In this document: positions 1 to 64,000 of the stretch, one piece after another
How the letters are laid out: every line of letters starts with the position of its first letter
How positions within the stretch are numbered: the stretch's first letter is position 1
Virus record (IMG/VR): IMGVR_UViG_3300045391_000045
Span: 1-64,000 of that record
Origin: a virus
Reading direction: 5' to 3' (one strand)
DNA: 64,000 nt
The notes under the pieces: generated by a model
Seen by the model: the letters and a program-made list of their open reading frames with translations, nothing else
What the model was told of the DNA's origin: nothing
Database searches by the model: none
Translations under genes and position numbers: made by a program

Positions 1-4
1 ATAC

Positions 5-445
5 GTGCAGCAGGTTCCACACGGTGGGCAGAAGGTTCTATTTGGGTCTTCTCAAATTGTGAAGTTGACCTCAAGCAATACAGATGCAAAGCAGATTAAG
101 GGTATGGTTCAGCAGGGTGATAGGCTAGTGGAAAAGCCTATTGGTCGTAGAGTTGACCTAATTGTTGAAAAGAACAAGTTGGGTCCTCAGCATCGTCGTT
201 GTGCATACGATATGTATTACGATGGTCCCCAGGTCGGTGTAGACCTTGCTGGTGAGGTATTTGACCTTGCCGTTGATTTTGGTATCGTAAACAAGTCAGG
301 CGCATGGTTCAATTACAATGACAAGACTGTTTATACACAGGGTCGTCCAGCCTTCCTTGAGGAGATTAAGCGAGATGATGAATTGTACTCACAGTTGAAG
401 AAGGAGGTCAACATCGCCCTGAATGGTGGTGTGATTGACGAGTGA
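5..445 (+). CDS. RecA/UvsX-family recombinase, C-terminal fragment (5' end cut by window edge)
   Basis: ORF track; C-terminal motif GIVNKSGAWFNYNDKTVYTQGRPAFLEE resembles the RecA C-terminal domain. Confidence 0.55.
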   Translation: MQQVPHGGQKVLFGSSQIVKLTSSNTDAKQIKGMVQQGDRLVEKPIGRRVDLIVEKNKLGPQHRRCAYDMYYDGPQVGVDLAGEVFDLAVDFGIVNKSGAWFNYNDKTVYTQGRPAFLEEIKRDDELYSQLKKEVNIALNGGVIDE

Positions 446-633
446 AATTCGGAGACTTTGTTGCTCAAAGTCAAGAGGCTGACAAGCCAGAAGGAATGCC
501 TGTAGAAGGCGGATTCAGTTGCCAGACTTGCTATGAGCAGGTTGACGTTGCGGAGTATTTCCGCATTGAGAAAATTTTGAAGTGGAAGTGTTCGGAGGGA
601 CACATTTCCTATGTTGAGGAATTTGTTCTCTGA
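442..633 (+). CDS. hypothetical small Cys-containing protein
   Basis: ORF start overlaps upstream stop (ATGA), co-directional operon context. Confidence 0.4.
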   Translation: MKFGDFVAQSQEADKPEGMPVEGGFSCQTCYEQVDVAEYFRIEKILKWKCSEGHISYVEEFVL

Positions 634-745
634 GATTGTAGAGAACGTAAGTCTATTTCTCGGCGGTATGCTTTTGGGGGTGGCTTTGGGAATCATTGCC
701 ACCCTCATTGGCGTTACGGCTTATATGAATAAGGATAAAAATTAA

Positions 746-973
746 ATGTGGTGGTCATGGATTTTGACCGCTGTCGGTGTGACAGGTCTGTATTTTGCAG
801 GCAAGAACAATAAGATTGGTTGGGCCATCGGCATCTTTGCTCAGACCTTGTGGACAGCCTACGCTCTGACGACAGAGCAGTATGGATTCCTGGTCTCAGC
901 TTTTGCCTACGGCTGGGTTTATGTGAAGAACTACCTTGCATGGAGGAAAATTGAGCGAAGCGGAAGAGATTAA
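746..973 (+). CDS. small membrane protein (2 TM)
   Basis: hydrophobic 75 aa ORF, RBS-like AAGGATAAAAAT upstream. Confidence 0.4.
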   Translation: MWWSWILTAVGVTGLYFAGKNNKIGWAIGIFAQTLWTAYALTTEQYGFLVSAFAYGWVYVKNYLAWRKIERSGRD

Positions 974-1259
974 GCGAGACGGTGCCACGCCAGTTAAGAA
1001 TTCTGGGCGGGGTATGCACAAGGGTGATGCAATTCTTGAGCCGTTTCTGGTAGACTATAAGGAATACAGCAAGTCCTTTGGCGTGACTCAGGAGATGTGG
1101 GCAAAGATTTCTACAGATTCCATTAAGAATGGACGTAGGCAGCCTGCACTAAAGTTGGTCATCGGTAAGGAAGGCGAGGTTCGTACCCGTCTTTGGGTTA
1201 TCGGTGACAAGATGTTCCATGAGATGCTAGAGGCATGGAAGGAAAAGTATGACGTGTGA
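936..1259 (+). CDS. hypothetical protein
   Basis: 107 aa ORF in operon; true start may be the internal ATG near 1014. Confidence 0.4.
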   Translation: MHGGKLSEAEEIKRDGATPVKNSGRGMHKGDAILEPFLVDYKEYSKSFGVTQEMWAKISTDSIKNGRRQPALKLVIGKEGEVRTRLWVIGDKMFHEMLEAWKEKYDV

Positions 1260-1452
1260 ATATGAAGATGGCTGCTGTGACACATGCGACGGAAAGGGAA
1301 CATCGAATGATGCCCAAACGAGTGGCAAGTGTTGGGATTGCAGAGGGACAGGTCACGTTCATGTAATCGTGGAGGTCAGAGGAGTAATTACAGCAGACCA
1401 AATCAATCGTGAGATTGGTAGAATGATTCAACAGAGTTCGAGGTTTAGGTGA
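1249..1452 (+). CDS. DnaJ-type CxxCxGxG zinc-finger protein
   Basis: repeated CxxC-GxG motifs (CDTCDGKG, CWDCRGTG). Confidence 0.5.
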   Translation: MTCEYEDGCCDTCDGKGTSNDAQTSGKCWDCRGTGHVHVIVEVRGVITADQINREIGRMIQQSSRFR

Positions 1453-1778
1453 CAGACGAGAATCCACTAGAGACTGTCTCTGTTCTAACAGAGTTCAATG
1501 ATTTGACTGAGTTCATGCAGGACGAGCAACTAGACCGTGCTCTTGAACTTGCCATCAAATGTATCGCGCAACCAGATATTGCTGCGGTAAAGGCTCCACG
1601 ACTAATTGTTGAGCTTCAGGCAATTTCGTTCAAGTTCGCTGTGAAGGCTGTTGAGTACGCGACCATTAAGAAGGACCGGGCGGGTACAGATAACAACCAT
1701 CGCAAGAACGTTTATTACTCAACCAAGGAAGCACTAGACCGCTTGGTAGATGCATTGAAGTATGCCGCTAGGGCATAA
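1449..1778 (+). CDS. hypothetical protein
   Basis: 109 aa ORF, overlapping start/stop coupling. Confidence 0.45.
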   Translation: MTDENPLETVSVLTEFNDLTEFMQDEQLDRALELAIKCIAQPDIAAVKAPRLIVELQAISFKFAVKAVEYATIKKDRAGTDNNHRKNVYYSTKEALDRLVDALKYAARA

Positions 1779-1839
1779 ACTAGTCAACCAAGATTTCATG
1801 TGTTACAATGGTTACATAATAAACAATGATTGGAATTAA

Positions 1840-2622
1840 ATGAAGCGAGAGATTATTCAGGGTCTCAAGTTTCGTAAGCAGCCCGAGGGTTTCGATGCTA
1901 ATGAGCTTTCCGAAATCCTTGAGGCTGCTTATCTGAAGCAGCGACGCCCTAACAAGCATACACAGAAGAAGACATTTTCACCTAGCACTATCGGATATGG
2001 GCATGGCACATGCCCACGATATTGGTTCCTTGCCTTTACGGGCGGGATGTTTATTGACCAGGTAGATGCTCTAGGAATTGCCAACATGTCCAATGGTACT
2101 CAGGCTCACGAACGTATTGAGAAGTTGTTTGATGACTCTGGGATTCGCCTAGGAAATGAGATTGAAATTACGATGGACAGCCCGCCTATTCGCGGGTTTG
2201 CTGACGTAGAAATCAATTGGAAGGGTGAAGAGGTAATTGGTGAAATCAAGACAACACGTCAGGAATCGTTCCTTGTACGTCAGTCTACGATGAAGCCTAC
2301 AGCCAATCACCTATTCCAAATTCTCATTTATATGAAGGCTAGGAATCGAAAGATGGGCTTTCTGTTGTATGAGAATAAGAATTCACAGGAATTCCTCATT
2401 CTTCCTATTGAGATGAATGAACAGAACGAGAAGATTGTCAATAATGCACTTGAGTGGATGAGAGAGACATACAAGGCATATACAGAAGGCAATGTTCCAA
2501 ACAGACCACTACAGAAGCGCAGCAAGATTTGTAAGGGCTGCCCATTCTATGATTGGTGCTGGAGTGACGATTCTCCTGAGGGAAAGATTGATATTCCTGT
2601 AATGGAGGTTCCAAAGATTTGA
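1840..2622 (+). CDS. PD-(D/E)xK nuclease, Cas4/RecB-like exonuclease
   Basis: D...EIK nuclease motifs (GFADVE, GEIKTT), QxxxY motif, C-terminal Cys cluster CKGCPFYDWC typical of Cas4-like Fe-S nucleases. Confidence 0.7.
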   Translation: MKREIIQGLKFRKQPEGFDANELSEILEAAYLKQRRPNKHTQKKTFSPSTIGYGHGTCPRYWFLAFTGGMFIDQVDALGIANMSNGTQAHERIEKLFDDSGIRLGNEIEITMDSPPIRGFADVEINWKGEEVIGEIKTTRQESFLVRQSTMKPTANHLFQILIYMKARNRKMGFLLYENKNSQEFLILPIEMNEQNEKIVNNALEWMRETYKAYTEGNVPNRPLQKRSKICKGCPFYDWCWSDDSPEGKIDIPVMEVPKI

Positions 2623-2900
2623 TTACGTGTGCATACGCTGAGTGTGGTCGTTTGTTTGAGGCAAAGACGCATAATCAGCGTTATTGTTCAGACGAATGTT
2701 GCCGAAAGGCGACCAACGCTCGTTTGATGGAGCAATACTACGAAAAGAAGGCTCGTAGACAGGGCCACATTCGTGTATGCAAGAATGCTGACTGTAATAC
2801 AAGACTGTCCAGATACAATGACAGTAATGAATGTCAGCGTTGTGCTTCGGCCAAGGAAACTGAGCGCCGTAAGCAGTTGCTTAATCTAGTAGGAATTTAA
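2619..2900 (+). CDS. Cys-rich zinc-finger protein
   Basis: multiple CxxC pairs, basic. Confidence 0.45.
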   Translation: MITCAYAECGRLFEAKTHNQRYCSDECCRKATNARLMEQYYEKKARRQGHIRVCKNADCNTRLSRYNDSNECQRCASAKETERRKQLLNLVGI

Positions 2901-3487
2901 TGTCACTTGTAGACCTAAAGAAAACTAAGGCGAGTAGGGTCATGGGCATTGACTGCTCGACTCACTCGCTTGCTTTTACCATCTTCTTCAATAGACGTCC
3001 CATCAAGTGGGGCAAGATTAATTTCGAAGGCGCTGACGTTTTTGACAGGCTGGAGGATGCAGCAAATAAGCTGCGGGCAGTCAAGGACGAGTTTGATGTT
3101 GACTACATCGCTTTTGAGAGTGCCATCTTGGCTAGGACCAAGAACGCAGACGTGACAATCAAGTTGGCTATGGTGTATGGTGCTTGTATCGCAGAGCTTA
3201 TGCGTAAGGGTGTCAAGGTCGTAACAGTCAAGCCCTTGACATGGCAGTCGTACATCGGTAATCCTAACTTCAAGCCAGCAGAGAAGCTAGCTCTGAAGAA
3301 GGAGTTCCCAGACAAGTCAGCTTCGTGGTACTCTACAAAAATCAGAGAGCTTCGAAAGCAGAAGACGATGGACTACTTCAATAAGAAGTGGCCGCACATG
3401 GAGCTAACAGATAATGATGTTGGTGACAGCGCGGGAATTGCCTATTACGCCTACTACAGTCTAACGACTCGTGGTAAGGTGGACTAA
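2900..3487 (+). CDS. RuvC-like Holliday junction resolvase
   Basis: GIDCS, DYIAFES and DSAGIA motifs matching the RuvC catalytic D/E/D triad layout. Confidence 0.7.
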   Translation: MSLVDLKKTKASRVMGIDCSTHSLAFTIFFNRRPIKWGKINFEGADVFDRLEDAANKLRAVKDEFDVDYIAFESAILARTKNADVTIKLAMVYGACIAELMRKGVKVVTVKPLTWQSYIGNPNFKPAEKLALKKEFPDKSASWYSTKIRELRKQKTMDYFNKKWPHMELTDNDVGDSAGIAYYAYYSLTTRGKVD

Positions 3488-3731
3488 GGCGCAGGGCTTC
3501 GGCCCAAGCTTAGGAGGAGAAATGTCAGAATACATGGATTGTGATGCATGTGATTGGGTTGACATTGGGGTAGGAATGCAAATGGTTCGTCCTGACCATT
3601 TCTGCCGGGTTAAGAGTCATCGAATCGATGCTTATGCATACTATGATGAACTACGTGGTCAAGAACTTGTTGATGCAGTTGAGGAAAATTGGCCACCATT
3701 TTGGGACCCTGAGGCGGTGAGTGTAGATTGA
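3471..3731 (+). CDS. hypothetical protein
   Basis: 86 aa ORF preceded by hairpin-AAGCTT-AGGAGG. Confidence 0.45.
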   Translation: MVRWTKAQGFGPSLGGEMSEYMDCDACDWVDIGVGMQMVRPDHFCRVKSHRIDAYAYYDELRGQELVDAVEENWPPFWDPEAVSVD

Positions 3732-4216
3732 AGGTAGGAATTACTGGACATAGACCAGAGCGTCTTGAGGACCATGAAGATGCTGTTAAAGAGCTTATAT
3801 CAGAAGCACTTCAGCAATTGAATGCCACCCGTCTTTATCAGGGAATGGCTGCTGGTGTTGACCTTTGGTCTGCTAAAGAAGCATGGAAGCTAAAGATTCC
3901 TTATGCTGCCGTGAAGCCTTGGGCTGGACATAAGCCAAGAGTAGCAGACCGTATTGAGTATGCTAAGGTTCTTAAGCACGCTACCGCAATTATTGATGTT
4001 GACCCATCAATCGAATACCCAGGAGCTTGGGTATACAACAAGCGAAATGAATTTATTGTTGATGAGGTGGGCACGATGATTGCCGTTTGGGATGGAAAGC
4101 CATACGGAGGTACATACAACTGCATCGAATACGCGTGGAAGAAGGCAATCCCAGTTTTGAGGATTGACCCTGAAGAAAGGGTTATTGAATATGTCAGCGA
4201 AGAAGTACCTTTCTAA
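3728..4216 (+). CDS. SLOG/DUF1273-DUF2493-like protein (VGITGHRP motif)
   Basis: N-terminal KVGITGHRP motif typical of YpsA/SLOG-type phage proteins. Confidence 0.4.
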   Translation: MKVGITGHRPERLEDHEDAVKELISEALQQLNATRLYQGMAAGVDLWSAKEAWKLKIPYAAVKPWAGHKPRVADRIEYAKVLKHATAIIDVDPSIEYPGAWVYNKRNEFIVDEVGTMIAVWDGKPYGGTYNCIEYAWKKAIPVLRIDPEERVIEYVSEEVPF

Positions 4217-4276
4217 GGCTTGGCTTTATAGGCAATTTGTAGTCTTGAAAAGAGATGCTGATGCAATCGCAGAGGA

Positions 4277-4981
4277 ATGCGGGGTAAATCGAAGAACGAT
4301 TTATCGAAAACTAGAAGATTTTGGAATCGTAAAGAAAAGATGATTGACAGATACAAGTATACAATCTTTAGCGTAGATGATTCTAGAGCGCACTATATTG
4401 AAAAGATGCGCCCTGTGCTTTCAAGTTTTATGGATGAAGTAGAAACATATTGTGTTGATGGCAGAATTCCAGAAGAGCTAAAGAAAGCACAAGAAAAGCA
4501 TCCATATGAAGTGAAATATGATGCGAAGGTTGGACAGCTAGGAATCTGGTACACTGTGCTCAATGCGCTGGAGAATGCGCCAATCCTGACTCTAGAAGAT
4601 GATGCGCTGCTGCATGAAAACTTCCCAGATAGGTTCGGATGGAATATCAGAGAGTGGCAGCACGATACCGACTTCTTCTCTTTGTTCCTTCCACGAGATA
4701 GTGACCATCTTTATGACGAAAATAGAGATAGGATAGGCCACTACACTTGTCGAACGTATCAGAGATACGGCGGGGTATCTATGTATTACACAAAGCAGGG
4801 TGCTGAAAAGATTAAGGCTTTGCTTGAAAGAGATGGAATTACAGGACAGTACGATGATACATTGTACGCATACTCTAAGGCTGGTGAGCTTAACGGTTAT
4901 TGCTCAATCCCATCACTACCTGACCTAGTTTATATCACAGGTCTAGAAGACAGTATCGTTCAGGAGACGGAATACGCATGA
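4277..4981 (+). CDS. putative glycosyltransferase (GT25-like), start uncertain (possibly 4338)
   Basis: ORF track; weak resemblance to LPS glycosyltransferase family; adjacent to GT2-like gene. Confidence 0.4.
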   Translation: MRGKSKNDLSKTRRFWNRKEKMIDRYKYTIFSVDDSRAHYIEKMRPVLSSFMDEVETYCVDGRIPEELKKAQEKHPYEVKYDAKVGQLGIWYTVLNALENAPILTLEDDALLHENFPDRFGWNIREWQHDTDFFSLFLPRDSDHLYDENRDRIGHYTCRTYQRYGGVSMYYTKQGAEKIKALLERDGITGQYDDTLYAYSKAGELNGYCSIPSLPDLVYITGLEDSIVQETEYA

Positions 4982-5634
4982 GAATTTTGGTTATTGTGCC
5001 TACTCGCGGTAGGCCAGACAATATCGTTCGACTCGACAGGGCGATGCTTGACACACAGGTTGATGTTGAGGTAATGTACTGTGTTGACGAGGACGACCCA
5101 AGTCTTGCAGATTATGTGAGAACTGGAATCCCGCTGGTTATTGGAACACGAAAGAGGCTTGTTGGAACACTGAATGATGTTGCCAAAAGATTTGCTGACG
5201 ATTATGATATCATCGGTTTCCTTGGTGACGATGTTGTTCCTCGTACAATGAGGTGGGACAATGCTATCCGTGACAACTTCAAGCCAAATATGGTAGCCTA
5301 TGGAAATGATGGCCACCAGCGCGAGGGACTTCCAACCGGGGTGTTCCTTGACGCACGAATCGTAAGTGTGCTAGGGTACATGGTAGTTCCAACGCTGATT
5401 CACCTCTTCGCAGATAATTATTGGAAGACTCTTGGTGAAGCACTTGGTACGCTTACATACTTGCCAGATATTGACTTGGAGCACATGCATCCGTATGCTG
5501 GTAAGGCAGACCACGACCAAACTTATGCCGAAGCAAATTCAGGTCCCGTATGGGAACATGATGAAAAGGCATTCAGGTGGTACGTGGAAAACGAACTAGC
5601 ATTTGATGTGGAGATTCTAAGTCTAAATGAGTAA
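4978..5634 (+). CDS. glycosyltransferase family 2-like
   Basis: N-terminal RILVIVPTRGRPDN motif typical of GT-A fold glycosyltransferases; DDD acidic motif. Confidence 0.55.
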   Translation: MRILVIVPTRGRPDNIVRLDRAMLDTQVDVEVMYCVDEDDPSLADYVRTGIPLVIGTRKRLVGTLNDVAKRFADDYDIIGFLGDDVVPRTMRWDNAIRDNFKPNMVAYGNDGHQREGLPTGVFLDARIVSVLGYMVVPTLIHLFADNYWKTLGEALGTLTYLPDIDLEHMHPYAGKADHDQTYAEANSGPVWEHDEKAFRWYVENELAFDVEILSLNE

Positions 5635-6079
5635 TGTAGTTTATACTGGTGGAACATTTGATTTGTTCCATGAAGGTCACGTTGAATTGCTCCGGTCCTG
5701 CAAGAGAATTGCGGGGCCGGATGGTCTTGTCGTGGTATCACTGAACACTGATGAGTTCATTAAGCGATTCAAGATTAATCCTCCGGTTCAGACGTACCGA
5801 GAGCGTGAGGTGGTGTTGACTTCCTGCCGATACGTTGATATGGTAGTGCCGAACGTTGGAGAAGAAAATTCAAAGTTGACTATCGAGAAGTTCATGATTG
5901 ATAACAAGCGTGGCGTAGATATTGTTGCGATTGGCTCTGATTGGGCCGGACGTGACTACTATGGCCAAATGGGATTCACCAAGGCTTGGCTTGATAGTCT
6001 AGATATCACGCTTATCTATGTTGATAGGCGTACTGGAATGTCAACTACAAAGATTAAGGATAAGTTGAGAAATGGCTGA
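5627..6079 (+). CDS. cytidylyltransferase (glycerol-3-phosphate cytidylyltransferase-like)
   Basis: GGTFDLFHEGH (HxGH nucleotidyltransferase motif). Confidence 0.65.
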   Translation: MSNVVYTGGTFDLFHEGHVELLRSCKRIAGPDGLVVVSLNTDEFIKRFKINPPVQTYREREVVLTSCRYVDMVVPNVGEENSKLTIEKFMIDNKRGVDIVAIGSDWAGRDYYGQMGFTKAWLDSLDITLIYVDRRTGMSTTKIKDKLRNG

Positions 6080-6266
6080 TGGACAGCACTACTCCGCCTG
6101 GCCCGATGATGGTATGTATCGTGGAGTGAAGATTCCAGCACGTATCAAGGCTAATTGGAATAACGTTTCCGGCCGGTGGTGGAAGCAGGGTGTAGATGAT
6201 ACACTTGATGCTGTAGCAGAGACAGAGGTATCAGATATGCCTCAGTTTGGAAGGTTTTTCGGATGA
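6072..6266 (+). CDS. hypothetical protein
   Basis: 64 aa ORF, start overlaps upstream stop. Confidence 0.4.
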   Translation: MADGQHYSAWPDDGMYRGVKIPARIKANWNNVSGRWWKQGVDDTLDAVAETEVSDMPQFGRFFG

Positions 6267-6751
6267 AAGAACTTGTATTTGTTGATACTGAAACTACGGG
6301 CCTTGATGCATCGTCTGATTACCTAGTTGAGCTTTCATACGCTCGACTTGATGGCGATATCAAGACGCTGTATTTTGGTGTCAAGGAGGTTCCTGATTTC
6401 ATTGACAACCTCACGAAGTTTTACGAGCGGGGTGTCGATAAGATGCCAGAGGCGACAATGGATGAAATCAGAGAATTCCTGAATGTAATGGAAGGCAACA
6501 CAATGGTTGCTGCTAATCCTGCATTCGATAAGGCGTTTCTTGAAGCAGAGGCTCTTTGGAGCGCTCACTACAGGATGCTTGACATTGAGTCATACGCTAT
6601 GGCAAGGTTGGGTCTTGATGAGGTTCCTTCCATGTTCCAGATTGTAAAGGAACTTGAGAAGCGAGGCTATGTCTTGACACAGCCCGACCACTCGTCATAC
6701 AATGACGTAAAGGCCCTTCGAGAGGCATACAAGATTTTGAGGTATATGTAA
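6263..6751 (+). CDS. DEDD-family 3'-5' exonuclease
   Basis: FVDTETTGLD motif (Exo I) plus YNDVKAL (Exo III-like). Confidence 0.65.
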   Translation: MKELVFVDTETTGLDASSDYLVELSYARLDGDIKTLYFGVKEVPDFIDNLTKFYERGVDKMPEATMDEIREFLNVMEGNTMVAANPAFDKAFLEAEALWSAHYRMLDIESYAMARLGLDEVPSMFQIVKELEKRGYVLTQPDHSSYNDVKALREAYKILRYM

Positions 6752-7315
6752 ATGCAAATTGTCGGTTTGAGCGGTTACGCAAGAGTCGGCAAGGATACGG
6801 CAGCCGAGGCTCTTTCGAGCCTCGGCTTTGTCCGTATTTCCTTCGCTGATAAGTTGCGAGACTTCCTGTATGAATTCAATCCAATTATCGATGTTGAATA
6901 CGAAATTGGCGGGGGTGCTGGAGTAAGGCTCCGTAGCATCATTGATTCATATGGATGGGATGGGTATAAGGAAACAATCTATTACAATGAGATTAGAAGG
7001 AATCTTCAGGTTCTTGGAACAGAATGCGGTCGAAAGATTGTTAGCGACAACATTTGGGTAGATGCTTTGCTAGATGGTCTAAGTGATGGCAAGTACGTCA
7101 TTGCAGATGTTAGATTCCCAAATGAGGCTAATGGCATTCGTGACCGTGGTGGTAAGATTTACCGCATTGAACGTGATGGAATTGGCGCATTTAATGACCA
7201 TCCATCAGAGGTGTCACTTGACCATTATGAATTCGACGGGTTTATCCATAACGATGGAACCCCAGCAGAATTTAAGCATAGTGTAAGGAGAAAGATTCTT
7301 GAGGGTAGGATTTGA
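6752..7315 (+). CDS. deoxynucleoside monophosphate kinase
   Basis: GLSGYARVGKDT P-loop typical of phage dNMP kinases. Confidence 0.65.
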   Translation: MQIVGLSGYARVGKDTAAEALSSLGFVRISFADKLRDFLYEFNPIIDVEYEIGGGAGVRLRSIIDSYGWDGYKETIYYNEIRRNLQVLGTECGRKIVSDNIWVDALLDGLSDGKYVIADVRFPNEANGIRDRGGKIYRIERDGIGAFNDHPSEVSLDHYEFDGFIHNDGTPAEFKHSVRRKILEGRI

Positions 7316-7868
7316 TATCGATGGCGTAATGTACGATTTCGCTGAATCGCTTCGCCAATACATGAGGTACTTTGGTTATGACAAGAAGTATAAGATGTGT
7401 GAGGGTGAAGTCAGCGAATGGTACTTTTACCGTCATTGGGGCATGACAGACAGTGAGTTCGTAAACCACTGTCACAAGGGTGTGGACGCAGGGTTCGTCT
7501 TTGCCCACGGAGGCACCCGTGACAATTCTTCTGACGCTGTGAGATTTGTGAAGGACCTAGGTCACTCGGTTCATATCATCACGGACAGAAGTTTTGGTAG
7601 CACCCCTGAACGGTCCCACTTTGCCACTAGGCAGTGGCTCTATCTGAACGACATTCCGTATGATACGATTGACTTCTCTGCTGACAAGACGTGTCGAGAG
7701 ACTGACATGTTCATTGAGGACAAGTTGGAGAACTATGATGCACTTGTAGCGGCGGGTGTAGACTGCTACCTTGTAAACAGGCCATGGAACATGGTTCCTG
7801 GAGATGACAGGAAGCGTATCAAGAGTATCCAAGAGTATGCTACAATTATTGGAAATCTTAGTGTTTGA
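7299..7868 (+). CDS. HAD-family 5'(3')-deoxyribonucleotidase
   Basis: N-terminal GFDIDGV (DxDxV HAD motif I). Confidence 0.6.
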   Translation: MRVGFDIDGVMYDFAESLRQYMRYFGYDKKYKMCEGEVSEWYFYRHWGMTDSEFVNHCHKGVDAGFVFAHGGTRDNSSDAVRFVKDLGHSVHIITDRSFGSTPERSHFATRQWLYLNDIPYDTIDFSADKTCRETDMFIEDKLENYDALVAAGVDCYLVNRPWNMVPGDDRKRIKSIQEYATIIGNLSV

Positions 7869-7911
7869 CTTTTTGGTTGACTAAGATTACAATTGTTTTA
7901 GAAAGGATAAA

Positions 7912-8088
7912 ATGCCAATTTATACATACTGGTGTCAGTGTTGCGATAACGACCAGGAGAAGATGGCGAAGATTGATGAAAGAGACAATCAGCGCTGTGA
8001 CACATGTGGCAACCGACTTGTTCGAGCCATTGATAAGCCTGGTGCAGTTTGGGCACCAACGAGCACTAGTGGAGGTTTGAGGGTATAA
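7912..8088 (+). CDS. FmdB-family zinc-ribbon protein
   Basis: 58 aa MPIYTYWCQCCDN...CDTCGNRL, classic FmdB CxxC...CxxC; RBS AAAGGATAAA. Confidence 0.5.
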   Translation: MPIYTYWCQCCDNDQEKMAKIDERDNQRCDTCGNRLVRAIDKPGAVWAPTSTSGGLRV

Positions 8089-8396
8089 TGGCACCAAGAA
8101 CAAAGCAGGCGGCCAATCCAAATTCATGGTGGGAACATGCTTATGCAACTCACCCTGATATTGAGGCCACATACGAGTACGAGCACAATGGAGATATCAT
8201 GGTGCCCGGTACGAAGTTCAAGGTAAAATACAGTAGAGGTGAATTTAAGTTCCGTTGTCTAGCGACTAATAAGCGTACTGGTAAGGTATGGATTGACTGC
8301 ATTGAGGTTGGTTCTGCTTTTCGGTCGTTCTACCCAGAAGCAATTAAGGGTGTCGTAAAGCCTAAGATTCGCAGGCGACGAACAAAGAAAGCATGA
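8088..8396 (+). CDS. hypothetical protein
   Basis: 102 aa ORF, ATG overlaps upstream stop. Confidence 0.5.
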   Translation: MAPRTKQAANPNSWWEHAYATHPDIEATYEYEHNGDIMVPGTKFKVKYSRGEFKFRCLATNKRTGKVWIDCIEVGSAFRSFYPEAIKGVVKPKIRRRRTKKA

Positions 8397-8611
8397 GAAG
8401 ATTTAATCTTGTAAGGAATGAAGACGAGTCCGGTGTCTCTGGCACCGGTACCGTCGCACAGGGAATCCAGTTTGATGATGGAACTTGTGCGATGCGATGG
8501 CTTACGGCTAAGGCTAGTGTAGCATTCTATGACTCCATTGGAGACCTAGAGGAAATTCACGGCCATGGTGGTAAGACAGTTATTGAATGGATTGATACGG
8601 TAAATGTCTAA
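8393..8611 (+). CDS. hypothetical protein
   Basis: 72 aa ORF, coupled. Confidence 0.45.
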   Translation: MRRFNLVRNEDESGVSGTGTVAQGIQFDDGTCAMRWLTAKASVAFYDSIGDLEEIHGHGGKTVIEWIDTVNV

Positions 8612-9146
8612 CGAAGTTGAATTGCTCGACAGATATGAGCAAATCAATAAGGTTGCCCAACTATACATTAAGGGCACAACGAACCCAACTACTATTGCTA
8701 AGGAGTTGGGTATTAAGCGTGCCGAAGCAGTTGACCTCATTCAGGAGTGGCGAGAAATCGCACGGGGTAATGATGACATTAAGGAACAGGCTGCCGAAGC
8801 ATTGCAGGCTGGTATTCAGCATTACTCTTTGATTGTGGAACGCTTTTGGGAAACCGTCGAACAGGCAGATACCAACCAGGATTATAAGACAAAGAATGCC
8901 GTCCTAAAGAATATCGCTGATGTTGAAGCAAAGAAGATTGATATGCTTCAAAAGGCGGGTCTTTATGACGATGCTGCAATTGGTGACGAGCTTGCTGAAA
9001 TGGAAGAGAAGCAAGCTATCCTCATTAACATTCTGAAGGAAGTTACCAGTGATTGTGAACATTGTAAGTATGAAGTTGCACGTCGCCTAGCAAAGGTGAC
9101 AGGCAAGACCGAACCAGTTACTATTCCTGGGGAGGTGACAAGCTAA
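8604..9146 (+). CDS. putative terminase small subunit (HTH DNA-binding)
   Basis: HTH-like TTIAKELGIKRAEAVDLIQEW; lies immediately upstream of terminase large subunit. Confidence 0.5.
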   Translation: MSNEVELLDRYEQINKVAQLYIKGTTNPTTIAKELGIKRAEAVDLIQEWREIARGNDDIKEQAAEALQAGIQHYSLIVERFWETVEQADTNQDYKTKNAVLKNIADVEAKKIDMLQKAGLYDDAAIGDELAEMEEKQAILINILKEVTSDCEHCKYEVARRLAKVTGKTEPVTIPGEVTS

Positions 9147-9164
9147 TTACCCTGCCACCGAAAG

Positions 9165-11000
9165 GTGGCGGGGCTATTGGCGTTTCTAATGTCATTTGAT
9201 TTTAACGACCTACTAAATATCCTGGACGGTGAAGATTTTGAAGAGCGTCCAGTGACCATTGAAGAATTTGTGCAGTCTGAGGATTACCTGGGGCTACCTC
9301 CCCTGTCCAAGTATCAGTACACCCTTATCAAAGCATCCACGCAGATTTACAAGCGTGAGACGTTGCATAACCTGTACGGGTTTGAGGAGGGTGAGAAGCG
9401 TTGGGCGCAGACCTGTAACGAAGTCATCTTCCAGCTTGGCAAGGGAAGTGGTAAGGACTACACTTCCACCATTGCCTGTGCTTACATCGTGTACTTGCTG
9501 CTGTGTCTAAAGGACCCGGCCAAGTATTATGGCAAGCCACCAGGAGACACAATCGATATTCTGAACATCGCTATTAACGCACAGCAGGCTACGAACGTCT
9601 TCTTCAAGGGCTTCAAGAACCGCATCGAGCGTTCGCCATGGTTCACAGGAAAGTATGATATCAAGAATGGTCAGGTAACCTTTGACAAGAATGTGAACGT
9701 TTATTCAGGTCACTCCGAGCGTGAGGCTTGGGAGGGATATAACGTTCTTTATGTTGTTCTTGACGAGATTTCCGGATTTGCTCTTGAATCTACTTCAGGA
9801 AATGAGCAGGCAAAGACTGCTGAGGCTGTCTATAAGATGTATAGAGCTTCAGTTTCATCACGATTCCCAGACTTTGGTAAGCTTGTGTTGCTTTCGTTCC
9901 CACGTTTCCGCGATGACTTTATTCAGCAGCGTTACAAGGCTGTAATTGCGGAGAAGGAAACAATTATTCGCAAGCACACATTTAAGCTGGACCCTGATTT
10001 GCCTGAGGGTACTGAAGGAAATGAGTTCTCAATTGAGTGGGAAGAGGACAACATTATCTCATACAAGACACCTAGAGTCTATGCACTCAAGCGTCCTACA
10101 TGGGAGGTTAATCCAACAAAGTCTATTGATGATTTCACTCGTGATTTCTTTGATGACCCGATTGATAGTTTGTCCAGATTCGCATGTATGCCGCCTGACG
10201 CTATCGACGCGTTCTTCAAGGACAGGCAGAAGATTGAGAAGGCTTTTTCTGCACAGGACACGCTAAATCCAGACAACACGTTCCGCCCCAACTTTATTCC
10301 GAACCCTGAGAAAAGGTACTATGTCCACGTAGACCTTGCTCGTGTTCACGACCATGCGGCAGTTGCTCTTGCTCACGTAGAAAAGTGGGAGCAGCGTAAT
10401 ATTGGTGGTAAGATGACGGAACCGGCACCGGTGGTCATTGTTGACCAGGTTCGTTTCTGGACACCATCCAAGACGAAGAACGTAGATTTTACTGACATTC
10501 GAGAATATATCCTGAGTCTCAAGAGACGTGGGTTCAATATCCGTCTCGTTACATTTGACCGCTGGGAGTCTCACGACACCATGCAGTATCTTAACGAGCG
10601 CGGGTTGAAGTCAGAAAGGCTATCTGTGGCAAAGAAGCACTATGACGACTTTGCTATGGTTATTGCTGAAGAAAGAGTGGTTGGTCCAGTAAATGAACTT
10701 CTAATTGAAGAGCTTTTGCAGCTTCGTATTATGAAGAATGACAAGGTTGACCACCCTCGTAAGGGTTCTAAGGACCTTGCTGACGCGGTTTGTGGAGCAA
10801 TCTTCAACGCTATCGCATATACTCCAAAGGAGGAGAATGAGGTAGTTGAGGTAAAGACTCTTGAATCTGTGAGACAGGAAGTTAGAAGAAACACTATCGA
10901 TGAGTATGAGCAAATGAAGAGTGATGGTGTGATTCGTGCCCCGAAGCGGAAGATGCCGAAGGAGCTTGAGGAATATCTTGCCAGAATCTCTACAATCTAG
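9165..11000 (+). CDS. terL: terminase large subunit
   Basis: Walker A GKGSGKDYTS, Walker B VVLDEISGF, C-terminal RNaseH-like nuclease region; GTG start. Confidence 0.85.
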   Translation: MAGLLAFLMSFDFNDLLNILDGEDFEERPVTIEEFVQSEDYLGLPPLSKYQYTLIKASTQIYKRETLHNLYGFEEGEKRWAQTCNEVIFQLGKGSGKDYTSTIACAYIVYLLLCLKDPAKYYGKPPGDTIDILNIAINAQQATNVFFKGFKNRIERSPWFTGKYDIKNGQVTFDKNVNVYSGHSEREAWEGYNVLYVVLDEISGFALESTSGNEQAKTAEAVYKMYRASVSSRFPDFGKLVLLSFPRFRDDFIQQRYKAVIAEKETIIRKHTFKLDPDLPEGTEGNEFSIEWEEDNIISYKTPRVYALKRPTWEVNPTKSIDDFTRDFFDDPIDSLSRFACMPPDAIDAFFKDRQKIEKAFSAQDTLNPDNTFRPNFIPNPEKRYYVHVDLARVHDHAAVALAHVEKWEQRNIGGKMTEPAPVVIVDQVRFWTPSKTKNVDFTDIREYILSLKRRGFNIRLVTFDRWESHDTMQYLNERGLKSERLSVAKKHYDDFAMVIAEERVVGPVNELLIEELLQLRIMKNDKVDHPRKGSKDLADAVCGAIFNAIAYTPKEENEVVEVKTLESVRQEVRRNTIDEYEQMKSDGVIRAPKRKMPKELEEYLARISTI

Positions 11001-11003
11001 GGG

Positions 11004-11033
11004 TTGACAGGGTACAGACGGGAGGGTTAGACT
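11004..11033 (+). promoter_or_regulatory. promoter TTGACA-N18-TAGACT downstream of terminase
   Basis: GGGTTGACAGGGTACAGACGGGAGGGTTAGACT. Confidence 0.45.
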
Positions 11034-11065
11034 AGAAACTAATTAAAACAATTAGTAGCAAAGAG

Positions 11066-11305
11066 ATGAAGATTACTCTAGTTAATACTAATGAAGAATG
11101 TGCGTGCGTAGGGAAGCATATCCCAAAGCCTCACAAGCTCTATCAGGTTGACTATGACGGTGGGACAGTGTACGTTTGTCCTACTGCCTACTCCAACTTG
11201 GTAGCTCTTGAGGAAGAGTATGCAAAGTACGGCGGGCTTCCGCCCGGCTCTGTACGCAAGCACTATTCAGAGTTTACACATAACCTCTACCGCCTCTTGA
11301 CATGA
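11066..11305 (+). CDS. hypothetical protein
   Basis: 79 aa ORF downstream of promoter at 11004. Confidence 0.45.
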   Translation: MKITLVNTNEECACVGKHIPKPHKLYQVDYDGGTVYVCPTAYSNLVALEEEYAKYGGLPPGSVRKHYSEFTHNLYRLLT

Positions 11306-11355
11306 CGGCGGGTGAGGGCTTAAGCTTCTAACACATCGAACGAAGGGAAACGAAA

Positions 11356-11643
11356 GTGTCCACTGTTGAAGAGCGTTTTGAGCTTGCCAAGGGTGCTGTT
11401 GAGGCAGTCTCTCAGGTGACTAAGGACATGCACGCAATTGGTGTGTATGACGAGCCTGAGTACAAGGCTGCTGCGGTATTGCTTATCACCCTGACTCGTG
11501 CTATGGTTGTTCTTGACCCTGAGGCGACGAGGCAGTACAGTAAGGAGTCTCTTGAGGCTGCTAAGACGGACATTCTTGCGAATCGTCCTGACCTTGCAAG
11601 TCTTTTTGAGAGTTCTAACAAGGTTGCTGGTCCTTACCTCTGA
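11356..11643 (+). CDS. hypothetical protein
   Basis: 95 aa ORF. Confidence 0.45.
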   Translation: MSTVEERFELAKGAVEAVSQVTKDMHAIGVYDEPEYKAAAVLLITLTRAMVVLDPEATRQYSKESLEAAKTDILANRPDLASLFESSNKVAGPYL

Positions 11644-11741
11644 TTGCACAAATCGGCTGGTTATGGTAGACTGAAATTGCAGGTTGAGGCTAAGGCGTAT
11701 AGACTTGCTATCGAGTGAGGCCGCTCGTAACAACGGCCAAT

Positions 11742-11812
11742 GTGGATATAGTGAAGTGGTATAACGGGTGTTTTGGGAACATCTGACGTCGGTTCGATTC
11801 CGGCTATCCGCA
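11742..11812 (+). tRNA. tRNA-Pro (anticodon TGG)
   Basis: manual cloverleaf: acceptor GTGGATA/TATCCGC, anticodon stem GGTGT/ACATC, loop TTTGGGA, T-arm GTCGG-TTCGATT-CCGGC. Confidence 0.55.
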
Positions 11813-11997
11813 CGATGGGGAATGTGGAATCTCTCCAGGAGTATCAATCACCCCTATATTAATGGGGAGCGCATGAGAGGATACGAAAACGATACCTAGG
11901 GGACGCCCGGCGTAGTATTGTGTCGATTCCACAAGCTCATTCAATGTGCATTGAAGAACCTCGGTATAGGCACACCGGGCGAAAGAAGTGCCTGCTT

Positions 11998-12071
11998 CGG
12001 GATATGGCGCAGTTTGGTAGCGCGGCGCGTTTGGGGCGCGATGGACGGGGGTTCAAATCCCTCTATCCCGA
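11998..12071 (+). tRNA. tRNA-Pro (anticodon TGG), second copy
   Basis: acceptor CGGGATA/TATCCCG perfect, D-stem GCGC/GCGC, loop TTTGGGG, T-arm GGGGG-TTCAAAT-CCCTC. Confidence 0.6.
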
Positions 12072-12119
12072 CAACTGTTCAAGTCTGCAACATATATTTG
12101 AATGTGGTACAATTCTTAT

Positions 12120-12458
12120 ATGCAAACTGAAGCACAGAAGGCTGCCAAGGCAGCACATTATCAGGCAAATAAGGAAGCGTACAAAGCAAGATTTACAGCT
12201 CGTAAGCGATTGTTTTCTAGAATTGCGGTAGAGCTGAAAACGTTTAACCCGTGTATGGATTGTAAGAACTACTTCCATCCATGCGCAATGCAGTTTGACC
12301 ATCGTCCAGGAACAAATAAGCTTTTCCATGTCTCTGATTATGGAAAATTTAGTTCAGTAGTAAAGTTTCTGGAAGAGATTGATAAGTGTGACCTAGTATG
12401 TGCAAACTGTCATGCAGTTAGAACATATACTCGGCGGGTTGAAGAAGACTCTCAATAA
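12120..12458 (+). CDS. HNH endonuclease
   Basis: HNH motif FDHRPGTNKLFHV...CANCHAV. Confidence 0.6.
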   Translation: MQTEAQKAAKAAHYQANKEAYKARFTARKRLFSRIAVELKTFNPCMDCKNYFHPCAMQFDHRPGTNKLFHVSDYGKFSSVVKFLEEIDKCDLVCANCHAVRTYTRRVEEDSQ

Positions 12459-12480
12459 ATTGCCATGCGAGGAAAGAGAT

Positions 12481-13002
12481 ATGAATGACATAATGACACG
12501 CGAGGAGCTTATCCTTGCGATTGAGGCTAGAGACGGTTTAGACTGTTTCTTGTGTAAGAAGCCATTTTCTAAGGATGTAAATAGTGAATGGCATGAGGTA
12601 ACCATTGACCACTGGTACCCACAGTCTGTAGCATATGCAGAGGGATGGACCTATGAGCAGGTCAATGACCTTTCAAACCTTAGAAAGGCTCACAGACCTT
12701 GTAATACTCAAAAGAGTGACATTGTTCCTAATCCAGATGGTACGCTTCCTGAGCGTCCAAAGAAGGATAGAACAATTCGGGTCCCTCGTCCAGTGTCATG
12801 TGATACTTGCATGAATGGTAGAATTCTTCTTCTTGGAGAGCTTTGCCCAGATTGTAATTCTGGACCACAACCGGCTGCATTTCCTAAGACGCTTCAGAAG
12901 CGACCAAAGGAATGTGACCACAGTAAGTTTCACTGTTGGATGTGTGTCATCGGACACATACCACGTAAGAGCGCTATCCAAGCGATAATAATTGGAGATT
13001 AA
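12481..13002 (+). CDS. HNH endonuclease
   Basis: CFLCKK...HEVTIDHWYPQS...NLRKAHRPCN; RBS GAGGAAAGAGAT. Confidence 0.6.
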   Translation: MNDIMTREELILAIEARDGLDCFLCKKPFSKDVNSEWHEVTIDHWYPQSVAYAEGWTYEQVNDLSNLRKAHRPCNTQKSDIVPNPDGTLPERPKKDRTIRVPRPVSCDTCMNGRILLLGELCPDCNSGPQPAAFPKTLQKRPKECDHSKFHCWMCVIGHIPRKSAIQAIIIGD

Positions 13003-13361
13003 TGTCTGAGTGGGATTGGCCACTGGAGTCATTTAAGGATGAGCCTGACAAGATTGAGAAGCACTATGCTGAACGTTCGAAGTCAGGCTTTTCCACATTT
13101 GACTGGTGGAATTTTGATACATACATTGCTGGAGTTATCGGCCGGGCTGTGAGAGAATTTGCATACGGTCATGGTTACCACAGTGACTTCACCAATATGG
13201 AAGATTTTGCGGCTTTTTGCAAGACAATCTACGAACCCCTTGAGTTTTACGCAAGCAAGGAGTACGGTAGACTTAAGTTCGATGAACAGGCAGTCAAGTA
13301 TGAAGAGGCTGTTGAGGCAATGAAGAAGTTTTCCGAGCGTCTTGGCGCTTGGTGGGACTGA
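13002..13361 (+). CDS. hypothetical protein
   Basis: 119 aa ORF. Confidence 0.45.
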   Translation: MSEWDWPLESFKDEPDKIEKHYAERSKSGFSTFDWWNFDTYIAGVIGRAVREFAYGHGYHSDFTNMEDFAAFCKTIYEPLEFYASKEYGRLKFDEQAVKYEEAVEAMKKFSERLGAWWD

Positions 13362-13363
13362 CT

Positions 13364-13393
13364 TGACAACCCCAGTCGTCAAGTGGTAAGGTA
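13364..13393 (+). promoter_or_regulatory. sigma70-like promoter TTGACA-N18-TAAGGT upstream of tRNA cluster
   Basis: TTGACA at 13364, TAAGGT at 13388. Confidence 0.45.
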
Positions 13394-13464
13394 GTAACAC
13401 GTCCACAGGAACCGACGAATTTGTTCCTCGCAGTTACATCTCTGCGATAGCAAAAGATGGCAAT

Positions 13465-13536
13465 GCTCATTGGTGTAATCGGCAGCACACGGGTCTCTGG
13501 AACCTTTAGTCCGAGTTCGAATCTTGGGTGAGCAGC
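13465..13536 (+). tRNA. tRNA-Gln (anticodon CTG)
   Basis: U1-A72 acceptor TGCTCAT/GTGAGCA (typical of bacterial tRNA-Gln), loop CTCTGGA, T-arm CCGAG-TTCGAAT-CTTGG. Confidence 0.55.
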
Positions 13537-13549
13537 TTTGCAAAACATA

Positions 13550-13620
13550 TCTCAGAGCGTAGGTTGTGTCGGTCGGTCTCCAAAACCGACTCGTGAGAGT
13601 TCGAATCTCTCCTGGGGTGC
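13550..13620 (+). tRNA. tRNA-Trp (anticodon CCA), degenerate D-arm
   Basis: anticodon arm TCGGT-CTCCAAA-ACCGA matches tRNA-Trp, T-arm GAGAG-TTCGAAT-CTCTC, acceptor ATCTCAG/CTGGGGT. Confidence 0.5.
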
Positions 13621-13749
13621 TTGACTTCCAAGTCTTGGAGGTGCTAAGATGGTATATAGATTGAAGGCGCTGTTCTTCAAGTTCCGCCCGGTGGTTGACA
13701 AGCTACTGAGCAGATGGTACGTTAGAAGAACAAAGTAAGCAACAAGCTT

Positions 13750-13868
13750 TCGGGTCGGCTGGATGAGGGTTATCTAACCTAAACAATTATACAGTCAATG
13801 GTAATTCCTGGTGGATTCCAGGGAGTGTGGTGACTATAACACCTCTCCCTCGCCAATAACATATCCGA
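13750..13868 (+). ncRNA. Y RNA-like / YrlA-related repeat unit a (GGGTCGG...TTATCTAAC...ACATATCCG), precedes tRNA-Ile
   Basis: shares 5' GGGTCGG, internal GGTTATCTAAC and 3' ACATATCCG motifs with six other units; multiple hairpins; Ro60 gene nearby. Confidence 0.45.
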
Positions 13869-13874
13869 AAACAA

Positions 13875-13949
13875 TGGGGTATAGCTCGGTCTGGTTAGAG
13901 CATTCCGCTGATAACGGAACGGTCGTCGGTTCAAATCCGACTGCCCCAA
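13875..13949 (+). tRNA. tRNA-Ile (anticodon GAT)
   Basis: D-stem GCTC/GAGC, anticodon arm TTCCG-CTGATAA-CGGAA, T-arm GTCGG-TTCAAAT-CCGAC, acceptor TGGGGTA/TGCCCCA. Confidence 0.6.
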
Positions 13950-13953
13950 CTTT

Positions 13954-14089
13954 ATGGGTCGGATTCAGTAGTTTAACTTAAATCCAAACCGCGTGTCCTA
14001 GGTTCGAATCCTAGTCCCGGCTTTCTTGTCGGGGTAGCTCAGTGGCAGAGCAGTGGTCCTTAAAAAACACTATTGAAACAACATATCCA
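13954..14089 (+). ncRNA. Y RNA-like (YrlA-like) unit b with permuted tRNA-like module (T-arm + 3' acceptor, 5-nt loop, 5' acceptor + D-arm)
   Basis: 13988-14022 ACCGC-GTGTC-CTAGG-TTCGAAT-CCTAG-TCCCGGC followed at 14028 by GTCGGGG-TA-GCTC-AGTGGCA-GAGC-A-GTGGT; acceptor halves pair 7/7, GTGGT pairs ACCGC 5/5. Confidence 0.55.
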
Positions 14090-14107
14090 TTAAATAACTT
14101 AAAATTT

Positions 14108-14249
14108 GCGGGTCGGAAGAATTCAGTTATCTTTCTACCACAAACAATCAGAAAACCGCAGGTTCGACTCCTCGGAGGGATGAATGTGAGAGGTCACAGC
14201 TAGGCATGAAGCTTAGTGAATCCAGCTTCTGAATTCTATAATATATCCG
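14108..14249 (+). ncRNA. Y RNA-like repeat unit c (degenerate T-arm-like element GGTTCGACTCC)
   Basis: 5' GGGTCGG, 3' ATATATCCG, internal ACCGC-AGGTTCGACTCC. Confidence 0.35.
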
Positions 14250-14257
14250 CAAAAGCT

Positions 14258-14355
14258 TTGGGTCGGATGAAGACGTTTATCGTAAGTTCAACTCTTATCA
14301 TCCCCCCTCATGGGGATGGGGCGTGGTGCCCACTCGTTTTCTACAACATACCCAT
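14258..14355 (+). ncRNA. Y RNA-like repeat unit d, precedes tRNA-Ser
   Basis: 5' GGGTCGGATG, hairpins ATCCCC-CCTCAT-GGGGAT and GGGC-GTGGT-GCCC, 3' ACATACCC. Confidence 0.35.
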
Positions 14356-14358
14356 TAT

Positions 14359-14445
14359 GGAAGGTCAATCCGATTGGCGACGGAACTTGTCTTGAAAACA
14401 AGCGAGGTGTGAAAGCCCTTAGGAGTTCGACTCTCCTACCTTCCG
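14359..14445 (+). tRNA. tRNA-Ser (anticodon TGA)
   Basis: acceptor GGAAGGT/ACCTTCC perfect, anticodon arm CTTGT-CTTGAAA-ACAAG, long variable arm, T-arm AGGAG-TTCGACT-CTCCT. Confidence 0.6.
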
Positions 14446-14730
14446 CTTTACCCTAAGGAGTAAAATTGACTGAGACAGAGAATGTCGGTCCTACATCGTA
14501 TCAGCTAGCAATCATCCTTGCACTTCAGAGCAAGCATGTATACGCTAACACAGTTAGTTACGATGAGATTGCACGACGACGTAAGGCAAGCAAGCGAGCG
14601 CGGCTACAGCGCAGAACAAACAGAAGGCTTGACACGACACGTCGCTCGTGATAAGGTTTTATTAGATGGTCGGCAAGCAGGGAAGAGAAGGCTACAGGAG
14701 CTTGAGCAACAACACCTTCCACCATCACAT

Positions 14731-14803
14731 GCGTCGTTAGTTCAGCGGTCAGAGCACTGCCCTGTCAAGGCAGAAGTCGCGGGTTCGAATCCCGTACGGC
14801 GCG
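14731..14803 (+). tRNA. tRNA-Asp (anticodon GTC)
   Basis: acceptor GCGTCGT/ACGGCGC, anticodon arm CTGCC-CTGTCAA-GGCAG, T-arm GCGGG-TTCGAAT-CCCGT. Confidence 0.6.
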
Positions 14804-14833
14804 CTTTCGTAAAGGAATAAAGAGGGAGTTCTA

Positions 14834-15034
14834 ATGGCACGAGTTAAGAAGTTTGACCTTGTTGAGCTTGACAAGGAAGGCTGGTTCTCTGCTAAGGTAA
14901 GTGGAAAGTTCCGGGGTTTGGTCGAGAAGACTGGACGAAGCAACTACACTCTTCACCTTGGCAAGAACGATGTAACTAACTTCAAGACTAAGAAGGCTCT
15001 TGAGACTTGGCTCACCGAGAAGTGGGCATCATAA
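14834..15034 (+). CDS. hypothetical protein
   Basis: 66 aa ORF with RBS AAAGAGGGAG. Confidence 0.45.
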   Translation: MARVKKFDLVELDKEGWFSAKVSGKFRGLVEKTGRSNYTLHLGKNDVTNFKTKKALETWLTEKWAS

Positions 15035-15052
15035 TTAAATATTGATAAACGT

Positions 15053-15114
15053 TCGGGTCGGATGTAATTGCTTATCTATTATGGGAATAAAACGCGATTA
15101 CTCTAACATATCCG
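15053..15114 (+). ncRNA. Y RNA-like repeat unit e (short)
   Basis: GGGTCGGATG...TTATCTATT...ACATATCCG. Confidence 0.3.
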
Positions 15115-15139
15115 TTCTAAACTTCTAGCCCTAACAATT

Positions 15140-15263
15140 TCGGGTCGGAGTTTCTTGGTTACCTTACTATGCATGAGAAGTTGTCGGTTCGAATCCGGCC
15201 GGGTCCATTCATGGGCCTGTAGTTTAATTGGCAAAACTTACACCGAGGAACGTTTCATATCCG
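15140..15263 (+). ncRNA. Y RNA-like (YrlA-like) unit f with permuted tRNA-like module
   Basis: 15183-15207 GTCGG-TTCGAAT-CCGGC-CGGGTCC-A, loop TTCAT, then 15213 GGGCCTG-TA-GTTT-AATTGGCA-AAAC; acceptor halves pair 7/7 with wobbles; bounded by GGGTCGG and CATATCCG. Confidence 0.5.
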
Positions 15264-15306
15264 TCTTAATTGTTAGGGCTAAGCTTTTGTCTAGAAAAGG
15301 AGAGAC

Positions 15307-15493
15307 AATGCCTCGCTACGAGAAGAAGGTCAAGATTAACGCAAACCTCGTAAAGAAGTATGACGAGGAATACTACCGAGTCCTTGACGATGTGCAGATG
15401 CGTGAGCTAAAGTTCAAGGGACATGTCCGGCCGGAAGGTAAGGTTGTTGAAACCAGGACACACATCATCAGCTATTACATTGAGGTGGATTGA
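15307..15493 (+). CDS. hypothetical protein
   Basis: 62 aa, RBS AAAAGGAGAGACA. Confidence 0.45.
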
Positions 15494-15494
15494 T

Positions 15495-15860
15495 ATGCTT
15501 AACTGGCTTGGCCAGGACGTAAAGGTAGGCTCTGTGGTTTTTCGCGGGGCTCGGCAAGGTAACTCTTCCAGTCACAAGATTGGTGTGGTAGAGTCTCTTA
15601 ACGAGAAGACGCGAAAGGCACGGGTGGCCTGGAAGTACGAGCTTGGTGTAGAGTGGATTCGTCCAGTCCAAGGACAGTCTTACTACCTTGAGTGCCCACA
15701 CAAGTTGAGTGAACGTGCAAAGGGGAGTCCTGACGTTGGTCCGCTTGTAGTTGTGCCCCATGGTCTGCTAACCTCAGCAGAGAACATGATTAAGGGTGCA
15801 GAGATGGCTAAGGCACAGAATGTACCATCACATGAGGTTGACAACTTCATTCAGATTTGA
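15495..15860 (+). CDS. hypothetical protein
   Basis: 121 aa, ATG overlaps upstream stop (TGATATG). Confidence 0.45.
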   Translation: MLNWLGQDVKVGSVVFRGARQGNSSSHKIGVVESLNEKTRKARVAWKYELGVEWIRPVQGQSYYLECPHKLSERAKGSPDVGPLVVVPHGLLTSAENMIKGAEMAKAQNVPSHEVDNFIQI

Positions 15861-15933
15861 TAATTTCATAGCCGGTAATACCGGCAAGCTTCCATAAACA
15901 ATATGCCCAAAATGGGCCGAAAGGATTAGAAAA

Positions 15934-17550
15934 ATGTCTAATGCACTTGGTAAGTTTGCTGCTTCTCAGAAGCAGGAGCGCGTTGCTACGCCTCAGACAA
16001 AGCGTACCCCTGGTCGTACGGATGAGGTCAAGAACAACGCGGGCGGGTTTGTGTTCAAGGTAGACGACAAGTCTCGTCTTGAGCGCTTCCTGGTGTTGGG
16101 TACTGACAAGGGTACCTATTACGTTGGTGAGCAGAAGTTGACGGCTCAGAACATTTCCTTCCTGAAGGAGATGGTCCGTAAGGATGAGCGTCTGGTCGTG
16201 GACACTGCTGTTGACGTCTCTGTAAACGCTCGTGCGCTTAAGAATTCTCCTGCGCTGTTCGCTATGGCTCTGGTCATGACGGAGGGCAAGGACAAGGCTT
16301 ACGCTCGTGAGGCCGTACAGAAGGTTGCTCGTACGTCTACCCACCTTTTCGAGTACGCACAGTACATCGATGACCTGGGTGGTTGGGGTCGAGCAAAGCG
16401 TCGTTCTGTCGCTGAGTGGTACGAGAACAAGTCTATCGATGCGCTTGCGTATCAGGCTGTGAAGTACCGTCAGAGGAACGGTTGGACGCACCGTGACCTT
16501 TTCCGTCTTGCTCACCCTCAGGGTGTAGACCAGGGTGTTGGTAACTTCATCCTTGGCAAGGACGTTGAGGCTGAGGTGGAAATTCTTAAGGGCTTCGCTG
16601 CAATGCAGTCTGCGACTTCGGTCAAGGATGTTATTCGCACGCTGGAGACTTTCAAGAACCTTCCTTGGGAGACCATCCCTACTCAGTTCCTCAAGGATGT
16701 GAAGGTCTGGAAGACTCTGTTCTACAACGGTCAGCTTCGTGGCCAGGCTCTCATTCGCAACATTACTCGACTCGCTCGAATTGGTGCGTTTGATGACATG
16801 GTTTTCGCAACTGACTACGCGAACGCAATTGCTAACCAGGAAATGATTCAGAAGACTCGTCTTCACCCAATCAACTTCCTGAATGCGGTTGTTGTTCACG
16901 AGAGTGGACAGATTGACCGTAACGGTTACAGCATGTGGAGTGCCGGACGTAAGAAGGATTGGAAGTCTAACGGAAAGATTGTGGATGCTCTCAATGAGGG
17001 ATTCCACATGGCATTCAAGACTGTCGAGCCTTCTGGCAAGAGGACTCTGGTTGCGACTGACGTGTCTGGCTCAATGAGTCAGGCTGCCATCGGACTTGAC
17101 CTCTCTTGTGCTCAGGTTTCTGCGGCTGTTGCTATGACGGTTGCGCGTTCCGAGCCTTACAGTGACATTGTTGGCTTCTCTAGCAGCATTGTTGACTTGG
17201 GCATTACCGCTAAGAGTTCTTTTGCCGACGCAATGCGTAAGGTGAGTAACAGGAACTTTGGTGGTACGGATGCGGCTGCTGCAATTAAGTACGCTAACCA
17301 GAAGGGAATTCAGGTTGACACCTTCGTAGTTATCACTGATAACGAGACGTGGGGCGGAAGCCAGAAGCCTTTCCAGGCACTTAAGCAGTACCGTCAGAAG
17401 ACCGGAATTGATGCGCGTCTTGCGGTTCTCGGTGTGGCGTCTACGGACTTCACCATCGCTGACCCTACGGACCGTGGAATGATGGACTTCGTTGGTTTCG
17501 ATGCAAATGCGCCTAAGGCCCTCGCGGACTTCAGCGCTGGTCGTATCTGA
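15934..17550 (+). CDS. rsr: Ro60-like ribonucleoprotein (TROVE domain + C-terminal vWA/MIDAS)
   Basis: 538 aa; TROVE-like N-terminal region; MIDAS motif VATDVSGSM...TD; RBS AAAGGATTAGAAAAATG. Confidence 0.8.
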   Translation: MSNALGKFAASQKQERVATPQTKRTPGRTDEVKNNAGGFVFKVDDKSRLERFLVLGTDKGTYYVGEQKLTAQNISFLKEMVRKDERLVVDTAVDVSVNARALKNSPALFAMALVMTEGKDKAYAREAVQKVARTSTHLFEYAQYIDDLGGWGRAKRRSVAEWYENKSIDALAYQAVKYRQRNGWTHRDLFRLAHPQGVDQGVGNFILGKDVEAEVEILKGFAAMQSATSVKDVIRTLETFKNLPWETIPTQFLKDVKVWKTLFYNGQLRGQALIRNITRLARIGAFDDMVFATDYANAIANQEMIQKTRLHPINFLNAVVVHESGQIDRNGYSMWSAGRKKDWKSNGKIVDALNEGFHMAFKTVEPSGKRTLVATDVSGSMSQAAIGLDLSCAQVSAAVAMTVARSEPYSDIVGFSSSIVDLGITAKSSFADAMRKVSNRNFGGTDAAAAIKYANQKGIQVDTFVVITDNETWGGSQKPFQALKQYRQKTGIDARLAVLGVASTDFTIADPTDRGMMDFVGFDANAPKALADFSAGRI

Positions 17551-17602
17551 AACACTGCCCCCTCTTCGGAGGGGGCAAGCTTGTTAAAGGAGAACAGTTT
17601 GA

Positions 17603-18550
17603 ATGTTCATGTATAATGATGCGTATGTAACATACGAGCAAAGAGTAAATCACGAATATAAGGATGTTTATGCTGATGCATTTTCGCCACCATATCAGAT
17701 GCTTGGTAGCGCTAGCATTGTCCACATCCTGAACGTTCGTAGTCTGGATGTTGAAGTTACAGTGACCGCTGAGACTGGCTACGGTTTTTCTCAGGCTGTC
17801 GTAATGTCGTGCCTAGCTGCTGCCGTCAAAAATATTGACGATGGCTACCTTTACACTCTGGTCCGCAAGAGGATTGAGAATCAGATGGGGTTCGAGCTTG
17901 ACGATTTTATTCCGGCCGGGGTTGCTAATCCAACCGACGTAGACCATTCTATTGATGGAACACATTGGAGATTCAACGTAATTGCAAGTCTGAATCACAA
18001 GTATGTTCGGAGACCAAAGTTCGAGCTTATCAAGAATGAGCATCAGTTCGGAATGGTCGAGATGAGGTTGAATTACTATTCTGGAGTACATCCCGGTCAC
18101 ATTAGTCTTCTGATTGAAGAGGGTGTTATCGCAGAAAGCGATTGGAATTCAGTTGAACATGCTCAGATGATGCTTTGGTATAAGGCTTATGAAGAGATGC
18201 CAATGCTTGCACCAGACCTATCCTACATGAGGTATACAGAAGGATTGCTAAACGGAAGTAAGTATCACACGGGCGGGTATTATGTTGATGCCCCCAATAA
18301 GGCACCAAACTTCTCAGGACCACTTGCCAAGCCTGCTGTTTCAGGGTATGGTAAGGATAGTAGGGTCAATGAGTTGCCGGGTGTGAAGGAAATGGTTACA
18401 CATCCGCTAAGTAAGCAAAAGATGACTCTTGAACGTGCTATCATTAGTCTTAATGACCAGCACAAGTGGACAAGGGAACAAATCGCGGATTGGCTTGAAA
18501 CCCTTGACATTGACATTACATTTAAGGTGAATACAGATGAACAAGATTGA
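17603..18550 (+). CDS. hypothetical protein adjacent to Ro60
   Basis: 315 aa ORF after hairpin-CAAGCTT-AAAGGAG; no recognisable motif. Confidence 0.5.
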   Translation: MFMYNDAYVTYEQRVNHEYKDVYADAFSPPYQMLGSASIVHILNVRSLDVEVTVTAETGYGFSQAVVMSCLAAAVKNIDDGYLYTLVRKRIENQMGFELDDFIPAGVANPTDVDHSIDGTHWRFNVIASLNHKYVRRPKFELIKNEHQFGMVEMRLNYYSGVHPGHISLLIEEGVIAESDWNSVEHAQMMLWYKAYEEMPMLAPDLSYMRYTEGLLNGSKYHTGGYYVDAPNKAPNFSGPLAKPAVSGYGKDSRVNELPGVKEMVTHPLSKQKMTLERAIISLNDQHKWTREQIADWLETLDIDITFKVNTDEQD

Positions 18551-18743
18551 TGAGAAGGCAAAGGAACTTCAGGACACCATCAACGAGATTGGCATGAGCG
18601 TGCTTACGGGTTACACTCTTGCTGATGCAATTCGTGAGGGTTCCATGGTATCAAAGCAGGAGTATGGTTGGGGCGATGGGGCTACTGCATGTGCTCTTAC
18701 TGCTGCTGTGATTGGTGCCAAGTCTCGTGGCTACGTCGATTGA
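18537..18743 (+). CDS. hypothetical protein
   Basis: 68 aa. Confidence 0.4.
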   Translation: MNKIDEKAKELQDTINEIGMSVLTGYTLADAIREGSMVSKQEYGWGDGATACALTAAVIGAKSRGYVD

Positions 18744-18767
18744 CATTGCCCGAACTAAGTGTTAAGA
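18739..18767 (+). promoter_or_regulatory. promoter TTGACA-N17-TAAGAT
   Basis: exact -35 and 17-nt spacer ahead of tRNA pair. Confidence 0.5.
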
Positions 18768-18835
18768 TGTAATAAGTCAGGTAGCAGTGGTTACTGCTCA
18801 TAAGGAAGCGACGGTTGCTCGCCCGCCTGATTTAT

Positions 18836-18908
18836 GGTCCCGTAGCTCAGTGGATAGAGCAACGGCTTGCGGAGCCGTGTGTCGGAGGTTCGAATCCTCT
18901 CGGGACTA
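18836..18908 (+). tRNA. tRNA-Arg (anticodon read as GCG; unusual)
   Basis: acceptor GGTCCCG/CGGGACT, D-stem GCTC/GAGC, anticodon arm ACGGC-TTGCGGA-GCCGT, T-arm GGAGG-TTCGAAT-CCTCT. Confidence 0.5.
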
Positions 18909-18912
18909 CTTT

Positions 18913-18990
18913 GCCCCAGTATCGCCACTGGCTTCTAACCAGTCGTTAACAGCGTAATGGAGTATGCAGGTTCGAATCCTGTCTGGGGTA
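18913..18990 (+). tRNA. atypical tRNA-like gene (anticodon TCT, Arg) with 5-nt D region and 22-nt variable arm
   Basis: acceptor GCCCCAG/CTGGGGT, anticodon arm ACTGG-CTTCTAA-CCAGT, T-arm GCAGG-TTCGAAT-CCTGT; no D-arm can be folded. Confidence 0.4.
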
Positions 18991-19162
18991 CGTGAGTCGT
19001 AGAGAACTAATTGTGATGTATGATGGTCTGAGCAATGAGGAAGAAGATGCTCTATTTGAAGCCATCGAAAACGTAATTTGTCCCGACATTGAGGAGGAAG
19101 ACCATTCCGAATCGTGTCGGCTTTTCTGTATGTCAATCAAAACAGTAGAAGAAAGTAATTAA

Positions 19163-19327
19163 ATGGATTGGTTGAGAAAAGATGAGAGGGTAGAAGTCAT
19201 CGCAGGAGAATACGACGGTAAGCGAGGGAAGGTTACCAAAGTAATCTCAAATGACAGATATCTAGTCTCACTTAACGGAGGTTTTACAGTTGAACTTCCG
19301 CGTAGGTCATTGAAGCGACTGGACTAA
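19163..19327 (+). CDS. small KOW/SH3-like protein (paralog family)
   Basis: 54 aa MDWLRKDERVEVIAGEYDGKRGKVTKV; KOW-like GxxGKVxxV. Confidence 0.4.
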   Translation: MDWLRKDERVEVIAGEYDGKRGKVTKVISNDRYLVSLNGGFTVELPRRSLKRLD

Positions 19328-19370
19328 GAATAATATGGATGGTAGGATACTCCTAAGAAGGTTTAGGAGG

Positions 19371-19937
19371 ATGAAAATGCCTAAGAGAAAGTTTTTCTAT
19401 GATACCGAGTTTCACGAAGATGGTAAAACTATTGATTTGATTTCAATTGCTATGGTTCGTGGAGACGGTAAGGAATATTATGCTGTATCATCTGATGCGG
19501 ATTACAAGCGGGTTTTTGAGAACAGTTGGTTGATGAATCATGTTATGAATACAATCGACCATGTTGTTGTTGAAGACCATCACGGTGGCGGATATACAAT
19601 TATCCCAAAGGGTCCTTTCGTAAGAACCAGAGAACAAATCCGTGATGAAATCCTTGAATTCGTAATGGAAAGTCAGGATGAATTTAACGACCCTCATGGT
19701 GAGGCAAAGGCTGAGTTGTGGGCATGGTATGCTGACTATGACCACGTAGCACTTTGTCAACTGTTTGGTAAGATGATTGACCTTCCAACAGGTTTCCCTA
19801 TGTTTACTAGAGATTTGAGGCAGCATTGGGAGTATAAGGGATATCCTGAGCTTCCAAGACAAGACGATGGTGAACACAACGCACTTGACGATGCACGTCA
19901 CAACCTGGTAATGTATAACTACATGGAAGGTCTGTGA
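19371..19937 (+). CDS. DEDDh 3'-5' exonuclease (RNase T / oligoribonuclease-like)
   Basis: FFYDTEF (Exo I), HNALDDARHN (Exo III with His); RBS AGGAGG. Confidence 0.6.
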   Translation: MKMPKRKFFYDTEFHEDGKTIDLISIAMVRGDGKEYYAVSSDADYKRVFENSWLMNHVMNTIDHVVVEDHHGGGYTIIPKGPFVRTREQIRDEILEFVMESQDEFNDPHGEAKAELWAWYADYDHVALCQLFGKMIDLPTGFPMFTRDLRQHWEYKGYPELPRQDDGEHNALDDARHNLVMYNYMEGL

Positions 19938-19942
19938 GAAGC

Positions 19943-20101
19943 ATGGAAGAGTATACTCTGACTTTGCAGTTGACTGTGAAGATTGAGGCACCAGACGCAG
20001 GTGACGCATTGGACGTAGCACTCGACACTTTTGGCAAGGGTTGCGCTGGTGGCGTGGATGTGGTAGAGTATGAGGTGTTGAAGATTGCTGAACCTAAGTG
20101 A
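19943..20101 (+). CDS. hypothetical small protein
   Basis: 52 aa ORF, coupled to upstream gene. Confidence 0.3.
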   Translation: MEEYTLTLQLTVKIEAPDAGDALDVALDTFGKGCAGGVDVVEYEVLKIAEPK

Positions 20102-20288
20102 ACTTGAAAAGGCCGGGGTTACGGTCAAGAAGTTCTGTGGCCTAGATATGAATGATATGGGTTGCACAGGAGAGGCAGTTGGTGATATCATCGCAGAGAT
20201 GGAAGACGGAGTACAGATTCCAATTCCTGTATGCCAGCAACACCTTGACGTAATTCAGTCACAATATGATGTTGAAAGTCTAGGTTGA
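20085..20288 (+). CDS. hypothetical protein
   Basis: 67 aa. Confidence 0.4.
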   Translation: MLNLSELEKAGVTVKKFCGLDMNDMGCTGEAVGDIIAEMEDGVQIPIPVCQQHLDVIQSQYDVESLG

Positions 20289-20313
20289 CACACACACGGA
20301 CTCTTGCTATGAT
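20285..20313 (+). promoter_or_regulatory. promoter TTGACA-N17-TATGAT
   Basis: precedes tRNA-Ala. Confidence 0.5.
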
Positions 20314-20325
20314 AGAAGAGTCAAT

Positions 20326-20398
20326 GGGGGCTTAGCTCATCTGGTAGAGCATCTGCCTTGCAAGCAGAAGGTGACCGGTTCAAGTCCGGTAGTCTCCA
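20326..20398 (+). tRNA. tRNA-Ala (anticodon TGC)
   Basis: acceptor GGGGGCT/AGTCTCC, D GCTC/GAGC, loop CTTGCAA, T-arm ACCGG-TTCAAGT-CCGGT. Confidence 0.6.
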
Positions 20399-20660
20399 CT
20401 GGTCATATTTGACCTACAAGGAGGTATGCACTATGTTGTATACACTACTAGTAATCTTGGTAATCGTCATTATCTTGATGCTGATTTTCTAAGGAGGTTA
20501 GCATGAGAGGTAGCGACGTAGTATGGACCATCGCAGGAGTTCTTATCTGTATTGCTCTCATCGTATGGCTTGCAGATAACGTAAGCTTCTGATAGAGTAA
20601 AGCTCACGAACCTAGGTCGCCTCTGATGCAAGCTGCCTATCAAGTTGTAGTGCACTGCGC

Positions 20661-20690
20661 TTGACACCCCAGTCCTGGGTCGGGTAATAT
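20661..20690 (+). promoter_or_regulatory. promoter TTGACA-N18-TAATAT
   Basis: precedes tRNA-Lys. Confidence 0.45.
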
Positions 20691-20698
20691 GGACACAT

Positions 20699-20771
20699 GC
20701 TCCGGTAGCTCAGTTGGCAGAGCAGGCGGCTCTTAACCGTCGTGTCGGGAGTTCAAGTCTCCCTCGGAGTA
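20699..20771 (+). tRNA. tRNA-Lys (anticodon CTT)
   Basis: acceptor GCTCCGG/TCGGAGT, loop CTCTTAA, T-arm GGGAG-TTCAAGT-CTCCC. Confidence 0.6.
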
Positions 20772-20796
20772 CGTAATATTGTAAAGTAAATTAAAT

Positions 20797-20825
20797 CCCC
20801 GTTAGAATAATCTGGCGGGGATTTC
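20797..20825 (+). terminator. hairpin ATCCCCG-N14-CGGGGAT + TTCC after tRNA-Lys
   Basis: 7-bp GC stem; near-identical hairpin recurs at 43686 after tRNA-Gly. Confidence 0.4.
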
Positions 20826-20850
20826 CTATTAAACAAACAAGGAGAAAACA

Positions 20851-21654
20851 ATGTTCGGTCGTCGTAAGGCTGCTTTCGTTCCCGATACCACCAAGCGTGT
20901 TCTTAAGACTGTCAAGGTTGTTAAGCGAGACCCTTCTACGGCTGCTGCGCCTGTTGACCTGATTAAGAAGGTTGGTGTTTCTTTCGAAAAGAAGGTTGAG
21001 TCTGCTGTTAATCTGAACAAGAATGTCAGTGGCCCTTCTCGCGGTGTTGTCTGGAATGTTATCGGTCTGCTTGATGAGTCGTACTCTATGGCTCCGTTCT
21101 TCAGTGATGGCACTGTTCAGGAGATTGTTGACCGTGTGCTTGCTTGGTCTGCCTCGGTTGATGCTGATGGCCTGGTGCCTTTCGGCGGATTTGCTGACAG
21201 CCACGTTTGGCACGGTGACGTTGACCTGACTAACGTTAATAACGTCGTTGCTACAAACGGCTGGTCGCCTTGGGGTGGTACCAACCTTGCTGACTCTCTT
21301 CAGGCTATCCTTGACATGGTTCGGGACATGGGAGATGCTTGGCAGGAGAACCCCATCCTTCTGTTCATTGTGACAGACGGTATGCCGTTCAATCGGGACC
21401 TTGTAAAGCAGCTTATTCAGGAACTTTCTCAGTACCCTGTCTTTATCAAGATTCTGCGGGTTGGCAATGACCCTGGTGCTAAGGCTTTCGTTGAGGACCT
21501 TGACAACATGGTTGGTGGTCGTCTGGTGGATAATGTTGAGGCTCCGGATGATGGTCTCCGTAAGGGAATGTCTGACGACAAGTTCAATGCAGCGATGATT
21601 CACGACATGGACAAGTATGTCAACGATGCAACTGCGGTTGGCCTGCTTAGTTGA
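20851..21654 (+). CDS. vWA (von Willebrand factor A) domain protein
   Basis: MIDAS-like DESYSM, TNLADSL and FIVTDG motifs. Confidence 0.6.
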   Translation: MFGRRKAAFVPDTTKRVLKTVKVVKRDPSTAAAPVDLIKKVGVSFEKKVESAVNLNKNVSGPSRGVVWNVIGLLDESYSMAPFFSDGTVQEIVDRVLAWSASVDADGLVPFGGFADSHVWHGDVDLTNVNNVVATNGWSPWGGTNLADSLQAILDMVRDMGDAWQENPILLFIVTDGMPFNRDLVKQLIQELSQYPVFIKILRVGNDPGAKAFVEDLDNMVGGRLVDNVEAPDDGLRKGMSDDKFNAAMIHDMDKYVNDATAVGLLS

Positions 21655-21679
21655 CAAGCCCTTGCTAGTCATGTAAGAT
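21651..21679 (+). promoter_or_regulatory. promoter TTGACA-N17-TAAGAT
   Basis: precedes three-tRNA cluster. Confidence 0.5.
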
Positions 21680-21707
21680 ATAAGAACAAGGCGTCGAAAG
21701 ACGCTAT

Positions 21708-21781
21708 GGCGGTATAGCTCAGTTGGTTAGAGCGTTCCCCTCATAAGGGAAAGGCCACTGGTTCGAGTCCAGTTGCCGCTA
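21708..21781 (+). tRNA. tRNA-Met (anticodon CAT), elongator-like
   Basis: acceptor GGCGGTA/TGCCGCT, anticodon arm TTCCC-CTCATAA-GGGAA, T-arm ACTGG-TTCGAGT-CCAGT. Confidence 0.6.
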
Positions 21782-21782
21782 C

Positions 21783-21855
21783 TGCGCGGTAGTGAAGGTA
21801 GGTATCACGCGGGGCTCATAATCCCGAATCAGGAGTTCAAATCTCCTCTGCGCCA
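21783..21855 (+). tRNA. tRNA with CAT anticodon and unpaired 1-72 (initiator-like or Ile2)
   Basis: acceptor TGCGCGG/CTGCGCC with 1-72 mismatch, anticodon stem CGGGG/TCCCG (three G-C pairs), loop CTCATAA, T-arm AGGAG-TTCAAAT-CTCCT. Confidence 0.5.
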
Positions 21856-21856
21856 C

Positions 21857-21932
21857 GGTCCTTTAGCTGAGATGGATTAGCGCGTGTCTGAAGAACACGA
21901 GAGGTATTAGGGTTCGATTCCCACAGGGACCA
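21857..21932 (+). tRNA. tRNA-Phe (anticodon GAA)
   Basis: acceptor GGTCCTT/AGGGACC, anticodon arm CGTGT-CTGAAGA-ACACG, weak 3-bp T-stem. Confidence 0.5.
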
Positions 21933-21933
21933 C

Positions 21934-22083
21934 ATGGTTAATATCAAGAAGAAGCCATTGTATAAGGCTCAGTCCAAGATGGAAGCTGATTCTTGGATTG
22001 ACAGCACCGGCAAGCGTATGTATCCTGGTCAAAAGCTAATCGTTCACCGGCAGGGTGACGAGTGGCACGTCTATAAGGGGTAA
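21934..22083 (+). CDS. small KOW/SH3-like protein starting 2 nt after tRNA-Phe 3' end
   Basis: 49 aa ...GKRMYPGQKLIVHRQGDEWHVYKG; junction ACCACATGG. Confidence 0.4.
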   Translation: MVNIKKKPLYKAQSKMEADSWIDSTGKRMYPGQKLIVHRQGDEWHVYKG

Positions 22084-22085
22084 AA

Positions 22086-22238
22086 ATGGCACTATTTAAG
22101 AAGGATTCTAAGCCTGCAAAGACAGGCGATGATTCTACACCGGAAGAGAAGGCAGAGCAAGCCTTGAAGTTCCACACTGCATCTGCTAGGTTTGGTAAGG
22201 TCGGAAAGAGAGACAAGACATGGGAGCAGAGCAAGTAA
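22086..22238 (+). CDS. hypothetical small protein
   Basis: 50 aa ORF. Confidence 0.35.
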   Translation: MALFKKDSKPAKTGDDSTPEEKAEQALKFHTASARFGKVGKRDKTWEQSK

Positions 22239-22411
22239 CAGTCTACGATGAAACAATCGCTCGAATGGCAGTCCGGTTGGGCTTGACAGTCGAAGAGGTT
22301 GATGCCATCATGGATATGTATACAGAAGAGTCCAAGCAAGTTCACATTGAGCGAGGCCACTTTAGGCCAAAGCCAAGGGTTGCATCAACTAACCGCACTG
22401 TGCTAGACTAA
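22220..22411 (+). CDS. hypothetical protein
   Basis: 63 aa. Confidence 0.4.
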   Translation: MGAEQVTVYDETIARMAVRLGLTVEEVDAIMDMYTEESKQVHIERGHFRPKPRVASTNRTVLD

Positions 22412-22421
22412 GGAGAACAAA

Positions 22422-22610
22422 ATGGGATGCTGGGATATCGAGCCTAAGACTGAAGAGGAAATTCAGGAACAGGCAAAGAAGATGCTCAATCACCCACTTT
22501 ACATCAAGTTTTTCAAGATTCCACAGGACGAAAGTTTTCAGGAAATCTCTGAAAAGATGATGGAAAATCCATCAACACGAGTTGATTATCTCAGATTGAT
22601 GGGAAAGTAA
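22422..22610 (+). CDS. hypothetical protein
   Basis: 62 aa, RBS AAGGAGAACAAAATG. Confidence 0.45.
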   Translation: MGCWDIEPKTEEEIQEQAKKMLNHPLYIKFFKIPQDESFQEISEKMMENPSTRVDYLRLMGK

Positions 22611-22632
22611 GTAAGACGCCCGAAAGGGCAAT

Positions 22633-22718
22633 GGATGTGTAACACGTAATTGGTAGCGTCGCGGCCTGTAAAGCCGTTGTCCGAAAGGGCTCTGGGGGTT
22701 CAAGTCCCTCCGCATCCA
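22633..22718 (+). tRNA. tRNA-Tyr (anticodon GTA)
   Basis: acceptor GGATGTG/CGCATCC, loop CTGTAAA, long variable arm, T-arm GGGGG-TTCAAGT-CCCTC. Confidence 0.6.
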
Positions 22719-22720
22719 CT

Positions 22721-22792
22721 GTGTCGGTAGCTTAATGGTAGAGCGTTGCGTTGTGGTCGCAATGGTTGCGGGTTCAAATCCCGTCCGACACC
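22721..22792 (+). tRNA. tRNA-His (anticodon GTG)
   Basis: acceptor GTGTCGG/CCGACAC perfect, discriminator C, loop TTGTGGT. Confidence 0.6.
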
Positions 22793-22794
22793 CC

Positions 22795-22866
22795 GGTCCT
22801 TTGTTGCGAGTGGCTAGCAATCGGTCTGCAAAACCGAATACGTGGGTTCGAATCCCACAAGGGCCT
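22795..22866 (+). tRNA. tRNA-Cys (anticodon GCA)
   Basis: acceptor GGTCCTT/AAGGGCC, anticodon arm TCGGT-CTGCAAA-ACCGA, T-arm GTGGG-TTCGAAT-CCCAC. Confidence 0.55.
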
Positions 22867-23230
22867 CTATACATTCTCCGCCTGAATGTAGAAGGTAACC
22901 GCAAGTGTAAAACGCCTTGAAAGCGTGCCTGTGAAAGCGGAACGGGACTCCTCTAGCAGGGAGATTGAAACCATAGGGAATAGCCCGTATAGACCTATGG
23001 CACCACGGACTACGATGTGCTAGCATTGGTGGTGGTTCCGGAGAAGAGGCTAGTCACCTCCAACTGGGTATTATGGTAAGATGAGTTTCGGATGTTGGCT
23101 CTTGAAATACTAAGCATTCAGCGGGTAATGTGAGTTAGGCGGGGGAGCCTGCAAACCTCACAGAATGGCCAGGACTGATACATCCTCCCGTGAAACGTAT
23201 TCAGAGCGTAAGCTGCTACTTACGCATCAT

Positions 23231-23306
23231 TCCCCTATAGCATAATCGGCAGTGCACCGGACTGTTAATCCGCAAAGTTCTGGTTCGAATCCAGATGGGG
23301 GAGCCA
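23231..23306 (+). tRNA. tRNA-Asn (anticodon GTT), CCA encoded
   Basis: acceptor TCCCCTA/TGGGGGA, D GCAT/GTGC, loop CTGTTAA, T-arm TCTGG-TTCGAAT-CCAGA, followed by GCCA. Confidence 0.55.
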
Positions 23307-23557
23307 CACGCACAGAATTGGGAAAAGAACGGATTTGGAAACCACGCAATAACCATGGTAAAGGTGGTGAAAGATGAAGGGGAGATACTGAAGAGCGGTG
23401 CGCCAAGACTATTATCTTGGTAAGGCACCCGCGTGGGACCAAGCTTAGTGGCATCGGTCGAGTGCCCATCTAGAACAATTCGTTTATCCTGGTATACGCG
23501 CTTTCGCGGCGGATTGTTTGAAGATAAAGGGGTCACGCCCATTCGGCCTTTTTTAAT

Positions 23558-23630
23558 GCCTCCGTAGTGAAATGGACAATCACGCTAGTCTTCGGAACTA
23601 GAATTACGGGTTCGAATCCTGTCGGGGGTA
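23558..23630 (+). tRNA. tRNA-Arg (anticodon TCG)
   Basis: acceptor GCCTCCG/CGGGGGT, D GTGA/TCAC, anticodon arm CTAGT-CTTCGGA-ACTAG, T-arm ACGGG-TTCGAAT-CCTGT. Confidence 0.6.
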
Positions 23631-23807
23631 CATGGCAAAGGAAGCAAAGGTAGGCTCCATCGTTTTGATTCTTACAGGAGAGGGCGAAGGAGATACTGCA
23701 ACCGTAGATAGAGTTGACAGAAGTGGCAATATTCGGGCCAAGATGAATAGAGGTCCGAAGTCTGGCCAGTCTGTCTTGTCTCGAAAGGGAAATTACAGGG
23801 TGATTTC

Positions 23808-23981
23808 ATGATTAAGAAGAATGATAAGGTACGCATCTTATACGGAAACCGGGCGGGTGTAATGGCCAAGGTGCTCCGTGTGTATGACACCAATAACATC
23901 AAGGCTAGGGTAATTACTGACGGACCCTTCAAGGGCGAAATCCTTGAGGTAGTCAGAGAAGGTCACTACGCCAAGGCTTGA
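23808..23981 (+). CDS. small KOW/SH3-like protein (paralog family)
   Basis: 57 aa MIKKNDKVRILYGNRAGVMAKVLRV. Confidence 0.45.
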   Translation: MIKKNDKVRILYGNRAGVMAKVLRVYDTNNIKARVITDGPFKGEILEVVREGHYAKA

Positions 23982-24006
23982 CAGTACGAAGCACAGACTG
24001 TAAGGT
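23978..24006 (+). promoter_or_regulatory. promoter TTGACA-N17-TAAGGT
   Basis: overlaps end of KOW gene, precedes tRNA-Arg. Confidence 0.45.
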
Positions 24007-24014
24007 CTGTGTAT

Positions 24015-24086
24015 GCCCTTGAAGTTCAAAGGATGAACAACTCCCTCCTAAGGAGCAGGCTGCTGGTTCGAATCCAGTCAGGGGCA
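24015..24086 (+). tRNA. tRNA-Arg (anticodon CCT)
   Basis: acceptor GCCCTTG/CAGGGGC, D GTTC/GAAC, loop CTCCTAA, T-arm GCTGG-TTCGAAT-CCAGT. Confidence 0.6.
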
Positions 24087-24191
24087 CAAGAAAAAATATA
24101 CAAGGCACAGGGGTTTGGCCCGTCCCCGAATCATGAGCCTTGGGTTCTCGTCCATAGAGAATTTAAGTCAACGGGCCTGCCAAGGAGTGAT

Positions 24192-24386
24192 ATGGCTAAG
24201 ACAAGGAAAATGATTGGCGTCTACTTCGGCAATGATAAGAAAAAGAACTGGATTGGTTCTGCTCATAACAAAGCCATGGTAGAGTTGCTTATTGAAGCAC
24301 ATATGGGCGCTACTGGAAGAAAGCGCAATGAGTACAAAACGTTCAACTATACTGATGACCCTGAAAAATTGGGGCCACCAGACTAA
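24192..24386 (+). CDS. hypothetical protein
   Basis: 64 aa; RBS CAAGGAGTGATATG; the longer track ORF 24009-24386 overlaps tRNA-Arg. Confidence 0.45.
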   Translation: MAKTRKMIGVYFGNDKKKNWIGSAHNKAMVELLIEAHMGATGRKRNEYKTFNYTDDPEKLGPPD

Positions 24387-24665
24387 GGGGTAGCTTGGTT
24401 TCGACTTTGCTGGACGGGATATAAACGCAACCCTTCTTGGTCAAAGAAGTAAAACGGGCCAACCAAATAAATGCAAACTCTATGAATGCATCTGCTTTCG
24501 CTCTAGCAGCGTAAAAGCCGGGTTTGTCGGGAACCTAGGAACAGAATCCCGACTAGTACAAAATGTGTAGATAATGTGTAAGACCCTTCAGTGTGATTGA
24601 CAATGGTTGTAGAACGGTTATATGCTAGATAGTAAAGGACGCGGGTTCGACTCCCGCCTACTCCA
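24387..24665 (+). ncRNA. ssrA: tmRNA (ssrA), tag ANSMNASAFALAA
   Basis: 5' GGGGTAGCTTGGTTTCGAC...GGACGGGAT like tmRNA 5' end; in-frame tag GCA AAC TCT ATG AAT GCA TCT GCT TTC GCT CTA GCA GCG TAA (24473-24514); 3' T-arm GCGGG-TTCGACT-CCCGC + acceptor CTACTCC pairing GGGGTAG. Confidence 0.8.
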
Positions 24666-24676
24666 CACAGAAAGAT

Positions 24677-24856
24677 ATGGTAATGAGAGTAACAAATCTC
24701 TACATCTATGGTACTGTCGAGTACCTGCGTAGGCTTGAGGAAGACTACGTGTTCATGGGTAGACAAGTGAGACTTGAAGATGATAGGCTCATCGTGTTCG
24801 CGCTTCCCAGGAAGAAGCGAAAGAAGTCTCCCAGTAAGCAGCGCCGTAGGCGTTGA
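24677..24856 (+). CDS. hypothetical basic small protein
   Basis: 59 aa ORF with Lys/Arg-rich tail. Confidence 0.3.
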   Translation: MVMRVTNLYIYGTVEYLRRLEEDYVFMGRQVRLEDDRLIVFALPRKKRKKSPSKQRRRR

Positions 24857-25447
24857 CAGACAGGGTTGGAACCTGTTAAGGTATAAGTAGAAGGTCAGGC
24901 AGTCGGACAAGGCTTAGGCGAGTGAGAGTAGTTCAAGCGGTGGTAACTTAAATGCCCACTTAATGATGCTCAACAAATCGGTGGGATGCGAGTGGACTAG
25001 TCCTGACCTTTTAAGCTTCAATCTGTGGATAACGAAAGGGGTCCGGCGTTCTGTGAACTGGCAGTCGGGTAGCCTGGCATGATACAATAAACCTCTAGCG
25101 GGGTTAGTCACCCAAGAGTAAAGTTCATTGAGGGTGAGCAGATTGAAAACTAGGTTGCGAGAGGGACAACGGGTGTGCTAAGGTTAGGTACCGAATCAAG
25201 GCACCAAGGTAGATAAGGGGAGAACAGCAAAGGGTCTCCGTGTATCGCAACCAAGCTTTGCAGCAAGCAGGCCAAACGCTATAGACAGGGATACAAGGTT
25301 CTGAAAAGATAACGCCCATTTGGCAGGGTAGAAAGTTATCACCTGATGCTATCCACGCTGCAACTATGGAGATGACCGGAAACTTCTCCATAAGCTTCCT
25401 TCGTACAAAGCTGTAGGAATAAAAACAAACACGAAGGGTATTAAAAT

Positions 25448-26332
25448 ATGTGGTACATTGGTTTCGCCAGTCTCTTTATTCTCGTCGGTCTGGTCGCTTT
25501 CGTAGTCGGTTTCATGACTAAGAATGACCCGAGCGTTCGAAAGGGGGCCTATGGTGTAACTGCCGCAATGGTTCTTCTGCTTGTGGTTGTCACTGCGTTT
25601 AATTCTGTGACTAAGGTTGATGCTCGTAACGTCGGTATTCAGACTGCTTTTGGTCGGTACCAGGGACAGCTTGACAATGGTCTTCAGATTATCGCACCTT
25701 GGTCTGAGCACGAGGATTTCTCGACGCAGATTCAGTACCTTGACCTTGATGGCGACAAGTGGGCTGATGGCGCTCCGGTCACGTTTTCTGGTGGTGGTCG
25801 TGGTGTTGTTTACGCTACTCCGCGTTGGTACATCAACAAGGAGGATGCTGGTCAGCTCTGGAAGAAGTACAAGACTCTTGACAACGTGAGTGACCGTCTT
25901 GTAAGGTCTTCTGTGAAGGACTCGTTCCGAGCCGTCATGACGGAGTACACCCCGAATGACGCTCGTACCAACGTTCGTGAGATTACTCAGAAGGTCGAAG
26001 ATGACCTTGCCCGTACGCTTGGTGATGATGGTATTAAGATTGACTCCATCAGCATCCGTGATATTCAGCTTGACGACCGTACTCAGGCTTCTCTCGACAA
26101 GATTGTTCAGGCGAACAACGACATTGAGCGAGCCAAGGCGGAGCAGCAGCGTGCTAAGATTGACGCTGAGACGCTGAAGATTAAGCAGAAGGGCGGTAAC
26201 CTTACCGAGGGTGGTCTTACTGACAAGTGTCTCACGGTGATGGACAAGTGGGACGTCAAGAAGAATGGTAACCTTCCTGCGGGATTCTCCTGCAATGGTG
26301 TGGGTACTCCGTTCACTGTCACCAACAAGTGA
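25448..26332 (+). CDS. SPFH/band-7 (stomatin/prohibitin-like) membrane protein
   Basis: N-terminal TM then SPFH-like core, C-terminal coiled coil. Confidence 0.65.
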   Translation: MWYIGFASLFILVGLVAFVVGFMTKNDPSVRKGAYGVTAAMVLLLVVVTAFNSVTKVDARNVGIQTAFGRYQGQLDNGLQIIAPWSEHEDFSTQIQYLDLDGDKWADGAPVTFSGGGRGVVYATPRWYINKEDAGQLWKKYKTLDNVSDRLVRSSVKDSFRAVMTEYTPNDARTNVREITQKVEDDLARTLGDDGIKIDSISIRDIQLDDRTQASLDKIVQANNDIERAKAEQQRAKIDAETLKIKQKGGNLTEGGLTDKCLTVMDKWDVKKNGNLPAGFSCNGVGTPFTVTNK

Positions 26333-26388
26333 CAATCGCGGCCCTTCGGGGCCGCAAGCTTACCTGACAATTTACCTAAGGAGTTGAA

Positions 26389-26691
26389 ATGGCTACCGGC
26401 AAGGAGCGCGGCTACAAGGATTGGAAGCTCTCCAAGGAATTCAAGCGCAGTGCTCGAAACTACACTGAGACCGATGTTATGCCCGCTCGTAAGGTTCGAC
26501 CCAAGAACGCCAAGAAGTGGTGCAAGAAGAAGATTGGTCGTGAGCACAAGTTTGAGAAGACCGGAATGACTTTCTTCTGGGCGGGTTACTTTCCTTGGCA
26601 GATTCGTGACGAATGGCGCACTAGCTACAAGTGTACTGACTGTGGTGCTACCAAGACCGAAAGCGTTTTTCGAGACGTTCCGGTTGACTGA
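26389..26691 (+). CDS. hypothetical protein with C-terminal zinc ribbon
   Basis: 100 aa; hairpin-CAAGCTT upstream; CTDCG. Confidence 0.5.
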   Translation: MATGKERGYKDWKLSKEFKRSARNYTETDVMPARKVRPKNAKKWCKKKIGREHKFEKTGMTFFWAGYFPWQIRDEWRTSYKCTDCGATKTESVFRDVPVD

Positions 26692-26725
26692 TTGGACACT
26701 CAATCTCTCACTGGTATAATGGAGA

Positions 26726-27172
26726 ATGAATCCATCAAGTTGGGAGGAAATTATGAGCGATACATTCCTAGAACAAATGGGATTTAAGTTCATTGCCGAC
26801 CTTTTGACGGAAATCCGAAATGGCCAGTTGAGATTGGAGGAAATCATGGCAGACCTACAGACAGAAGTTGCAGAGCTTCGTGATGCAGTTTCAGGCGTAT
26901 CAGCACGTGTTGATGCACTCGTTGGACCACTTACGGATGCCGTACGAGAGGCACAGGATGCTCTAGCAGCAGAGCGTGAGGCAGCGGCTAATCTAGCAGC
27001 AGCAGAAGACGCTGAGGACGTTGAGCAGAATCGTCAGCTAGATGAGGCTAAGGCAGCTACAGACGCAGCCCTAGCAAACGCTCAGCAGGCATCAGATGAA
27101 ATTAGTGCGGAAACAGACCGTCTAAATTCAATTGCACAGCCAACCACAACTCCAGAAGAGCCACAGGCTTGA
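26726..27172 (+). CDS. coiled-coil protein
   Basis: Ala/Glu-rich heptad-like region. Confidence 0.45.
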   Translation: MNPSSWEEIMSDTFLEQMGFKFIADLLTEIRNGQLRLEEIMADLQTEVAELRDAVSGVSARVDALVGPLTDAVREAQDALAAEREAAANLAAAEDAEDVEQNRQLDEAKAATDAALANAQQASDEISAETDRLNSIAQPTTTPEEPQA

Positions 27173-27195
27173 TAATTAAATAACTTTCAGAACCC

Positions 27196-27226
27196 CGCTT
27201 CGGCGGGGTTTCTGTTTTTGGAGGAT
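27196..27226 (+). terminator. rho-independent terminator
   Basis: AACCCCGC-TTCG-GCGGGGTT then TCTGTTTTT. Confidence 0.7.
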
Positions 27227-27228
27227 AA

Positions 27229-27411
27229 ATGAGAAAGTTCTACGCTATTGGATATGATGAAGCATCAGCACTAAAGGCATGTGTGAATGGCTGGTACACA
27301 AACCAACCTTTCTGGCCTGAGTATGATACACTCCTTCCATATCTTGAGCAAGCAAAGAAGATTGTTCCTGAGATTCCATTGAGGATTTACACAATCAAGG
27401 TTGGTGGATAG
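27229..27411 (+). CDS. hypothetical protein
   Basis: 60 aa, RBS GGAGGATAAATG. Confidence 0.45.
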   Translation: MRKFYAIGYDEASALKACVNGWYTNQPFWPEYDTLLPYLEQAKKIVPEIPLRIYTIKVGG

Positions 27412-27673
27412 AATGTCAAAGAGCCGGAAGAAGTTTCTTTGCCTGGACTGTGGAGTTGATACGGGCCGGATTGGCGAACACTACATGCTCATTGATGAGA
27501 CGTGGCACTTGACAGGGCTTCGCAAGTATGGAATGCTCTGTATTGAGCACGTAGAGAAGCGCATCGGTCGTGAGCTTACGGCCAGTGACTTCAACGACTC
27601 GTACCTGAACAACGCTCGTACAGGTATCGTAAGCCAAAGACTTGCAGAGCGTATGGGTCTTATGGTAAGGTAG
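27401..27673 (+). CDS. zinc-finger protein
   Basis: CLDCG...C..H. Confidence 0.45.
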   Translation: MVDRMSKSRKKFLCLDCGVDTGRIGEHYMLIDETWHLTGLRKYGMLCIEHVEKRIGRELTASDFNDSYLNNARTGIVSQRLAERMGLMVR

Positions 27674-27695
27674 ATTTATCGCCCTTCGGGGCAAT

Positions 27696-27778
27696 GCACA
27701 TATGGCGGAATGGCAGACGCGCTAGCTTGAGGTGCTAGTCTCAGAAATGGGGTGGGAGTTCGACTCTCCCTATGTGCA
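27696..27778 (+). tRNA. tRNA-Leu (anticodon GAG)
   Basis: acceptor GCACATA/TATGTGC perfect, anticodon arm CTAGC-TTGAGGT-GCTAG, long variable arm, T-arm GGGAG-TTCGACT-CTCCC. Confidence 0.6.
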
Positions 27779-27784
27779 CGTCCT

Positions 27785-27934
27785 TGTAGCTTAAAAGGAA
27801 GAGCGCCGTAAAAACGGAGACGGGTCATAATAGGAAAGGTTGCGGATGCACCGAATGGCTCTAGTAGGGTCTGTAGGGAAGCGCGTTTTCCAAGCCTATT
27901 TACAGTGGTGTGAGTTCGAATCTCACCAGGGACA
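27785..27934 (+). ncRNA. interrupted tRNA-like gene: tRNA 5' half and 3' half separated by ~95-nt insertion
   Basis: 5' GTCCTTG-TA-GCTT-AAAAGGAA-GAGC pairs with 3' ...GTGAG-TTCGAAT-CTCAC-CAGGGAC-A; no anticodon arm can be folded between them. Confidence 0.4.
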
Positions 27935-27935
27935 C

Positions 27936-28109
27936 ATGGCTTATCTAAGAGTAGGTGCACAGGTTACAATTTGTGAGAACTTCAATAAGAAGGGTCGAAA
28001 TTGGAAGAACGTAACTGGCTATATTCTTATGATGACTCGCAAGGAAGTGACAGTGCAAACAGAGTATGGTCAAATTATCGTACCTAGGAAAAAGGTGGTG
28101 GCTAATTGA
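27936..28109 (+). CDS. small KOW/SH3-like protein starting 2 nt after tRNA-like 3' end
   Basis: 57 aa MAYLRVGAQVTICENF...; junction CAGGGACACATGG. Confidence 0.4.
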   Translation: MAYLRVGAQVTICENFNKKGRNWKNVTGYILMMTRKEVTVQTEYGQIIVPRKKVVAN

Positions 28110-28381
28110 GCTACATTGTCTGGCGCGACCTTCTTGATATGGATGAGAATGACCCACTTTTCGAGCGGGTTAGCGGTCTTGATGACATTATCACTCAGAA
28201 ATACCAGCAGGGTTGGGTAGAAGATGAATTCGGAATTGGCTGGACCATTGAACAGGCTGAGGAATACATGAAGGAAAAGGGTTATCCATGTATCTTTCCA
28301 GAGCCTAGTTGCTACAATACTCTACTTATCCTGGCATACATGATTAAGAATGGAGAAATTGACCTCAATGGGAATCTTTAA
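28106..28381 (+). CDS. hypothetical protein
   Basis: 91 aa. Confidence 0.45.
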   Translation: MSYIVWRDLLDMDENDPLFERVSGLDDIITQKYQQGWVEDEFGIGWTIEQAEEYMKEKGYPCIFPEPSCYNTLLILAYMIKNGEIDLNGNL

Positions 28382-28538
28382 TCGAGACGGATTCAAGAAC
28401 GGTCAGAAGGTTTATATCCCTAAGATGGCTCAGTATGGTACCGTAAAGATGAAGCGTGGTGGTCTCATCAAGGTTAAGCCGTACAAGAGTAGTGATGAAA
28501 TTTGGGTTCACCCTCATGAGATTGAGGATGGACGCTGA
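28350..28538 (+). CDS. small KOW/SH3-like protein (paralog family)
   Basis: GQKVYIPKMAQYGTVKMKRGGLIKV. Confidence 0.45.
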   Translation: MEKLTSMGIFNRDGFKNGQKVYIPKMAQYGTVKMKRGGLIKVKPYKSSDEIWVHPHEIEDGR

Positions 28539-28552
28539 GCCCGAAAGGGCAT

Positions 28553-28642
28553 GGAAGTGTGGCTGAGTCCGGTTTAAGGCGCTTCACTGCTAATGAAGTG
28601 GTTTCGTAAAGAGGCCCGCAGGTTCGAATCCTGTCACTTCCG
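28553..28642 (+). tRNA. tRNA-Ser (anticodon GCT)
   Basis: acceptor GGAAGTG/CACTTCC perfect, anticodon arm TTCAC-TGCTAAT-GAAGT, long variable arm, T-arm GCAGG-TTCGAAT-CCTGT. Confidence 0.6.
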
Positions 28643-28656
28643 CTGGAGTTGATAAC

Positions 28657-28815
28657 ATGAAACTCTTCAAGAGAAAGTTTCCTTTTAAGAAAAAGGATTG
28701 TCCACACATGCATGTTCGTAATATCTACGGTGATGAAATCATTGCTGCTGGATGGCGTAGAAGTCAGTGTATGGACTGTAGTACATTCTTTAAGAGCCTA
28801 AACGGAAAGGCATAG
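28657..28815 (+). CDS. small zinc-ribbon protein
   Basis: 52 aa CPHMH...CMDC. Confidence 0.35.
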   Translation: MKLFKRKFPFKKKDCPHMHVRNIYGDEIIAAGWRRSQCMDCSTFFKSLNGKA

Positions 28816-28817
28816 AA

Positions 28818-29885
28818 ATGGTACACGTTTCGAAGATTTTCTCGCTCGATGCGTTGCAGAAGGATATCGATGCGGGATTGGTACGTTCACAGGTAAATGA
28901 GGATGGGACGCTCCGCATTTACAATTACACCGAAGAGGTTCAGTACAAGCGAATGTGGAATGACGTTACGCTGAATTGTCGTGGCCTTATTCTCGACAAT
29001 TACATGCACGTTGTTGCTCGTCCATGGAAGAAGTTCTTCAATTTCGGTGAGCGTCCTCTTCTATTCAGCACTGACACTCCGGTTGAGGTGACTGACAAGA
29101 AGGATGGTTCATTGGGTATTCTTTATCGTCACCCAATGACCGGGGATTACCGAATTGCAACTCGTGGCTCTTTCTTGTCTGACCAGGCTATTCACGCTAC
29201 AAAGGTCTGGGACAACAAGTACAGCCACATCGCACAGCCTTGGGATGGAGTTACATTCCTGTTTGAGATTGTGTACCCTGACAATCGCATTGTGCTGGAT
29301 TACGGTGAGCTTGATGACCTAATCTTGCTGGGTGCCGTTCACAATCAGTATGGATGGTACTACGGTCCGAACGAGGCTGCTGGGATGCTCAACTGGACTG
29401 GTCCTGTCACTGAGGTCTTTGAGTACCGGACCACGAACGACTGCTTCAAGGTGCACCGTTCAAATGCTGAGGGTCTGGTAATTCGGGCCGGTAGCGAGAT
29501 GGTCAAGTTGAAGCAGGAGGACTACGTGGCTTTGCACAAGCTAGTCACAGGTCTGAACGAGCGTGCTGTATGGGAGCGCTTGAAGGCAGGCGAGACACGT
29601 GATAGTATCTGTGCATCGCTTCCCGATGAGTTCCACGGATTTGTTGACAAGGTTGCGGATGAGCTAGAGACAAAGTTCAACGAGATTTACCACAGTTCCC
29701 ACGTGGATTACTGTAAGGTGTTGAACATAATGCCTGGCAAATCAAGCATGAGTAAGGCAGACTGGCGTAAGATGTTCGCATCGCACGCTGTTAAGATGCC
29801 TAACTACGACTTGATTTTCAACTACCTTGACAACCGTCCGGTACAGGAGTCTATTTGGAAAATGATTCGTCCTAAGGGCGAGTAA
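28818..29885 (+). CDS. ATP-dependent RNA ligase, Rnl1-like
   Basis: nucleotidyltransferase motif I VTDKKDGSLG (KxDG), 355 aa. Confidence 0.65.
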   Translation: MVHVSKIFSLDALQKDIDAGLVRSQVNEDGTLRIYNYTEEVQYKRMWNDVTLNCRGLILDNYMHVVARPWKKFFNFGERPLLFSTDTPVEVTDKKDGSLGILYRHPMTGDYRIATRGSFLSDQAIHATKVWDNKYSHIAQPWDGVTFLFEIVYPDNRIVLDYGELDDLILLGAVHNQYGWYYGPNEAAGMLNWTGPVTEVFEYRTTNDCFKVHRSNAEGLVIRAGSEMVKLKQEDYVALHKLVTGLNERAVWERLKAGETRDSICASLPDEFHGFVDKVADELETKFNEIYHSSHVDYCKVLNIMPGKSSMSKADWRKMFASHAVKMPNYDLIFNYLDNRPVQESIWKMIRPKGE

Positions 29886-29924
29886 TTTTTCGGCGGGGTT
29901 CGCCCCGCCAAGCTTGGAGGAGAA

Positions 29925-30203
29925 ATGAAAAATCTGGATTATGAAAAAGTCATTGATGGATATAACGACCTTCGTGAAACATGCCTTGTAATTGCTAAGC
30001 TTAACGATGAGCTGATGGGTCCTGACAGATGGCTGAAGTTTGCCATCCAAGACTCGGATATCACGTTGATGTTTACAGAGCGAGGCATCGTGTGCTATGG
30101 TAGTGCTTACACGACACAGACGATGGACAACGAACACTTCAGTTTCATGATTCCGTTTGAATATCTAGAGGAGTTTGAGGCAAATGCTAGAACTGGTGAT
30201 TAA
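29925..30203 (+). CDS. hypothetical protein
   Basis: hairpin-CAAGCTT-GGAGGAGAAATG upstream. Confidence 0.5.
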   Translation: MKNLDYEKVIDGYNDLRETCLVIAKLNDELMGPDRWLKFAIQDSDITLMFTERGIVCYGSAYTTQTMDNEHFSFMIPFEYLEEFEANARTGD

Positions 30204-30603
30204 CCGGGGGATTCCTGGTAGTGGAAAGTCAACATATGCTCGTGAGTGGGTATTGAAGCCAGGAACCAGACGTGCTAGGGTTAATCGTGATGACATTCGA
30301 ATGCAGCTCTATGGAGTTGAATTCGGTGTCCCGATTGAGGAGACTGTAGTAACGGCGGTTGAAGACCAGATGATTAACACCTTGCTTTCTGAGGGTGTCT
30401 CAGTCATCATTGATGACTGTAACATCAGTCAGCGATACATCAACAGGTTTACAAAGATGGGCGAGAAGCATGGCGCAGAGGTGAGAGTTAATCTCATCAA
30501 CGTTGACCTTGCGACTGCTCTGGACCGGAATAGCAAGCGTGACCGTTTCGTTCCAACCCATGTAATTCAGGATATGTATAAGAGACTTCAGGAGTCGCTG
30601 TAA
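30175..30603 (+). CDS. polynucleotide 5'-kinase (P-loop, T4 Pnk kinase-domain-like)
   Basis: Walker A GIPGSGKST, RxxxR; adjacent to RNA ligase. Confidence 0.6.
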   Translation: MRQMLELVINRGIPGSGKSTYAREWVLKPGTRRARVNRDDIRMQLYGVEFGVPIEETVVTAVEDQMINTLLSEGVSVIIDDCNISQRYINRFTKMGEKHGAEVRVNLINVDLATALDRNSKRDRFVPTHVIQDMYKRLQESL

Positions 30604-30797
30604 TGTTTCTAGGAATTCTGGGCGGACTGCTAGTGACCTGGTTTCTCGCCGGGTTTTTCCTTGCAGGTGCTTGGGCCGGTATAGGAGGAGATAGATGGTA
30701 TGACAGACTGTTTGGATGGTCTGTCAGCATTGTTTGTTTCCTTCTATGGTATTGGATTGTAGGCACCCACATCAATTGGGGAGGTTTGATTAAGTGA
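30603..30797 (+). CDS. membrane protein
   Basis: two hydrophobic segments. Confidence 0.4.
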   Translation: MFLGILGGLLVTWFLAGFFLAGAWAGIGGDRWYDRLFGWSVSIVCFLLWYWIVGTHINWGGLIK

Positions 30798-31015
30798 ACA
30801 TTCCTGAGGCGGATTACTTTGATAACATTGAGGTAATGCCGCATGAAGAAGACTTCACTATGTGGAAGGTTGTTGGTGTCAGGGTTGACATTGACAATAT
30901 CAAGATGACCACTCTTAAGGAGTACATCGCTAACAAGCCTCTTGCGGAAGCGTTCGTAAGATGGTACACTGATAAGTATTGGTCGGACATGCTCGATGGT
31001 GCACAAGACTGTTGA
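30794..31015 (+). CDS. hypothetical protein
   Basis: 73 aa. Confidence 0.45.
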   Translation: MNIPEADYFDNIEVMPHEEDFTMWKVVGVRVDIDNIKMTTLKEYIANKPLAEAFVRWYTDKYWSDMLDGAQDC

Positions 31016-31039
31016 GCAACTGCGGCTTCGGCCGCAAGC

Positions 31040-31068
31040 TTGACAACCACATCGGTTGTCTGTTAAGA
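31040..31068 (+). promoter_or_regulatory. promoter AAGCTTGACA-N17-TTAAGAT
   Basis: hairpin GCGGCTTCGGCCGC then AAGCTTGACA; precedes tRNA-Leu. Confidence 0.5.
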
Positions 31069-31085
31069 TAGAATACATAACGCAA

Positions 31086-31170
31086 GCGGGTGTGGCGGAA
31101 CTAGGCAGACGCGATAGGTTTAGGTCCTATTGTCCTTGTGGCGTGCAGGTTCGATTCCTGTCACCCGTAC
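31086..31170 (+). tRNA. tRNA-Leu (anticodon TAG)
   Basis: acceptor GCGGGTG/CACCCGT, anticodon arm ATAGG-TTTAGGT-CCTAT, long variable arm, T-arm GCAGG-TTCGATT-CCTGT. Confidence 0.6.
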
Positions 31171-31201
31171 TTCAATCGTTGATACGAGGGAGTTAAATAT
31201 A

Positions 31202-31375
31202 ATGCAGTTTAAGCGTGGAGATAAGGTTATGACTGGTGATGGCCATGAGGGTAAGGTCATTGCTACAGACGCACGTCGTGGCCTGGTTGCTGTGAAGGTC
31301 GAGAAGCCTGGTACAGTTGGTCGTAACAAGGGTGACGAGATTAGTTATCGAGAGTCCGAGTTGCGAAAGCGCTAA
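31202..31375 (+). CDS. small KOW/SH3-like protein
   Basis: KRGDKVMTGDGHEGKVIAT. Confidence 0.45.
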   Translation: MQFKRGDKVMTGDGHEGKVIATDARRGLVAVKVEKPGTVGRNKGDEISYRESELRKR

Positions 31376-31415
31376 AAAACAGGTGGGGTTCGCCCCACCA
31401 AGCTTAGGAGGTAAA

Positions 31416-31616
31416 ATGGCTAGGAAGGTCAAAAACGGTACTCCCGTAAGAGTGCATGACCCAAGAAACTTGAACGCCTCTTATAGGAACCAGCTTGGAA
31501 TTATCAAGGATAGCACGAAACTAATTGGCGGGGTTTGGTCATATAAGGTCAAGCTAAACAGTGGTCGTGAAGCCTGGTTTGATGAGGGAGAGCTAAGAGT
31601 TCTAAAGAATACATGA
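31416..31616 (+). CDS. small KOW/SH3-like protein
   Basis: hairpin-CAAGCTT-AGGAGG upstream. Confidence 0.45.
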   Translation: MARKVKNGTPVRVHDPRNLNASYRNQLGIIKDSTKLIGGVWSYKVKLNSGREAWFDEGELRVLKNT

Positions 31617-31801
31617 AACTACCACATTACATTAGTAGATTGTCATGGCACCAGGGAGACCGGGTTATCGTGGCAGTTGGACAGTTCAAGGGCAAGCATG
31701 GTACAGTAACCATGAGAGCTGAAAAGGGAAACTATCTAGTCCTTCTCGATGGAGAGAAGCGACCAAGGAAGTTCCTCAAGGGAGCACTTGACCCAGAGTA
31801 G
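31613..31801 (+). CDS. small KOW/SH3-like protein
   Basis: GDRVIVAVGQFKGKHGTV. Confidence 0.45.
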   Translation: MKLPHYISRLSWHQGDRVIVAVGQFKGKHGTVTMRAEKGNYLVLLDGEKRPRKFLKGALDPE

Positions 31802-31815
31802 AAAGATGGTATAAG

Positions 31816-31980
31816 ATGCCTAGAGAAGATTTGGCAGCCCCAGGGATGCCACCTAAGGCACTACATCCTGTAGACTGTGAAAAGGGTGGAAAGCATAGGC
31901 CAACCACCAGAGAAATGAAGCAGGAAAACGGACAACACTTGAAGTACAATTACTGTACTAAGTGTCGTAAGATTCCGTGA
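31816..31980 (+). CDS. hypothetical small Cys-containing protein
   Basis: 54 aa. Confidence 0.3.
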   Translation: MPREDLAAPGMPPKALHPVDCEKGGKHRPTTREMKQENGQHLKYNYCTKCRKIP

Positions 31981-32005
31981 AATACCGCCCCGTAAGGGGC
32001 ATCAA

Positions 32006-32077
32006 GCCGGTGTAGCTCAGTGGGAGAGCGTCTGCCTTACAAGCAGAGGGTCGGGAGTTCAATTCTCTTCGCCGGTA
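32006..32077 (+). tRNA. tRNA-Val (anticodon TAC)
   Basis: acceptor GCCGGTG/CGCCGGT, D GCTC/GAGC, loop CTTACAA, T-arm GGGAG-TTCAATT-CTCTT. Confidence 0.55.
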
Positions 32078-32194
32078 CGTTCAGAGGAATGACAGCGCTG
32101 GATTTCCTCAGCTTTGAAATTCTGGATGCATACAGAACGATAGGTGAATCGCAGAGGACGATTGGGGGCTGCGTTAAAAAACATCCCAAGGCTT

Positions 32195-32268
32195 GGCCGC
32201 GTAGCCCAATGGCAGGAGGCGACTCTCTCAAAAAGAGTACAGTGTGGGTTCGAATCCCACCGTGGCTA
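32195..32268 (+). tRNA. tRNA with CAA anticodon (Leu by codon) and short variable arm
   Basis: acceptor GGCCGCG/CGTGGCT, anticodon arm ACTCT-CTCAAAA-AGAGT perfect, T-arm GTGGG-TTCGAAT-CCCAC. Confidence 0.5.
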
Positions 32269-32294
32269 CTTCCCGAAACAAAAAGGAGAAAATA

Positions 32295-32507
32295 ATGCAG
32301 TTTACCCAGGTTGATGAAGACGCTTACAATGTTCTCGTGAATCTTAACACGATTTCTCGAATCGGTGAAGCGTTCGATGCTCTTGTTGCTTCTGGCAATG
32401 CTGACGAGCGGGATGAGGCTCTTCGTAACTCCTTCAATGGTGCTTATGCGAAGTTGTCTGAGCCTGAGACTGATGTGGTTGACGAGTCCGATTCCGGACT
32501 TGAGTGA
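32295..32507 (+). CDS. hypothetical acidic protein
   Basis: RBS AAAAGGAGAAAATAATG. Confidence 0.5.
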   Translation: MQFTQVDEDAYNVLVNLNTISRIGEAFDALVASGNADERDEALRNSFNGAYAKLSEPETDVVDESDSGLE

Positions 32508-32508
32508 C

Positions 32509-32540
32509 CGTGCGGCCCTTCGGGGCCGCTAGCTTTTTGA
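32509..32540 (+). terminator. rho-independent terminator
   Basis: GCGGCCC-TTCG-GGGCCGC then TAGCTTTTT. Confidence 0.65.
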
Positions 32541-32554
32541 GAGAGGGTAGGATA

Positions 32555-32782
32555 ATGTCCAAATGGATTCAGCCTGGTAACAGGATTATGGACAAGGCGT
32601 ATTTGCGCCATGGTCGCGTGACATACACAGGTGAGCAGCTTGTACTTGCATTGCTGCTACACACGAAGGGTAAGACCCGAAGAGGTCAGAATGAGCTAGA
32701 GCAGGTTGCTAAGATGCTTGATGACCCTAATATTAATAGAAATCGAAAGAGAACACCCCGTAGGAAGCCTAAGGCAGCCTGA
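32555..32782 (+). CDS. hypothetical basic protein
   Basis: RBS GAGAGGGTAGGATAATG. Confidence 0.45.
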   Translation: MSKWIQPGNRIMDKAYLRHGRVTYTGEQLVLALLLHTKGKTRRGQNELEQVAKMLDDPNINRNRKRTPRRKPKAA

Positions 32783-32810
32783 CGGGGTTTTCCCGTTTAA
32801 GGAGATAAAC

Positions 32811-33164
32811 GTGGCACAAATCATTATCAATCGCTCTGAATCCCGTTGTGGTAGTTGTGGACAAGGAGCTTTCATGGAAGAAACGGGACATTATACAATT
32901 GCAGGATACAAGAACAATGGCCTACCTGGTTGCGGTGAGGCTTGGGATGGTGTAAGCTCTGACTATCTCAACATCCCCGCGATGCTTGCGGCTGGTAGTG
33001 AAGGCTACTGGTTCGCTGAGAATTTGCGTGGGCTTCCTGTTTATGATGCAGCACATGCAGAGCCGATTGGAGTTTATGGTGGCCCGTCAAGAAAGAATGC
33101 GGAAGTGTCAGCGTTGCGGCGTCAGGCGGATATCTCCGTTTCTCAAGACAACGACGTGCGGTAA
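32811..33164 (+). CDS. hypothetical protein (GTG start)
   Basis: RBS AAGGAGATAAAC then GTG. Confidence 0.4.
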   Translation: MAQIIINRSESRCGSCGQGAFMEETGHYTIAGYKNNGLPGCGEAWDGVSSDYLNIPAMLAAGSEGYWFAENLRGLPVYDAAHAEPIGVYGGPSRKNAEVSALRRQADISVSQDNDVR

Positions 33165-33184
33165 CTGTCAAGCACTAGAAATTA

Positions 33185-33367
33185 TTGAAGGGATTCGTAA
33201 TGGCGGATTGGTACAAGGACCACAATGTGAGTCCGGACGCAGTGAGTGAAGAAGAGTATCGTGATTGGCTTGCTGTGAACGTGGGGGTTGAAGAGGCAGA
33301 CCGTTTCTGGTATGGTATTGACGATGCAGAGTTCCTAGGGGATGATGATTATGGCCGGGCTTCCTAA
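33185..33367 (+). CDS. hypothetical acidic protein
   Basis: 60 aa. Confidence 0.4.
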   Translation: MKGFVMADWYKDHNVSPDAVSEEEYRDWLAVNVGVEEADRFWYGIDDAEFLGDDDYGRAS

Positions 33368-33584
33368 GAAGATGTACTATGTGCTTATCAAGCCTGGTGG
33401 TAAGCCTCTAAGATATGGTAGAAAGGGTGGTGGCTCATACACCCTTGAGAATAACGCTCGTGGTCAGTATGAACACTTGAAGTCTCAGGGTTGCAAGGTT
33501 GAGCTTTACACTACCGAAGTTGAGTGGAACATGCTAGAGTCCAATGTAAACGAACCAATTGAAGGGCAGGAGCCTCTATGGTAA
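33342..33584 (+). CDS. hypothetical protein
   Basis: 80 aa. Confidence 0.4.
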   Translation: MMIMAGLPKKMYYVLIKPGGKPLRYGRKGGGSYTLENNARGQYEHLKSQGCKVELYTTEVEWNMLESNVNEPIEGQEPLW

Positions 33585-34054
33585 CGTATGTCAAGGGTGA
33601 TGCAACTAAGCCTCAGGGTGATGGCAGGAAGATTATCGCCCATGTTTGTAATGACGAAGGTGGTTGGGGCGCGGGATTTGTCCTTGCTGTGGACAAGTTG
33701 TCTTCGCAGCCACGAATCAGTTATCGAATGGCTTATGACCACTGGACTAAGGAAGAGGGGTTGACTTTCATCCCACTTGGATGGACTCAGCTTGATTATG
33801 TTGGCAATAACATTTACGTTGCCAATATGGTTGCTCAGCATCGTACAATCCGTAGTGTTGAGAAGCCAATTTGTTACAAGAGCCTTGAGGTATGCCTGGA
33901 AAAGGTTGCTAAGAGTGCAATTGCTCTTGATGCTACAGTACACATGCCTCGCATCGGATGTGGACTTGCAGGTGGCGACTGGAATGTGGTAGAGTCAATC
34001 ATCAACCGAACCCTAACGCTGAGGGATGTTCATGTCACAGTCTACGACCTTTGA
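33578..34054 (+). CDS. macro domain (ADP-ribose binding/processing) protein
   Basis: IIAHVCNDEGGWGAGFVLAV and GCGLAGGDW resemble macro domain Gly-rich ADP-ribose pocket motifs. Confidence 0.6.
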   Translation: MVTYVKGDATKPQGDGRKIIAHVCNDEGGWGAGFVLAVDKLSSQPRISYRMAYDHWTKEEGLTFIPLGWTQLDYVGNNIYVANMVAQHRTIRSVEKPICYKSLEVCLEKVAKSAIALDATVHMPRIGCGLAGGDWNVVESIINRTLTLRDVHVTVYDL

Positions 34055-34265
34055 GCAGATTCCATTGTTTGACGTTGACGAAATTCCATGGGGATATTGC
34101 TATGACTGCTATCTCAAGGTGGAATTTGACATCAACCACAGACTTCCATGGTGTTCAAATTGCAGCAAGGAAGTTCATTCATATGATTGGACAACGACTG
34201 CAAAGTTCAAGCCAATTCGTATCTCACCATCACAAGTGTTGAAGTCTAACACTGTACCCTGGTAA
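34026..34265 (+). CDS. zinc-binding protein
   Basis: CYDCY...CSNCS. Confidence 0.45.
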   Translation: MFMSQSTTFEQIPLFDVDEIPWGYCYDCYLKVEFDINHRLPWCSNCSKEVHSYDWTTTAKFKPIRISPSQVLKSNTVPW

Positions 34266-34330
34266 TCAGGGCGGGGTTCATAAAGAGCCCCGCAAGCTTC
34301 ATTGGTTCGAAAACAAAGGAGATATAACCA

Positions 34331-36256
34331 ATGCGACCTAATGCAAATGTGGCTGAACGCAAGGGTGACCTTGGTGGCCAGAAGATTGCAATGACGTTCG
34401 ACCAGAATAGTCTTGCACATCTTATGTCGGTTATGACTGACCTGTATTCTGACCCTGAGCTTGCGGTAATTCGTGAGTACAGCACAAATGCGTGGGATTC
34501 CCACAAGGCTGCTGGGGTTACTCGTCCTATTGAGGTTACGCTCCCTAATGGTCTTTCTCCTTACTTCAAGGTCAAGGATTACGGCCTTGGTATGGATATT
34601 GACGACATTGAGAATATCTATTCTCAGTATGGTGCGTCAACGAAGCGTGACACTGATGACCAGGTTGGTATGCTTGGTCTTGGTTGTAAGTCTGCGCTGT
34701 CTTATACTTCCCAATTCACGCTTATTGCTGTGAAGGATGGAATGAAGTATAATGTAGCTATTAGCCGTACAGAGAATGGCTCCGGAGTCATGGAGGTTGT
34801 TCTTGCAACCGAGACTGACGAAGAGAATGGCGTTGAAATTGTCATTCCGGCTAAGCGTGGTAACAACTTTGCACACAAGGCAAATGAATTCTACCAGTTC
34901 TGGGAGAAGGGCAGTGTGCTTATTGATGGTGAAGAGCCTAAGTACATTTCTGGCCGGGAGGTCAAGAATGGAATTATGATGGTCTCTGACCTTTCCAAGG
35001 ATTATCTTATCATGGGTAACGTCGGTTATCCTCTTGATGAGCGTCACCAGATTGGTGAGCGCAATTACTATTCCCGCTATGGCGTAGTGGCGCGGGTTGA
35101 CATTGGAGACGTGAACTTTACGCCTTCTCGTGAATCCCTGCATTACACTAAGCGTACTGAGGACACAATCAATCGAATTCGGACTGAATTCAAGGCGGGT
35201 CTCGATGGTATTGTTGAGCGAGACGTTACGGCATGTGCAACTCAGGAAGAGGCTCTTACGACTTACCTTGAGTGGTACAATCTTCTTGGTGGTGGTTACA
35301 GCCGTTACAAGTTCCCTGAGGTTGAGTACCGGGGTAAGAAGGTTCCGATGAACATTCAGCACCCGTTCCTCTCCTACAAGGTGAACCACACGCGGTATGC
35401 AGTTGATTCACACAACTGGATTGATATTAAGACTGCTCGTGATACCCCCATCATTTATGGGTTCGCTGGTGAAAAGATTAGCGGCCATCAGCGTGAGAAG
35501 ATGCGTACTTGGCGCACGCTCAATGGATTCACTTCTAGCAACATCCTGATTTGTGATGAACTGCCGGATGTTCTTGAAGAGGATTGGATTCCTGAGAGCA
35601 AGGTATATTCTTGGGAGGATGTTAAGACTGCTAAGGTTCCGGGACAGAAGTCTGGTCGTCCTGCTGCTGTTTACGATGTTTACCTTCCTGGTTCTACTCG
35701 TATCAAGCAGGTAAAGGCTGACGAATTCCCTGACGACGTTGAGATTGCCCTTGTGGCTCCGCGAGATGTTCCTAATTTCCGGACCGTTAAGGCTTTCCTT
35801 GAGGAGAAGACGGATGTTATGATTGTTCGACTTCAGCAGTACCGATGGGAAAAGTTCCGCAGGACATATCCTGACGCTAAGGACCTTACGTCATTCTTCA
35901 AGGAGATGTACGAGAGCGCAGTAAAGGGCCTTACCGATGAGGACAAGTTCAACCTTGGCCTTGACTATCGTGTCCGCAATCTGCTACAGTCTCTTAATGA
36001 GACGGAGATTGAAGACCCGGAACTTGTAAAGGCTATCATTGCTGCAAAGCAGGTCAAGCCTAGTGATACTCTCAAGCGATATGAGGAAATGAAGGAAACC
36101 TATGGTACCTTTAACTTCGCTCGATATGGTCAGGCTGAAATTGACCGGGTTAACCCGCTTGAGCAGTACGTTCTTCTGAAGTACCATTACTACGACATGG
36201 ATGTTACGCACGCTACGGTTTATATCAATGCAGCGTACCACGCTTTCGTAAAGTGA
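34331..36256 (+). CDS. GHKL-family ATPase, Hsp90/HtpG-like
   Basis: N-box VIREYSTNAWDS, G1 box VKDYGLGMD, G2 box GMLGLGCKSALSY; 641 aa. Confidence 0.6.
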   Translation: MRPNANVAERKGDLGGQKIAMTFDQNSLAHLMSVMTDLYSDPELAVIREYSTNAWDSHKAAGVTRPIEVTLPNGLSPYFKVKDYGLGMDIDDIENIYSQYGASTKRDTDDQVGMLGLGCKSALSYTSQFTLIAVKDGMKYNVAISRTENGSGVMEVVLATETDEENGVEIVIPAKRGNNFAHKANEFYQFWEKGSVLIDGEEPKYISGREVKNGIMMVSDLSKDYLIMGNVGYPLDERHQIGERNYYSRYGVVARVDIGDVNFTPSRESLHYTKRTEDTINRIRTEFKAGLDGIVERDVTACATQEEALTTYLEWYNLLGGGYSRYKFPEVEYRGKKVPMNIQHPFLSYKVNHTRYAVDSHNWIDIKTARDTPIIYGFAGEKISGHQREKMRTWRTLNGFTSSNILICDELPDVLEEDWIPESKVYSWEDVKTAKVPGQKSGRPAAVYDVYLPGSTRIKQVKADEFPDDVEIALVAPRDVPNFRTVKAFLEEKTDVMIVRLQQYRWEKFRRTYPDAKDLTSFFKEMYESAVKGLTDEDKFNLGLDYRVRNLLQSLNETEIEDPELVKAIIAAKQVKPSDTLKRYEEMKETYGTFNFARYGQAEIDRVNPLEQYVLLKYHYYDMDVTHATVYINAAYHAFVK

Positions 36257-36316
36257 TTGGTCGGCCCCGAAAGGGGCCAAGCTCCGGAAATGTCTAATAT
36301 TAGGAGATAAAACAAA

Positions 36317-37324
36317 ATGAAGTATAATCTCGTTCAGGTTGAAGATGGCGGAGAGGCAAACCTTACCGTTGTCCACGATGGAGAGATGTATGTGGCCACT
36401 GACACTCACCCTAATTTCGAGCGAATTGTCGCGGGTGTTGTCGCCGGAGATGAAAGTGTAGTTGAACTGTTTGATGTTCAGAAGACTGCACAGAAGCGAT
36501 TCGACAGGCTTTCCGAGCGTGTCACTGTTTCAAATGGTAAGGTCTACCTTGATGGTGAAGAGGTTGACAATGCACTTACCCAGCAGGTTATCAACTTTGT
36601 GAATAACGGAGTTGAGGACTTTAAGCCTCTCGTTGCTTTCTTCGAGAAGGTTGAGACTAACCCGAATTCTCACAGCCGAGTTCAGCTTTACGCTTGGCTT
36701 CGTGACCGTAACATTACCCTTACTGAGGATGGAAACTTCATCGCTTACAAGGGTGTGAAGGTCGAGAATGGCGAGTATTTCAGCATTTCCACTGGAAAGG
36801 CAATTTCCAATGGTGTTGAGTACAATGGTGCAATTCCTAACCCGCTCGGTGCGATTGTTGAGATGCCTCGCTCTGAGGTTCAGCACGACCCTAGCGTTGG
36901 GTGCCACACCGGTCTCCATGCTGGTACGTGGAATTACGCCAGTGGTTTTGCGCGGGGTGCGGTTCTGACCGTAGAGATTAATCCGCGTGACGTTGTTTCC
37001 GTTCCTACGGACTGTGATGCGCAGAAGTTGCGTGTCTGTCGCTACGTGGTTAAGGACGTGACTGAGACTGAGCTTGACACTCCGGTCTACAGCACTTACC
37101 CTGACCTTGATGGTTACGAGGATGAGGAGTACGACGACTACGGCTACGATTATGACGAGCCGGATGTTGACACAGACGAGCCTGTTGAGGTAGAGTCTGA
37201 GGACAAGGAAGGAACCGAGTCCACCGGTGTTGTAACTGCGGATGTTTCTAGCGCAATTACGTGGCGTCCTGTGGAGTCCACTTGGGCTCCGGAAGACCCC
37301 GATGCACCTTGGAACCGAGTCTAA
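36317..37324 (+). CDS. hypothetical protein with acidic Tyr/Asp/Glu-rich tail
   Basis: 335 aa. Confidence 0.55.
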   Translation: MKYNLVQVEDGGEANLTVVHDGEMYVATDTHPNFERIVAGVVAGDESVVELFDVQKTAQKRFDRLSERVTVSNGKVYLDGEEVDNALTQQVINFVNNGVEDFKPLVAFFEKVETNPNSHSRVQLYAWLRDRNITLTEDGNFIAYKGVKVENGEYFSISTGKAISNGVEYNGAIPNPLGAIVEMPRSEVQHDPSVGCHTGLHAGTWNYASGFARGAVLTVEINPRDVVSVPTDCDAQKLRVCRYVVKDVTETELDTPVYSTYPDLDGYEDEEYDDYGYDYDEPDVDTDEPVEVESEDKEGTESTGVVTADVSSAITWRPVESTWAPEDPDAPWNRV

Positions 37325-37331
37325 TCGGTTC

Positions 37332-37352
37332 GCCCCTTCGGGGGCAAGCTTA
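37332..37352 (+). promoter_or_regulatory. conserved intergenic element: GC hairpin + CAAGCTT (representative copy)
   Basis: GCCCCTTCGGGGGC then AAGCTT, 13 nt before AAGGAGG RBS. Confidence 0.5.
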
Positions 37353-37365
37353 CTAAGGAGGAACA

Positions 37366-37524
37366 ATGACGGTAGCGGAATTGATTGCGAAGTTGCAGAC
37401 GTATCAGAACCAGGATGCTATGGTTAAGGTCTTGGTTGACGACGGATGTGGTTGTTGTTCGAGTGGGGGAACTTACGAGGACATTGATGTTGATGTAGTT
37501 GATGGAGAAATCCGAATCTCGTGA
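37366..37524 (+). CDS. hypothetical small protein
   Basis: 52 aa, strong RBS TAAGGAGGAACAATG. Confidence 0.45.
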   Translation: MTVAELIAKLQTYQNQDAMVKVLVDDGCGCCSSGGTYEDIDVDVVDGEIRIS

Positions 37525-37571
37525 TACACTAGCCTCTCCGGAGGCAAGCTTCCTAACGAAAGGAGATATTA

Positions 37572-38348
37572 ATGTCCAAGATTATGATTCTGGGCGACGT
37601 TCACGGTGAGACAAAGTGGCTGGTGAACATGATTAACAAGGCCAGTCGAATGGGCGTCAAGAAGATTCTCCAGGTTGGAGATTTCGGAATCTGGACTCAT
37701 GAGGCTGAGGGACACCGGTTCCTTGACCGCGCAAATGAGGAGCTTCGTAAGCATGGCATTAAGCTCTATTTCGTTGGCGGCAATCATGAGAACTGGGACC
37801 ACCTGAATTGGCACGAGAAGAATGGTGCTAAGGACTGGAATGGTCACACATTTATTCGGTCTCACATTCTTTACACTGGTCGGGTGAATCGCTGGACCTG
37901 GGGTGAGAAGGGTGAGGAGAAGGTCTTTCAGGCTGTTGGTGGTGCCTTTTCAATTGACCGGCGTCGGCGGGTTGTTGGAAAGACTCTCTGGCTTGATGAG
38001 GAGATTCCTGACCGGGTTGTTTATGGTCTGGAGAAGGCTGGTCGGAAGTGTGATTACCTTTTCACGCATGATGGTCCTAGCTGTCTTCCATTCGCAAATC
38101 TGAAGCCTGATATCGACTCTGATATGCACCGGCAGAAGATGGACCGAATTGGGCGGGCTACTCGGCCTAATCTTTGGTTCCACGGTCACTATCACAAGTG
38201 GATGGAGTACAGCTTTATGCACCAGGAGGGTTATTCCTTCGTGTATGGGCTTGACCGGGACTATCAGTTCTACTCTTACGCCATTCTTGATACTGCATCT
38301 GGTGACGTTGAGACTGCAACTGGTAAGATTATCGAGCACGGAAACTGA
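37572..38348 (+). CDS. calcineurin-like metallophosphoesterase (Ser/Thr phosphatase-like or 2',3'-phosphoesterase)
   Basis: GDVHG, GDFG, GNHE motifs. Confidence 0.65.
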   Translation: MSKIMILGDVHGETKWLVNMINKASRMGVKKILQVGDFGIWTHEAEGHRFLDRANEELRKHGIKLYFVGGNHENWDHLNWHEKNGAKDWNGHTFIRSHILYTGRVNRWTWGEKGEEKVFQAVGGAFSIDRRRRVVGKTLWLDEEIPDRVVYGLEKAGRKCDYLFTHDGPSCLPFANLKPDIDSDMHRQKMDRIGRATRPNLWFHGHYHKWMEYSFMHQEGYSFVYGLDRDYQFYSYAILDTASGDVETATGKIIEHGN

Positions 38349-38434
38349 GATTTGCCATTTGAATAGTTATCCAATACAATGAAATGTATGGAGGTTAGTC
38401 CTCCGATAGATTTTTGAGGAGGTGTACTATTCAA

Positions 38435-38869
38435 ATGGCAAATGAAGAGAAGAACGAGTCACGCATTCTTTCAGCCGATGAGCGCGCTGCTGCTCTGAAG
38501 GAGTCTGACGCTAAGGCTGCAAAGGCAGACTACAAGCCTGTTACGGCTGTTGACGCTGTTGAGCCACACGGCCCACACGGTGTTGAGGAGGCTGCCGCTA
38601 AGCGTGCGAAGGACGCTGGTGTGACTGACCCTGCATTCGTTAATTACGCAGAGGCTCTAGAAAACTACCAGGCTCGTCCAGACGTTGAGCCACTAGACGA
38701 GCGTCGCGCTCGTGAGGGTGGACGTGATTTCCAGGCTGCATCTTTCCGCCGTGAAATTGGTGGAACGGACAACTCTGGAGTTACGACTTCTGAGGATGTA
38801 TCAACCGATTCAGGTGATGACAAGACAGCTAACAAGACTGCTGCTGTCCGTAAGCCTGCTGGTAAGTAA
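38435..38869 (+). CDS. hypothetical Ala/Glu-rich protein
   Basis: RBS GAGGAGGTG. Confidence 0.5.
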   Translation: MANEEKNESRILSADERAAALKESDAKAAKADYKPVTAVDAVEPHGPHGVEEAAAKRAKDAGVTDPAFVNYAEALENYQARPDVEPLDERRAREGGRDFQAASFRREIGGTDNSGVTTSEDVSTDSGDDKTANKTAAVRKPAGK

Positions 38870-38889
38870 GGTTTATTCTTTGTGGCGAA

Positions 38890-38927
38890 ACCCGGTGTTG
38901 ACAAAGCACCGGGTTTTTGCTTATACT
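38890..38927 (+). terminator. terminator hairpin AACCCGGTG...CACCGGGTTTTT overlapping a TTGACA-N18-TATACT promoter
   Basis: stem 9 bp + T5; TTGACA sits in the loop. Confidence 0.55.
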
Positions 38928-38938
38928 ATAACAACAAC

Positions 38939-39011
38939 GATTCCTTAGCTCAGTTGGTAGAGCAGCGGACTTTTAATCCGAAGCGCGTCAGTTCGAGTCT
39001 GACAGGAATCA
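38939..39011 (+). tRNA. tRNA-Lys (anticodon TTT)
   Basis: acceptor GATTCCT/AGGAATC perfect, D GCTC/GAGC, loop CTTTTAA, T-arm GTCAG-TTCGAGT-CTGAC. Confidence 0.6.
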
Positions 39012-39014
39012 CTA

Positions 39015-39044
39015 TTGACACTCAGTTGTCAATCATGTTAAGAT
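39015..39044 (+). promoter_or_regulatory. promoter TTGACA-N18-TAAGAT
   Basis: palindromic TTGACACTCAGTTGTCAA. Confidence 0.45.
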
Positions 39045-39081
39045 GTTTGTATAATGCAACTTAAGCGAAAGGTAAGGACTA

Positions 39082-39315
39082 ATGCCTAATCTCGATTACA
39101 AGGCAGCGCACCGATTTGTGCGGGAGCAGCGTCGGAATGGAAATGACGTTCGTTGGGAAGGCTGGGATATGGTATTCTGGAAGCCTACTCGACATGGATT
39201 CACCAGCATTAACGGAGCGTTCAAGAACGGCCGTTGGGGTGTTGAGTCTCGAATTTCCGTCAATTCTGACGGGGTGTGGATGGTCCCGAATAAGAATGTC
39301 AAGTCTACTCGATGA
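39082..39315 (+). CDS. hypothetical protein
   Basis: 77 aa. Confidence 0.4.
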   Translation: MPNLDYKAAHRFVREQRRNGNDVRWEGWDMVFWKPTRHGFTSINGAFKNGRWGVESRISVNSDGVWMVPNKNVKSTR

Positions 39316-39604
39316 ACTAGGACTAGACCCCGAAGATTTCCAGTGGCAAGACTTGGCTCTGTGCTCCAATATGCCAACATCTTTCTTCTATGATTCGTAT
39401 GAGTCAGACCAAGAAACGGCAAAGGCAACAGACCAAGTCTGCCTTCATTGTCCAGTAATAAAGCAATGCTTTTTTGCCGGGTCAGATGGAGAACACGGAG
39501 TTTGGGGTGGGGTTTACTGGAATGGTGCAGGTAAGCCCGATAAGAACAGAAATGCACATAAAACTGAACAGGTTTGGGTTGAAATCAGGAGCAAGGTCGA
39601 ATGA
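39296..39604 (+). CDS. whiB: WhiB-like [4Fe-4S] transcription factor
   Basis: four Cys (C..C..HC..C) plus GVWGG turn and basic tail. Confidence 0.6.
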   Translation: MSSLLDELGLDPEDFQWQDLALCSNMPTSFFYDSYESDQETAKATDQVCLHCPVIKQCFFAGSDGEHGVWGGVYWNGAGKPDKNRNAHKTEQVWVEIRSKVE

Positions 39605-39861
39605 GTCTATATACGAATAACGTACAGAAAATCTTTAAGACCATGAAGGCTCCGTATCCAAATTTCGTCGTGGATATTGTAGAATATCATGACTACCTTG
39701 CACTGAGAGTTTACAAGGATAATATCGAATCGTTCAGCGACAATCATAAGATTGCACTCGCTGAATATCTCTATCAACTTAGAGATGCAATTAGGTCCGA
39801 ATGTAAATGCCACATTGAAGGAGTCGAAAATGCACCACCGTCTAGAGGAAGACCGCAATAG
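39601..39861 (+). CDS. hypothetical protein
   Basis: 86 aa. Confidence 0.45.
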   Translation: MSLYTNNVQKIFKTMKAPYPNFVVDIVEYHDYLALRVYKDNIESFSDNHKIALAEYLYQLRDAIRSECKCHIEGVENAPPSRGRPQ

Positions 39862-40027
39862 TTATCCTCTTATTTACATCATTGAAGAGCGAGTGTGGGG
39901 GTTTCTCGTCCAAGAGAATGCCTACTTTTCCGAAGTGAAGTATAGCATTGGCGGTATTGAATATAATACTTGTCTGGAGAATGATGAATTCTTTATTCCA
40001 GACCAGATTGGATATGAGAAGGGTTAA
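39830..40027 (+). CDS. hypothetical protein
   Basis: RBS GAAGGAGTCGAAAATG. Confidence 0.4.
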   Translation: MHHRLEEDRNSYPLIYIIEERVWGFLVQENAYFSEVKYSIGGIEYNTCLENDEFFIPDQIGYEKG

Positions 40028-40266
40028 TGAGCCAAGCGGAATGCAGTTCATGCGGGAAGCAGCACAATGACCTGAGAGCATATAAGTCGAAGTTGCTACT
40101 AGGTACAACTTTTCTTATGTGTCCACATTGCCGAGCCGGAAAGATGGAGCCGAGATTTGCCATCATTCTTGCTGGCAGGGCTCAGGGTGTTGATTCCGTA
40201 GTTGAGTATGTCAAGAATAGACGCTATTGCGGCAATGAGATTCTTGCCAAGGAATTGATGGTTTAA
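40027..40266 (+). CDS. zinc-ribbon protein
   Basis: CSSCG...CPHC. Confidence 0.45.
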   Translation: MSQAECSSCGKQHNDLRAYKSKLLLGTTFLMCPHCRAGKMEPRFAIILAGRAQGVDSVVEYVKNRRYCGNEILAKELMV

Positions 40267-40297
40267 CAACTAAAAACGGGCGGGTTTAGACCCGCTA

Positions 40298-40370
40298 CCC
40301 CTGGTTAGCTAATAGGTAAAGCAGCCGATTTATAGTCGGATATATATGGGTTCGAATCCCGTACCGGGGA
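40298..40370 (+). tRNA. tRNA with TAT anticodon (Ile AUA reader?)
   Basis: acceptor CCCTGGT/ACCGGGG, anticodon arm GCCGA-TTTATAG-TCGGA, T-arm ATGGG-TTCGAAT-CCCGT. Confidence 0.45.
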
Positions 40371-40373
40371 CTT

Positions 40374-40402
40374 TTGACATTTAAGTATACGGAAGTTATA
40401 CT
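40374..40402 (+). promoter_or_regulatory. promoter TTGACA-N17-TATACT
   Basis: directly after tRNA. Confidence 0.45.
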
Positions 40403-40837
40403 TTGATTATGTCCAGACTAGTGAACCTAGCTAAGGCTGTGTCAGAAAAGCCTACAGAGGCAATCGAGTACATCATTTCGATGGCAGTGTTCTTTGTAGG
40501 AATCTGGTTCCTAAGTCCTTTCTATAAGCCGTCTACGTCAGTTCAGTCACAGATTTGGGAAAGTACCCACATTCCTCAATATACTGGTGCTGTTCAGGCA
40601 TTTCTAGCCGCGCTTCTATTCATTGCACTGGTCAGAAAGAATTGGGTGAGGAGGCAAGCGGTCCGTCGGCAGACAACGTTTGCCATTTTTGTTCTTTACC
40701 TGTTTTATGGATTCTCTTCTACAATCATCCTTGGGATGGGGAGGGTTTCTTGGGTATCCACATTCGCAATTGCGCTAATCTCAGGTGTGGTGAACCTAAG
40801 GTTGAAGTGGGAGGAGGGTAATCATGCCGGAAATTAG
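40403..40837 (+). CDS. membrane protein (4 TM)
   Basis: hydrophobic profile. Confidence 0.5.
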   Translation: MIMSRLVNLAKAVSEKPTEAIEYIISMAVFFVGIWFLSPFYKPSTSVQSQIWESTHIPQYTGAVQAFLAALLFIALVRKNWVRRQAVRRQTTFAIFVLYLFYGFSSTIILGMGRVSWVSTFAIALISGVVNLRLKWEEGNHAGN

Positions 40838-41123
40838 CCAGGCGTGGCTTGCCCTTATCGGGGCTGTTCTTGGTGGTTCAGGACTTAAGATTATCGAATA
40901 TTGGCTAAACCGCTCGAAAGTGAGGGAAGATGCTGCTACGCAAATGCGTACTGAGCTTAGAGATGAAATCAAGTCTCTTCGTGAGGAATTGCGTACAGTT
41001 GAAGACGAACTAGACAAGTGGCGTGGCAAGTATTATGAACTAATGGATGAGTTCATGAAGGCCAAGGGCGACCTTGCAGAAGCCTTGCGTAAAGCACAAA
41101 GCAAGCCTAGTGAAGACTCTTGA
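40824..41123 (+). CDS. membrane-anchored coiled-coil protein
   Basis: N-terminal TM + charged coiled coil. Confidence 0.45.
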   Translation: MPEISQAWLALIGAVLGGSGLKIIEYWLNRSKVREDAATQMRTELRDEIKSLREELRTVEDELDKWRGKYYELMDEFMKAKGDLAEALRKAQSKPSEDS

Positions 41124-41206
41124 CCTAAGCTGCGAGCGAGCGGAGCGCTATATCTCCGCATTTTCTTTCTAAACGATTATGTAGTAGAATAGTTACTGAT
41201 AAGGAG

Positions 41207-41497
41207 GTGCTAATTTTGGCATTTTACCAGGTAACATCATTCTATTATGATGAGACGACAGGAAACATTTTCATCCAGCTTGCAAAGGATGTAGACGTTT
41301 CATATACCCACCTACCAGAGGAGCAGCCACAGGACATTTTTGAAGCTCAGATTTTCCTAGATGGCGGAACAACCCTAGTTGGAAAGTATCGTCCATCAAG
41401 TGAAGATGGTACAGTTACAGGTGGTCACTACGGTCGTCAGGCGGGTGCATCACCAGACTCAGCAGTCGTTGCCCCACTTGAAGACGCTCCAGAGTGA
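41207..41497 (+). CDS. hypothetical protein
   Basis: 96 aa. Confidence 0.45.
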   Translation: MLILAFYQVTSFYYDETTGNIFIQLAKDVDVSYTHLPEEQPQDIFEAQIFLDGGTTLVGKYRPSSEDGTVTGGHYGRQAGASPDSAVVAPLEDAPE

Positions 41498-41499
41498 GC

Positions 41500-41529
41500 T
41501 TGACAGACTCCTTGAAGGTCTGATAAGGT
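41500..41529 (+). promoter_or_regulatory. promoter TTGACA-N18-TAAGGT
   Basis: precedes tRNA-Glu. Confidence 0.45.
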
Positions 41530-41571
41530 ATTAAGTACAAGGTAAGGCAACCGCCAAAGAGTTGCCAACAT

Positions 41572-41647
41572 GCTCCGGTGGTCTAGTTCGGTCTAGGATA
41601 CTGCACTCTCAATGCAGAGGTCACGGGTTCAAATCCCGTTCGGAGTA
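41572..41647 (+). tRNA. tRNA-Glu (anticodon CTC)
   Basis: Glu-type D region GTCTAG-TTCGGTC-TAGGAT, anticodon arm CTGCA-CTCTCAA-TGCAG, T-arm ACGGG-TTCAAAT-CCCGT. Confidence 0.55.
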
Positions 41648-41654
41648 CAAGCAT

Positions 41655-41682
41655 TGACAATCTAGTGTACTAGCGCTAGTAT
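41655..41682 (+). promoter_or_regulatory. promoter TTGACA-N16-TAGTAT
   Basis: -35 exact, 16-nt spacer. Confidence 0.35.
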
Positions 41683-41808
41683 ATAAAGAGAATCACGAAG
41701 TTGTCAGTGAATAGGTTGAGTAGCTACCATTACGAACGCTCAATAACCGCAGCGGATTTTCGGCCTTCAAATCCCGAGTTTACCGCTATAGAAAAGAAAC
41801 CGGGACAT

Positions 41809-41883
41809 GCCCCGTTAGTCTAGCGGCCTAGGATTCCGGATTTTCACTCCGCGAGAACATCGGTTCGAATCCGATACGGGGTA
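41809..41883 (+). tRNA. tRNA-Glu (anticodon TTC)
   Basis: acceptor GCCCCGT/ACGGGGT, D region GTCTAGCGGCCTAGGAT, loop TTTTCAC, T-arm ATCGG-TTCGAAT-CCGAT. Confidence 0.55.
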
Positions 41884-41884
41884 C

Positions 41885-42079
41885 ATGGGACAAAAGGGAA
41901 AGACACCAAAGTATCACAGAGGTCAGAGAGTATATTCAAAGACCTGGGGGTGCAATGCTACGGTAGTTGCATCTGATAACACCAGGTCTTTCCAAACTGT
42001 TTTTTACATCATCAGACTTGATGGTGCTAAGCAAGACAGTTACAATATTCCGGAGCACCTACTTGCTCCACCAAGATAA
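41885..42079 (+). CDS. small KOW/SH3-like protein starting 2 nt after tRNA-Glu 3' end
   Basis: junction ACGGGGTACATGG. Confidence 0.45.
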   Translation: MGQKGKTPKYHRGQRVYSKTWGCNATVVASDNTRSFQTVFYIIRLDGAKQDSYNIPEHLLAPPR

Positions 42080-42101
42080 AAACTATGGGCTTCGGCCCTA
42101 T

Positions 42102-42175
42102 TCCGGTGTAGTCCAATGGTAGGACACCACTTTGCCAAAGTGGTAGCGCGAGTTCGATTCTCGTCACCGGGACCA
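42102..42175 (+). tRNA. tRNA-Gly (anticodon GCC), CCA encoded
   Basis: acceptor TCCGGTG/CACCGGG, D GTCC/GGAC, anticodon arm CCACT-TTGCCAA-AGTGG perfect, T-arm GCGAG-TTCGATT-CTCGT, then ACCA. Confidence 0.6.
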
Positions 42176-42179
42176 TGAA

Positions 42180-42218
42180 CAGGCACACCAGGTAATGCTG
42201 CACTGCCTGTCTCTTTTT
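42180..42218 (+). terminator. rho-independent terminator
   Basis: ACAGGCA...TGCCTGT then CTCTTTTT. Confidence 0.6.
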
Positions 42219-42245
42219 GTCCGATTAACATAGTTAGGATTACAA

Positions 42246-42764
42246 ATGATTCAGCCTGGTATTCGTGTTCGAGTCCGTGACAACTACGCTGGCGGACTTG
42301 ACAACGTAGTGGGTCGTACTGGTAAGGTTCTTCGTGTCAGTCAGGATGGTCTTTACCTGCTTGACATTAAGGGTCGTCGTAAGGCTTCTTGGGGTGACTA
42401 CACCTATGACCGTGAGGTTATTGTCAACGAGTCTGAAATTGAGACTGTAGACTTTGACCTGAAGGATGCCAAGGGTCGTAAGATTGAGCTTGGCGATGAG
42501 GTTGCCTATGGTCCTCTCGGTGGTGGTGTTATCATTGGAACGGTCGTTGACATTGACGAGCGTGAGGGTCGGTATGGTCGAAAGACTGTGAAGTTCCGTC
42601 TTGAAACTAAGACGAAGGAGTTTTACACTGATGGTGGTGACCGTACGATTAGTGGTGCTAACGTTACTAGCTATCGCTGGTATGAGCACTCTGGTCGTTG
42701 TGTTGTCATCAGTAAGAATCCGATTAATGACAACGTATTTACAATTAAGGTTCCTACTTTCTGA
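42246..42764 (+). CDS. tandem KOW/SH3-like repeat protein
   Basis: two repeats of the small-protein family. Confidence 0.5.
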   Translation: MIQPGIRVRVRDNYAGGLDNVVGRTGKVLRVSQDGLYLLDIKGRRKASWGDYTYDREVIVNESEIETVDFDLKDAKGRKIELGDEVAYGPLGGGVIIGTVVDIDEREGRYGRKTVKFRLETKTKEFYTDGGDRTISGANVTSYRWYEHSGRCVVISKNPINDNVFTIKVPTF

Positions 42765-42955
42765 TGGCTAAGAAGAAGCCGAAGCCAATTGGCTCAGGCA
42801 ATTACACTGTTTGTAGAAAGTGCAGAGGCACTGGTCAGACATTCGATATCAAGAAGGCAAACAATCCAAAGGGTCAAGCGATTCTGTGGATTCCCTGCCC
42901 TGATTGTAAGGATGGTACCGGCCAGTCTAGAGGTTGGGTTGACGCAGAGCGTTGA
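42764..42955 (+). CDS. zinc-ribbon protein
   Basis: CRKCRGTG...CPDC. Confidence 0.45.
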   Translation: MAKKKPKPIGSGNYTVCRKCRGTGQTFDIKKANNPKGQAILWIPCPDCKDGTGQSRGWVDAER

Positions 42956-42988
42956 CATGTGTTAAGATAGATACATCGGGTCGGACGG

Positions 42989-43017
42989 TTGACAAATAAT
43001 CCGACCTAACATACACT
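42989..43017 (+). promoter_or_regulatory. promoter TTGACA-N17-TACACT
   Basis: within GGGTCGGACGG...TCCGAC hairpin region. Confidence 0.4.
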
Positions 43018-43023
43018 TAGAGT

Positions 43024-43473
43024 ATGAAAACGTGCTCTAAGTGTAAGCTTGAAAAGCCTCTTGAGGATTTTCCAAAGAAGGGTTTCGTAAAGGGTAAGCA
43101 AGTTTATCGTTCGGACTGTAAAGATTGTAAGTCCGAATTGGATAAGAAGGTTTATGCCAATACAGACCTAGAAAGACGAAGAATTCTACAGGCCGAAGCC
43201 ACTAAGCGAAGGCTTGCTAATAACAGGAAATTGGTGTATGACTACCTGAAGAACCATCCATGTGTAGATTGTGGACAGGACAACATCATTGTGCTAGAGT
43301 TTGACCACGTAAGAGGTGAGAAGACGCAAAGCATTTCAACAATGGTTGCTAGACATAGACCAGAGTCAGAAATCCTAGAGGAAATTGAGAAGTGCGATGT
43401 TCGATGTGCAAATTGCCATCGTATCGTAACGGCTCAACGTGGTGGTTGGAATGTACTTGACCACCTAGACTGA
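43024..43473 (+). CDS. HNH endonuclease
   Basis: N-terminal Cys cluster, EFDHV...N...CANCH. Confidence 0.6.
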   Translation: MKTCSKCKLEKPLEDFPKKGFVKGKQVYRSDCKDCKSELDKKVYANTDLERRRILQAEATKRRLANNRKLVYDYLKNHPCVDCGQDNIIVLEFDHVRGEKTQSISTMVARHRPESEILEEIEKCDVRCANCHRIVTAQRGGWNVLDHLD

Positions 43474-43493
43474 ATGTGTTAAACTTGAATATA

Positions 43494-43595
43494 TCGGGTC
43501 GATTGGATAGGGTTATCTAACAATCAATTGGTGATGAGCCTTCGGGCAACCCTGCGGCGGGTATAGCCGCATCTCCCTTCCTCAACATATCCGAT
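43494..43595 (+). ncRNA. Y RNA-like repeat unit g (GGGTCG...GGGTTATCTAACAATCAATTGG...ACATATCCG), precedes tRNA-Gly
   Basis: same terminal motifs as units a-f; internal UUAUCU-AA-UCAAUUG resembles the loop of vertebrate Y RNAs. Confidence 0.4.
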
Positions 43596-43602
43596 GTATT
43601 TG

Positions 43603-43674
43603 CGGGTGTAACTCAATTGGCAGAGTGCTAGCCTTCCAAGCTAGATGTTGCCGGTTCGACCCCGGTCACCCGCT
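43603..43674 (+). tRNA. tRNA-Gly (anticodon TCC)
   Basis: acceptor GCGGGTG/CACCCGC perfect, anticodon arm CTAGC-CTTCCAA-GCTAG perfect, T-arm GCCGG-TTCGACC-CCGGT. Confidence 0.6.
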
Positions 43675-43682
43675 CGAAACAA

Positions 43683-43716
43683 ATGCCCCGCTGGTAAATA
43701 ACTGGCGGGGATTTGT
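43683..43716 (+). terminator. hairpin CCCCG-N14-CGGGGATTTG (copy of 20797 element) after tRNA-Gly
   Basis: GCCCCGCTGGTAAATAACTGGCGGGGATTTGTTGTTTC. Confidence 0.45.
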
Positions 43717-43739
43717 TGTTTCTATGGTAAGATGGAGTC

Positions 43740-43937
43740 ATGGAAGAAATCGTATCCTACAGTTTTGCTGTAGACATTTACAAGAATGAGTCTGGAACGT
43801 ACACTTATGGTGTGTTCCAAGAGATTGAATCTGATGAAGAGGACGAACTACAGTTGCTTGAGTCTGGTGAGACTGATACACTAGCTGAAGCGGCAGAGGT
43901 TGCGGGCCGAAGCATCAAGACACTGTTCACTGTTTGA
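43740..43937 (+). CDS. hypothetical acidic protein
   Basis: 65 aa. Confidence 0.4.
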   Translation: MEEIVSYSFAVDIYKNESGTYTYGVFQEIESDEEDELQLLESGETDTLAEAAEVAGRSIKTLFTV

Positions 43938-43957
43938 CTATGGCCCGAAAGGGTCAA

Positions 43958-44029
43958 TCCCCCTTAGTGTAATTGGCAGCACAACGGATTTTGGTTCCGT
44001 TAGTTCGAGTTCGAGTCTCGCCGGGGGAG
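43958..44029 (+). tRNA. tRNA-Gln (anticodon TTG)
   Basis: U1-A72 acceptor TCCCCCT/CGGGGGA, D GTGT/GCAC, anticodon arm ACGGA-TTTTGGT-TCCGT. Confidence 0.5.
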
Positions 44030-44050
44030 CTTCCATCGTAAAAAGGAGAA

Positions 44051-44290
44051 ATGATGGTTATTGCAGCAACTGTTATTTGGATTGTCGGATTTCTCTTCCT
44101 CCTGATTTTCGGAGGTGTGGTGATTGTTGATTCAGAGATTCATCATGAAGAGCCTTTCGAACAGTATTATGAGTCATGGGGTGGAGTCAGATTCTACTCC
44201 GTTGTATTCCTTGCGCTGCTCATTGCAACGTCTGTCTGGCCTATCACTCTGCTCACTATCTACATCGTAGCTCTTATTAGGAAGTGGTAA
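44051..44290 (+). CDS. membrane protein
   Basis: hydrophobic 79 aa. Confidence 0.45.
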   Translation: MMVIAATVIWIVGFLFLLIFGGVVIVDSEIHHEEPFEQYYESWGGVRFYSVVFLALLIATSVWPITLLTIYIVALIRKW

Positions 44291-44291
44291 G

Positions 44292-44507
44292 ATGATTTTC
44301 CTGTGGATTTATTTGGCCGGGTTGACTGTCTGCATCATTGGTGGTACGGTTACAGCACTGTACGAGAAGCGCAAGTTCGGTGAAGACAAGGTATCAGCTA
44401 CCGCATGGGGTTCTATCGTCCTGTATTCTTTTTGGTGGCCATTCATCATGCTTCTCAATCTTATCTGCCTCCCCTTCGACATTCTTGAGAAGAGGCGGGG
44501 TCAGTAA
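44292..44507 (+). CDS. membrane protein
   Basis: hydrophobic 71 aa. Confidence 0.45.
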   Translation: MIFLWIYLAGLTVCIIGGTVTALYEKRKFGEDKVSATAWGSIVLYSFWWPFIMLLNLICLPFDILEKRRGQ

Positions 44508-44554
44508 GATATCGGGGGTTCGCCCCCAAGCTTCCATTACAAAAGGAGAAGATA

Positions 44555-45010
44555 ATGGATATTCTGTTCTGGATTTGGGTAGTACCGGCCGGATTCTTCA
44601 CTACAATTTTCCTGCTGGTTGCACTATTCGCTTCGTTGATTAACATTCAGACAGGCGCTGTTCTTGGCGGATTGGCAATTGGAATCTTTGGTCCGCCTGT
44701 TGCTGTCGCTCTTGGTGCTCTCTGGCCTGTTACTTGGCCTCTGTTTTCACTTCTTGGTAAGCTGGATGAAAAGCGAACCGAAAAGCGCAATCAGGAATAT
44801 GAGAAGCAGCTTGCTAAGGGAAAGAACTATGGCAAGTTGATGAAGATTACCGAGAGCTATCCTCACCTTCCCGATGAGTACCTTGGTGCTATCGTAAAGG
44901 TCATTCAGTGGCATGAGCCTGGCAAGCACAATGCTTACGTTGAGTTTATTGACCAGAAGATTCGCCCTGGTCGATTCTATTGGCGACACTCCATGATGGA
45001 GGAAGTCTGA
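44555..45010 (+). CDS. membrane protein with soluble C-terminal domain
   Basis: hairpin-CAAGCTT-AAAAGGAG upstream. Confidence 0.5.
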   Translation: MDILFWIWVVPAGFFTTIFLLVALFASLINIQTGAVLGGLAIGIFGPPVAVALGALWPVTWPLFSLLGKLDEKRTEKRNQEYEKQLAKGKNYGKLMKITESYPHLPDEYLGAIVKVIQWHEPGKHNAYVEFIDQKIRPGRFYWRHSMMEEV

Positions 45011-45053
45011 TAGAATGGGACTTCGGTCCCAAGCTTCCCGAAAGGAGATTGTT

Positions 45054-45353
45054 ATGGGATGGGTGTTGGTCGTTGCTATCCTGGCTGCGCTATGGTACCG
45101 TAGCAATTACAAGGGTGCCATGAAGATGTACGAGCATGAGCGTGAACTGAGTAAGCTTGCTAGTGGCGAAAACTACCGTCGTCTGGTAAGGTTCACTCAT
45201 AACAACAGGAAGTACGAGGCTCGTATTCGTAGGTGGGATGTTCCTGAGTCAGACGAGAATGTTGCTGAACTTTGGTGCGTTGAAGGTTCCAATCCTGACG
45301 GATGGACACAGTTCTTTCTTTGGGATAAGGATGAACTGAAGTTCGTTGATTGA
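45054..45353 (+). CDS. hypothetical protein (N-terminal TM)
   Basis: RBS AAAGGAGATTGTTATG. Confidence 0.45.
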   Translation: MGWVLVVAILAALWYRSNYKGAMKMYEHERELSKLASGENYRRLVRFTHNNRKYEARIRRWDVPESDENVAELWCVEGSNPDGWTQFFLWDKDELKFVD

Positions 45354-45403
45354 GAATCCGCCCGGTTTCGTAAACGGGCAAGCTTTAGTAATAAGGAGGA
45401 AGT

Positions 45404-45652
45404 ATGACCGCTTGGATTATGGGAATCTATTTCGTTGGTTTCGGCCTCTGTTTCCTGTTTCTGCTTGTTATGGCGGGAGTTGGCAATAGTCCTGGCCTTG
45501 GCAGTTCACTTGGTTCTGAGGTAGTAACGTTCGTAATGCTCGGTTCCTTTCTGTGGCCTGTGCTTCTTGTAATTTCAATTATGGCTGGTGGCTGGTATGC
45601 CGTCAGGCGACTGCTTGGAAAGGAAAAGAATGGACTTCGTAACACTGCATGA
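45404..45652 (+). CDS. membrane protein
   Basis: RBS AAGGAGGAAGTATG. Confidence 0.45.
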   Translation: MTAWIMGIYFVGFGLCFLFLLVMAGVGNSPGLGSSLGSEVVTFVMLGSFLWPVLLVISIMAGGWYAVRRLLGKEKNGLRNTA

Positions 45653-46244
45653 AATGATTCCTCGGGCAACCGGAGATAAACTTCATGTGATGGAAATGAA
45701 GCCATATCCTAACATTACCCTCGCTATGCCGGGAAGGCATCAGAATGATACCGACCCTGTTGGCGGGGATTTTGTTGTTATGGTAGATGATGTAAATATG
45801 GGTTGGGTAAAGCATCAGTTTACTCATGGCGACCTTTGGGATGACCTTGAGAGCAAGTTGATTGCCGACCCTATGAGTGCTAAGATGCTCATGCGTGATT
45901 ACGCGATGGTCGTTCGTGGTGCTGCGCCTGAAGACACAGCATGGGACTTTGAGAACGGTTTGGTTCCTGAGGACCTAGATGAGCCTTGGGACAATACGCT
46001 GTTGCCTCAAACGTTTCTGTACGCCGTTCAGTGCCTAGCTGTGGCTGAGCATCGACGCTACTGGAAGCACGAACGAGACGGAGGCGGAAGGTACTTGCCA
46101 GCACGCTTCTCCATGGGTATCATAGAAGGCAGATGGAAGGCAGAAGACGCCAAGGCTTATCAGTATCGTGGTCGTCAAGGGCTTGAGAATCTGATTAAGG
46201 AGAAGGGCCGTCCGACTTCTCTGAAGAAGTTTGCTGAACAGTAA
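45630..46244 (+). CDS. hypothetical protein
   Basis: 204 aa. Confidence 0.5.
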   Translation: MDFVTLHEMIPRATGDKLHVMEMKPYPNITLAMPGRHQNDTDPVGGDFVVMVDDVNMGWVKHQFTHGDLWDDLESKLIADPMSAKMLMRDYAMVVRGAAPEDTAWDFENGLVPEDLDEPWDNTLLPQTFLYAVQCLAVAEHRRYWKHERDGGGRYLPARFSMGIIEGRWKAEDAKAYQYRGRQGLENLIKEKGRPTSLKKFAEQ

Positions 46245-46290
46245 ATTTCGTGGGGTTTCGTAAAGAAGCCCCAAGCTGTATACTAGACAC

Positions 46291-46560
46291 ATGGATGAAA
46301 TTTGTGAGGAACTAGCGCACTGGTTTCTAGTGCATGATTACAAGTGGAAGTTTGATTACGGCCATGGCAATCCCGATGAAAAGGATATTGCAGCAGTAAT
46401 CAAAAAGGCAATGCAACTGCTTAGTGTTGAAGAAACAGATACCAGACTTGAGGTTGGTAGGCTAATCTTCATGAAGAATGCTGAGCTTGGTCTAGTAGAC
46501 ATTTATGTTCACGCTGGGACTATTGAGGAGAATTCACTAAATGAGGACAGCAACGTTTGA
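46291..46560 (+). CDS. hypothetical protein
   Basis: 89 aa. Confidence 0.45.
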   Translation: MDEICEELAHWFLVHDYKWKFDYGHGNPDEKDIAAVIKKAMQLLSVEETDTRLEVGRLIFMKNAELGLVDIYVHAGTIEENSLNEDSNV

Positions 46561-46963
46561 CTACACTGAGATGGCCGTAGTTGACAGCAGCTTTATCGAC
46601 GCTGTTTACTACAACGACAAGAGCAGTGAGCTTGCCGTTTCAATGCTGAATGGCGACACGCATTTCTATGCGGATGTGCCTGCACGCGTTTTCTACAGCA
46701 TGGTTGACGGTTCTTCCGCTGGTGCTGCCTATAACCGAGAGGTTAAGGACCAGTACACAAACATTGCGGGCGGACCTGTTCATGAGGTACAGTTTGTTGA
46801 GCACGAGGTTGGTGTAACCAAGCGCTTCAACGTAAAGGCTGTGGTAGTATTTCAGCAGTGGTTTGACGCTGAATCTGCTGCGGACGCTGCCAAGCAGATG
46901 GAGAAGTACATGGCTCCGAACTATGGCAACGTATCAATCACGGAGGTTAAGGAAGTTGGGTGA
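46541..46963 (+). CDS. hypothetical protein
   Basis: 140 aa. Confidence 0.45.
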   Translation: MRTATFDYTEMAVVDSSFIDAVYYNDKSSELAVSMLNGDTHFYADVPARVFYSMVDGSSAGAAYNREVKDQYTNIAGGPVHEVQFVEHEVGVTKRFNVKAVVVFQQWFDAESAADAAKQMEKYMAPNYGNVSITEVKEVG

Positions 46964-47267
46964 GGTTCGTAAGGTCCGTACACTAACGGAACTTCACGAA
47001 ATTATGAACGACAATGATAAGGTCGTTCTTGACTTGGCTGCACCGTCATGGTGTGTTCCTTGTCAGAGGCTTGAGCCTCATTTTAAGAAGGCTGCTGAAA
47101 AGTCGGAGGCTGCGTTCGTTCAGGTAGATATTGAGGATGCCGAACAGGATATTCTCAACACCTATCCGACACAAAGTGTTCCAACGGTTCTTCTCTTGCA
47201 GAAGGGTGAGCCAACTGCTACGCTTAAGGGACGTACTTCGGTAGCACTTCTTAAGGAGATTGGGTAA
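46956..47267 (+). CDS. thioredoxin (TTG start inferred)
   Basis: WCVPC active site ~30 aa from inferred start; GGAGG 8 nt upstream of TTG. Confidence 0.55.
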   Translation: MGEVRKVRTLTELHEIMNDNDKVVLDLAAPSWCVPCQRLEPHFKKAAEKSEAAFVQVDIEDAEQDILNTYPTQSVPTVLLLQKGEPTATLKGRTSVALLKEIG

Positions 47268-47318
47268 ATCTCGCGGGGGTTTCGTAAAGAGACCCCCAAG
47301 CTTCTCAACAAAGGAGAA

Positions 47319-47576
47319 ATGATGCTGAGCGATATTGACCTTCCTGAACTTCCTTCTGGATATCGATGGAAGTTTTATAGGAGCAAGGCAAGTGGGAGCG
47401 ATATCTTGGCTATCCAGAAGCGCTGGCTTGGTGTTTGGTATAGCGAAGAAATCTCATTCCCTAGTATTTATAAGTCATATGGTGATAGTAATGAGAAGGC
47501 TATTAAGAAGGCTGCACAGTCAGCTTTCAGACGATTCAATCAGGACTTCTCTCGATACTATGGTACTAAGCCGTAA
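47319..47576 (+). CDS. hypothetical protein
   Basis: hairpin-CAAGCTT-AAAGGAG upstream. Confidence 0.45.
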   Translation: MMLSDIDLPELPSGYRWKFYRSKASGSDILAIQKRWLGVWYSEEISFPSIYKSYGDSNEKAIKKAAQSAFRRFNQDFSRYYGTKP

Positions 47577-47595
47577 TTCTATAAAGGAGACATAG

Positions 47596-47760
47596 TGGCT
47601 AACATTGGTGGTGCTTCCCCTAAGAATCTGATTATGCGGGCAGAGTTGATGATTGATAGCCTGCCTGACTATAATGCAGACCTTAAGGCTGAAAAGGCTG
47701 AGTTGCTTCTTCGTCTTGCTGAGGCTAAGATGGAGTTCCTGAAGCAACCCGAGGAGTAAC
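47596..47760 (+). CDS. hypothetical small protein (GTG start)
   Basis: RBS ATAAAGGAGACATA then GTG. Confidence 0.35.
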
Positions 47761-47818
47761 ACAATGGGCCGAAAGGCCCAAGCTTTCCTACTAACATACA
47801 CAGAAAAGGAATAGGAAA

Positions 47819-48055
47819 ATGACTAACATTACCCCTGAGCAGGAGCAGCAGAGCCGCGATTTCGTTAAGGTTGCTGCGCTTGCAGCGGTTCACATTCAGG
47901 CAGTGAATGAGGCCGTGAAGTTGGGTGACATGGACCTTCTTCAGGGAAGCCTTGACTTCGGTAACGAGGTTTCCACCACGATTCTTTCTCAGATTCCTGA
48001 GGAGATTCGTATGGAGGTTCTGCTTGAGCTGCTTGGTTCCGCTCTGAGCATCTGA
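47819..48055 (+). CDS. hypothetical protein
   Basis: 78 aa. Confidence 0.45.
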   Translation: MTNITPEQEQQSRDFVKVAALAAVHIQAVNEAVKLGDMDLLQGSLDFGNEVSTTILSQIPEEIRMEVLLELLGSALSI

Positions 48056-48072
48056 TATTGCAGTACAATTGG

Positions 48073-48100
48073 GCTAGGGGAGAAATCCCCTAGCCTTTTT
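48073..48100 (+). terminator. rho-independent terminator
   Basis: CTAGGGG-AGAAA-TCCCCTAG then CCTTTTT. Confidence 0.65.
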
Positions 48101-48118
48101 GTATTGGAGGAAGCTTGT

Positions 48119-48343
48119 ATGTCCATTGAGAGATGGGAAAATGAAGGAGGATTTATCCAGATGACTCATTCATATTTTGACAGAATGGGTTTTGAGGAAA
48201 CACACGAAGGCAGTCAGACAGACTGTCCAACCAAGCAGTGTCGTAAGGAACGCGCCTACTACCGCAGGATTCCAGCGATGGACCCGTGGCCTGATGGTTC
48301 CGGGCCATACGGCACCGACCCATGGATGCAGGAGGGTATCTAA
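48119..48343 (+). CDS. hypothetical protein
   Basis: RBS TGGAGGAAGCTTGTATG. Confidence 0.4.
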   Translation: MSIERWENEGGFIQMTHSYFDRMGFEETHEGSQTDCPTKQCRKERAYYRRIPAMDPWPDGSGPYGTDPWMQEGI

Positions 48344-48347
48344 ACAA

Positions 48348-48842
48348 ATGCACGTCGTACCAAAATTTGAAGGTGACCACTTCTTCCTGTCTAACTTTTA
48401 CGAGGCTCCCATACGTTTTGTGATGGGTGATGAGATGGTGGTCATGGCTACTGGGGAGCACGCTTTCCAGGCTGCCAAGGGCAACGCCATCCTTGACAAG
48501 GCAGAGAAGATGAGATACGTTCTTTCTGTTGCCGATGCCCCAACACCTGCCAAGGCAAAGTACCTTGGTCGTTCAGTCAAGATAGACCTTGACTGGTGGG
48601 AACGCATCAAGGTAGACTGTATGCGCGAAATTGTATTCCAGAAGTTTTTGCAGAACCCTGAGCTGAGAGTTAAGCTCTTGAATACAGGTGATGCTATGCT
48701 TGTGGAAGGAAATACCTGGGATGATAAATTCTGGGGGCGAGTAGATGGCAAGGGCTATAATAAGCTTGGTGTCATTTTGATGGAAGTGCGCGGATACTGG
48801 TATTGGCAGACACGTAGAAACAATCCGGAGATGGGGTCATGA
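48348..48842 (+). CDS. NADAR (DUF1768, YbiA-like) domain protein
   Basis: FLSNFYEAPIRF, GEHAFQAAK, WDDKFWG motifs typical of NADAR N-glycosidase-like domain. Confidence 0.6.
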   Translation: MHVVPKFEGDHFFLSNFYEAPIRFVMGDEMVVMATGEHAFQAAKGNAILDKAEKMRYVLSVADAPTPAKAKYLGRSVKIDLDWWERIKVDCMREIVFQKFLQNPELRVKLLNTGDAMLVEGNTWDDKFWGRVDGKGYNKLGVILMEVRGYWYWQTRRNNPEMGS

Positions 48843-49000
48843 GCGATAGACAGCCCAATTTTGCCGTGCGAGATGAAGTGGTGTATCTAGGAATGCTGGG
48901 TATCGTAAAGCGAGTTCTTCCTGGCAGGGGTATAAGGTATGTCGTGGAATTCGAGCATGGTAGGCAGACAATTCCCGAAGGAAAGTTGAAGAGAGCGTGA
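48839..49000 (+). CDS. small KOW/SH3-like protein
   Basis: VRDEVVYLGMLGIVKRV. Confidence 0.4.
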   Translation: MSDRQPNFAVRDEVVYLGMLGIVKRVLPGRGIRYVVEFEHGRQTIPEGKLKRA

Positions 49001-49164
49001 GTCAAAAGTATCGTAAGGCTCAGCGTCTTATTGCGTCCCGCCGTTATTTTCGGCGGGTTCGTAATAGATGGCGCAAATACGGTTGTTCGTGCGGAAAGCA
49101 CAACATGAGAGGCGACAGATAGTCGCTAGGGTTAGGGAAATAGCCCTGAAAGGAAAATAAAATA

Positions 49165-49329
49165 ATGGAAAAGAAGCCTAAGTACAAGGTTGGACAAAGA
49201 GTGAAGTTCAATGGAGACACTGGTACCATTACGAAGGTCTGGACTACAGACAAGAATATGCCAAAGTACACTGTTGATTTCATCTTCCACACCCATGTAC
49301 TAAGGGAAGACCAGATTAGAAAGGCGTAA
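49165..49329 (+). CDS. small KOW/SH3-like protein
   Basis: KVGQRVKFNGDTGTITKV. Confidence 0.45.
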   Translation: MEKKPKYKVGQRVKFNGDTGTITKVWTTDKNMPKYTVDFIFHTHVLREDQIRKA

Positions 49330-49330
49330 A

Positions 49331-49606
49331 ATGTGTAACTGTCAGTGCCAATGCAATCAGACTAAGAAGGTTTTTGCAGTTGGCGATGTTATTCATGGAT
49401 TCTGTGGTGGACATTTCGGGCGGGATTCCTATTCGTGCAAGAAGGTGGAATACATTGGTCCTGATTACATCGTATTCCGCATCCTAAATGATTGGGGCGC
49501 TGGTGGTGTTACCATTTATTCTGGTACGCAAGAGGCGATTTATAGCGACCTGTCTGAGTATATGGAAAAGCCAGACTCCGAATACTACGAGACTTGCGAC
49601 TGCTAA
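49331..49606 (+). CDS. Cys-rich protein
   Basis: 91 aa. Confidence 0.45.
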   Translation: MCNCQCQCNQTKKVFAVGDVIHGFCGGHFGRDSYSCKKVEYIGPDYIVFRILNDWGAGGVTIYSGTQEAIYSDLSEYMEKPDSEYYETCDC

Positions 49607-49714
49607 AAATCTTGGAGGGTAGCTCTTGACAAGCTACCCTCAAGCTAGTTAAACTAGAAAAAGAATAAAACAAGTTATAGCAAAGAGAAGAATATAGAAT
49701 AGGTTAATATAATT

Positions 49715-49903
49715 ATGACTATTTCAGTTATGTTGGTTCTCGGTGCACTTGTTGCAATGTTCATCATCAAGGATGGACTTAACAAGTTCCAGGCCATTGT
49801 CCTCATTCTCTTTGGTATCTACCTTGGTGATACTGCTTTTGGTGGAAACCTGCATGAATGGACGGACAACTTTTTCCACATGATTTCTCAGATGAATTTC
49901 TGA
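49715..49903 (+). CDS. small membrane protein
   Basis: 62 aa. Confidence 0.4.
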   Translation: MTISVMLVLGALVAMFIIKDGLNKFQAIVLILFGIYLGDTAFGGNLHEWTDNFFHMISQMNF

Positions 49904-49962
49904 GGTATCGTAAAGGGGCTTTCGTAAAGAAGGCCCCTTAAGCTTCCTAAAGGAGAGGTGAT

Positions 49963-50613
49963 ATGAGAGAGTATTCAAAGACCGATAACCTTTACAAGCG
50001 TAACCCTAAGAAGAAGTCTGAGCTTATCGTCGGAGATTACACCCGGCCGGAATTCGCTCATATCGTTTCTTGGTGGGTTACCGAGAAGGTTGATGGTACT
50101 AACGTTCGTCTTTGGTTCGACAAGGACGAGAACAGTGAATATCGTGGGCGTACAGACAATGCACATTTCAGCCCGGTGCAGCATGAATTCATGAACAACC
50201 TTCGTGATTCAATTAAGGAAGATGCAGTAAGCCTTATCCATCGTTTTGGGCTTGATGAGCTGCTTATCTTTGGTGAGCTTTATGGACCGAAGATTCTTTC
50301 TGGTGGCAACTACTCTGACAGTCTGGAGTTCCGAGCGTTTGACATGATGGTTAACGATAAGGTATGGTTGCGACCTGACGCAGTTGAGGAGAACGCAGCA
50401 GACCTTGGGCTGACCATGGTTCCGAACCTTGGCATGATGACTACGGCTCAAATCTTTTTCATGGTAGCTGGCGGATTCAAGTCCACCTTTGCCAAGAACA
50501 AGGATTTCGATGCTGAGGGTGTTATTGCACAGCCTGCGGTAAACCTGTATGACCAGCGTGGAGAGCGTGTTAAGTTCAAGTTGAAGCACAACGATTTGAA
50601 GCATGTAAGTTGA
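49963..50613 (+). CDS. Rnl2-family RNA ligase (minimal adenylyltransferase domain)
   Basis: motif I TEKVDGTN (KxDG), LIFGELYG, KFKLK; 216 aa. Confidence 0.6.
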   Translation: MREYSKTDNLYKRNPKKKSELIVGDYTRPEFAHIVSWWVTEKVDGTNVRLWFDKDENSEYRGRTDNAHFSPVQHEFMNNLRDSIKEDAVSLIHRFGLDELLIFGELYGPKILSGGNYSDSLEFRAFDMMVNDKVWLRPDAVEENAADLGLTMVPNLGMMTTAQIFFMVAGGFKSTFAKNKDFDAEGVIAQPAVNLYDQRGERVKFKLKHNDLKHVS

Positions 50614-50644
50614 AGTGTGTGATATTTCATGCTATGATTAATGC

Positions 50645-51121
50645 ATGATTACATTCACAGATAAGCACTGGAATAAAATTGCGATTACCGGTCCAAATGA
50701 TTGCTGGATTTGGACCGGTTCTTGCGATTCTAGAGGATATGGACAAATTAGAGTATCTAAAAATTACGCACCAAGGGTTACAAGAGTAATGTTGGCATGG
50801 GTTGATGGAATTGAAATTCCAGACAAAAATACGTTCGTTTTGCATTCATGTGATACACCCTCATGCGTCAATCCAATGCATCTGAGATGGGGTTCTCACA
50901 AAGAGAATGTTAAGGATGCAGTAGGAAGAAAAAGATACAAGAATAATTTCAATATGCAGGGCGAGACGCATTGGCGTGCTAAGCTGGCAGAAAATGACGT
51001 TATTGAAATTCGTAATCGTCATGACAATGGAGAAAAGAAGCGGGCTCTGTCTACTGAGTATGGAGTCAGTTTTCAAACAATTAGTCATATTGTAAATAGG
51101 GTCACATGGACCCATATCTAA
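50645..51121 (+). CDS. HNH endonuclease (HNH_3/AP2-like)
   Basis: CWIWTGSCDSRGYGQI...VLHSCDTPSCVNPMHL. Confidence 0.6.
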   Translation: MITFTDKHWNKIAITGPNDCWIWTGSCDSRGYGQIRVSKNYAPRVTRVMLAWVDGIEIPDKNTFVLHSCDTPSCVNPMHLRWGSHKENVKDAVGRKRYKNNFNMQGETHWRAKLAENDVIEIRNRHDNGEKKRALSTEYGVSFQTISHIVNRVTWTHI

Positions 51122-51132
51122 GGAGAAATAAA

Positions 51133-51339
51133 ATGGCTCAGATGCCTGAAGAGATGAAGAACCTTGGTGCCCTTATCGCAGTTTCCAAGATTATTGAGGT
51201 TTTTGGTAACCTCTGTGATGCTGCGGAGAAGGCCACTCCTGAGGTTAAGGCTTTCGTAAAGCCTTTCCAAGATGAGGTTGAGAAGTCAGCAGAGGCTCTT
51301 GAGGCTCTGTTTGGCAAGGGTTTTATGGACACTAAGTGA
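51133..51339 (+). CDS. hypothetical protein
   Basis: RBS CTAAGGAGAAATAAAATG. Confidence 0.45.
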   Translation: MAQMPEEMKNLGALIAVSKIIEVFGNLCDAAEKATPEVKAFVKPFQDEVEKSAEALEALFGKGFMDTK

Positions 51340-51383
51340 AATTGGGCGGGTTGTTCGTTGACCCGCCAAGCTTTGGAGGAAAC

Positions 51384-51581
51384 ATGGCTATTTACAAGTA
51401 TGAGATTACTGTGGTAGAGTCAGAGCGTGGTTGGGGCAGAGACTCATGGACTGAAGAATTTGACACCCCAGAAAAGGCTCAGGAACGAATTAACGAAATC
51501 AATTCAAAGAACAAGCCCGGTCCTGCACCAGACTATTACATGCAGGCGTACGACGAAATCCGTGCCGTTCGTAAGGATTGA
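51384..51581 (+). CDS. hypothetical protein
   Basis: hairpin-CAAGCTT-TGGAGGAAACATG. Confidence 0.45.
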   Translation: MAIYKYEITVVESERGWGRDSWTEEFDTPEKAQERINEINSKNKPGPAPDYYMQAYDEIRAVRKD

Positions 51582-51604
51582 CACAGCCACGACTAGGAGG
51601 TAGG

Positions 51605-51748
51605 ATGGCTGCAAAGTTGCCCGGACACAAGTGGCAAGTCACTGGTTCGGATAAGAAGAAGTCTGCTTTTGTGTATACCTGTCGCAAGTGCAAGTGTGTT
51701 ACACTTAGTGGTGAGCCGCTACCGGCTCCGTATGATAAGACATGCTAG
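51605..51748 (+). CDS. small Cys protein
   Basis: RBS CTAGGAGGTAGGATG. Confidence 0.4.
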   Translation: MAAKLPGHKWQVTGSDKKKSAFVYTCRKCKCVTLSGEPLPAPYDKTC

Positions 51749-51749
51749 C

Positions 51750-51779
51750 TTGACAACCAACAAGGAAGGTTGGTAGTAT
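51750..51779 (+). promoter_or_regulatory. promoter TTGACA-N18-TAGTAT, followed 8 nt later by ATG (leaderless transcript candidate)
   Basis: TAGTAT at 51774, ATG at 51787. Confidence 0.4.
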
Positions 51780-51786
51780 CTGAGAC

Positions 51787-51966
51787 ATGAGATACGAAGT
51801 GAGACCGGAAGAAACCAAAGACGGTCGGAAGGTGATAAAGCAATGGGTTATTTGGGATAACGTCGAGAACAAGGTTTTCGCGCGGTTCAGTAATCCAGAG
51901 CAGCCTACTGACATTGTTAACAAGTATCACGCTGCGCAAATGGCAGCCGAAGCAAGAGCGGAGTAA
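51787..51966 (+). CDS. hypothetical small protein, candidate leaderless mRNA
   Basis: 59 aa, no RBS. Confidence 0.35.
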   Translation: MRYEVRPEETKDGRKVIKQWVIWDNVENKVFARFSNPEQPTDIVNKYHAAQMAAEARAE

Positions 51967-51968
51967 AC

Positions 51969-52349
51969 ATGATTGAGTATAACACCACCTGTATTGTCGG
52001 TGGAAGTGAGATGCTTTGTGACCTTAAGTATGATGTTGATAGTCCTGCTGAGGTCAGCTTTACATTCCATACCCCCGACAAGTCTCCTGAGTGGGTTTTC
52101 TCAAGGGAGCTTCTTAAGGAAGCAATGTCTGACCGTGGAATGTCTGGAGAAGGTGACGTTCTTTTCTATGACCATGGTGATGCAGTCAGTATGCTTCTAA
52201 AGTCTCCGGAGGGAACTGGACTCGCCATTTTCCAGCGGGGTGTTATCAAGGAATTCGTTGAAGAAATCTACCATGAGGTAGAAGAGGACGACGACAAGTA
52301 TTTCCTTCCAGACCAGGAACTTAAGGAATGGCTGGAAGGTTTGGTTTAA
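51969..52349 (+). CDS. SsgA-like protein (SsgB-like)
   Basis: FHTPDKSPEWVFSRELLKEA...GEGDV matches conserved FHT/WVFxRxLL/GDV pattern of SsgA-like proteins. Confidence 0.5.
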   Translation: MIEYNTTCIVGGSEMLCDLKYDVDSPAEVSFTFHTPDKSPEWVFSRELLKEAMSDRGMSGEGDVLFYDHGDAVSMLLKSPEGTGLAIFQRGVIKEFVEEIYHEVEEDDDKYFLPDQELKEWLEGLV

Positions 52350-52367
52350 TAAGCTCTTGGGGGTACA

Positions 52368-52553
52368 ATGGACTCAGGAGGCAATATGAATCTGGATTTC
52401 AGCATGAACCCTGGCTTGGAAGTATGGCTAGGAATTCTTCCACCACAATGGGATGACGATGACTTTGATGATTGGGAAGAGGAAGACATGAGGGTTCAGC
52501 AAAAGAGACGAATCATTAAGATTCGCAAGTCAGATTTCAAGAGGAGTTCGTAA
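52368..52553 (+). CDS. hypothetical protein
   Basis: 61 aa. Confidence 0.4.
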   Translation: MDSGGNMNLDFSMNPGLEVWLGILPPQWDDDDFDDWEEEDMRVQQKRRIIKIRKSDFKRSS

Positions 52554-52590
52554 AGGACTCGCCCCACGAAAGTGGGGCAAGCTTCAGGGG

Positions 52591-52620
52591 TTGACAAGGG
52601 GTCCCCCTCTCATCTAAGGT
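52591..52620 (+). promoter_or_regulatory. promoter TTGACA-N18-TAAGGT
   Basis: after hairpin GCCCCAC-GAAAGT-GGGGC-AAGCTT. Confidence 0.45.
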
Positions 52621-52831
52621 GGTTCACATGCAGGTCGGAGGAATTTACAGGTTCCAGGGTGCATCTACCACGGTTCGTGTGGTAGGCTTTGAGCGTGTCG
52701 GATGGTTTCGCCGGTACGTCAAGTTCGTAACGCTGCATAATGGTCAGGTTTGTGGTCCGACACGTGAAGTTCTCGTAAGCTACGCAAAGAACAACTGGGA
52801 ACCGGTTGACGTAGACCACTCGGTAGTGTAA
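52619..52831 (+). CDS. small KOW/SH3-like protein
   Basis: 70 aa. Confidence 0.45.
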   Translation: MVHMQVGGIYRFQGASTTVRVVGFERVGWFRRYVKFVTLHNGQVCGPTREVLVSYAKNNWEPVDVDHSVV

Positions 52832-52869
52832 GGTAGTCATCATAACGACAAGCCAAGGAGGCTAACACA

Positions 52870-53220
52870 ATGAAGGTTTCGACTCGTGTCTCTCGCAAGG
52901 GCGGTATCTCCATCAAGAAGCTGGGGCGTCAGTCTCAGTCTCACAAGGCTGGCACGGTTGTCATGCGTAAGGTTCGCTTCAACGGCTCCATCCTGGGTGA
53001 CCTGGTTGAGGAGTCTCAGAACCGCTACGTGCCTCGTGTGAAGTCTTCTGTCACCTTCACGTCCGATGGTGAGCTGAACATCGTTCAGGGTATCATGGAC
53101 TGGGGTCAGGCTCGTTACATCAAGTCTCTTGGTGGTTACTACAACATCAAGAACGGTCAGCGTGTTGAGTCTGCGGAGTACGTCTACATCGTTGGTGACA
53201 AGATTTTCTACACCAACTGA
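52870..53220 (+). CDS. hypothetical protein
   Basis: RBS CAAGGAGGCTAACACAATG. Confidence 0.5.
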   Translation: MKVSTRVSRKGGISIKKLGRQSQSHKAGTVVMRKVRFNGSILGDLVEESQNRYVPRVKSSVTFTSDGELNIVQGIMDWGQARYIKSLGGYYNIKNGQRVESAEYVYIVGDKIFYTN

Positions 53221-53279
53221 TTGACACGCACCACCCAAGTCCTGTAAGGTATGACTACCGACAACGAAGGAGAAGGAAA

Positions 53280-53855
53280 ATGGCAACTGAGCGTGAGTAC
53301 CTGGTAACCCTTGGTCTGGCCAAGGCTGGTCGTGGCCGATTTTCGGCGGAAGCTAAGGCGGCCCTGGCAAAGGCTAAGTCTGAGGGAATGACGTTCGACA
53401 TGACTGCTGCTGAGGTTGCGAAGGCAGAGCGTCAGAACAAGCCTCAGAAGGTTCGTAAGACTGTCCAGGCTGTGAAGGAGGTTCGCCCCTCTCAGGATGC
53501 CTACGACGCCAAGTCTGTGCGTTCCTGGGGTGAGCAGGTGGGTATGATTGAGCGTGGCAAGCGTGGTAAGCTTCCTACGGCTCTCATCAACGCTTACCTT
53601 GCAGCGAACAAGACTGAGAAGAAGGTGACCGTTCGTCGGTCCGTTGGTAAGATTGACAAGGTTCGTGACGTTGCAGTAGGCTTCACTTACGCTCGTCGTG
53701 GTCCGAAGGACCCTGCCTTTATCTCTGAGCCGCTGGTGGCTGTTCAGTCTTGCGGTTCCTGCTCTAAGGGTGTAGCGTACTGCAAGTGCCAGAGTGGTCC
53801 CGTCGCCCCGAAGTACCTTGGTGGTGAGGTTCTGCTTCTGACTCGTCCGGAGTAA
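53280..53855 (+). CDS. lsr2: Lsr2-like nucleoid-associated DNA-binding protein
   Basis: C-terminal SVRSWGEQVGMIERGKRGKLPTALINAYLAA resembles Lsr2 DNA-binding domain (RGR AT-hook-like). Confidence 0.55.
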   Translation: MATEREYLVTLGLAKAGRGRFSAEAKAALAKAKSEGMTFDMTAAEVAKAERQNKPQKVRKTVQAVKEVRPSQDAYDAKSVRSWGEQVGMIERGKRGKLPTALINAYLAANKTEKKVTVRRSVGKIDKVRDVAVGFTYARRGPKDPAFISEPLVAVQSCGSCSKGVAYCKCQSGPVAPKYLGGEVLLLTRPE

Positions 53856-53950
53856 AAGTTCCCCGGCTGGGGAGTTGACACAAGACTCCCCAGCCTGATA
53901 GTCTTAGTACATCAAGGCAAGACAAACAAACTCTAAGGAGAATACAGAAA

Positions 53951-54973
53951 ATGCCCGCTGGTATCGAGACCTACAAGGAAATGGCCGCGTTCGCTTCTCT
54001 CCGTCAGCCTGCCTGGCACGACCTGGGAACCGTTTTCGATAAGCCTGTCTCTACCGCTGAGATGCTTGAGCTTGCTCACATGGCCGGATGGAACCTCCGC
54101 TTTGAGGACGCTTCCGACTGGATGCCCGGATTCACTTTCGTGGATGAGACGCTTCACGTGGTCCGCGATAACCCGTTCATTCCTGGTCAGAAGGATGTTC
54201 TCGGAACTGTTGGTGGTCGGTATAACATCTTCTCGAATGAGCAGATTTTCGACTTTGCCGACACTCTGACGGATGGTCGTCGTCGGTGGGAAACGGCCGG
54301 TAGCATTAAGAACGGCCAGAAGGTTTTCGCAACGCTTGTTGCAACCGATGACCTGGTTCTTGACCCGAATGGCTCTGGTGATGTTATTCGCCGGTACATC
54401 ATGCTGGTTTCGTCTCACGACGGTTCCACCACCATGATTGTTAAGATGGTGAATACGCGAGTGGTTTGCCAGAACACGCTCAACATCGCTCTTGGCGAGA
54501 AGGGTGCAGAATTCAAGATTCGCCACACTCAGGGAATGGAAACCAAGATTCAGGATGCAAAGAAGGCTCTTGGACTTGCTACCATCTACGATGAGGTTTT
54601 TGAAAAGGAAATGCAGGCGCTCTTTGAGGCTGAGATGACTCTCACTCAGTTTGAGAAGATTGTCATGGATGTTTTCCCTGAGCCGGAAGAGGACGTTCGC
54701 GGAAGTCAGAAGAAGTGGGATGACAAGATGGACACCATTCTGAACATGTGGCAGAATTCCACTGGTTCGGTTGAGAATCTTCCGAACAACGCTTACAAGG
54801 GCCTTCAGGTCCTTACCGAGCACAACCAGTGGTTCCGTGGAATTCGTAAGGACAAGACTGGTAACCCGAACACTGAGAACTTCCTCGCTGCGGGTGGCGG
54901 TTTCGACCTTAAGACGAATGAGTTCCGGACTGACATGTTCCTTCGAATGAAGGAATTCGCTCTCTCCGCGTAA
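53951..54973 (+). CDS. conserved phage protein (DUF932-like?)
   Basis: 340 aa, RBS CTAAGGAGAATACAGAAAATG. Confidence 0.55.
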   Translation: MPAGIETYKEMAAFASLRQPAWHDLGTVFDKPVSTAEMLELAHMAGWNLRFEDASDWMPGFTFVDETLHVVRDNPFIPGQKDVLGTVGGRYNIFSNEQIFDFADTLTDGRRRWETAGSIKNGQKVFATLVATDDLVLDPNGSGDVIRRYIMLVSSHDGSTTMIVKMVNTRVVCQNTLNIALGEKGAEFKIRHTQGMETKIQDAKKALGLATIYDEVFEKEMQALFEAEMTLTQFEKIVMDVFPEPEEDVRGSQKKWDDKMDTILNMWQNSTGSVENLPNNAYKGLQVLTEHNQWFRGIRKDKTGNPNTENFLAAGGGFDLKTNEFRTDMFLRMKEFALSA

Positions 54974-54979
54974 TACCTA

Positions 54980-55005
54980 GCGGCCCCTTCGGGGGCCGCA
55001 AGCTT
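54980..55005 (+). promoter_or_regulatory. conserved intergenic element: GC hairpin + CAAGCTT (representative copy)
   Basis: GCGGCCCCTTCGGGGGCCGC-AAGCTT. Confidence 0.5.
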
Positions 55006-55026
55006 TTTCCTAGGAAGGGAAAATAA

Positions 55027-55224
55027 ATGAATGAATTCGGCTGGTCGCTTATCGGTTCTGCTGTAGTTGGTGGCGGAATTACTATGGTTGCCAACGGTCA
55101 TTTTGGTCAGCACTGGAATTTTCTGATTGTATCTGCTATAGTATTTGTTATCTACTGGCTGGTGCGTCTTGGTTTCGGTGATGATATAGACTTTGACCTT
55201 AGTGACGTTAACCCGTTTGATTAA
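55027..55224 (+). CDS. small membrane protein
   Basis: 65 aa. Confidence 0.4.
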   Translation: MNEFGWSLIGSAVVGGGITMVANGHFGQHWNFLIVSAIVFVIYWLVRLGFGDDIDFDLSDVNPFD

Positions 55225-55264
55225 GAAAGACCGGGGTTTCGGCCCCAAGCTGCAAGGAGGAAAT

Positions 55265-55603
55265 ATGGAAATGCTAAACGTATCCAAAACATTGGGTACG
55301 AAGGTGGTAGATGGTCGAGTATATTTCGACCTAGAACAATTGCTGTCCATTATGTATGATTCATGTAATGAGATGGCTGTCCTTGCTACCGAAACAAGGG
55401 ACCCTGTACTGGGGACCATGAACCTAGGCGTAGCGAACATGTGCAAGGCTCTGGACGCCGTTCTAAGCCTCAAGAAGGAGGCTCACGGTATCTGGGATGA
55501 CCCTCGCCCCTGTGGCTCGTCTAAGCCTCATACAGAGCATCTACGCTCGGTAGGAAGCAAGATGGTTCGGTGTCCTGGGGTTGCTAAGCCAGAGGAAACC
55601 TGA
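55265..55603 (+). CDS. hypothetical protein
   Basis: hairpin-CAAGCTG-CAAGGAGGAAATATG. Confidence 0.45.
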   Translation: MEMLNVSKTLGTKVVDGRVYFDLEQLLSIMYDSCNEMAVLATETRDPVLGTMNLGVANMCKALDAVLSLKKEAHGIWDDPRPCGSSKPHTEHLRSVGSKMVRCPGVAKPEET

Positions 55604-55883
55604 TAAACTAAATACATGTTCGTTAGGTGATAGGACACCTTTTCTCTCAAAGGATTCCGGTACCTCTATCAGTCTAGTCAGGCGAGAGGCTAAGTAACAA
55701 GTCGGCTGTTATGCCGGAATCCATTCACTTTGGTATATGGTAATGTAAACTACTATGAATGGAGAAGAAAGATGCCCAACGTTTTTGATTACGATGACGA
55801 GTCCAACGACGTTCGCATTGAGGCGGATTCTCCGGAGGACAGCATTTACATTCGTGATGGACTTATCGATTTCTAGGAGTTAA

Positions 55884-56144
55884 TTGATGACCGGACTTGA
55901 GAATACCAGTGATGCCGTAATTATTCAGCTTATTAGTAATCTTAAGTCCGGCATCCTTAAGGTTGCAGAAATGGGAGATGAGGCTTACAAGTCTCGTGGA
56001 CCCAAGGAAAACCCCCCGATTTCAGCAGTTGAAGTTAACATGAGTTTGATTGGCGCGTTTGAGCCTGAGTGCAAGAGGCGTGGAATTGATGTTGATGCAA
56101 TTGAGCCTGATATCCGGGAGATTAGTATTGTATGGACTTACTAA
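55884..56144 (+). CDS. hypothetical protein
   Basis: 86 aa. Confidence 0.45.
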   Translation: MMTGLENTSDAVIIQLISNLKSGILKVAEMGDEAYKSRGPKENPPISAVEVNMSLIGAFEPECKRRGIDVDAIEPDIREISIVWTY

Positions 56145-56159
56145 GAAAAGGAAAAAACA

Positions 56160-56369
56160 TTGGCAATTGTACGTATCAGCACTATTCTGAAGAATGCTCC
56201 GTCTGTTGGTATCCAGTCTTGTATCTATGGTGTCGAGTGTGAAACCATTGAGGCTAATGACCCGGCCGGAATTGTCTTTGAACTAATGGGAAGCCGAGAG
56301 AAGATTGCCAACGTTGTTGGCCGCACTGGTTCCCGCATTCTTAGTGTTGCTGAGCCTGTAGGTAAGTGA
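56160..56369 (+). CDS. hypothetical protein (TTG start)
   Basis: 69 aa. Confidence 0.35.
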   Translation: MAIVRISTILKNAPSVGIQSCIYGVECETIEANDPAGIVFELMGSREKIANVVGRTGSRILSVAEPVGK

Positions 56370-56371
56370 GA

Positions 56372-56402
56372 CTGCCCCGTCAGAAATGGCGGGGTTTTCT
56401 TG
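56372..56402 (+). terminator. rho-independent terminator
   Basis: GCCCCGTCAGAAATGGCGGGG then TTTTCTT. Confidence 0.65.
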
Positions 56403-56415
56403 TCTCACTGGTAGG

Positions 56416-56445
56416 TTGACAGACCTACCAAGCTTGCTGTAGAGT
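56416..56445 (+). promoter_or_regulatory. promoter TTGACA-N18-TAGAGT (contains CAAGCTT)
   Basis: TTGACAGACCTACCAAGCTTGCTGTAGAGT. Confidence 0.45.
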
Positions 56446-56472
56446 TCTTCTCAGAACGAAGGGAGACATAGA

Positions 56473-57153
56473 GTGTCCAAGGCAACGTATCCTCTGGGTA
56501 AGCTGATGAAGCGTGACAAGGGTGTCTGCTGGCTTTGTAGGAAGCTTGTAGACCGTGACCATGCTACGCGTGACCACGTGATTCCGTACTCGCATGGCGG
56601 ACCGAATCATGAGGCCAACCTTAAGCTTGCTCATCGTAAGTGCAACGAGAAGCGTGAGAACAAGGTCTTGATTTCTAAGGCTGAAAAGCTTACAATTCTC
56701 CTGAAGGTACAGAGCCACATGTGCTTTAGGTGTGTAAAGCCTTTGCACAGTGATGATGCAATGATTTCTCAGGACTGCCCGCGTGGCTCTCTTCGTGAAA
56801 TCAAGATTGCAATTTGTAAGTCGGGATGCGAAAAGAACTATGGCATTCCCTTCCAGCAGCGTCGGAAGTTGAATGAGGTTCGCATCGCTAAGCGAATTGA
56901 GTCGAGAAAGAATAGGATTCCAATGGAAATGGTTGTTGCTGATTCTCTTTCTGCTGACCAGCTTGAGTCTGGCGATTACGTCAGGTTTTTCGCTGAGAAT
57001 GCTCTTCGGTTCGGAATTGTCCGGGATGTAGTGGACAATGACGAATTCTTTACCATCACCCTTGAAGATGACGTTGAGGGAGATGTTGAAGAGTACGCGG
57101 TTGACCCTGAAACCGTGTTTTCTCTTCTTGTTCATGAGGCTGTTGCAGTCTAA
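56473..57153 (+). CDS. HNH endonuclease (GTG start)
   Basis: CWLCRK...DHVIPYSHGGPNHEANLKLAHRKCN. Confidence 0.6.
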   Translation: MSKATYPLGKLMKRDKGVCWLCRKLVDRDHATRDHVIPYSHGGPNHEANLKLAHRKCNEKRENKVLISKAEKLTILLKVQSHMCFRCVKPLHSDDAMISQDCPRGSLREIKIAICKSGCEKNYGIPFQQRRKLNEVRIAKRIESRKNRIPMEMVVADSLSADQLESGDYVRFFAENALRFGIVRDVVDNDEFFTITLEDDVEGDVEEYAVDPETVFSLLVHEAVAV

Positions 57154-57166
57154 TTGAACGGGCGGG

Positions 57167-57196
57167 TTGACAAAACTCGCCCAAGCTTGCTAGTCT
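57167..57196 (+). promoter_or_regulatory. promoter TTGACA-N18-TAGTCT (contains CAAGCTT)
   Basis: GGGTTGACAAAACTCGCCCAAGCTTGCTAGTCT. Confidence 0.45.
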
Positions 57197-57239
57197 TCTT
57201 ACATAAGCCCAATGAAGGGAGAATTGTAAGGAGAAGACT

Positions 57240-57626
57240 ATGCGTAAGAATTGGATTATAGGTGGCTCACTAGCCATCCTAACAGCACTAGCCGTGCTGA
57301 TGGTACTATTGCTGAGTGGCGACAGTCACCACAGTAAGTTTGACAATTACGAAAGGTATGCAAAGCAGGTAAACGTTGTTGATTGGTCAATCAGCGAAGA
57401 TACTGCTAAGCAGTTTGCTGAGGCCAATTGCGATAAGCTCGCAGTAGGCGAAATGCCAGCAATTAAGTTTAGAAGCACTGACCATGTAAAGTCTAGTGCT
57501 GCTGTTCTAGCAGCCTATTGCCCAAACTCGCTTGACAATTTTGAGGCGGGTATTATTATGAAGTATCCAGAATACAAGAGTACAGCTCTCTACCTAAACG
57601 AAAGGCTTAAGGTTGATTCTCATTGA
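57240..57626 (+). CDS. secreted/membrane-anchored protein
   Basis: N-terminal signal/TM segment. Confidence 0.45.
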   Translation: MRKNWIIGGSLAILTALAVLMVLLLSGDSHHSKFDNYERYAKQVNVVDWSISEDTAKQFAEANCDKLAVGEMPAIKFRSTDHVKSSAAVLAAYCPNSLDNFEAGIIMKYPEYKSTALYLNERLKVDSH

Positions 57627-57882
57627 GACTCTTGTCAAGGCAGTCTGTTACGGACTTGCGGCGGCTGCTGGTGTTGTGGTAGGGTTCTACCTGTTCATGT
57701 TTATGGCAACTCACGGATGGCTGGGATGAAGAAGAATAAGATAAAGGACCCTTGGGAAGAATTCTTTGAAGAACTAGTAGGTCCATTCGTAATTGGTGGT
57801 GCCCTAGCTGCTCTTGCAATCTTTGTTCTTCCTCTGATAGGAATTGGAATCGGTATTGGCTACTGGATTTGGGGATAAGAGA

Positions 57883-58098
57883 ATGACTGACTATCGTGTT
57901 ACCGAAAGTCGTCACATGACTGCTCGTGTGGTCATTGGCTGCATTACTGCTATGCTCGTTCTGGTTGCGCTGATTGGTGGCATCACGTACACTGCTCATC
58001 AGAACAACGAGAAGGCGCAGAAGTTTGGCGTAGAGTGTATGAAGCATGGCGGAGAGTGGCGAGAGCGCAACAATGGTGAAGCGTACTGCGATAACTGA
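57883..58098 (+). CDS. membrane protein
   Basis: RBS GGGGATAAGAGAATG. Confidence 0.4.
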   Translation: MTDYRVTESRHMTARVVIGCITAMLVLVALIGGITYTAHQNNEKAQKFGVECMKHGGEWRERNNGEAYCDN

Positions 58099-58162
58099 GC
58101 AGTACGAGGGGGGTTGACTCTGACCCCCAAGCTTTGGTAAGGTTGTCCCACAACGAAGGGAG

Positions 58163-58579
58163 ATGGACATGGAGTCCACGGAAGGTTACAAGCTAGCTCT
58201 GTCTAAGCACGCAAGGGAACAGCTCATTAAGAAGACTGGTACCATGGGTATCACGCGTGCTGAGCAGGCATTTGAGACCCCGGATAAGATTTATCCGAAC
58301 AAGAAGTATCAGGGTCAGTTCCGGATTGTTGGTAAGGGTCTTTGCCTTATCGGACGTCCTACTGCAAATGGTCTTTTCAGGGTCTTTACGGTTTATGAGG
58401 ATGGGGTTATGACTCCGCCGCGCCCCGACCAGCTTGGCACTCCTGAGGGAGACGCTTATGCTGAGCTTTATCGTAAGGCTCAGCAGACCGGAAAGGTTGC
58501 GCGAAACAACGAGTATTACCCTCGCGCTAAGAAGCGGCGTCAGGCTCCCCGTGACGTACGTCACACTTACATTCGATAA
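58163..58579 (+). CDS. hypothetical protein
   Basis: RBS GAAGGGAGATGGACATG. Confidence 0.5.
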   Translation: MDMESTEGYKLALSKHAREQLIKKTGTMGITRAEQAFETPDKIYPNKKYQGQFRIVGKGLCLIGRPTANGLFRVFTVYEDGVMTPPRPDQLGTPEGDAYAELYRKAQQTGKVARNNEYYPRAKKRRQAPRDVRHTYIR

Positions 58580-58657
58580 TTGAATATGTGATACCCTAGT
58601 GAAATCCGCCGCCCTCAATTCCGGGGGCGGCGCGTAATAAACTTAGGAGATTTAAAT

Positions 58658-59125
58658 ATGTATAAGAAGACTGCGGTAATCGGAACGCTTCTTGCTTCAT
58701 CTATTGTAATGGCTATTCCGGCAAATGCCGAAGCTGCTACGATTCAGGATAAGGCAGCAAGTGTAGCTAAGGCCCAAATTGGTGACCCTTACAAGTGGGG
58801 AGCCAAGGGACCGAATGCATTCGATTGCTCCGGACTTGCCTGGTACTCATTCTATAAGGCTGGAAAGAATTGGAGTTACAAGCCTACAAATAGCATGAGG
58901 AAGTATCAGACGAATGACATTACGGTAAGTCAGCGAAAGGTTGGAGACCTTATCTTCTTCCGTCGTAAGGGTTCGTCTGATTGGAGCCATGTTGGAATCT
59001 ACGTTGGTAGTGGATACATGGTTAATGCGGTAAATGGTAACACGTACAAGGGTGTTCGCAAGGGTAAGGTAGTTGATGGATACTGGAACAAGTATTACGT
59101 CGCTGACTACCGCCGCGTAAAGTAA
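58658..59125 (+). CDS. NlpC/P60-family cell-wall peptidase with signal peptide
   Basis: signal peptide, catalytic DCSGL...H...H pattern. Confidence 0.6.
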   Translation: MYKKTAVIGTLLASSIVMAIPANAEAATIQDKAASVAKAQIGDPYKWGAKGPNAFDCSGLAWYSFYKAGKNWSYKPTNSMRKYQTNDITVSQRKVGDLIFFRRKGSSDWSHVGIYVGSGYMVNAVNGNTYKGVRKGKVVDGYWNKYYVADYRRVK

Positions 59126-59198
59126 GACCTGAAAATCAGAAATACGCGGGGTGTTTTCCCTTGACACCCCGCAAGCTTGTAACACAAAAAGGAGAAGC

Positions 59199-59348
59199 AT
59201 GACTTTCACTGGTATTGTTTTCTTTGTGCTGGCATTCATCTGTGGTCTCTTCTCTATGGAGACTGAATGGCTAGCTAATGTTGCAGTGTTTTTCTTCGGT
59301 TGGTCTGTCGCGTTCATCATGCTTGGCATGGTACCCAAGAGGGGTTGA
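59199..59348 (+). CDS. small membrane protein
   Basis: RBS AAAAAGGAGAAGCATG. Confidence 0.4.
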   Translation: MTFTGIVFFVLAFICGLFSMETEWLANVAVFFFGWSVAFIMLGMVPKRG

Positions 59349-59373
59349 CACAGACCTCAGAGCAAGGTAAGTT
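59345..59373 (+). promoter_or_regulatory. promoter TTGACA-N17-TAAGTT
   Basis: GGGGTTGACACAGACCTCAGAGCAAGGTAAGTT. Confidence 0.4.
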
Positions 59374-59425
59374 AGTTCCTGTCAGAGCGGGTCACCCGCA
59401 TCGAACATAGAAGGAGAAACAACAA

Positions 59426-59737
59426 ATGCCCAAGCTCCGTGCGAAGAACGACCGTAGCGGTATCGCTGACCTTGGTGCTCACCACTCGTACAAGGCTCCG
59501 CGCATTCCCAACCCTCGCGTTTCCACTGAGGACTTCTGCGCTGACCACCACAGGCTTCAGGTGGCTCTTAGCCACAACCAGGTCACCGTGCGTCTTGCAG
59601 GAAAGGCCCTTGTTCGTCGTCAGAACACTGAGAACATCGAAAAGCTGAAGGCTGCTAAGGCGAACGTGCAGGTAACGAAGGAAATGATTTTCGAGCACAT
59701 CACGAATTGTGGTCAGTGTTCTTCGATTTCCGTCTGA
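59426..59737 (+). CDS. hypothetical protein
   Basis: RBS GAAGGAGAAACAACAAATG. Confidence 0.5.
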   Translation: MPKLRAKNDRSGIADLGAHHSYKAPRIPNPRVSTEDFCADHHRLQVALSHNQVTVRLAGKALVRRQNTENIEKLKAAKANVQVTKEMIFEHITNCGQCSSISV

Positions 59738-59785
59738 GAAACCAGGCCCGAAAGGGCCAAGCTTCCACAACAAAAGGAGATTGCA

Positions 59786-59974
59786 ATGGATGACGACGGC
59801 TTCCTCATTATCTTTTTCACCATGGTTTTTGCCGTGTTCATCATAATAATGGTAGCCTTTGCTGTCCATTCAGATGATAGTGGTGACCAGAAGCGTGAGG
59901 ATAAGCGATACGAAAAGTGTATCGACAAGGGAATGCAGTGGGTTGACGGAAACTGCATTGGTTCTGCAAAGTAA
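59786..59974 (+). CDS. small membrane protein
   Basis: hairpin-CAAGCTT-AAAAGGAG upstream. Confidence 0.4.
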   Translation: MDDDGFLIIFFTMVFAVFIIIMVAFAVHSDDSGDQKREDKRYEKCIDKGMQWVDGNCIGSAK

Positions 59975-60029
59975 TACCGGGCGGGACTTTGGTCCCGCTA
60001 AGCTTCCCATAAATCTAAGGAGAGATAAA

Positions 60030-60320
60030 ATGGGCGTTCGAAAGCAGTTCAGGAATTGGGCGTATGATGGTCGATATGGCCGTGACCCCAATCACAAGGT
60101 TTGGGGTGGATGGTCGAATCTCGTATCTGATGACCAACTCCTTCCTGGTGCTGAAATTCGAGTGGTTGATGAGACAATGTCCGTTGCATTCGAAGATGAG
60201 AATGGCGGCGGGACTTACGGAAACAATCAAGACCGTGAGAGGCTGATTCAAAGCTTTATCCGACACCTTGATTCTGGTCTGGAATTCACAGTAACCGTCA
60301 AGCGATATGAGGAGAGCTAA
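60030..60320 (+). CDS. hypothetical protein
   Basis: hairpin-TAAGCTT-CTAAGGAGAGATAAAATG. Confidence 0.5.
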   Translation: MGVRKQFRNWAYDGRYGRDPNHKVWGGWSNLVSDDQLLPGAEIRVVDETMSVAFEDENGGGTYGNNQDRERLIQSFIRHLDSGLEFTVTVKRYEES

Positions 60321-60598
60321 TGAGCATTCATGGCGGGGTTAGTCGGCAAATGACTCTTCTATCCTTTGAATGGAAGAAGAACATTGATGAATACGATGGA
60401 ACGCTTGATGAGACATGGCACCTTACCATTACGCTTGGATGGTGGGATATCACGATTGAGCGAATTCCAAATCGTAAGCACTTCAGCCTGAAGTATGGTG
60501 TCTGTGGTTTCGGATACTGGCTTAATGTTAATAGGAATTACGAGACAATTGAAAAGCACACATTCGGAGACGCAAGCGAAAGGTTGCTGAAGAAGTGA
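60320..60598 (+). CDS. hypothetical protein
   Basis: 92 aa. Confidence 0.45.
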   Translation: MSIHGGVSRQMTLLSFEWKKNIDEYDGTLDETWHLTITLGWWDITIERIPNRKHFSLKYGVCGFGYWLNVNRNYETIEKHTFGDASERLLKK

Positions 60599-60856
60599 GA
60601 TATACAAGGGTCATTGTTCACTTTACGAATGACAAGTCTGCTGAATTCAATCATGTGATTGAGCAGCAGAGTACAGATGGTGAGTATCGATTTGAAGGAC
60701 AGCATTATCATACTCGATACGCAGTAATGAAGAGGAACGTCAATTACATTGAGAGGATTAAGTAATGGGCGATGACATGCACCCTGCATCATGCCTTCTG
60801 TGGCTGATTGCAATTGGATTGGTTATCTGGCTTATCGTGGATACGGTGAAGAGCTA

Positions 60857-61036
60857 ATGACAAACGGTGAATTGATTGAGTATCTGAAGAAGTTTCCAAG
60901 GGATGCTCAAGTTGATGGACTTCTGGTTACTGAGCATGGTAAGATGTTCCCTGTGCTTGAGAGCAGCACCCTAGATTCTCAGGATGGAGAGATTTCCTGG
61001 GAGCTTTACACTGGTGAGGAATACGACTGTTCGTAA
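60857..61036 (+). CDS. hypothetical protein
   Basis: 59 aa. Confidence 0.4.
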   Translation: MTNGELIEYLKKFPRDAQVDGLLVTEHGKMFPVLESSTLDSQDGEISWELYTGEEYDCS

Positions 61037-61110
61037 TCCAAACCCGCCCGGATTTCCGGGCAAGCTTTCTTCCTATAATATAAATTGATTATGTTCAATA
61101 GGAGGATGAA

Positions 61111-61263
61111 ATGAAGATATGGATTATCAAGACTGAGTGCGCTTGTGGATGGTACTCTGGAGAAGAAATCGCTGGAGCCTACACCACTGAAGAAAAGGCA
61201 GAGGAAGCCTTGGAGGAATTCGACGGAGAGTTCTATTACATCAGTGAGTTGGAGGTAAAGTGA
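61111..61263 (+). CDS. hypothetical small protein (paralog of next ORF)
   Basis: RBS AATAGGAGGATGAAATG. Confidence 0.4.
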   Translation: MKIWIIKTECACGWYSGEEIAGAYTTEEKAEEALEEFDGEFYYISELEVK

Positions 61264-61408
61264 GAGTCTGGTTTGTAAGTGAAGGTAATTGTGATTGCTG
61301 TATGTACGTAGCTGCGGTCTTCTCTACCGAAGAGAAGGCCAATGCTTACAAGACAGATAGCAAGTATGTAGAAATTAATTGGCATATCGTAGACGAAGAG
61401 GATTAAAA

Positions 61409-61978
61409 ATGGCAACGTTTTTCACGAGTGACACGCATTTCGGTCATCAGCGAATTATCGAGCTGTGCGAGCGGCCTTTCGATTCTGTTGATGAAATGAA
61501 TGAGGCAATGATTGAGCGCTGGAATGAGACTGTAAAGCCTGAGGACATTGTTTTTCACCTTGGTGATGTGGCACTCGGTAAGATTGCTGAGTCCCTTCCA
61601 CTTATTGGTCGTCTGAATGGCAGCATTTTCCTTGTTCCTGGTAATCACGACCGCATTTTCTCTGGTGAAAAGGAGAAGCAGCGCGTTCGATTCCTGCCTG
61701 AGTACAAGAAGGTCTTTACTGGCATCATGGCTGAGAGCCTGCGTATGGTCCTAGGAGGCTCTGAGGTTATGGTGAGCCACTTCCCCTACGTTGGGGACTC
61801 CCATGGGGCAGACAGGCACGCTGACAAGCGTCCTAAGGATGAGGGTCTGCCTATCATTCACGGCCACGTGCATGATGAGTGGGCAGAAAACGGCCGGATG
61901 TTCAATGCAGGCGTGGACGTTCGAGACTTTCGGCCCGTTCATGAGGACGTGGTAGTTGACTGGCTCAAGAGCCTGTAG
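61409..61978 (+). CDS. metallophosphoesterase (YfcE/MJ0936-like)
   Basis: SDTHFGH, GDV, GNHD, GH motifs. Confidence 0.6.
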   Translation: MATFFTSDTHFGHQRIIELCERPFDSVDEMNEAMIERWNETVKPEDIVFHLGDVALGKIAESLPLIGRLNGSIFLVPGNHDRIFSGEKEKQRVRFLPEYKKVFTGIMAESLRMVLGGSEVMVSHFPYVGDSHGADRHADKRPKDEGLPIIHGHVHDEWAENGRMFNAGVDVRDFRPVHEDVVVDWLKSL

Positions 61979-62035
61979 TAGAGTGGGGGTTGTTCGAGAG
62001 GGACAGCCCCCAAGCTTCCCGGATAAGGAGATAGT

Positions 62036-62227
62036 ATGTGTGCTAAGTGTGGTATTGATGATACGAAGGTCACTAAGCTGGACTTCGTACTTGAAGTTGC
62101 TTGGATGATTGCAGCTATTTACCTGGGACTCACCACTGAGAGTTATGTGATTGCTTACATTGACGCAATCTTCTTCGTGGTACTTCTTAGCTCTGTTTGC
62201 GACAAGGCCAAGGCCGTTTTTGCATAA
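62036..62227 (+). CDS. small membrane protein
   Basis: hairpin-CAAGCTT-GGATAAGGAG upstream. Confidence 0.4.
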   Translation: MCAKCGIDDTKVTKLDFVLEVAWMIAAIYLGLTTESYVIAYIDAIFFVVLLSSVCDKAKAVFA

Positions 62228-62235
62228 TTCAATAT

Positions 62236-62253
62236 GCCCGAAAGGGCAAGCTT
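62236..62253 (+). promoter_or_regulatory. conserved intergenic element: GC hairpin + CAAGCTT (representative copy)
   Basis: GCCCGAAAGGGC-AAGCTT. Confidence 0.5.
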
Positions 62254-62276
62254 CCTCCCTAACCCTAAGGAGAATC

Positions 62277-62732
62277 ATGGACCTGTTTAACGCAGAACGT
62301 CACGCAAAGCTGCTCATGGCTGCATATGGGCTTACTGAAAAGGGTTGGCGTTTCGAATGGGACAATGCCGCCCGGCGATTTGGTCAGTGTCGCTATTCCA
62401 CAAAGACAATTTCAATGTCTCGTCAGCTCACTAAGCAGCGTTCCGAGGCTTCTGTCAGGAATACGATGCTTCACGAAATTGCTCACGCTCTTACGCCTGG
62501 TGCTGGTCACGGCCCGGTTTGGCGTGCAAAGGCTATCTCTATCGGATGCGATGGAAACCGTTGTTCTGATGACCAGGTTGAGGTAGATTACAAGTACGTT
62601 GCTAAGTGCCCCAATGGACACGTGGCAAAGAAGTACCTTCGTAAGCCTCGTGCAACTGCTAGGTCTCGTTCTTGCGGAAAGTGCAGTCCCGTTTACAATG
62701 CTAAGTACGCAATCAAGGTATACGCACTCTAG
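62277..62732 (+). CDS. SprT-like zinc metalloprotease domain protein
   Basis: HEIAHAL (HExxH) + downstream Cys zinc ribbon. Confidence 0.5.
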   Translation: MDLFNAERHAKLLMAAYGLTEKGWRFEWDNAARRFGQCRYSTKTISMSRQLTKQRSEASVRNTMLHEIAHALTPGAGHGPVWRAKAISIGCDGNRCSDDQVEVDYKYVAKCPNGHVAKKYLRKPRATARSRSCGKCSPVYNAKYAIKVYAL

Positions 62733-62807
62733 AATGGACTGGTTCCCCATTCTGTGAATAGGCGGGGGTTTTAAATAACCCCCGCCAAGCTTGTTTTAGG
62801 AGGTTAC

Positions 62808-62984
62808 ATGAAGGACACAGTTCCATTCAATATATACAAGGAACATGTCAAGATGGGTCACGAATGGAATGACCACACTGATGATTTGGAGAGATTCAAT
62901 ATCGATACGGTAAGTAAGAGAATCTATCGCTGTTCATGTGGCTGGATGGGATGGTTCAGAAGTGAAGATTTGGCTGGACGATGA
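62808..62984 (+). CDS. hypothetical small protein
   Basis: RBS TTTTAGGAGGTTACATG. Confidence 0.35.
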   Translation: MKDTVPFNIYKEHVKMGHEWNDHTDDLERFNIDTVSKRIYRCSCGWMGWFRSEDLAGR

Positions 62985-63273
62985 GCGTAATCCAAATGAT
63001 TGGGTAGAAAACCCAAAGTCTTGGTTTTGGGTTAAGAATAGCTATGATGCTATTGAATTGCTCGATGACATTCGTCGTAAGGGTAACACAGTTGACGTCA
63101 TGTCGTTTGACCATGACCTAGGGGGTAGCGATACCTCACGTCGTGTGGTACTGTGGTGCTGTGAGCAAGAGTGGTGGCCCAATGAGTGTCGAGTCCACTC
63201 TGCGAACCCTGTAGGATATGAGTGGTTGTCTGGTATGATTAACCGATACGCACCCGAAGGGACGTTGAAGTGA
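62938..63273 (+). CDS. hypothetical protein
   Basis: 111 aa. Confidence 0.4.
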   Translation: MAGWDGSEVKIWLDDERNPNDWVENPKSWFWVKNSYDAIELLDDIRRKGNTVDVMSFDHDLGGSDTSRRVVLWCCEQEWWPNECRVHSANPVGYEWLSGMINRYAPEGTLK

Positions 63274-63719
63274 AGGCTTACATGGTGTACCATCGTGACG
63301 CAGACTCATGGAATTCCAGCAACGAGCTTCCCAAGGCAGTGTTTCTTGACAGGGATGCGGCTGAAGGGTATGCTTCTAAGCAGCCTGGTTACGGGCTTAA
63401 TGTAGACTGGTTTGTCAAGGACGTTCCCCTGAATCCGGAGGTTAATATGAGCGAGTGGGCCGATGATGTTGTCAAGGAACTGGATGAGCAGTACAATGTT
63501 CCTGCGAATGTTGAGGGAAACATCGTAAAGAAGGTTGAAATTGACCTTCCTGGCAAGCACTACCTTGACATTACGAATCACAGCCTTTACGGTTTCATTG
63601 TCACACTGACAATTTGTGACGAGACTGGCGGGGTTATCGCTGAGAAGGAACTGCTTATTGGTGTTAAGCGGGAAGACCTTGCTAGTGATGTGGCAGGTAT
63701 TTACAATTCCTACGAATGA
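63270..63719 (+). CDS. hypothetical protein
   Basis: 149 aa. Confidence 0.5.
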   Translation: MKAYMVYHRDADSWNSSNELPKAVFLDRDAAEGYASKQPGYGLNVDWFVKDVPLNPEVNMSEWADDVVKELDEQYNVPANVEGNIVKKVEIDLPGKHYLDITNHSLYGFIVTLTICDETGGVIAEKELLIGVKREDLASDVAGIYNSYE

Positions 63720-63725
63720 GGGGTA

Positions 63726-63917
63726 ATGGGAATTAGAAAGTGGACGGACCTTACTCCATCTGAAAAGATGCAGTGGTTCGATAACTCAATACGAATGCAT
63801 GAAAACCTTCCTATCCAGAAGAAGCGCAAGATTTGGGCGCGGATTGAGAAGGAACGCAAGAAGGCTGAACAGAGAGCCAAAAGGCGTAAGCCTAAGTGGT
63901 GGCAGCGTAAGAAGTAG
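63726..63917 (+). CDS. hypothetical basic protein
   Basis: 63 aa. Confidence 0.4.
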   Translation: MGIRKWTDLTPSEKMQWFDNSIRMHENLPIQKKRKIWARIEKERKKAEQRAKRRKPKWWQRKK

Positions 63918-63931
63918 CCACATGGGAGGGG

Positions 63932-63960
63932 TTGACAGCCTCTCCCAAGCTTGCTAGACT
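63932..63960 (+). promoter_or_regulatory. promoter TTGACA-N17-TAGACT (contains CAAGCTT)
   Basis: GGGTTGACAGCCTCTCCCAAGCTTGCTAGACT. Confidence 0.45.
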
Positions 63961-64000
63961 TCACTCACAACGAAGGGAAGAGCATGAAGCCTAAGCCAAA

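Follow-up and report, generated by a model that had tools for sequence, protein, structure and literature searches.

The tRNA-shaped element at positions 27780-27934 (+ strand) of a 64,000-nucleotide stretch of viral DNA (positions 1 to 64,000 of IMG/VR record IMGVR_UViG_3300045391_000045, hereafter the window) is a conserved gene and belongs to a family that is widespread in phages and bacteria. This family is a tRNA-mimicking, Ro60-linked RNA, absent from Rfam and undescribed in the literature that we searched. On balance, we favor the reading that the element specifies a stable non-coding RNA, with an entire tRNA as its scaffold, that partners the phage Ro60 protein in the manner of a Y RNA, a reading that we hold to be probable, if by no means secure. 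Among the three suggestions made in a sequence-only reading of this DNA (an intron, a Y-RNA-like chimera or a pseudogene), it is the chimera that the evidence favors. The window is Gilsonvirus-type (cluster BE-like) Streptomyces phage DNA, with Gilson, MeganTheeKilla, Francob and Comrade as its closest records, and contains 31 tRNA genes (ARAGORN) together with a tmRNA at 24387-24666. In its tRNA cluster, an ATG directly 3' of a tRNA is common.

The 5' end of the element, 27780, directly abuts tRNA-Leu(gag) (27696-27779), which is consistent with a shared tRNA-type precursor. The start had previously been placed five bases further in, at 27785; the description of a perfect acceptor/D/T framework ending at 27934 held. 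The element reads GUCCUUG-UA-GCUU-AAAAGGAA-GAGC, with a G (G26) right after the D arm and, following a D arm to T arm spacing of ~105 nt, GUGAG-UUCGAAU-CUCAC-CAGGGAC-A (all features on the + strand). The 5' strand of the acceptor stem (GUCCUUG, 27780-27786) pairs with 27927-27933 to form 7 bp, one of them G-U. The D arm (GCUU-AAAAGGAA-GAGC, 27789-27804) has a 4-bp stem and includes A14, A15 and G18G19, and the T arm (GUGAG-UUCGAAU-CUCAC, 27910-27926) has a 5-bp stem and a canonical T loop. The acceptor 3' strand CAGGGAC and discriminator A occupy 27927-27934, and the next base is C. The 7-bp acceptor, the D arm with G18G19, a T loop of the UUCRANY type and the Levitt 15:48 pair are those of a canonical tRNA, but a 5-bp anticodon stem with a 7-nt loop, U33, an anticodon and a purine at position 37 cannot be obtained, even after any excision. 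Neither ARAGORN nor the Rfam tRNA model called a tRNA on the element, and neither found a standard tRNA in another register; the best Rfam tRNA match, in a search to E<=10, is partial and sub-threshold at 17 bits. The folding energy of the single sequence is not significant relative to shuffled sequences (z = -0.66); the case for the element is built on comparative evidence.

The anticodon arm had been described as replaced by a ~95-nt insertion. No anticodon is present, but a stem of 4-5 bp occupies the anticodon-arm position, and it is the remaining ~85 nt of the insert that sit where class II tRNAs carry their variable arm. The pseudo-anticodon hairpin (27806-27823) is formed by a CCGU/ACGG stem and the loop AAAAACGGAG, which counts 10 nt, or 8 nt if an A.G closing pair is included in the stem. 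Its stem covaries (CCGU/ACGG, CAGU/ACUG, GCUG/CAGC and CCCGU/ACGGG), while the loop is conserved in the family as AAAACGGA or AAAA(A)CGGA(G), its length being 8-10 nt for the window type and otherwise 7-18 nt; U33 and an anticodon were absent from this loop in the element and in the homologues inspected. Within the loop, AAAACG (27811-27816) is complementary to CGUUUU (27884-27889). Comparison across the family makes the AAAACG/CGUUUU pseudoknot likely, with moderate support: each of the inner 4 pairs can form in between 94% and 100% of the 52 distinct sequences, and the compensatory variants are few (AAAGCG/CGCUUU, CAACG/CGUUG and UAAACG/CGUUUA) and accompanied by wobble changes.

The domain at the variable-arm position is closed by a covarying 6-bp base helix, AAUAGG (27829-27834) with CCUAUU (27895-27900), for which GAUAGG/CCUAUC, UACAGA/UCUGUA and GGUGG/CCACC are found as variants. 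Inside this helix lie, in order, GG and the invariant 5' core UUGCGGAUGCACCGAAU (27838-27856), the variable hairpin Pb (GGCUCU-AGU-AGGGUC, 27857-27871), and the invariant 3' core UGUAGGGAAGCGCG followed by the 3' strand of the pseudoknot (27872-27889); the 3' strands of both helices that close the domain, CC-AAG-CCUAUU, complete it at 27890-27900. The GG at the head of the 5' core pairs with CC at 27890-27891, so that a GG/CC helix encloses the core together with the base helix. The order of core segments, UUGCGGAUGCACCG, hairpin, AGGGAAGCGCG, is almost invariant, and the consensus is UUGC-RGAN-GCACCG(AAU), a hairpin of variable length, then (U)RGGGAAGCGCG. The UUGCGGAUGCACCGAAU region contains a small hairpin, UGC-GGAU-GCA, and a CCGAA motif, and the core strings of the element include GCACCG and GGGAAGCGCG. 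UUGC-RGAN-GCACCG recurs in ~130 of 147 distinct cores among the matches listed, the invariance of GCACCG itself being given by construction of the searches. Pb ranges from 8 to 78 nt across the family, and its distal stem shows compensatory pairs (CGG/CCG, AGG/CCU, GUG/CAC, CUG/CAG and UGG/CCA). In Gilson-type phages it is replaced with a 54-nt branched insert, and larger relatives have extra conserved modules between the pseudo-anticodon hairpin and the core. Two computed helices were rejected: UUGCGG/CUGUAG, proposed by RNAalifold, is broken by a frequent G-to-A change (UUGCAG) and by CGCUAG variants, and GCG/CGU of the minimum-free-energy structure is broken by the same UUGCAG/CGCUAG variants and also competes with the pseudoknot.

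The tRNA frame of the element is far beyond chance. Pairs were counted on segments extracted by rule because a covariance-model alignment (A4) misplaced the 5' ends of long variants. In the resulting segment alignment of 52 distinct homologues, 22 of 26 pairs change on both sides, and the covariation score was 0.66, compared with 0.17 for shuffles and 0.08-0.13 for slid partners. Compensatory substitutions are found in the acceptor, T, D and anticodon-like stems while the frame is kept, and all 7 acceptor pairs vary on both sides; as the acceptor, T and pseudo-anticodon stems were preselected as paired, their percentage of pairing is by construction, but their diversity of pair types is not. 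The acceptor stems of different phage groups are wholly different (GUCCUUG, GCUUUCG and GCCCCCG) and perfectly paired in each, and the same is true of the T stems.

The tertiary signature of tRNA is likewise conserved. The T loop is UUCRANU in all 53 members compared, U8, A14 and G18G19 are kept, and the Levitt 15:48 pair is A:U in 33 and G:C in 16 of the 53. The element RNA should fold as a real L-shape with an open, tRNA-like 3' end. In most of the 53 members the discriminator is followed by C, as in the window phage's own tRNAs, and CCA is genomically encoded after it in six, where about one would be expected by chance. The acceptor-stem sequence and the discriminator are not conserved among members, so that any aminoacylation identity would have to sit in the core.

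A blastn search found the element in 23 Streptomyces phage records that represent three unrelated genome types: Gilsonviruses of ~128 kb, which carry it in 155-nt and 190-nt forms, the ~115-kb phages pSt2308, GiJojo, Alone3 and LuckySocke, and the ~185-kb phages Kela and JustBecause. In all 23 records it lies inside a tRNA array, where it either has no annotation or overlaps a small ORF labelled 'hypothetical protein', and it is never annotated as an RNA. Scans with core patterns identified 23 IMG/VR loci, 28 bacterial genome or MAG contigs and at least 120 metagenome loci, giving at least 147 distinct cores in all, in members of 148-267 nt. A first IMG/VR pattern with 17 specified bases had yielded chance matches at 100 of 119 loci, and these were reused as a control set. 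The bacterial contigs belong to many Myxococcota (some on Mb-size contigs), the cyanobacterium Crocosphaera chwakensis, Xanthocytophaga and Chitinophagaceae (Bacteroidota), Clostridia and Ruminococcus; overall, the sources are soil, gut and freshwater phages and bacterial chromosomes. With a covariance model made from 12 phage copies, members scored 41-178 bits and ordinary tRNAs, which align with the insert deleted, at most 40 bits. No family in Rfam 15 matches the element, and we found no published description of it in a literature search that included the core sequence strings, although a report elsewhere is possible.

The gene family is linked to Ro60 genomically. The window encodes a Ro60 orthologue, rsr (15934-17550, +; Pfam TROVE 3e-37, Ro60 vWA 5e-56), on the same strand as the element and 10.2 kb upstream of it, which we propose as the partner; in related phages rsr is annotated as 'Ro-like RNA binding protein'. 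Using tblastn and a Ro60 profile, we found Ro60 genes flanking 17 of 138 non-redundant member loci among the matches listed. All 17 share the strand of the element; the Ro60 gene follows it downstream in 15 cases and is no more than ~1.1 kb away in 10, several of them at only 20-270 nt. The same profile found no Ro60 gene in 100 control loci (948 kb) made up of chance matches from the same collection. When the nearest downstream ORFs of 99 loci were compared with Pfam, TROVE/Ro60-vWA alone occurred more than twice; RtcB, RNA ligase, YqeY and EF-Tu each appear as a neighbor just once or twice. All three cultured-phage lineages with the element encode Ro60: rsr is on the same strand 2.4-2.9 kb downstream of the element in the 115-kb group, 10 kb upstream in Gilsonviruses, and 36 kb off on the opposite strand in Kela and JustBecause. 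In a Xanthocytophaga locus (L165), the order is rsr, a YrlA-like RNA (Rfam, 50 bits) and then the element.

In bacteria and phages, Y RNA genes are neighbors of rsr and share its strand, and Y RNAs contain tRNA-like domains and usually number two or more per genome (PMC4201824; PMC12135203; bioRxiv 10.1101/312249). As the element is often positioned just upstream of a Ro60 gene, it probably represents a new kind of Y RNA. A canonical YrlA-type Y RNA is present in the window as well, at 15126-15281 (+), ~650 nt upstream of rsr, with a partial Rfam YrlA match (28.5 bits, E = 0.004), a fold z of -4.1, a closed acceptor-like hairpin, T and D arms and a terminal stem of 14 bp. Alongside it, the element would rank as a second Ro60-associated RNA of a different kind. 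Y RNAs share a Ro60-contact motif, GNCGAAN0-1G or CGAA (PMC4201824; PMC12135203), to which the invariant GCACCGAAUGG of the element is a near match. The CGAA motif of the window reads ACCGAAUG, not GNCGAA, with A for G at the first position. Among the cores of the matches listed, about half have CCGAAUGG and other subtypes have CCGGAC or CCGGGC, and the CGAA motif is missing from whole subtypes (CACCGGACAG... and CACCGGGCAC...).

Other observations bear on how firmly this linkage can be read as binding. In 121 of the 138 member loci rsr is absent from the retrieved DNA, many of the flanks being short (<2 kb). Ordinary or housekeeping genes surround several Myxococcota copies and the Crocosphaera copy, which stand alone, and no common family was found beside the chromosomal copies, where the ORFs encode PLP decarboxylase, OEP, FHA and inositol monophosphatase proteins. 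In the reverse direction, the element lies within 6 kb of Ro60 in one of 80 IMG/VR Ro60 loci (L209), and in the Ro60-positive phage Paradiddles none was found in 44 kb spanning rsr and the tRNA array. Because of these rsr-less loci, solitary copies, the single reverse case, Paradiddles and the subtypes without CGAA, Ro60 binding by the element is something we infer, with odds that we place somewhat above even.

Some tRNA genes of bacteria and phages are known to contain group I introns, and the perfect tRNA frame, together with the absence of tRNA-Thr among the 31 ARAGORN tRNAs of the window, could suggest a tRNA gene, perhaps the missing tRNA-Thr, interrupted by a self-splicing or protein-dependent intron. 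We regard this as very unlikely. No splice restores a 5-bp stem, a 7-nt loop, U33 and an anticodon; group I and group II models, and indeed any Rfam intron family, ribozyme or riboswitch, were unmatched at E<=10; and the ~85-95 nt insert, far below group I size, sits at the variable-arm position outside the anticodon loop, while the pseudo-anticodon loop is itself conserved and predicted to pair with the insert. Moreover, the same insert occurs in frames with unrelated acceptors and in phages with full tRNA sets, GiJojo having three tRNA-Thr genes. A small tmRNA-like RNA in ribosome rescue, which the tRNA-like acceptor and T arm, large internal insert, pseudoknot and location in a phage tRNA cluster might bring to mind, is if anything slightly less credible: a full tmRNA is already present in the window, the D stem of the element is intact, its third pair is C3-G70 and not the alanine identity G3:U70, and it has no reading frame or tag and no match to a tmRNA model. 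That no tRNA finder calls the element and that its folding energy is unremarkable would fit a decaying tRNA pseudogene or a functionless chance arrangement, an idea to which we give next to no weight, as it is refuted by the comparative data, in which at least 147 distinct homologues from several phyla share a 30-nt invariant core and show compensatory variation in every helix. Nor did we find support for the earlier proposal that a tRNA-Phe gene and a downstream KOW gene had been duplicated as a module. The two downstream proteins (57 aa and 49 aa) could not be aligned even at E<=100, neither has a Pfam match, and tRNA-Phe ties with tRNA-Arg(cct) as the closest frame; several other window tRNAs likewise run straight into an ATG.

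A stronger competitor, which we still judge clearly less likely than a Y-RNA-type partner, is a tRNA-scaffolded structured RNA whose function is independent of Ro60. It might act as a decoy or inhibitor of an anticodon nuclease or of some enzyme that binds tRNA, mimic a tRNA-mRNA pair on the ribosome, serve as a ligand-binding domain, or be aminoacylated for non-translational use, and the linkage would then arise because Ro60 and the element both belong to phage clusters of RNA-repair and tRNA genes. Actinophages, Myxococcota, cyanobacteria and Bacteroidota all have the same invariant core, which points to a target conserved throughout. Further points in favor are that rsr is missing from the vicinity of most loci, that some chromosomal copies stand alone, that the acceptor is open with CCA sometimes encoded, that the pseudoknot resembles a cis anticodon-codon helix, and that an RNA ligase gene lies 0.9 kb downstream of the element in the window. 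Against this stands the fact that Ro60 is the sole recurrent neighbor, on the same strand and directly downstream, as in the known arrangement of Y RNA genes, and the variation of acceptor-stem sequence and discriminator among members also argues against it. More speculatively still, and with perhaps one chance in a few of being right, the element may represent an unrecognized RNA class, with a tRNA body, a free CCA end, an anticodon loop silenced by a cis 'codon-anticodon' pseudoknot and a ~30-nt universal core in the variable arm. Such an RNA could be recognized as a real tRNA, and possibly aminoacylated, unlike, to our knowledge, every known Y RNA; it might recruit Ro60 or exonucleases to the machinery of translation or tRNA processing, or, without Ro60, have its target in the ribosome or in a tRNA-targeting defence system.

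Returning to the Y-RNA-type partner, we envisage the following mode of action. The RNA would be transcribed, most likely within the phage tRNA cluster, and would offer a scaffold of open 7-bp acceptor, D arm, T arm and L-shaped elbow, on which the anticodon arm is swapped for a short hairpin, its loop presumably locked in the pseudoknot, and the variable arm appears enlarged to a domain of ~70 nt, reaching ~150 nt in relatives, that holds the almost invariant core. RNase P and the tRNA 3'-end machinery would release the element RNA, to which a CCA end would then be added. Ro60 may dock on the invariant core, whose CCGAA motif is akin to the known contact site, leaving the tRNA-like half as a tRNA-shaped handle for a tRNA-recognising effector or an exonuclease such as PNPase. 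Machines composed of Ro60, Y RNA and PNPase degrade or repair structured RNA.

Together with its Y RNAs, bacterial Ro60 carries out RNA surveillance, and little is yet known about the effectors and substrates of this system. YrlA, a tRNA mimic without a free end, is, as far as is known, the one well-defined bacterial Y RNA family. Should the element represent a second, structurally distinct family, it would be a new reagent for the study of Ro60 that keeps a genuinely open acceptor end, and its 30-nt invariant core provides a new sequence signature for seeking Ro60-linked RNAs. The element also opens the question of whether its tRNA-like module works through RNase P, the CCA-adding enzyme, synthetases or EF-Tu. 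In addition, it reveals an annotation gap: in all the deposited phage genomes examined, its gene has either no annotation or a wrong one, as a small ORF.

Several known RNAs share parts of this architecture. Yrn1 of Deinococcus radiodurans, a Ro60 partner as the element is proposed to be, can be depicted with arms in un-permuted order that resemble those of T, D and anticodon (PMC4201824). Its Y RNA contact motif, of the GGUCCGA/CGAA type, resembles CACCGAAUGG and GGGUCUGUAG of the element; in Yrn1 and metazoan Y RNAs, however, the stem formed by the 5' and 3' termini is the Ro60 site, whereas the terminal stem of the element is an ordinary, sequence-variable acceptor. With class II tRNAs (Leu, Ser, Tyr and Sec) the element shares the tertiary nucleotides and the arm order of acceptor, D, anticodon arm, long variable arm and T, but the variable arm measures 70-150 nt in the element family and 10-25 nt in class II tRNAs, and the loop of 7-18 nt has no U33 or anticodon, is predicted to be base-paired and goes unscored by tRNA models. 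tmRNA similarly places a tRNA-like acceptor and T arm around a large pseudoknotted insert and is found in phage tRNA clusters; the element differs in its intact D stem and in having no message region or alanine identity pair. The stable RNAs C and D of phage T4, which we liken to the element by description only, are encoded in a tRNA cluster and co-processed with phage tRNAs, and their function is unknown; we know of no Ro60 in T4.

The closest parallel is YrlA (RF02553), a tRNA-mimicking Y RNA of bacteria and mycobacteriophages. YrlA and the element have in common the D arm, T arm, elbow and Levitt pair of a tRNA, joined to another conserved module, and an occurrence in phages with large tRNA arrays. 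In many members of the element family this module has a CGAA-type motif, as in YrlA, and at some loci the element, like YrlA, lies near rsr on the same strand. The consensus D stem (GCUC/GAGC) and T stem (GCGGG/CCCGC) of YrlA are also the commonest stems in the element family. The Rfam YrlA and Y_RNA models did not match the element, YrlA also giving no match on the members of seven genome-contig loci; the YrlA model (gathering threshold 69 bits) produced only a spurious 18-bit match that bridges the T arm of tRNA-Leu and the D arm of the element. YrlA has a closed acceptor hairpin, no CCA end and no anticodon-like loop; its termini belong to the Ro60-binding stem, which extends the anticodon stem and takes the place of an anticodon arm (bioRxiv 10.1101/312249). 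In the element, by contrast, the acceptor is open, the ends correspond to tRNA positions 1 and 73, the pseudo-anticodon hairpin is capped and probably pseudoknotted, and an extra domain emerges from the variable-arm position. Both in the window and in the Xanthocytophaga locus, the element and a YrlA-type RNA co-exist.

An unannotated, canonical YrlA-type Y RNA, a member of the tRNA-mimicking family of bacterial and phage Y RNAs, lies on the plus strand of the window at 15126-15281, and the Ro60 gene (15934-17550, plus strand) follows ~650 nt downstream. Its assignment draws on a partial match to the Rfam YrlA model (28.5 bits) and on its fold (z = -4.1), which comprises a 14-bp terminal stem, a bulged region (UCGGGUCGGAG), the T arm, a hairpin that resembles a closed acceptor, and the D arm. 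The motif UUCGGGUCGGA occurs a second time ~85 nt farther upstream, at ~15055, and from sequence this recurrence suggests that a second Y RNA is encoded there. An ORF from the mechanical ORF list (15155-15493) overlaps the YrlA-type RNA and may be spurious.

Downstream of the element, the tRNA-shaped RNA with a large extra domain at 27780-27934, we found at a distance of 0.9 kb a gene for an Rnl1-type RNA ligase (28818-29885, plus strand; Pfam RNA_lig_T4_1, 2e-13). The presence of this ligase together with Ro60, Y RNAs, tmRNA and tRNAs suggests a gene cluster for RNA repair and translation maintenance. Interspersed among the tRNA genes of the window are numerous ORFs of very small size, 49-62 aa (21934-22083, 23632-23811, 23808-23981, 27936-28109 and 28350-28538), and the start codons of several are no more than 1-2 nt from a tRNA 3' end (…ACAUGG). 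For the two that were compared with Pfam, 27936-28109 and 21934-22083, no match was returned, leaving the 'KOW' label of the sequence-only reading unconfirmed for both.

Between positions 11742 and 44030 of the window, ARAGORN called 31 tRNAs, covering 19 amino acids, with tRNA-Thr absent from these calls. Three tRNA-Thr genes are present in related phages of 115 kb, and the missing gene may be located outside the window. Immediately 3' of tRNA-Arg(gcg), a plus-strand tRNA-like gene (18913-18990) was not called by ARAGORN despite an Rfam score of 34 bits. It has only 4 nt at the D-arm position, the anticodon loop CUUCUAA (UCU, Arg) and a variable region of ~19 nt, and may be an unusual D-armless tRNA.

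Within the element family, one 136-kb phage contig (L127, IMGVR_UViG_3300048575_000082) carries two minus-strand copies of different subtypes 5 kb apart (2160-2396 and 7551-7790), one of which has the compensated pseudoknot variant AAAAGCG/CGCUUUU. In longer members, of 200-267 nt (L153, L161, L152, L125, L013 and L027; for example L153:5699-5915, minus strand), additional conserved modules separate the pseudo-anticodon hairpin from the core, among them a CCGUAAAAGGC hairpin and a CCUGCUAC...GGGGUGUGGG pairing. Ro60, a YrlA-like RNA and the element occur together at a Xanthocytophaga locus (L165), where a tRNA with the amber-suppressor anticodon CUA (3083-3156; ARAGORN label 'Pyl') hints at a stop-codon-recoding prophage.

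Another phage Ro60 gene (L197, IMGVR_UViG_3300050333_000134) is immediately preceded by a tRNA-framed RNA different from the element (399-528). Its acceptor, D and T arms are present and its variable loop is of normal length, while a ~55-nt insert containing GGGCCGAAUCGGG replaces the anticodon loop; two further GGGCCGAAGC units follow on its 3' side (528-690). Ro60-linked RNAs built on a tRNA scaffold may therefore have more than one origin.

Follow-up and report, generated by a model that had tools for sequence, protein, structure and literature searches.

A polynucleotide 5'-kinase lacking its 3'-phosphatase half, and an Rnl1-family RNA ligase, in the tRNA island of a Gilsonvirus-like Streptomyces phage

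The DNA analysed here, which we call the window, is a stretch of 64,000 nucleotides (positions 1 to 64,000 of IMG/VR virus record IMGVR_UViG_3300045391_000045), and its source is a Gilsonvirus-like Streptomyces phage. ARAGORN locates 31 tRNA genes and one tmRNA gene across the window. An initial annotation, made from the sequence, had proposed that a first RNA ligase, a polynucleotide kinase, a second ligase and two metallophosphoesterases together form an RNA repair module, consistent with the large tRNA complement. All five open reading frames (5/5) are real; their coordinates, their placement on the + strand and their translations agree, and the quoted motifs are present in the translations, VTDKKDGSLG in the first ligase (Lig1), TEKVDGTN in the second (Lig2) and GIPGSGKST in the kinase. 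The ligase-kinase pair is indeed located inside the 31-tRNA island. The order of features in this part of the window is as follows.

28553..28643, + strand: tRNA-Ser(GCU), found by ARAGORN, a conserved neighbour upstream of the ligase
28818..29885, + strand: Lig1, a predicted Rnl1-family ATP-dependent RNA ligase of 355 aa, matching PF09511 and T4 Rnl1
29925..30203, + strand: a conserved 92-aa ORF, matching phrog_20718 at 2.9e-32
30184..30603, + strand: a predicted polynucleotide 5'-kinase of 139 aa, kinase domain only, matching the kinase domain of T4 Pnkp
31086..31170, + strand: tRNA-Leu(UAG), found by ARAGORN and conserved by synteny as the module's downstream border

The order ligase-then-kinase within a tRNA island recurs in at least 8 named phages belonging to three genera. 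tRNA-Ser(GCU) is the upstream neighbour of the ligase gene in Francob, Belfort, Faust, TunaTartare, Annadreamy and BillNye as well, and the two tRNA genes directly bound the module in the 5 phages for which both flanks were seen. The kinase had been described as lying next to the first ligase. The two are indeed parts of one module, but the conserved 92-aa ORF (29925-30203) intervenes. This ORF is present across Gilsonvirus, Faustvirus and Annadreamyvirus, and because it overlaps the start of the kinase gene the two are probably translationally coupled. Searches of Pfam, PDB profiles and PADLOC returned no significant match that would indicate its function; a match to the Acb2/Tad1 hairpin was not significant (E = 0.028). 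The ORF could be a further component of an end-healing system. Among the kinase-only phages the ligase and the kinase each have a dN/dS of 0.13 and the 92-aa ORF one of 0.08, with dS of ~1, and purifying selection therefore still acts on all three genes. A scan of the module for sigma-70 promoters and terminators found such sites to be no commoner than in shuffled sequence. Relatives in GenBank already have genes annotated as RNA ligase, polynucleotide kinase and phosphoesterase, and a literature search for the ligase and kinase of these phages found nothing beyond genome announcements and one preprint that discusses their tRNAs.

The Rnl1-like identity of the first ligase is upheld by both sequence and predicted fold. 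Lig1 matches PF09511 (RNA_lig_T4_1) at 1.8e-13 and phrog_562 at 1e-73, and its best PDB match is T4 Rnl1 (5e-15), followed by the ligase domains of fungal Trl1. An AF2 model (pLDDT 92) contains a nucleotidyltransferase domain and an all-helical C-terminal domain, with residues 234-349 helical. When this model was used with Foldseek, the top matches were again T4 Rnl1 (2c5u, 5tt6, 9do4) at 2e-17 over ~385 columns, and then the Trl1 ligase domains. The TM score against T4 Rnl1 is only 0.56, and in the model this low value is probably due to a differing domain orientation. The motif I lysine is K94. Across 42 homologues there is no variation at R55, K72, F74, the K94-x-D96-G97 motif, E150, E218, G219, K230 or K232. 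Three of these, R55, K72 and F74, correspond to the upstream residues specific to Rnl1 (R54, K75 and F77 in T4). One residue differs from the T4 enzyme: T4 K119 is an arginine (R116) in Lig1, at a position that is invariant in the Lig1 clade. Its motifs, and a modelled fold that includes the helical C-terminal domain, place Lig1 in the Rnl1 family of RNA ligases along its entire length. In T4 Rnl1, it is the all-helical C-terminal domain that confers specificity for tRNA.

The claim that the neighbouring gene encodes a polynucleotide kinase also stands, since the kinase domain of T4 Pnkp is its best match and every catalytic residue is present. The open reading frame as listed begins at TTG 30175, but the start is most likely ATG 30184 (MLELVINRG, with GAGGAG upstream), as annotated in relatives. 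The protein matches AAA_33 at 1.3e-19; in the PDB its best matches are the kinase domain of T4 Pnkp (1ly1, 4.5e-12) and Pnkp1 (2.5e-10), with 136 residues aligning to 1ly1/1ltq. In ATG numbering, K15, S16, D36, R39 and R119 correspond to the five catalytic residues of T4 Pnkp (K15, S16, D35, R38 and R126), so that the P-loop lysine and serine, the aspartate and arginine of the RDDxR motif and the lid arginine are all conserved. From these alignments the protein is predicted to be a polynucleotide 5'-kinase of the T4 Pnkp type.

The second half of a T4-type Pnkp, the C-terminal HAD (DxDxT) 3'-phosphatase, is missing. The window's protein matches phrog_505 over positions 1-143 of 295 only, and it stops precisely where the kinase and phosphatase domains meet in the full-length proteins of sister phages. 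TunaTartare, Annadreamy, BillNye and LilMartin encode at the same position a full Pnkp of 290-301 aa with a HAD domain. The kinase-only alleles, from Gilsonvirus and Faust, form one clade. Since the syntenic sisters carry both the kinase and the HAD phosphatase, it is the window's lineage that has deleted the 3'-phosphatase half. A tblastn search with four HAD_PNKP domains found no remnant in the window or in Francob 10100-128799; the best match in the window (E = 0.002) is an NT5C-type gene at 7299. This HAD-type gene (7299-7868) was considered as a split-off Pnkp phosphatase and rejected. It matches NT5C 5'-nucleotidase (8.8e-7) and not HAD_PNKP, has no PDB link to T4 Pnkp, adjoins a dNMP kinase, and is related to the Pnkp phosphatase at the level of the HAD superfamily only (E = 0.002; phrog_415 at 5e-6). 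The suggestion that the locus mirrors the T4 Pnk/Rnl1 pathway consequently fails on this point, the kinase being without the HAD 3'-phosphatase half that was lost relative to the sister phages.

The lineage may be regarded as a natural experiment, in which the Pnkp phosphatase has been deleted while the kinase and ligase are still strongly selected. If the pair is used for repair, some other activity must then supply 3' healing and, given a kinase without its HAD domain, must do so in trans. By analogy with pseT mutants of T4, a kinase lacking the 3'-phosphatase would not by itself make good PrrC-type cleavage. The window contains three further genes that bear on this question.

37572..38348, + strand: MPE1, a Dbr1-like metallophosphoesterase, matching PF00149 at 6.5e-11, in a rIIA-rIIB-MPE group
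61409..61978, + strand: MPE2, an aq_1665-type metallophosphoesterase, matching PF12850 at 8.8e-9
62938..63273, + strand: a protein with a cREC (cyclic-phosphate processing receiver) domain, matching PF20274 at 5.2e-22

With moderate confidence we propose that the ligase and kinase carry out tRNA break repair of the T4 type, the 3' end being healed in trans. We infer that tRNA is the substrate, and likewise what nuclease triggers the repair and who performs the 3' healing. A host ribonuclease, for example an anticodon nuclease or a toxin RNase, would cut a tRNA, so that one end carried a 2',3'-cyclic phosphate and the other a 5'-OH. This 5'-OH would be phosphorylated by the kinase; the cREC protein, as the best candidate, would open the cyclic phosphate, and MPE2, again as the best candidate, would then remove the phosphate, unless a host enzyme were to heal the 3' end instead. 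Lig1 would finally reseal the loop in three steps, passing through ligase-AMP on K94 and AppRNA to the phosphodiester.

MPE2 matches PDB 1xm7 (aq_1665) at 5.6e-8 and has every metal-ligand motif of the metallophosphoesterases; its likely start is ATG 61409, in agreement with relatives of 189 aa. The gene and the kinase are 31 kb apart, and the MPE2 family is spread very broadly among phages: it occurs in 1660 phage records, including ~40-kb Arthrobacter phages, where it is found beside replication genes. An association with the kinase is seen elsewhere. We assembled 80 diverse viral loci that contain relatives of the Pnk kinase and counted genes within 8 kb. Fifty of these kinases are HAD-fused, 8 HD-fused, 1 ligase-fused and 21 kinase-only. 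An MPE2-type gene occurs within 8 kb in 8/21 kinase-only loci as against 1/59 fused loci (Fisher p = 5e-5, ignoring the kinship of loci), and it overlaps the kinase stop codon in 5/21 as against 0/59 (p = 8e-4, with kinship again ignored); the loci that show this overlap are mutually divergent. The enrichment argues that many phages bring along an alternative phosphatase of their own, and it makes MPE2 what appears to be the best-supported candidate for the 3'-phosphatase. The idea that a metallophosphoesterase heals 3' ends thus gains indirect support, as several viral contigs that are unrelated to one another have an MPE2-type gene directly adjoining a kinase-only Pnk gene; MPE1 travels with rIIA/rIIB.

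The cREC gene, which was absent from the initial annotation, adjoins MPE2. Its product scores 78.8 bits against PF20274 (cut-off 27), over model positions 2-87 of 88, and is a candidate 2',3'-cyclic phosphodiesterase. According to a published prediction, the family removes 2',3'-cyclic ends on behalf of ATP-dependent RNA ligases, with which a gene linkage has also been reported (PMC7824862). Elsewhere the gene lies close to MPE2 (L096 and L097), to Lig2 (L098) and to an Rnl1-like gene (L104), and it was found within 8 kb of Pnk in 0/80 viral loci. MPE1, MPE2 and cREC are all present in sister phages with a full Pnkp, and none of them is accordingly a lineage-specific replacement; the notion that MPE2 or cREC was gained in the kinase-only lineage alone was rejected, as both also occur in TunaTartare, Annadreamy or BillNye-like genomes. 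It is conceivable, and we offer it tentatively, that cREC and MPE2 jointly replace the HAD domain of Pnkp as an uncharacterised route of 3' healing in the kinase-only lineage. If true, pairs in which an MPE2 gene follows the kinase would identify a third, widespread class of end-healing system in phages, next to the HAD-fused and HD-fused kinases, and a first function would be assigned to two orphan families, cREC and the MPE2 type.

A fuller parallel with T4 may also be entertained, in which the locus is a complete Pnk/Rnl1 equivalent, both metallophosphoesterases (37572, 61409) heal 3' ends and the second ligase is an additional repair enzyme. The metal-binding motifs are intact in MPE1 and MPE2, and MPE1-type genes are themselves enriched near kinase-only Pnk (5/21 as against 2/59 fused loci, p = 0.012); one abuts Pnk in L073 and another a pair of Pnkp and Rnl2-like genes in L047. 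In addition, the closest solved relative of MPE1, the lariat debranching enzyme Dbr1, is an RNA phosphodiesterase; the MPE1 family profile has its best match, at 1.8e-7 and over its full length, in the MPE domain of Dbr1. MPE1, however, is a protein of 258 aa with no match to PF05011 and with GDxHG where Dbr1 has GCxHG, so that by these features it is a relative of Dbr1 and not a member of that family. Its position next to rIIA/rIIB-like genes is moreover constant, both in all close relatives and in the distant L004, L006 and LilMartin, and L006 and LilMartin have a full Pnkp in the same phage. A gene that keeps this place even where the full Pnkp is kept does not specifically stand in for the phosphatase that was lost, for which reason MPE1 was rejected as a lineage-specific replacement, and its membership of the repair module is doubtful. 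PDB searches with MPE1 and MPE2 found no sequence match to the Pnkp phosphatase domain or to lambda phosphatase, and in sequence neither protein is similar to metallophosphoesterases known to heal RNA ends.

The same reading is weakened further by the second ligase.

49963..50613, + strand: Lig2, a predicted minimal RNA ligase of the Rnl2 type, nucleotidyltransferase domain only, 216 aa, matching PF09414

Neither ligase classifies as a DNA ligase or a capping enzyme, outcomes that would have spoken against the initial annotation; Lig1 is closest to T4 Rnl1 and Lig2 to T4 Rnl2. Lig2 matches PF09414 at 2.3e-17, and its family profile matches T4 Rnl2 at 3.4e-19. An AF2 model (pLDDT 95.5) has T4 Rnl2 as its top Foldseek match (6e-12, TM 0.75), followed by NgrRnl and REL1. 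Lig2 has the Rnl2 nucleotidyltransferase motifs I, III, IIIa, IV and V, and K42, E105, F126, D127, E185, G186, K206 and K208 are invariant in homologues. The description of Lig2 as Rnl2-like is thus right for this domain, to which that of T4 Rnl2 is closest, but the C-terminal domain of Rnl2 (T4 ~244-329) is absent, Lig2 stopping 8 residues past motif V. Of the 85 homologues listed, 84 are 190-232 aa long, the exception being one short fragment, and downstream of Lig2 come a gene for an HNH endonuclease and a small ORF that is not related to the missing domain. The C-terminal domain, absent from truncated T4 Rnl2(1-249), is required both for recognising nicks and transferring adenylate and for sealing nicks completely. 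The nucleotidyltransferase motifs and fold are shared with T4 Rnl2 and with the Rnl5 enzymes (DraRnl, NgrRnl), whereas both the C-terminal domain of Rnl2 and the N-terminal module of Rnl5 are missing from Lig2; according to PMC1807946, the extra domain of Rnl2/Rnl5-type ligases is required for complete nick sealing. Lig2 is probably a separate minimal adenylyltransferase that needs a partner or acts on another substrate, for example a nicked duplex. With a ligase lacking the domain for complete sealing and MPE1 tied to rIIA/rIIB, a complete equivalent of the T4 pathway seems to us unlikely.

It may instead be supposed that the phage contributes no more than a 5'-kinase and a ligase, the 3' ends being healed by the host or the breaks already carrying a 3'-OH. 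A phage-encoded phosphatase would then be dispensable and the loss of the HAD domain tolerable, and this agrees with the clean removal of that domain while the kinase and ligase remained under selection. Kinase-only Pnk genes are also common (54/150 top family representatives), and 13/21 kinase-only loci have no MPE2 gene nearby. However, the presence of a kinase implies 5'-OH ends, and in established RNase chemistry such ends are normally accompanied by a 2',3'-cyclic phosphate. That MPE2-type genes are enriched near kinase-only Pnk also runs counter to reliance on the host. We judge this explanation, too, to be rather improbable.

A further alternative is that the pair no longer repairs tRNA, and is either a decaying remnant or is engaged in 5'-phosphorylation for RNA decay, in processing of phage tRNA or tmRNA precursors, or in work on DNA ends. 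In favour of this, a step on which the T4 paradigm depends has been lost. But dN/dS is ~0.13 at saturating synonymous divergence and all catalytic residues are kept, which excludes decay, and Lig1 retains the Rnl1-specific C-terminal domain, in a conserved place inside the tRNA island. As a whole, abandonment of tRNA repair appears very unlikely. That Lig1 serves mainly as a catalyst of tail-fibre attachment, like gp63 of T4, is hardly credible: the name "RNA ligase and tail fiber protein attachment catalyst" on Gilson, Comrade (RefSeq) and phrog_562 is inherited from T4, these phages are siphoviruses without annotated long tail fibres of the T4 type, and the gene lies among tRNA genes, near the kinase and far from structural genes.

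Repair of nuclease-cut tRNA by phage Rnl1 and Pnk is a textbook example of counter-defence, and T4 Pnkp and Rnl1, which counter the anticodon nuclease PrrC, are among the known systems closest to the one proposed here. Like T4, the window has an Rnl1-family ligase with its catalytic residues and helical C-terminal domain, and a Pnkp-type kinase domain with five essential residues, as part of a phage-encoded accessory module. It differs in having no HAD 3'-phosphatase domain, a 92-aa ORF between the two genes and a 31-tRNA island as its setting. Overall, the interpretation given in the initial annotation is partly supported. The repair system described here could help to explain how tRNA-rich Streptomyces phages withstand defences that target tRNA.

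Another close system is found in TunaTartare, Annadreamy, BillNye and LilMartin, whose modules share their gene order and flanking tRNAs with that of the window and have orthologous ligases. The kinase domain is 53-59% identical to those of the sister phages with full-length Pnkp. Sister Streptomyces phages and mycobacteriophages combine full-length Pnkp with Rnl1; the sisters keep a HAD_PNKP domain of 150 aa, whereas the window's lineage is truncated. In bacterial Pnkp/Hen1, as exemplified by Clostridium thermocellum Pnkp, the kinase, metallophosphoesterase and ligase are parts of one protein, while in the window they are separate and distant genes. What the two share is the logic of a P-loop 5'-kinase working with a binuclear metallophosphoesterase in place of a HAD phosphatase, and Capnocytophaga Pnkp1 is the third-best PDB match of the window's kinase. 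The ligase, however, is of the Rnl4 type in bacterial Pnkp and of the Rnl1 type here, and the bacterial profile TIGR04075 (bacter_Pnkp) gives 23 bits against a cut-off of 750, in the kinase part only, so that the window's genes do not belong to that system. No Hen1 is found among the annotated genes of the relative Francob.

Finally, in their survey of jumbo phages (PMC7824862), Iyer, Anantharaman, Krishnan, Burroughs and Aravind (2021) report RNA-repair toolkits in which Rnl1, Rnl2 and polynucleotide kinase occur in various combinations with HAD, calcineurin-like or HD phosphatases, cREC, Macro, TROVE/Ro and many tRNAs. These are the same kinds of parts as in the window, whereas the phage considered here is one of ~129 kb. 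The loss of the HAD domain, and the association of stand-alone Pnk kinases with an aq_1665-type metallophosphoesterase (MPE2) across unrelated viral contigs, were computed in the present work and do not come from that survey. Set against these systems, the window's genes are an ordinary member of the known phage RNA-repair toolkit, and their only twist is the loss of the HAD phosphatase.

The window carries all of its genes on the + strand, with 31 tRNA genes and one tmRNA gene spread over about 11.7-44 kb. It shares 81-85% nucleotide identity with the Streptomyces phages Francob, Gilson, Emma1919, Belfort and Patelgo (about 128-130 kb), which are classified as Stanwilliamsviridae, Loccivirinae, Gilsonvirus. 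The initial annotation proposed an RNA repair module consisting of two RNA ligases (Lig1 and Lig2), a kinase and two metallophosphoesterases (MPE1 and MPE2). The five open reading frames lie where it placed them, and the motifs that it quoted are found in their translations. The records of the relatives already give the homologues the names "RNA ligase", "polynucleotide kinase", "RNA ligase" (the second), "phosphoesterase" and "metallophosphatase", so the basic observation, although real, is not new. The features concerned are as follows.

28818-29885, + strand: Lig1, 355 aa
29893-29910, + strand: perfect GC-rich hairpin, GGCGGGG TTC GCCCCGCC, with no T-tract, located between the ligase stop codon and the ribosome-binding site of the next ORF
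29925-30203, + strand: 92-aa ORF between ligase and kinase, overlapping the kinase start
30184-30603, + strand: kinase, 139 aa
34331-38348, + strand: group of rIIA-like (641 aa) and rIIB-like (335 aa) genes and MPE1
37572-38348, + strand: MPE1
49963-50613, + strand: Lig2, 216 aa
50645-51121, + strand: HNH endonuclease gene directly after Lig2 (HNH_3 weak, 4.6e-5, just under the Pfam cut-off), with a DNA-binding tail
61409-61978, + strand: MPE2
62938-63273, + strand: cREC domain gene (PF20274, 5.2e-22), absent from the initial annotation

Lig1 is an Rnl1-family ligase, as had been proposed. It matches Pfam RNA_lig_T4_1 (1.8e-13), TIGR02308 over residues 31-308 and phrog_562 over its full length (1e-73), and the protein collection contains over 4700 members of its family. 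Among PDB entries only those of T4 Rnl1 match it significantly by sequence (5e-15). In an alignment of 42 family members the essential residues of the T4 enzyme have invariant counterparts (R55, K72, F74, K94, D96, G97, E150, E218, G219, K230 and K232), and the position of T4 K119 is an invariant arginine. In the AlphaFold model (pLDDT 92) an all-helical C-terminal domain follows the nucleotidyltransferase domain. Foldseek places T4 Rnl1 first (2e-17 over about 385 aligned columns); fungal Trl1 ligase domains come next, ahead of Rnl3 and Rnl5, and DNA ligases are far lower. Lig1 is neither a DNA ligase nor a capping enzyme. The tail-fibre role suggested for it is no more than an inherited name.

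The kinase was described as lying beside this ligase; it is close by, but the conserved 92-aa ORF intervenes. Translation of the kinase most probably begins at the ATG at 30184, which follows a GAGGAG site and matches the annotated relatives. The 92-aa ORF is kept in three genera; a homologue of known function was not detected, the sole match being a non-significant one to an Acb2/Tad1 hairpin (E = 0.028). The hairpin that precedes it could stabilise the RNA or act as an attenuator.

By sequence the kinase is predicted to be of the polynucleotide type, in agreement with the initial annotation, and it comprises the kinase half only, covering positions 1-143 of the 295 in phrog_505. Among solved structures it is closest to the kinase domain of T4 Pnkp (4.5e-12) and to Capnocytophaga Pnkp1 (2.5e-10). 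Mutagenesis in the Shuman laboratory reportedly identified K15, S16, D35, R38 and R126 as essential in T4 Pnkp, and these align with K15, S16, D36, R39 and R119. Among the best 150 family representatives at 50% identity, 75 are 261-330 aa long and 54 are 130-185 aa. The closest long members carry a T4-like HAD 3'-phosphatase domain, and their kinase part is at most 55% identical to that of the window; this HAD domain of long kinases occurs in 121 Streptomyces phage records. A kinase-phosphatase of 290-301 aa is encoded at the corresponding genomic position in TunaTartare, Annadreamy and BillNye (all Loccivirinae) and in LilMartin (Boydwoodruffvirinae), and the proteins of the window, Francob, Gilson, Belfort, Patelgo and Faust are 139-147 aa long and end precisely at the boundary of the domain. 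The short alleles group in a single clade, with mutual identity of 71-90% versus 48-69% to the long alleles. Faust has a short allele and its genus-mate TunaTartare a long one. No remnant of the HAD domain was found in the window or in the part of Francob examined (10100-128799). On this comparison, the phosphatase was deleted. The short form has been retained since. Mean pairwise dN/dS among the six short-allele phages is 0.13 for kinase and ligase alike and, as a sign of strong purifying selection, 0.08 for the 92-aa ORF, at a synonymous divergence of around 1; this excludes decay of the module.

Since the HAD domain is gone and selection on the remaining module continues, 3' healing would be supplied by another enzyme. 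The two metallophosphoesterases were suggested for this step in the initial annotation. MPE1 possesses all of the metal-binding motifs, and the closest match to its family profile is the catalytic domain of Dbr1, the enzyme that debranches RNA lariats (1.8e-7, full length); the same profile gave no match to lambda phosphatase or to the bacterial Pnkp phosphatase. Its homologues always stand beside rIIA- and rIIB-like genes, including in LilMartin and another distant phage (L006), both of which have a full Pnkp, and MPE1 is accordingly rejected as a specific replacement for the lost HAD domain. The rIIA-rIIB-MPE1 group, variable in order, is kept in close and distant relatives (L004, L006, LilMartin), which suggests a role for MPE1 alongside the rII proteins and not in RNA repair.

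MPE2 resembles the Aquifex aq_1665 protein, itself without assigned function, and its family extends to 1660 phage records, among them those of small Arthrobacter phages and of sister phages that have a full Pnkp. We scanned the ORFs of 80 diverse viral contigs encoding kinase relatives with profiles built in this analysis. The kinase was HAD-fused in 50, HD-fused in 8, ligase-fused in 1 and stand-alone in 21. Kinase-HD phosphohydrolase fusions were seen among L077-L079, L086, L088-L090 and L095 (the HD domain of L090 bears an HNH-like insertion), L069 is a kinase-Rnl1 fusion, L058 has Rnl1, kinase and HAD matches within one reading frame, and L033 encodes kinase and HAD phosphatase on separate genes. 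Counting loci as independent, an MPE2-type gene lay within 8 kb of 8/21 stand-alone kinases versus 1/59 fused ones (Fisher p = 5e-5), and overlapped the kinase stop codon in 5/21 versus 0/59 (p = 8e-4). These five abutting loci are mutually divergent (kinase identity 18-44%, MPE2 identity 27-54%). On the same reckoning MPE1-type genes were somewhat enriched (5/21 versus 2/59, p = 0.012). The MPE2-type enrichment indicates that stand-alone Pnk kinases are recurrently partnered by an aq_1665-type metallophosphoesterase.

The cREC domain has been proposed by Iyer and colleagues to open 2',3'-cyclic phosphates for ATP-dependent RNA ligases, with which operon links were reported (PMC7824862). In the window the gene lies 960 nt past MPE2, with a SprT-like gene in between, and it is near MPE2 in close relatives too. 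In a BillNye-like contig a Lig2 homologue lies 2.3 kb from it, and in a contig of 482 kb an Rnl1-like gene is 750 nt away; a cREC gene was found within 8 kb of the Pnk kinase in none of the 80 viral loci.

Lig2 matches Pfam RNA_ligase (PF09414, 2.3e-17), and its family profile finds T4 Rnl2 (3.4e-19), with Rnl3 and Rnl5 enzymes next. There is no variation in motifs I, III, IIIa, IV and V, and the 85 homologues among the matches listed are 190-232 aa long, save one short fragment. For the model (pLDDT 95.5) the best superposition is with the nucleotidyltransferase domain of T4 Rnl2 (6e-12, TM 0.75), followed by NgrRnl and the trypanosome editing ligase, with DNA ligases much lower. Thus Lig2 is an Rnl2-type adenylyltransferase: the proposed likeness to Rnl2 holds for this domain, but the defining C-terminal domain is absent. 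As T4 Rnl2(1-249) illustrates, the flanking domain is required for complete nick sealing. This requirement holds in Rnl2 and Rnl5 (PMC1807946), and Lig2 may therefore be incomplete on its own. Among Streptomyces phages Lig2 appears in 40 records; distant forms occur in crAss-like and Lak phages, and it accompanies both short and long kinases. At the spot corresponding to the HNH gene Francob has no annotated gene, only an unannotated 236-bp gap after the ligase; the HNH gene is probably a mobile homing endonuclease insertion.

Further elements in the window are listed here.

15178-15238, + strand: partial match to the tRNA-like part of YrlA Y RNA (28.5 bits, under the gathering score), about 700 nt upstream of the next gene
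15934-17550, + strand: Ro60/TROVE protein gene (vWA_Ro60 5e-56, TROVE 3e-37), inside the tRNA island
18913-18990, + strand: tRNA-like element (Rfam tRNA model, 34 bits), 4 nt past tRNA-Arg(GCG)
19335-19937, + strand: Rv2179c-like 3'-5' exoribonuclease family ORF (3e-11)
20851-21654, + strand: vWA TerF-like protein gene (2.4e-24), host-like accessory gene inside the tRNA island
33578-34054, + strand: 158-aa ORF with a weak Macro domain match (E = 0.004, under the Pfam threshold)
46541-46963, + strand: KTSC-domain protein gene (1.7e-9), host-like accessory gene
51969-52349, + strand: SsgA-family sporulation/cell-division protein gene (2e-13), host-like accessory gene

Francob has the YrlA-type match too, in an intergenic gap without annotation (L001 8286-8346), and in the window the fold of 15130-15300 has a long closing stem like that of Y RNAs (z = -2.3); the Ro60/TROVE gene and this element are likely a Ro-Y RNA pair. 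The tRNA-like element received no ARAGORN call; its D-arm is almost absent, its variable region is 19 nt and its apparent anticodon is UCU, and it scores equally, again unannotated, in Francob (L001 11997-12074). Homologues of the exoribonuclease-family ORF in Francob and LilMartin are annotated 'DnaQ-like DNA polymerase III subunit', and an RNA-processing role seems at least as likely because the ORF is sited among tRNA genes. Macro domains act on ADP-ribose derivatives, including by-products of NAD-dependent RNA repair; the Francob ORF syntenic to the 158-aa ORF by gene order, without alignment, is annotated 'ADP-ribosyltransferase'.

The module is best read as T4-type repair of nuclease-cut tRNA. 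The kinase would make the 5'-phosphate at the break and Lig1 would seal it, steps for which homology is strong. The proposed T4 Pnk/Rnl1-like pathway survives in these two enzymes but has lost its HAD 3'-phosphatase, and the 3' step may come from cREC and/or MPE2, perhaps MPE1, or from a host enzyme. On the simplest history the loss was permitted by redundancy, because MPE1, MPE2 and cREC already accompany a full Pnkp in sister phages.

What is new is modest: a documented domain loss under continued selection, and a statistical link between kinase-only Pnk and aq_1665-type phosphoesterases. The module belongs to the phage RNA-repair toolkit of Rnl1, Rnl2-like ligases, Pnk, alternative phosphoesterases, cREC, Ro/TROVE and many tRNAs (PMC7824862). 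Because a defining domain is absent in each, the kinase does not fully belong to the T4 Pnkp family, nor Lig2 to the Rnl2 family. Bacterial Pnkp offers a likeness in logic: there the kinase is fused to a metallophosphoesterase, and some viral stand-alone kinases have a separate MPE2-type gene nearby.
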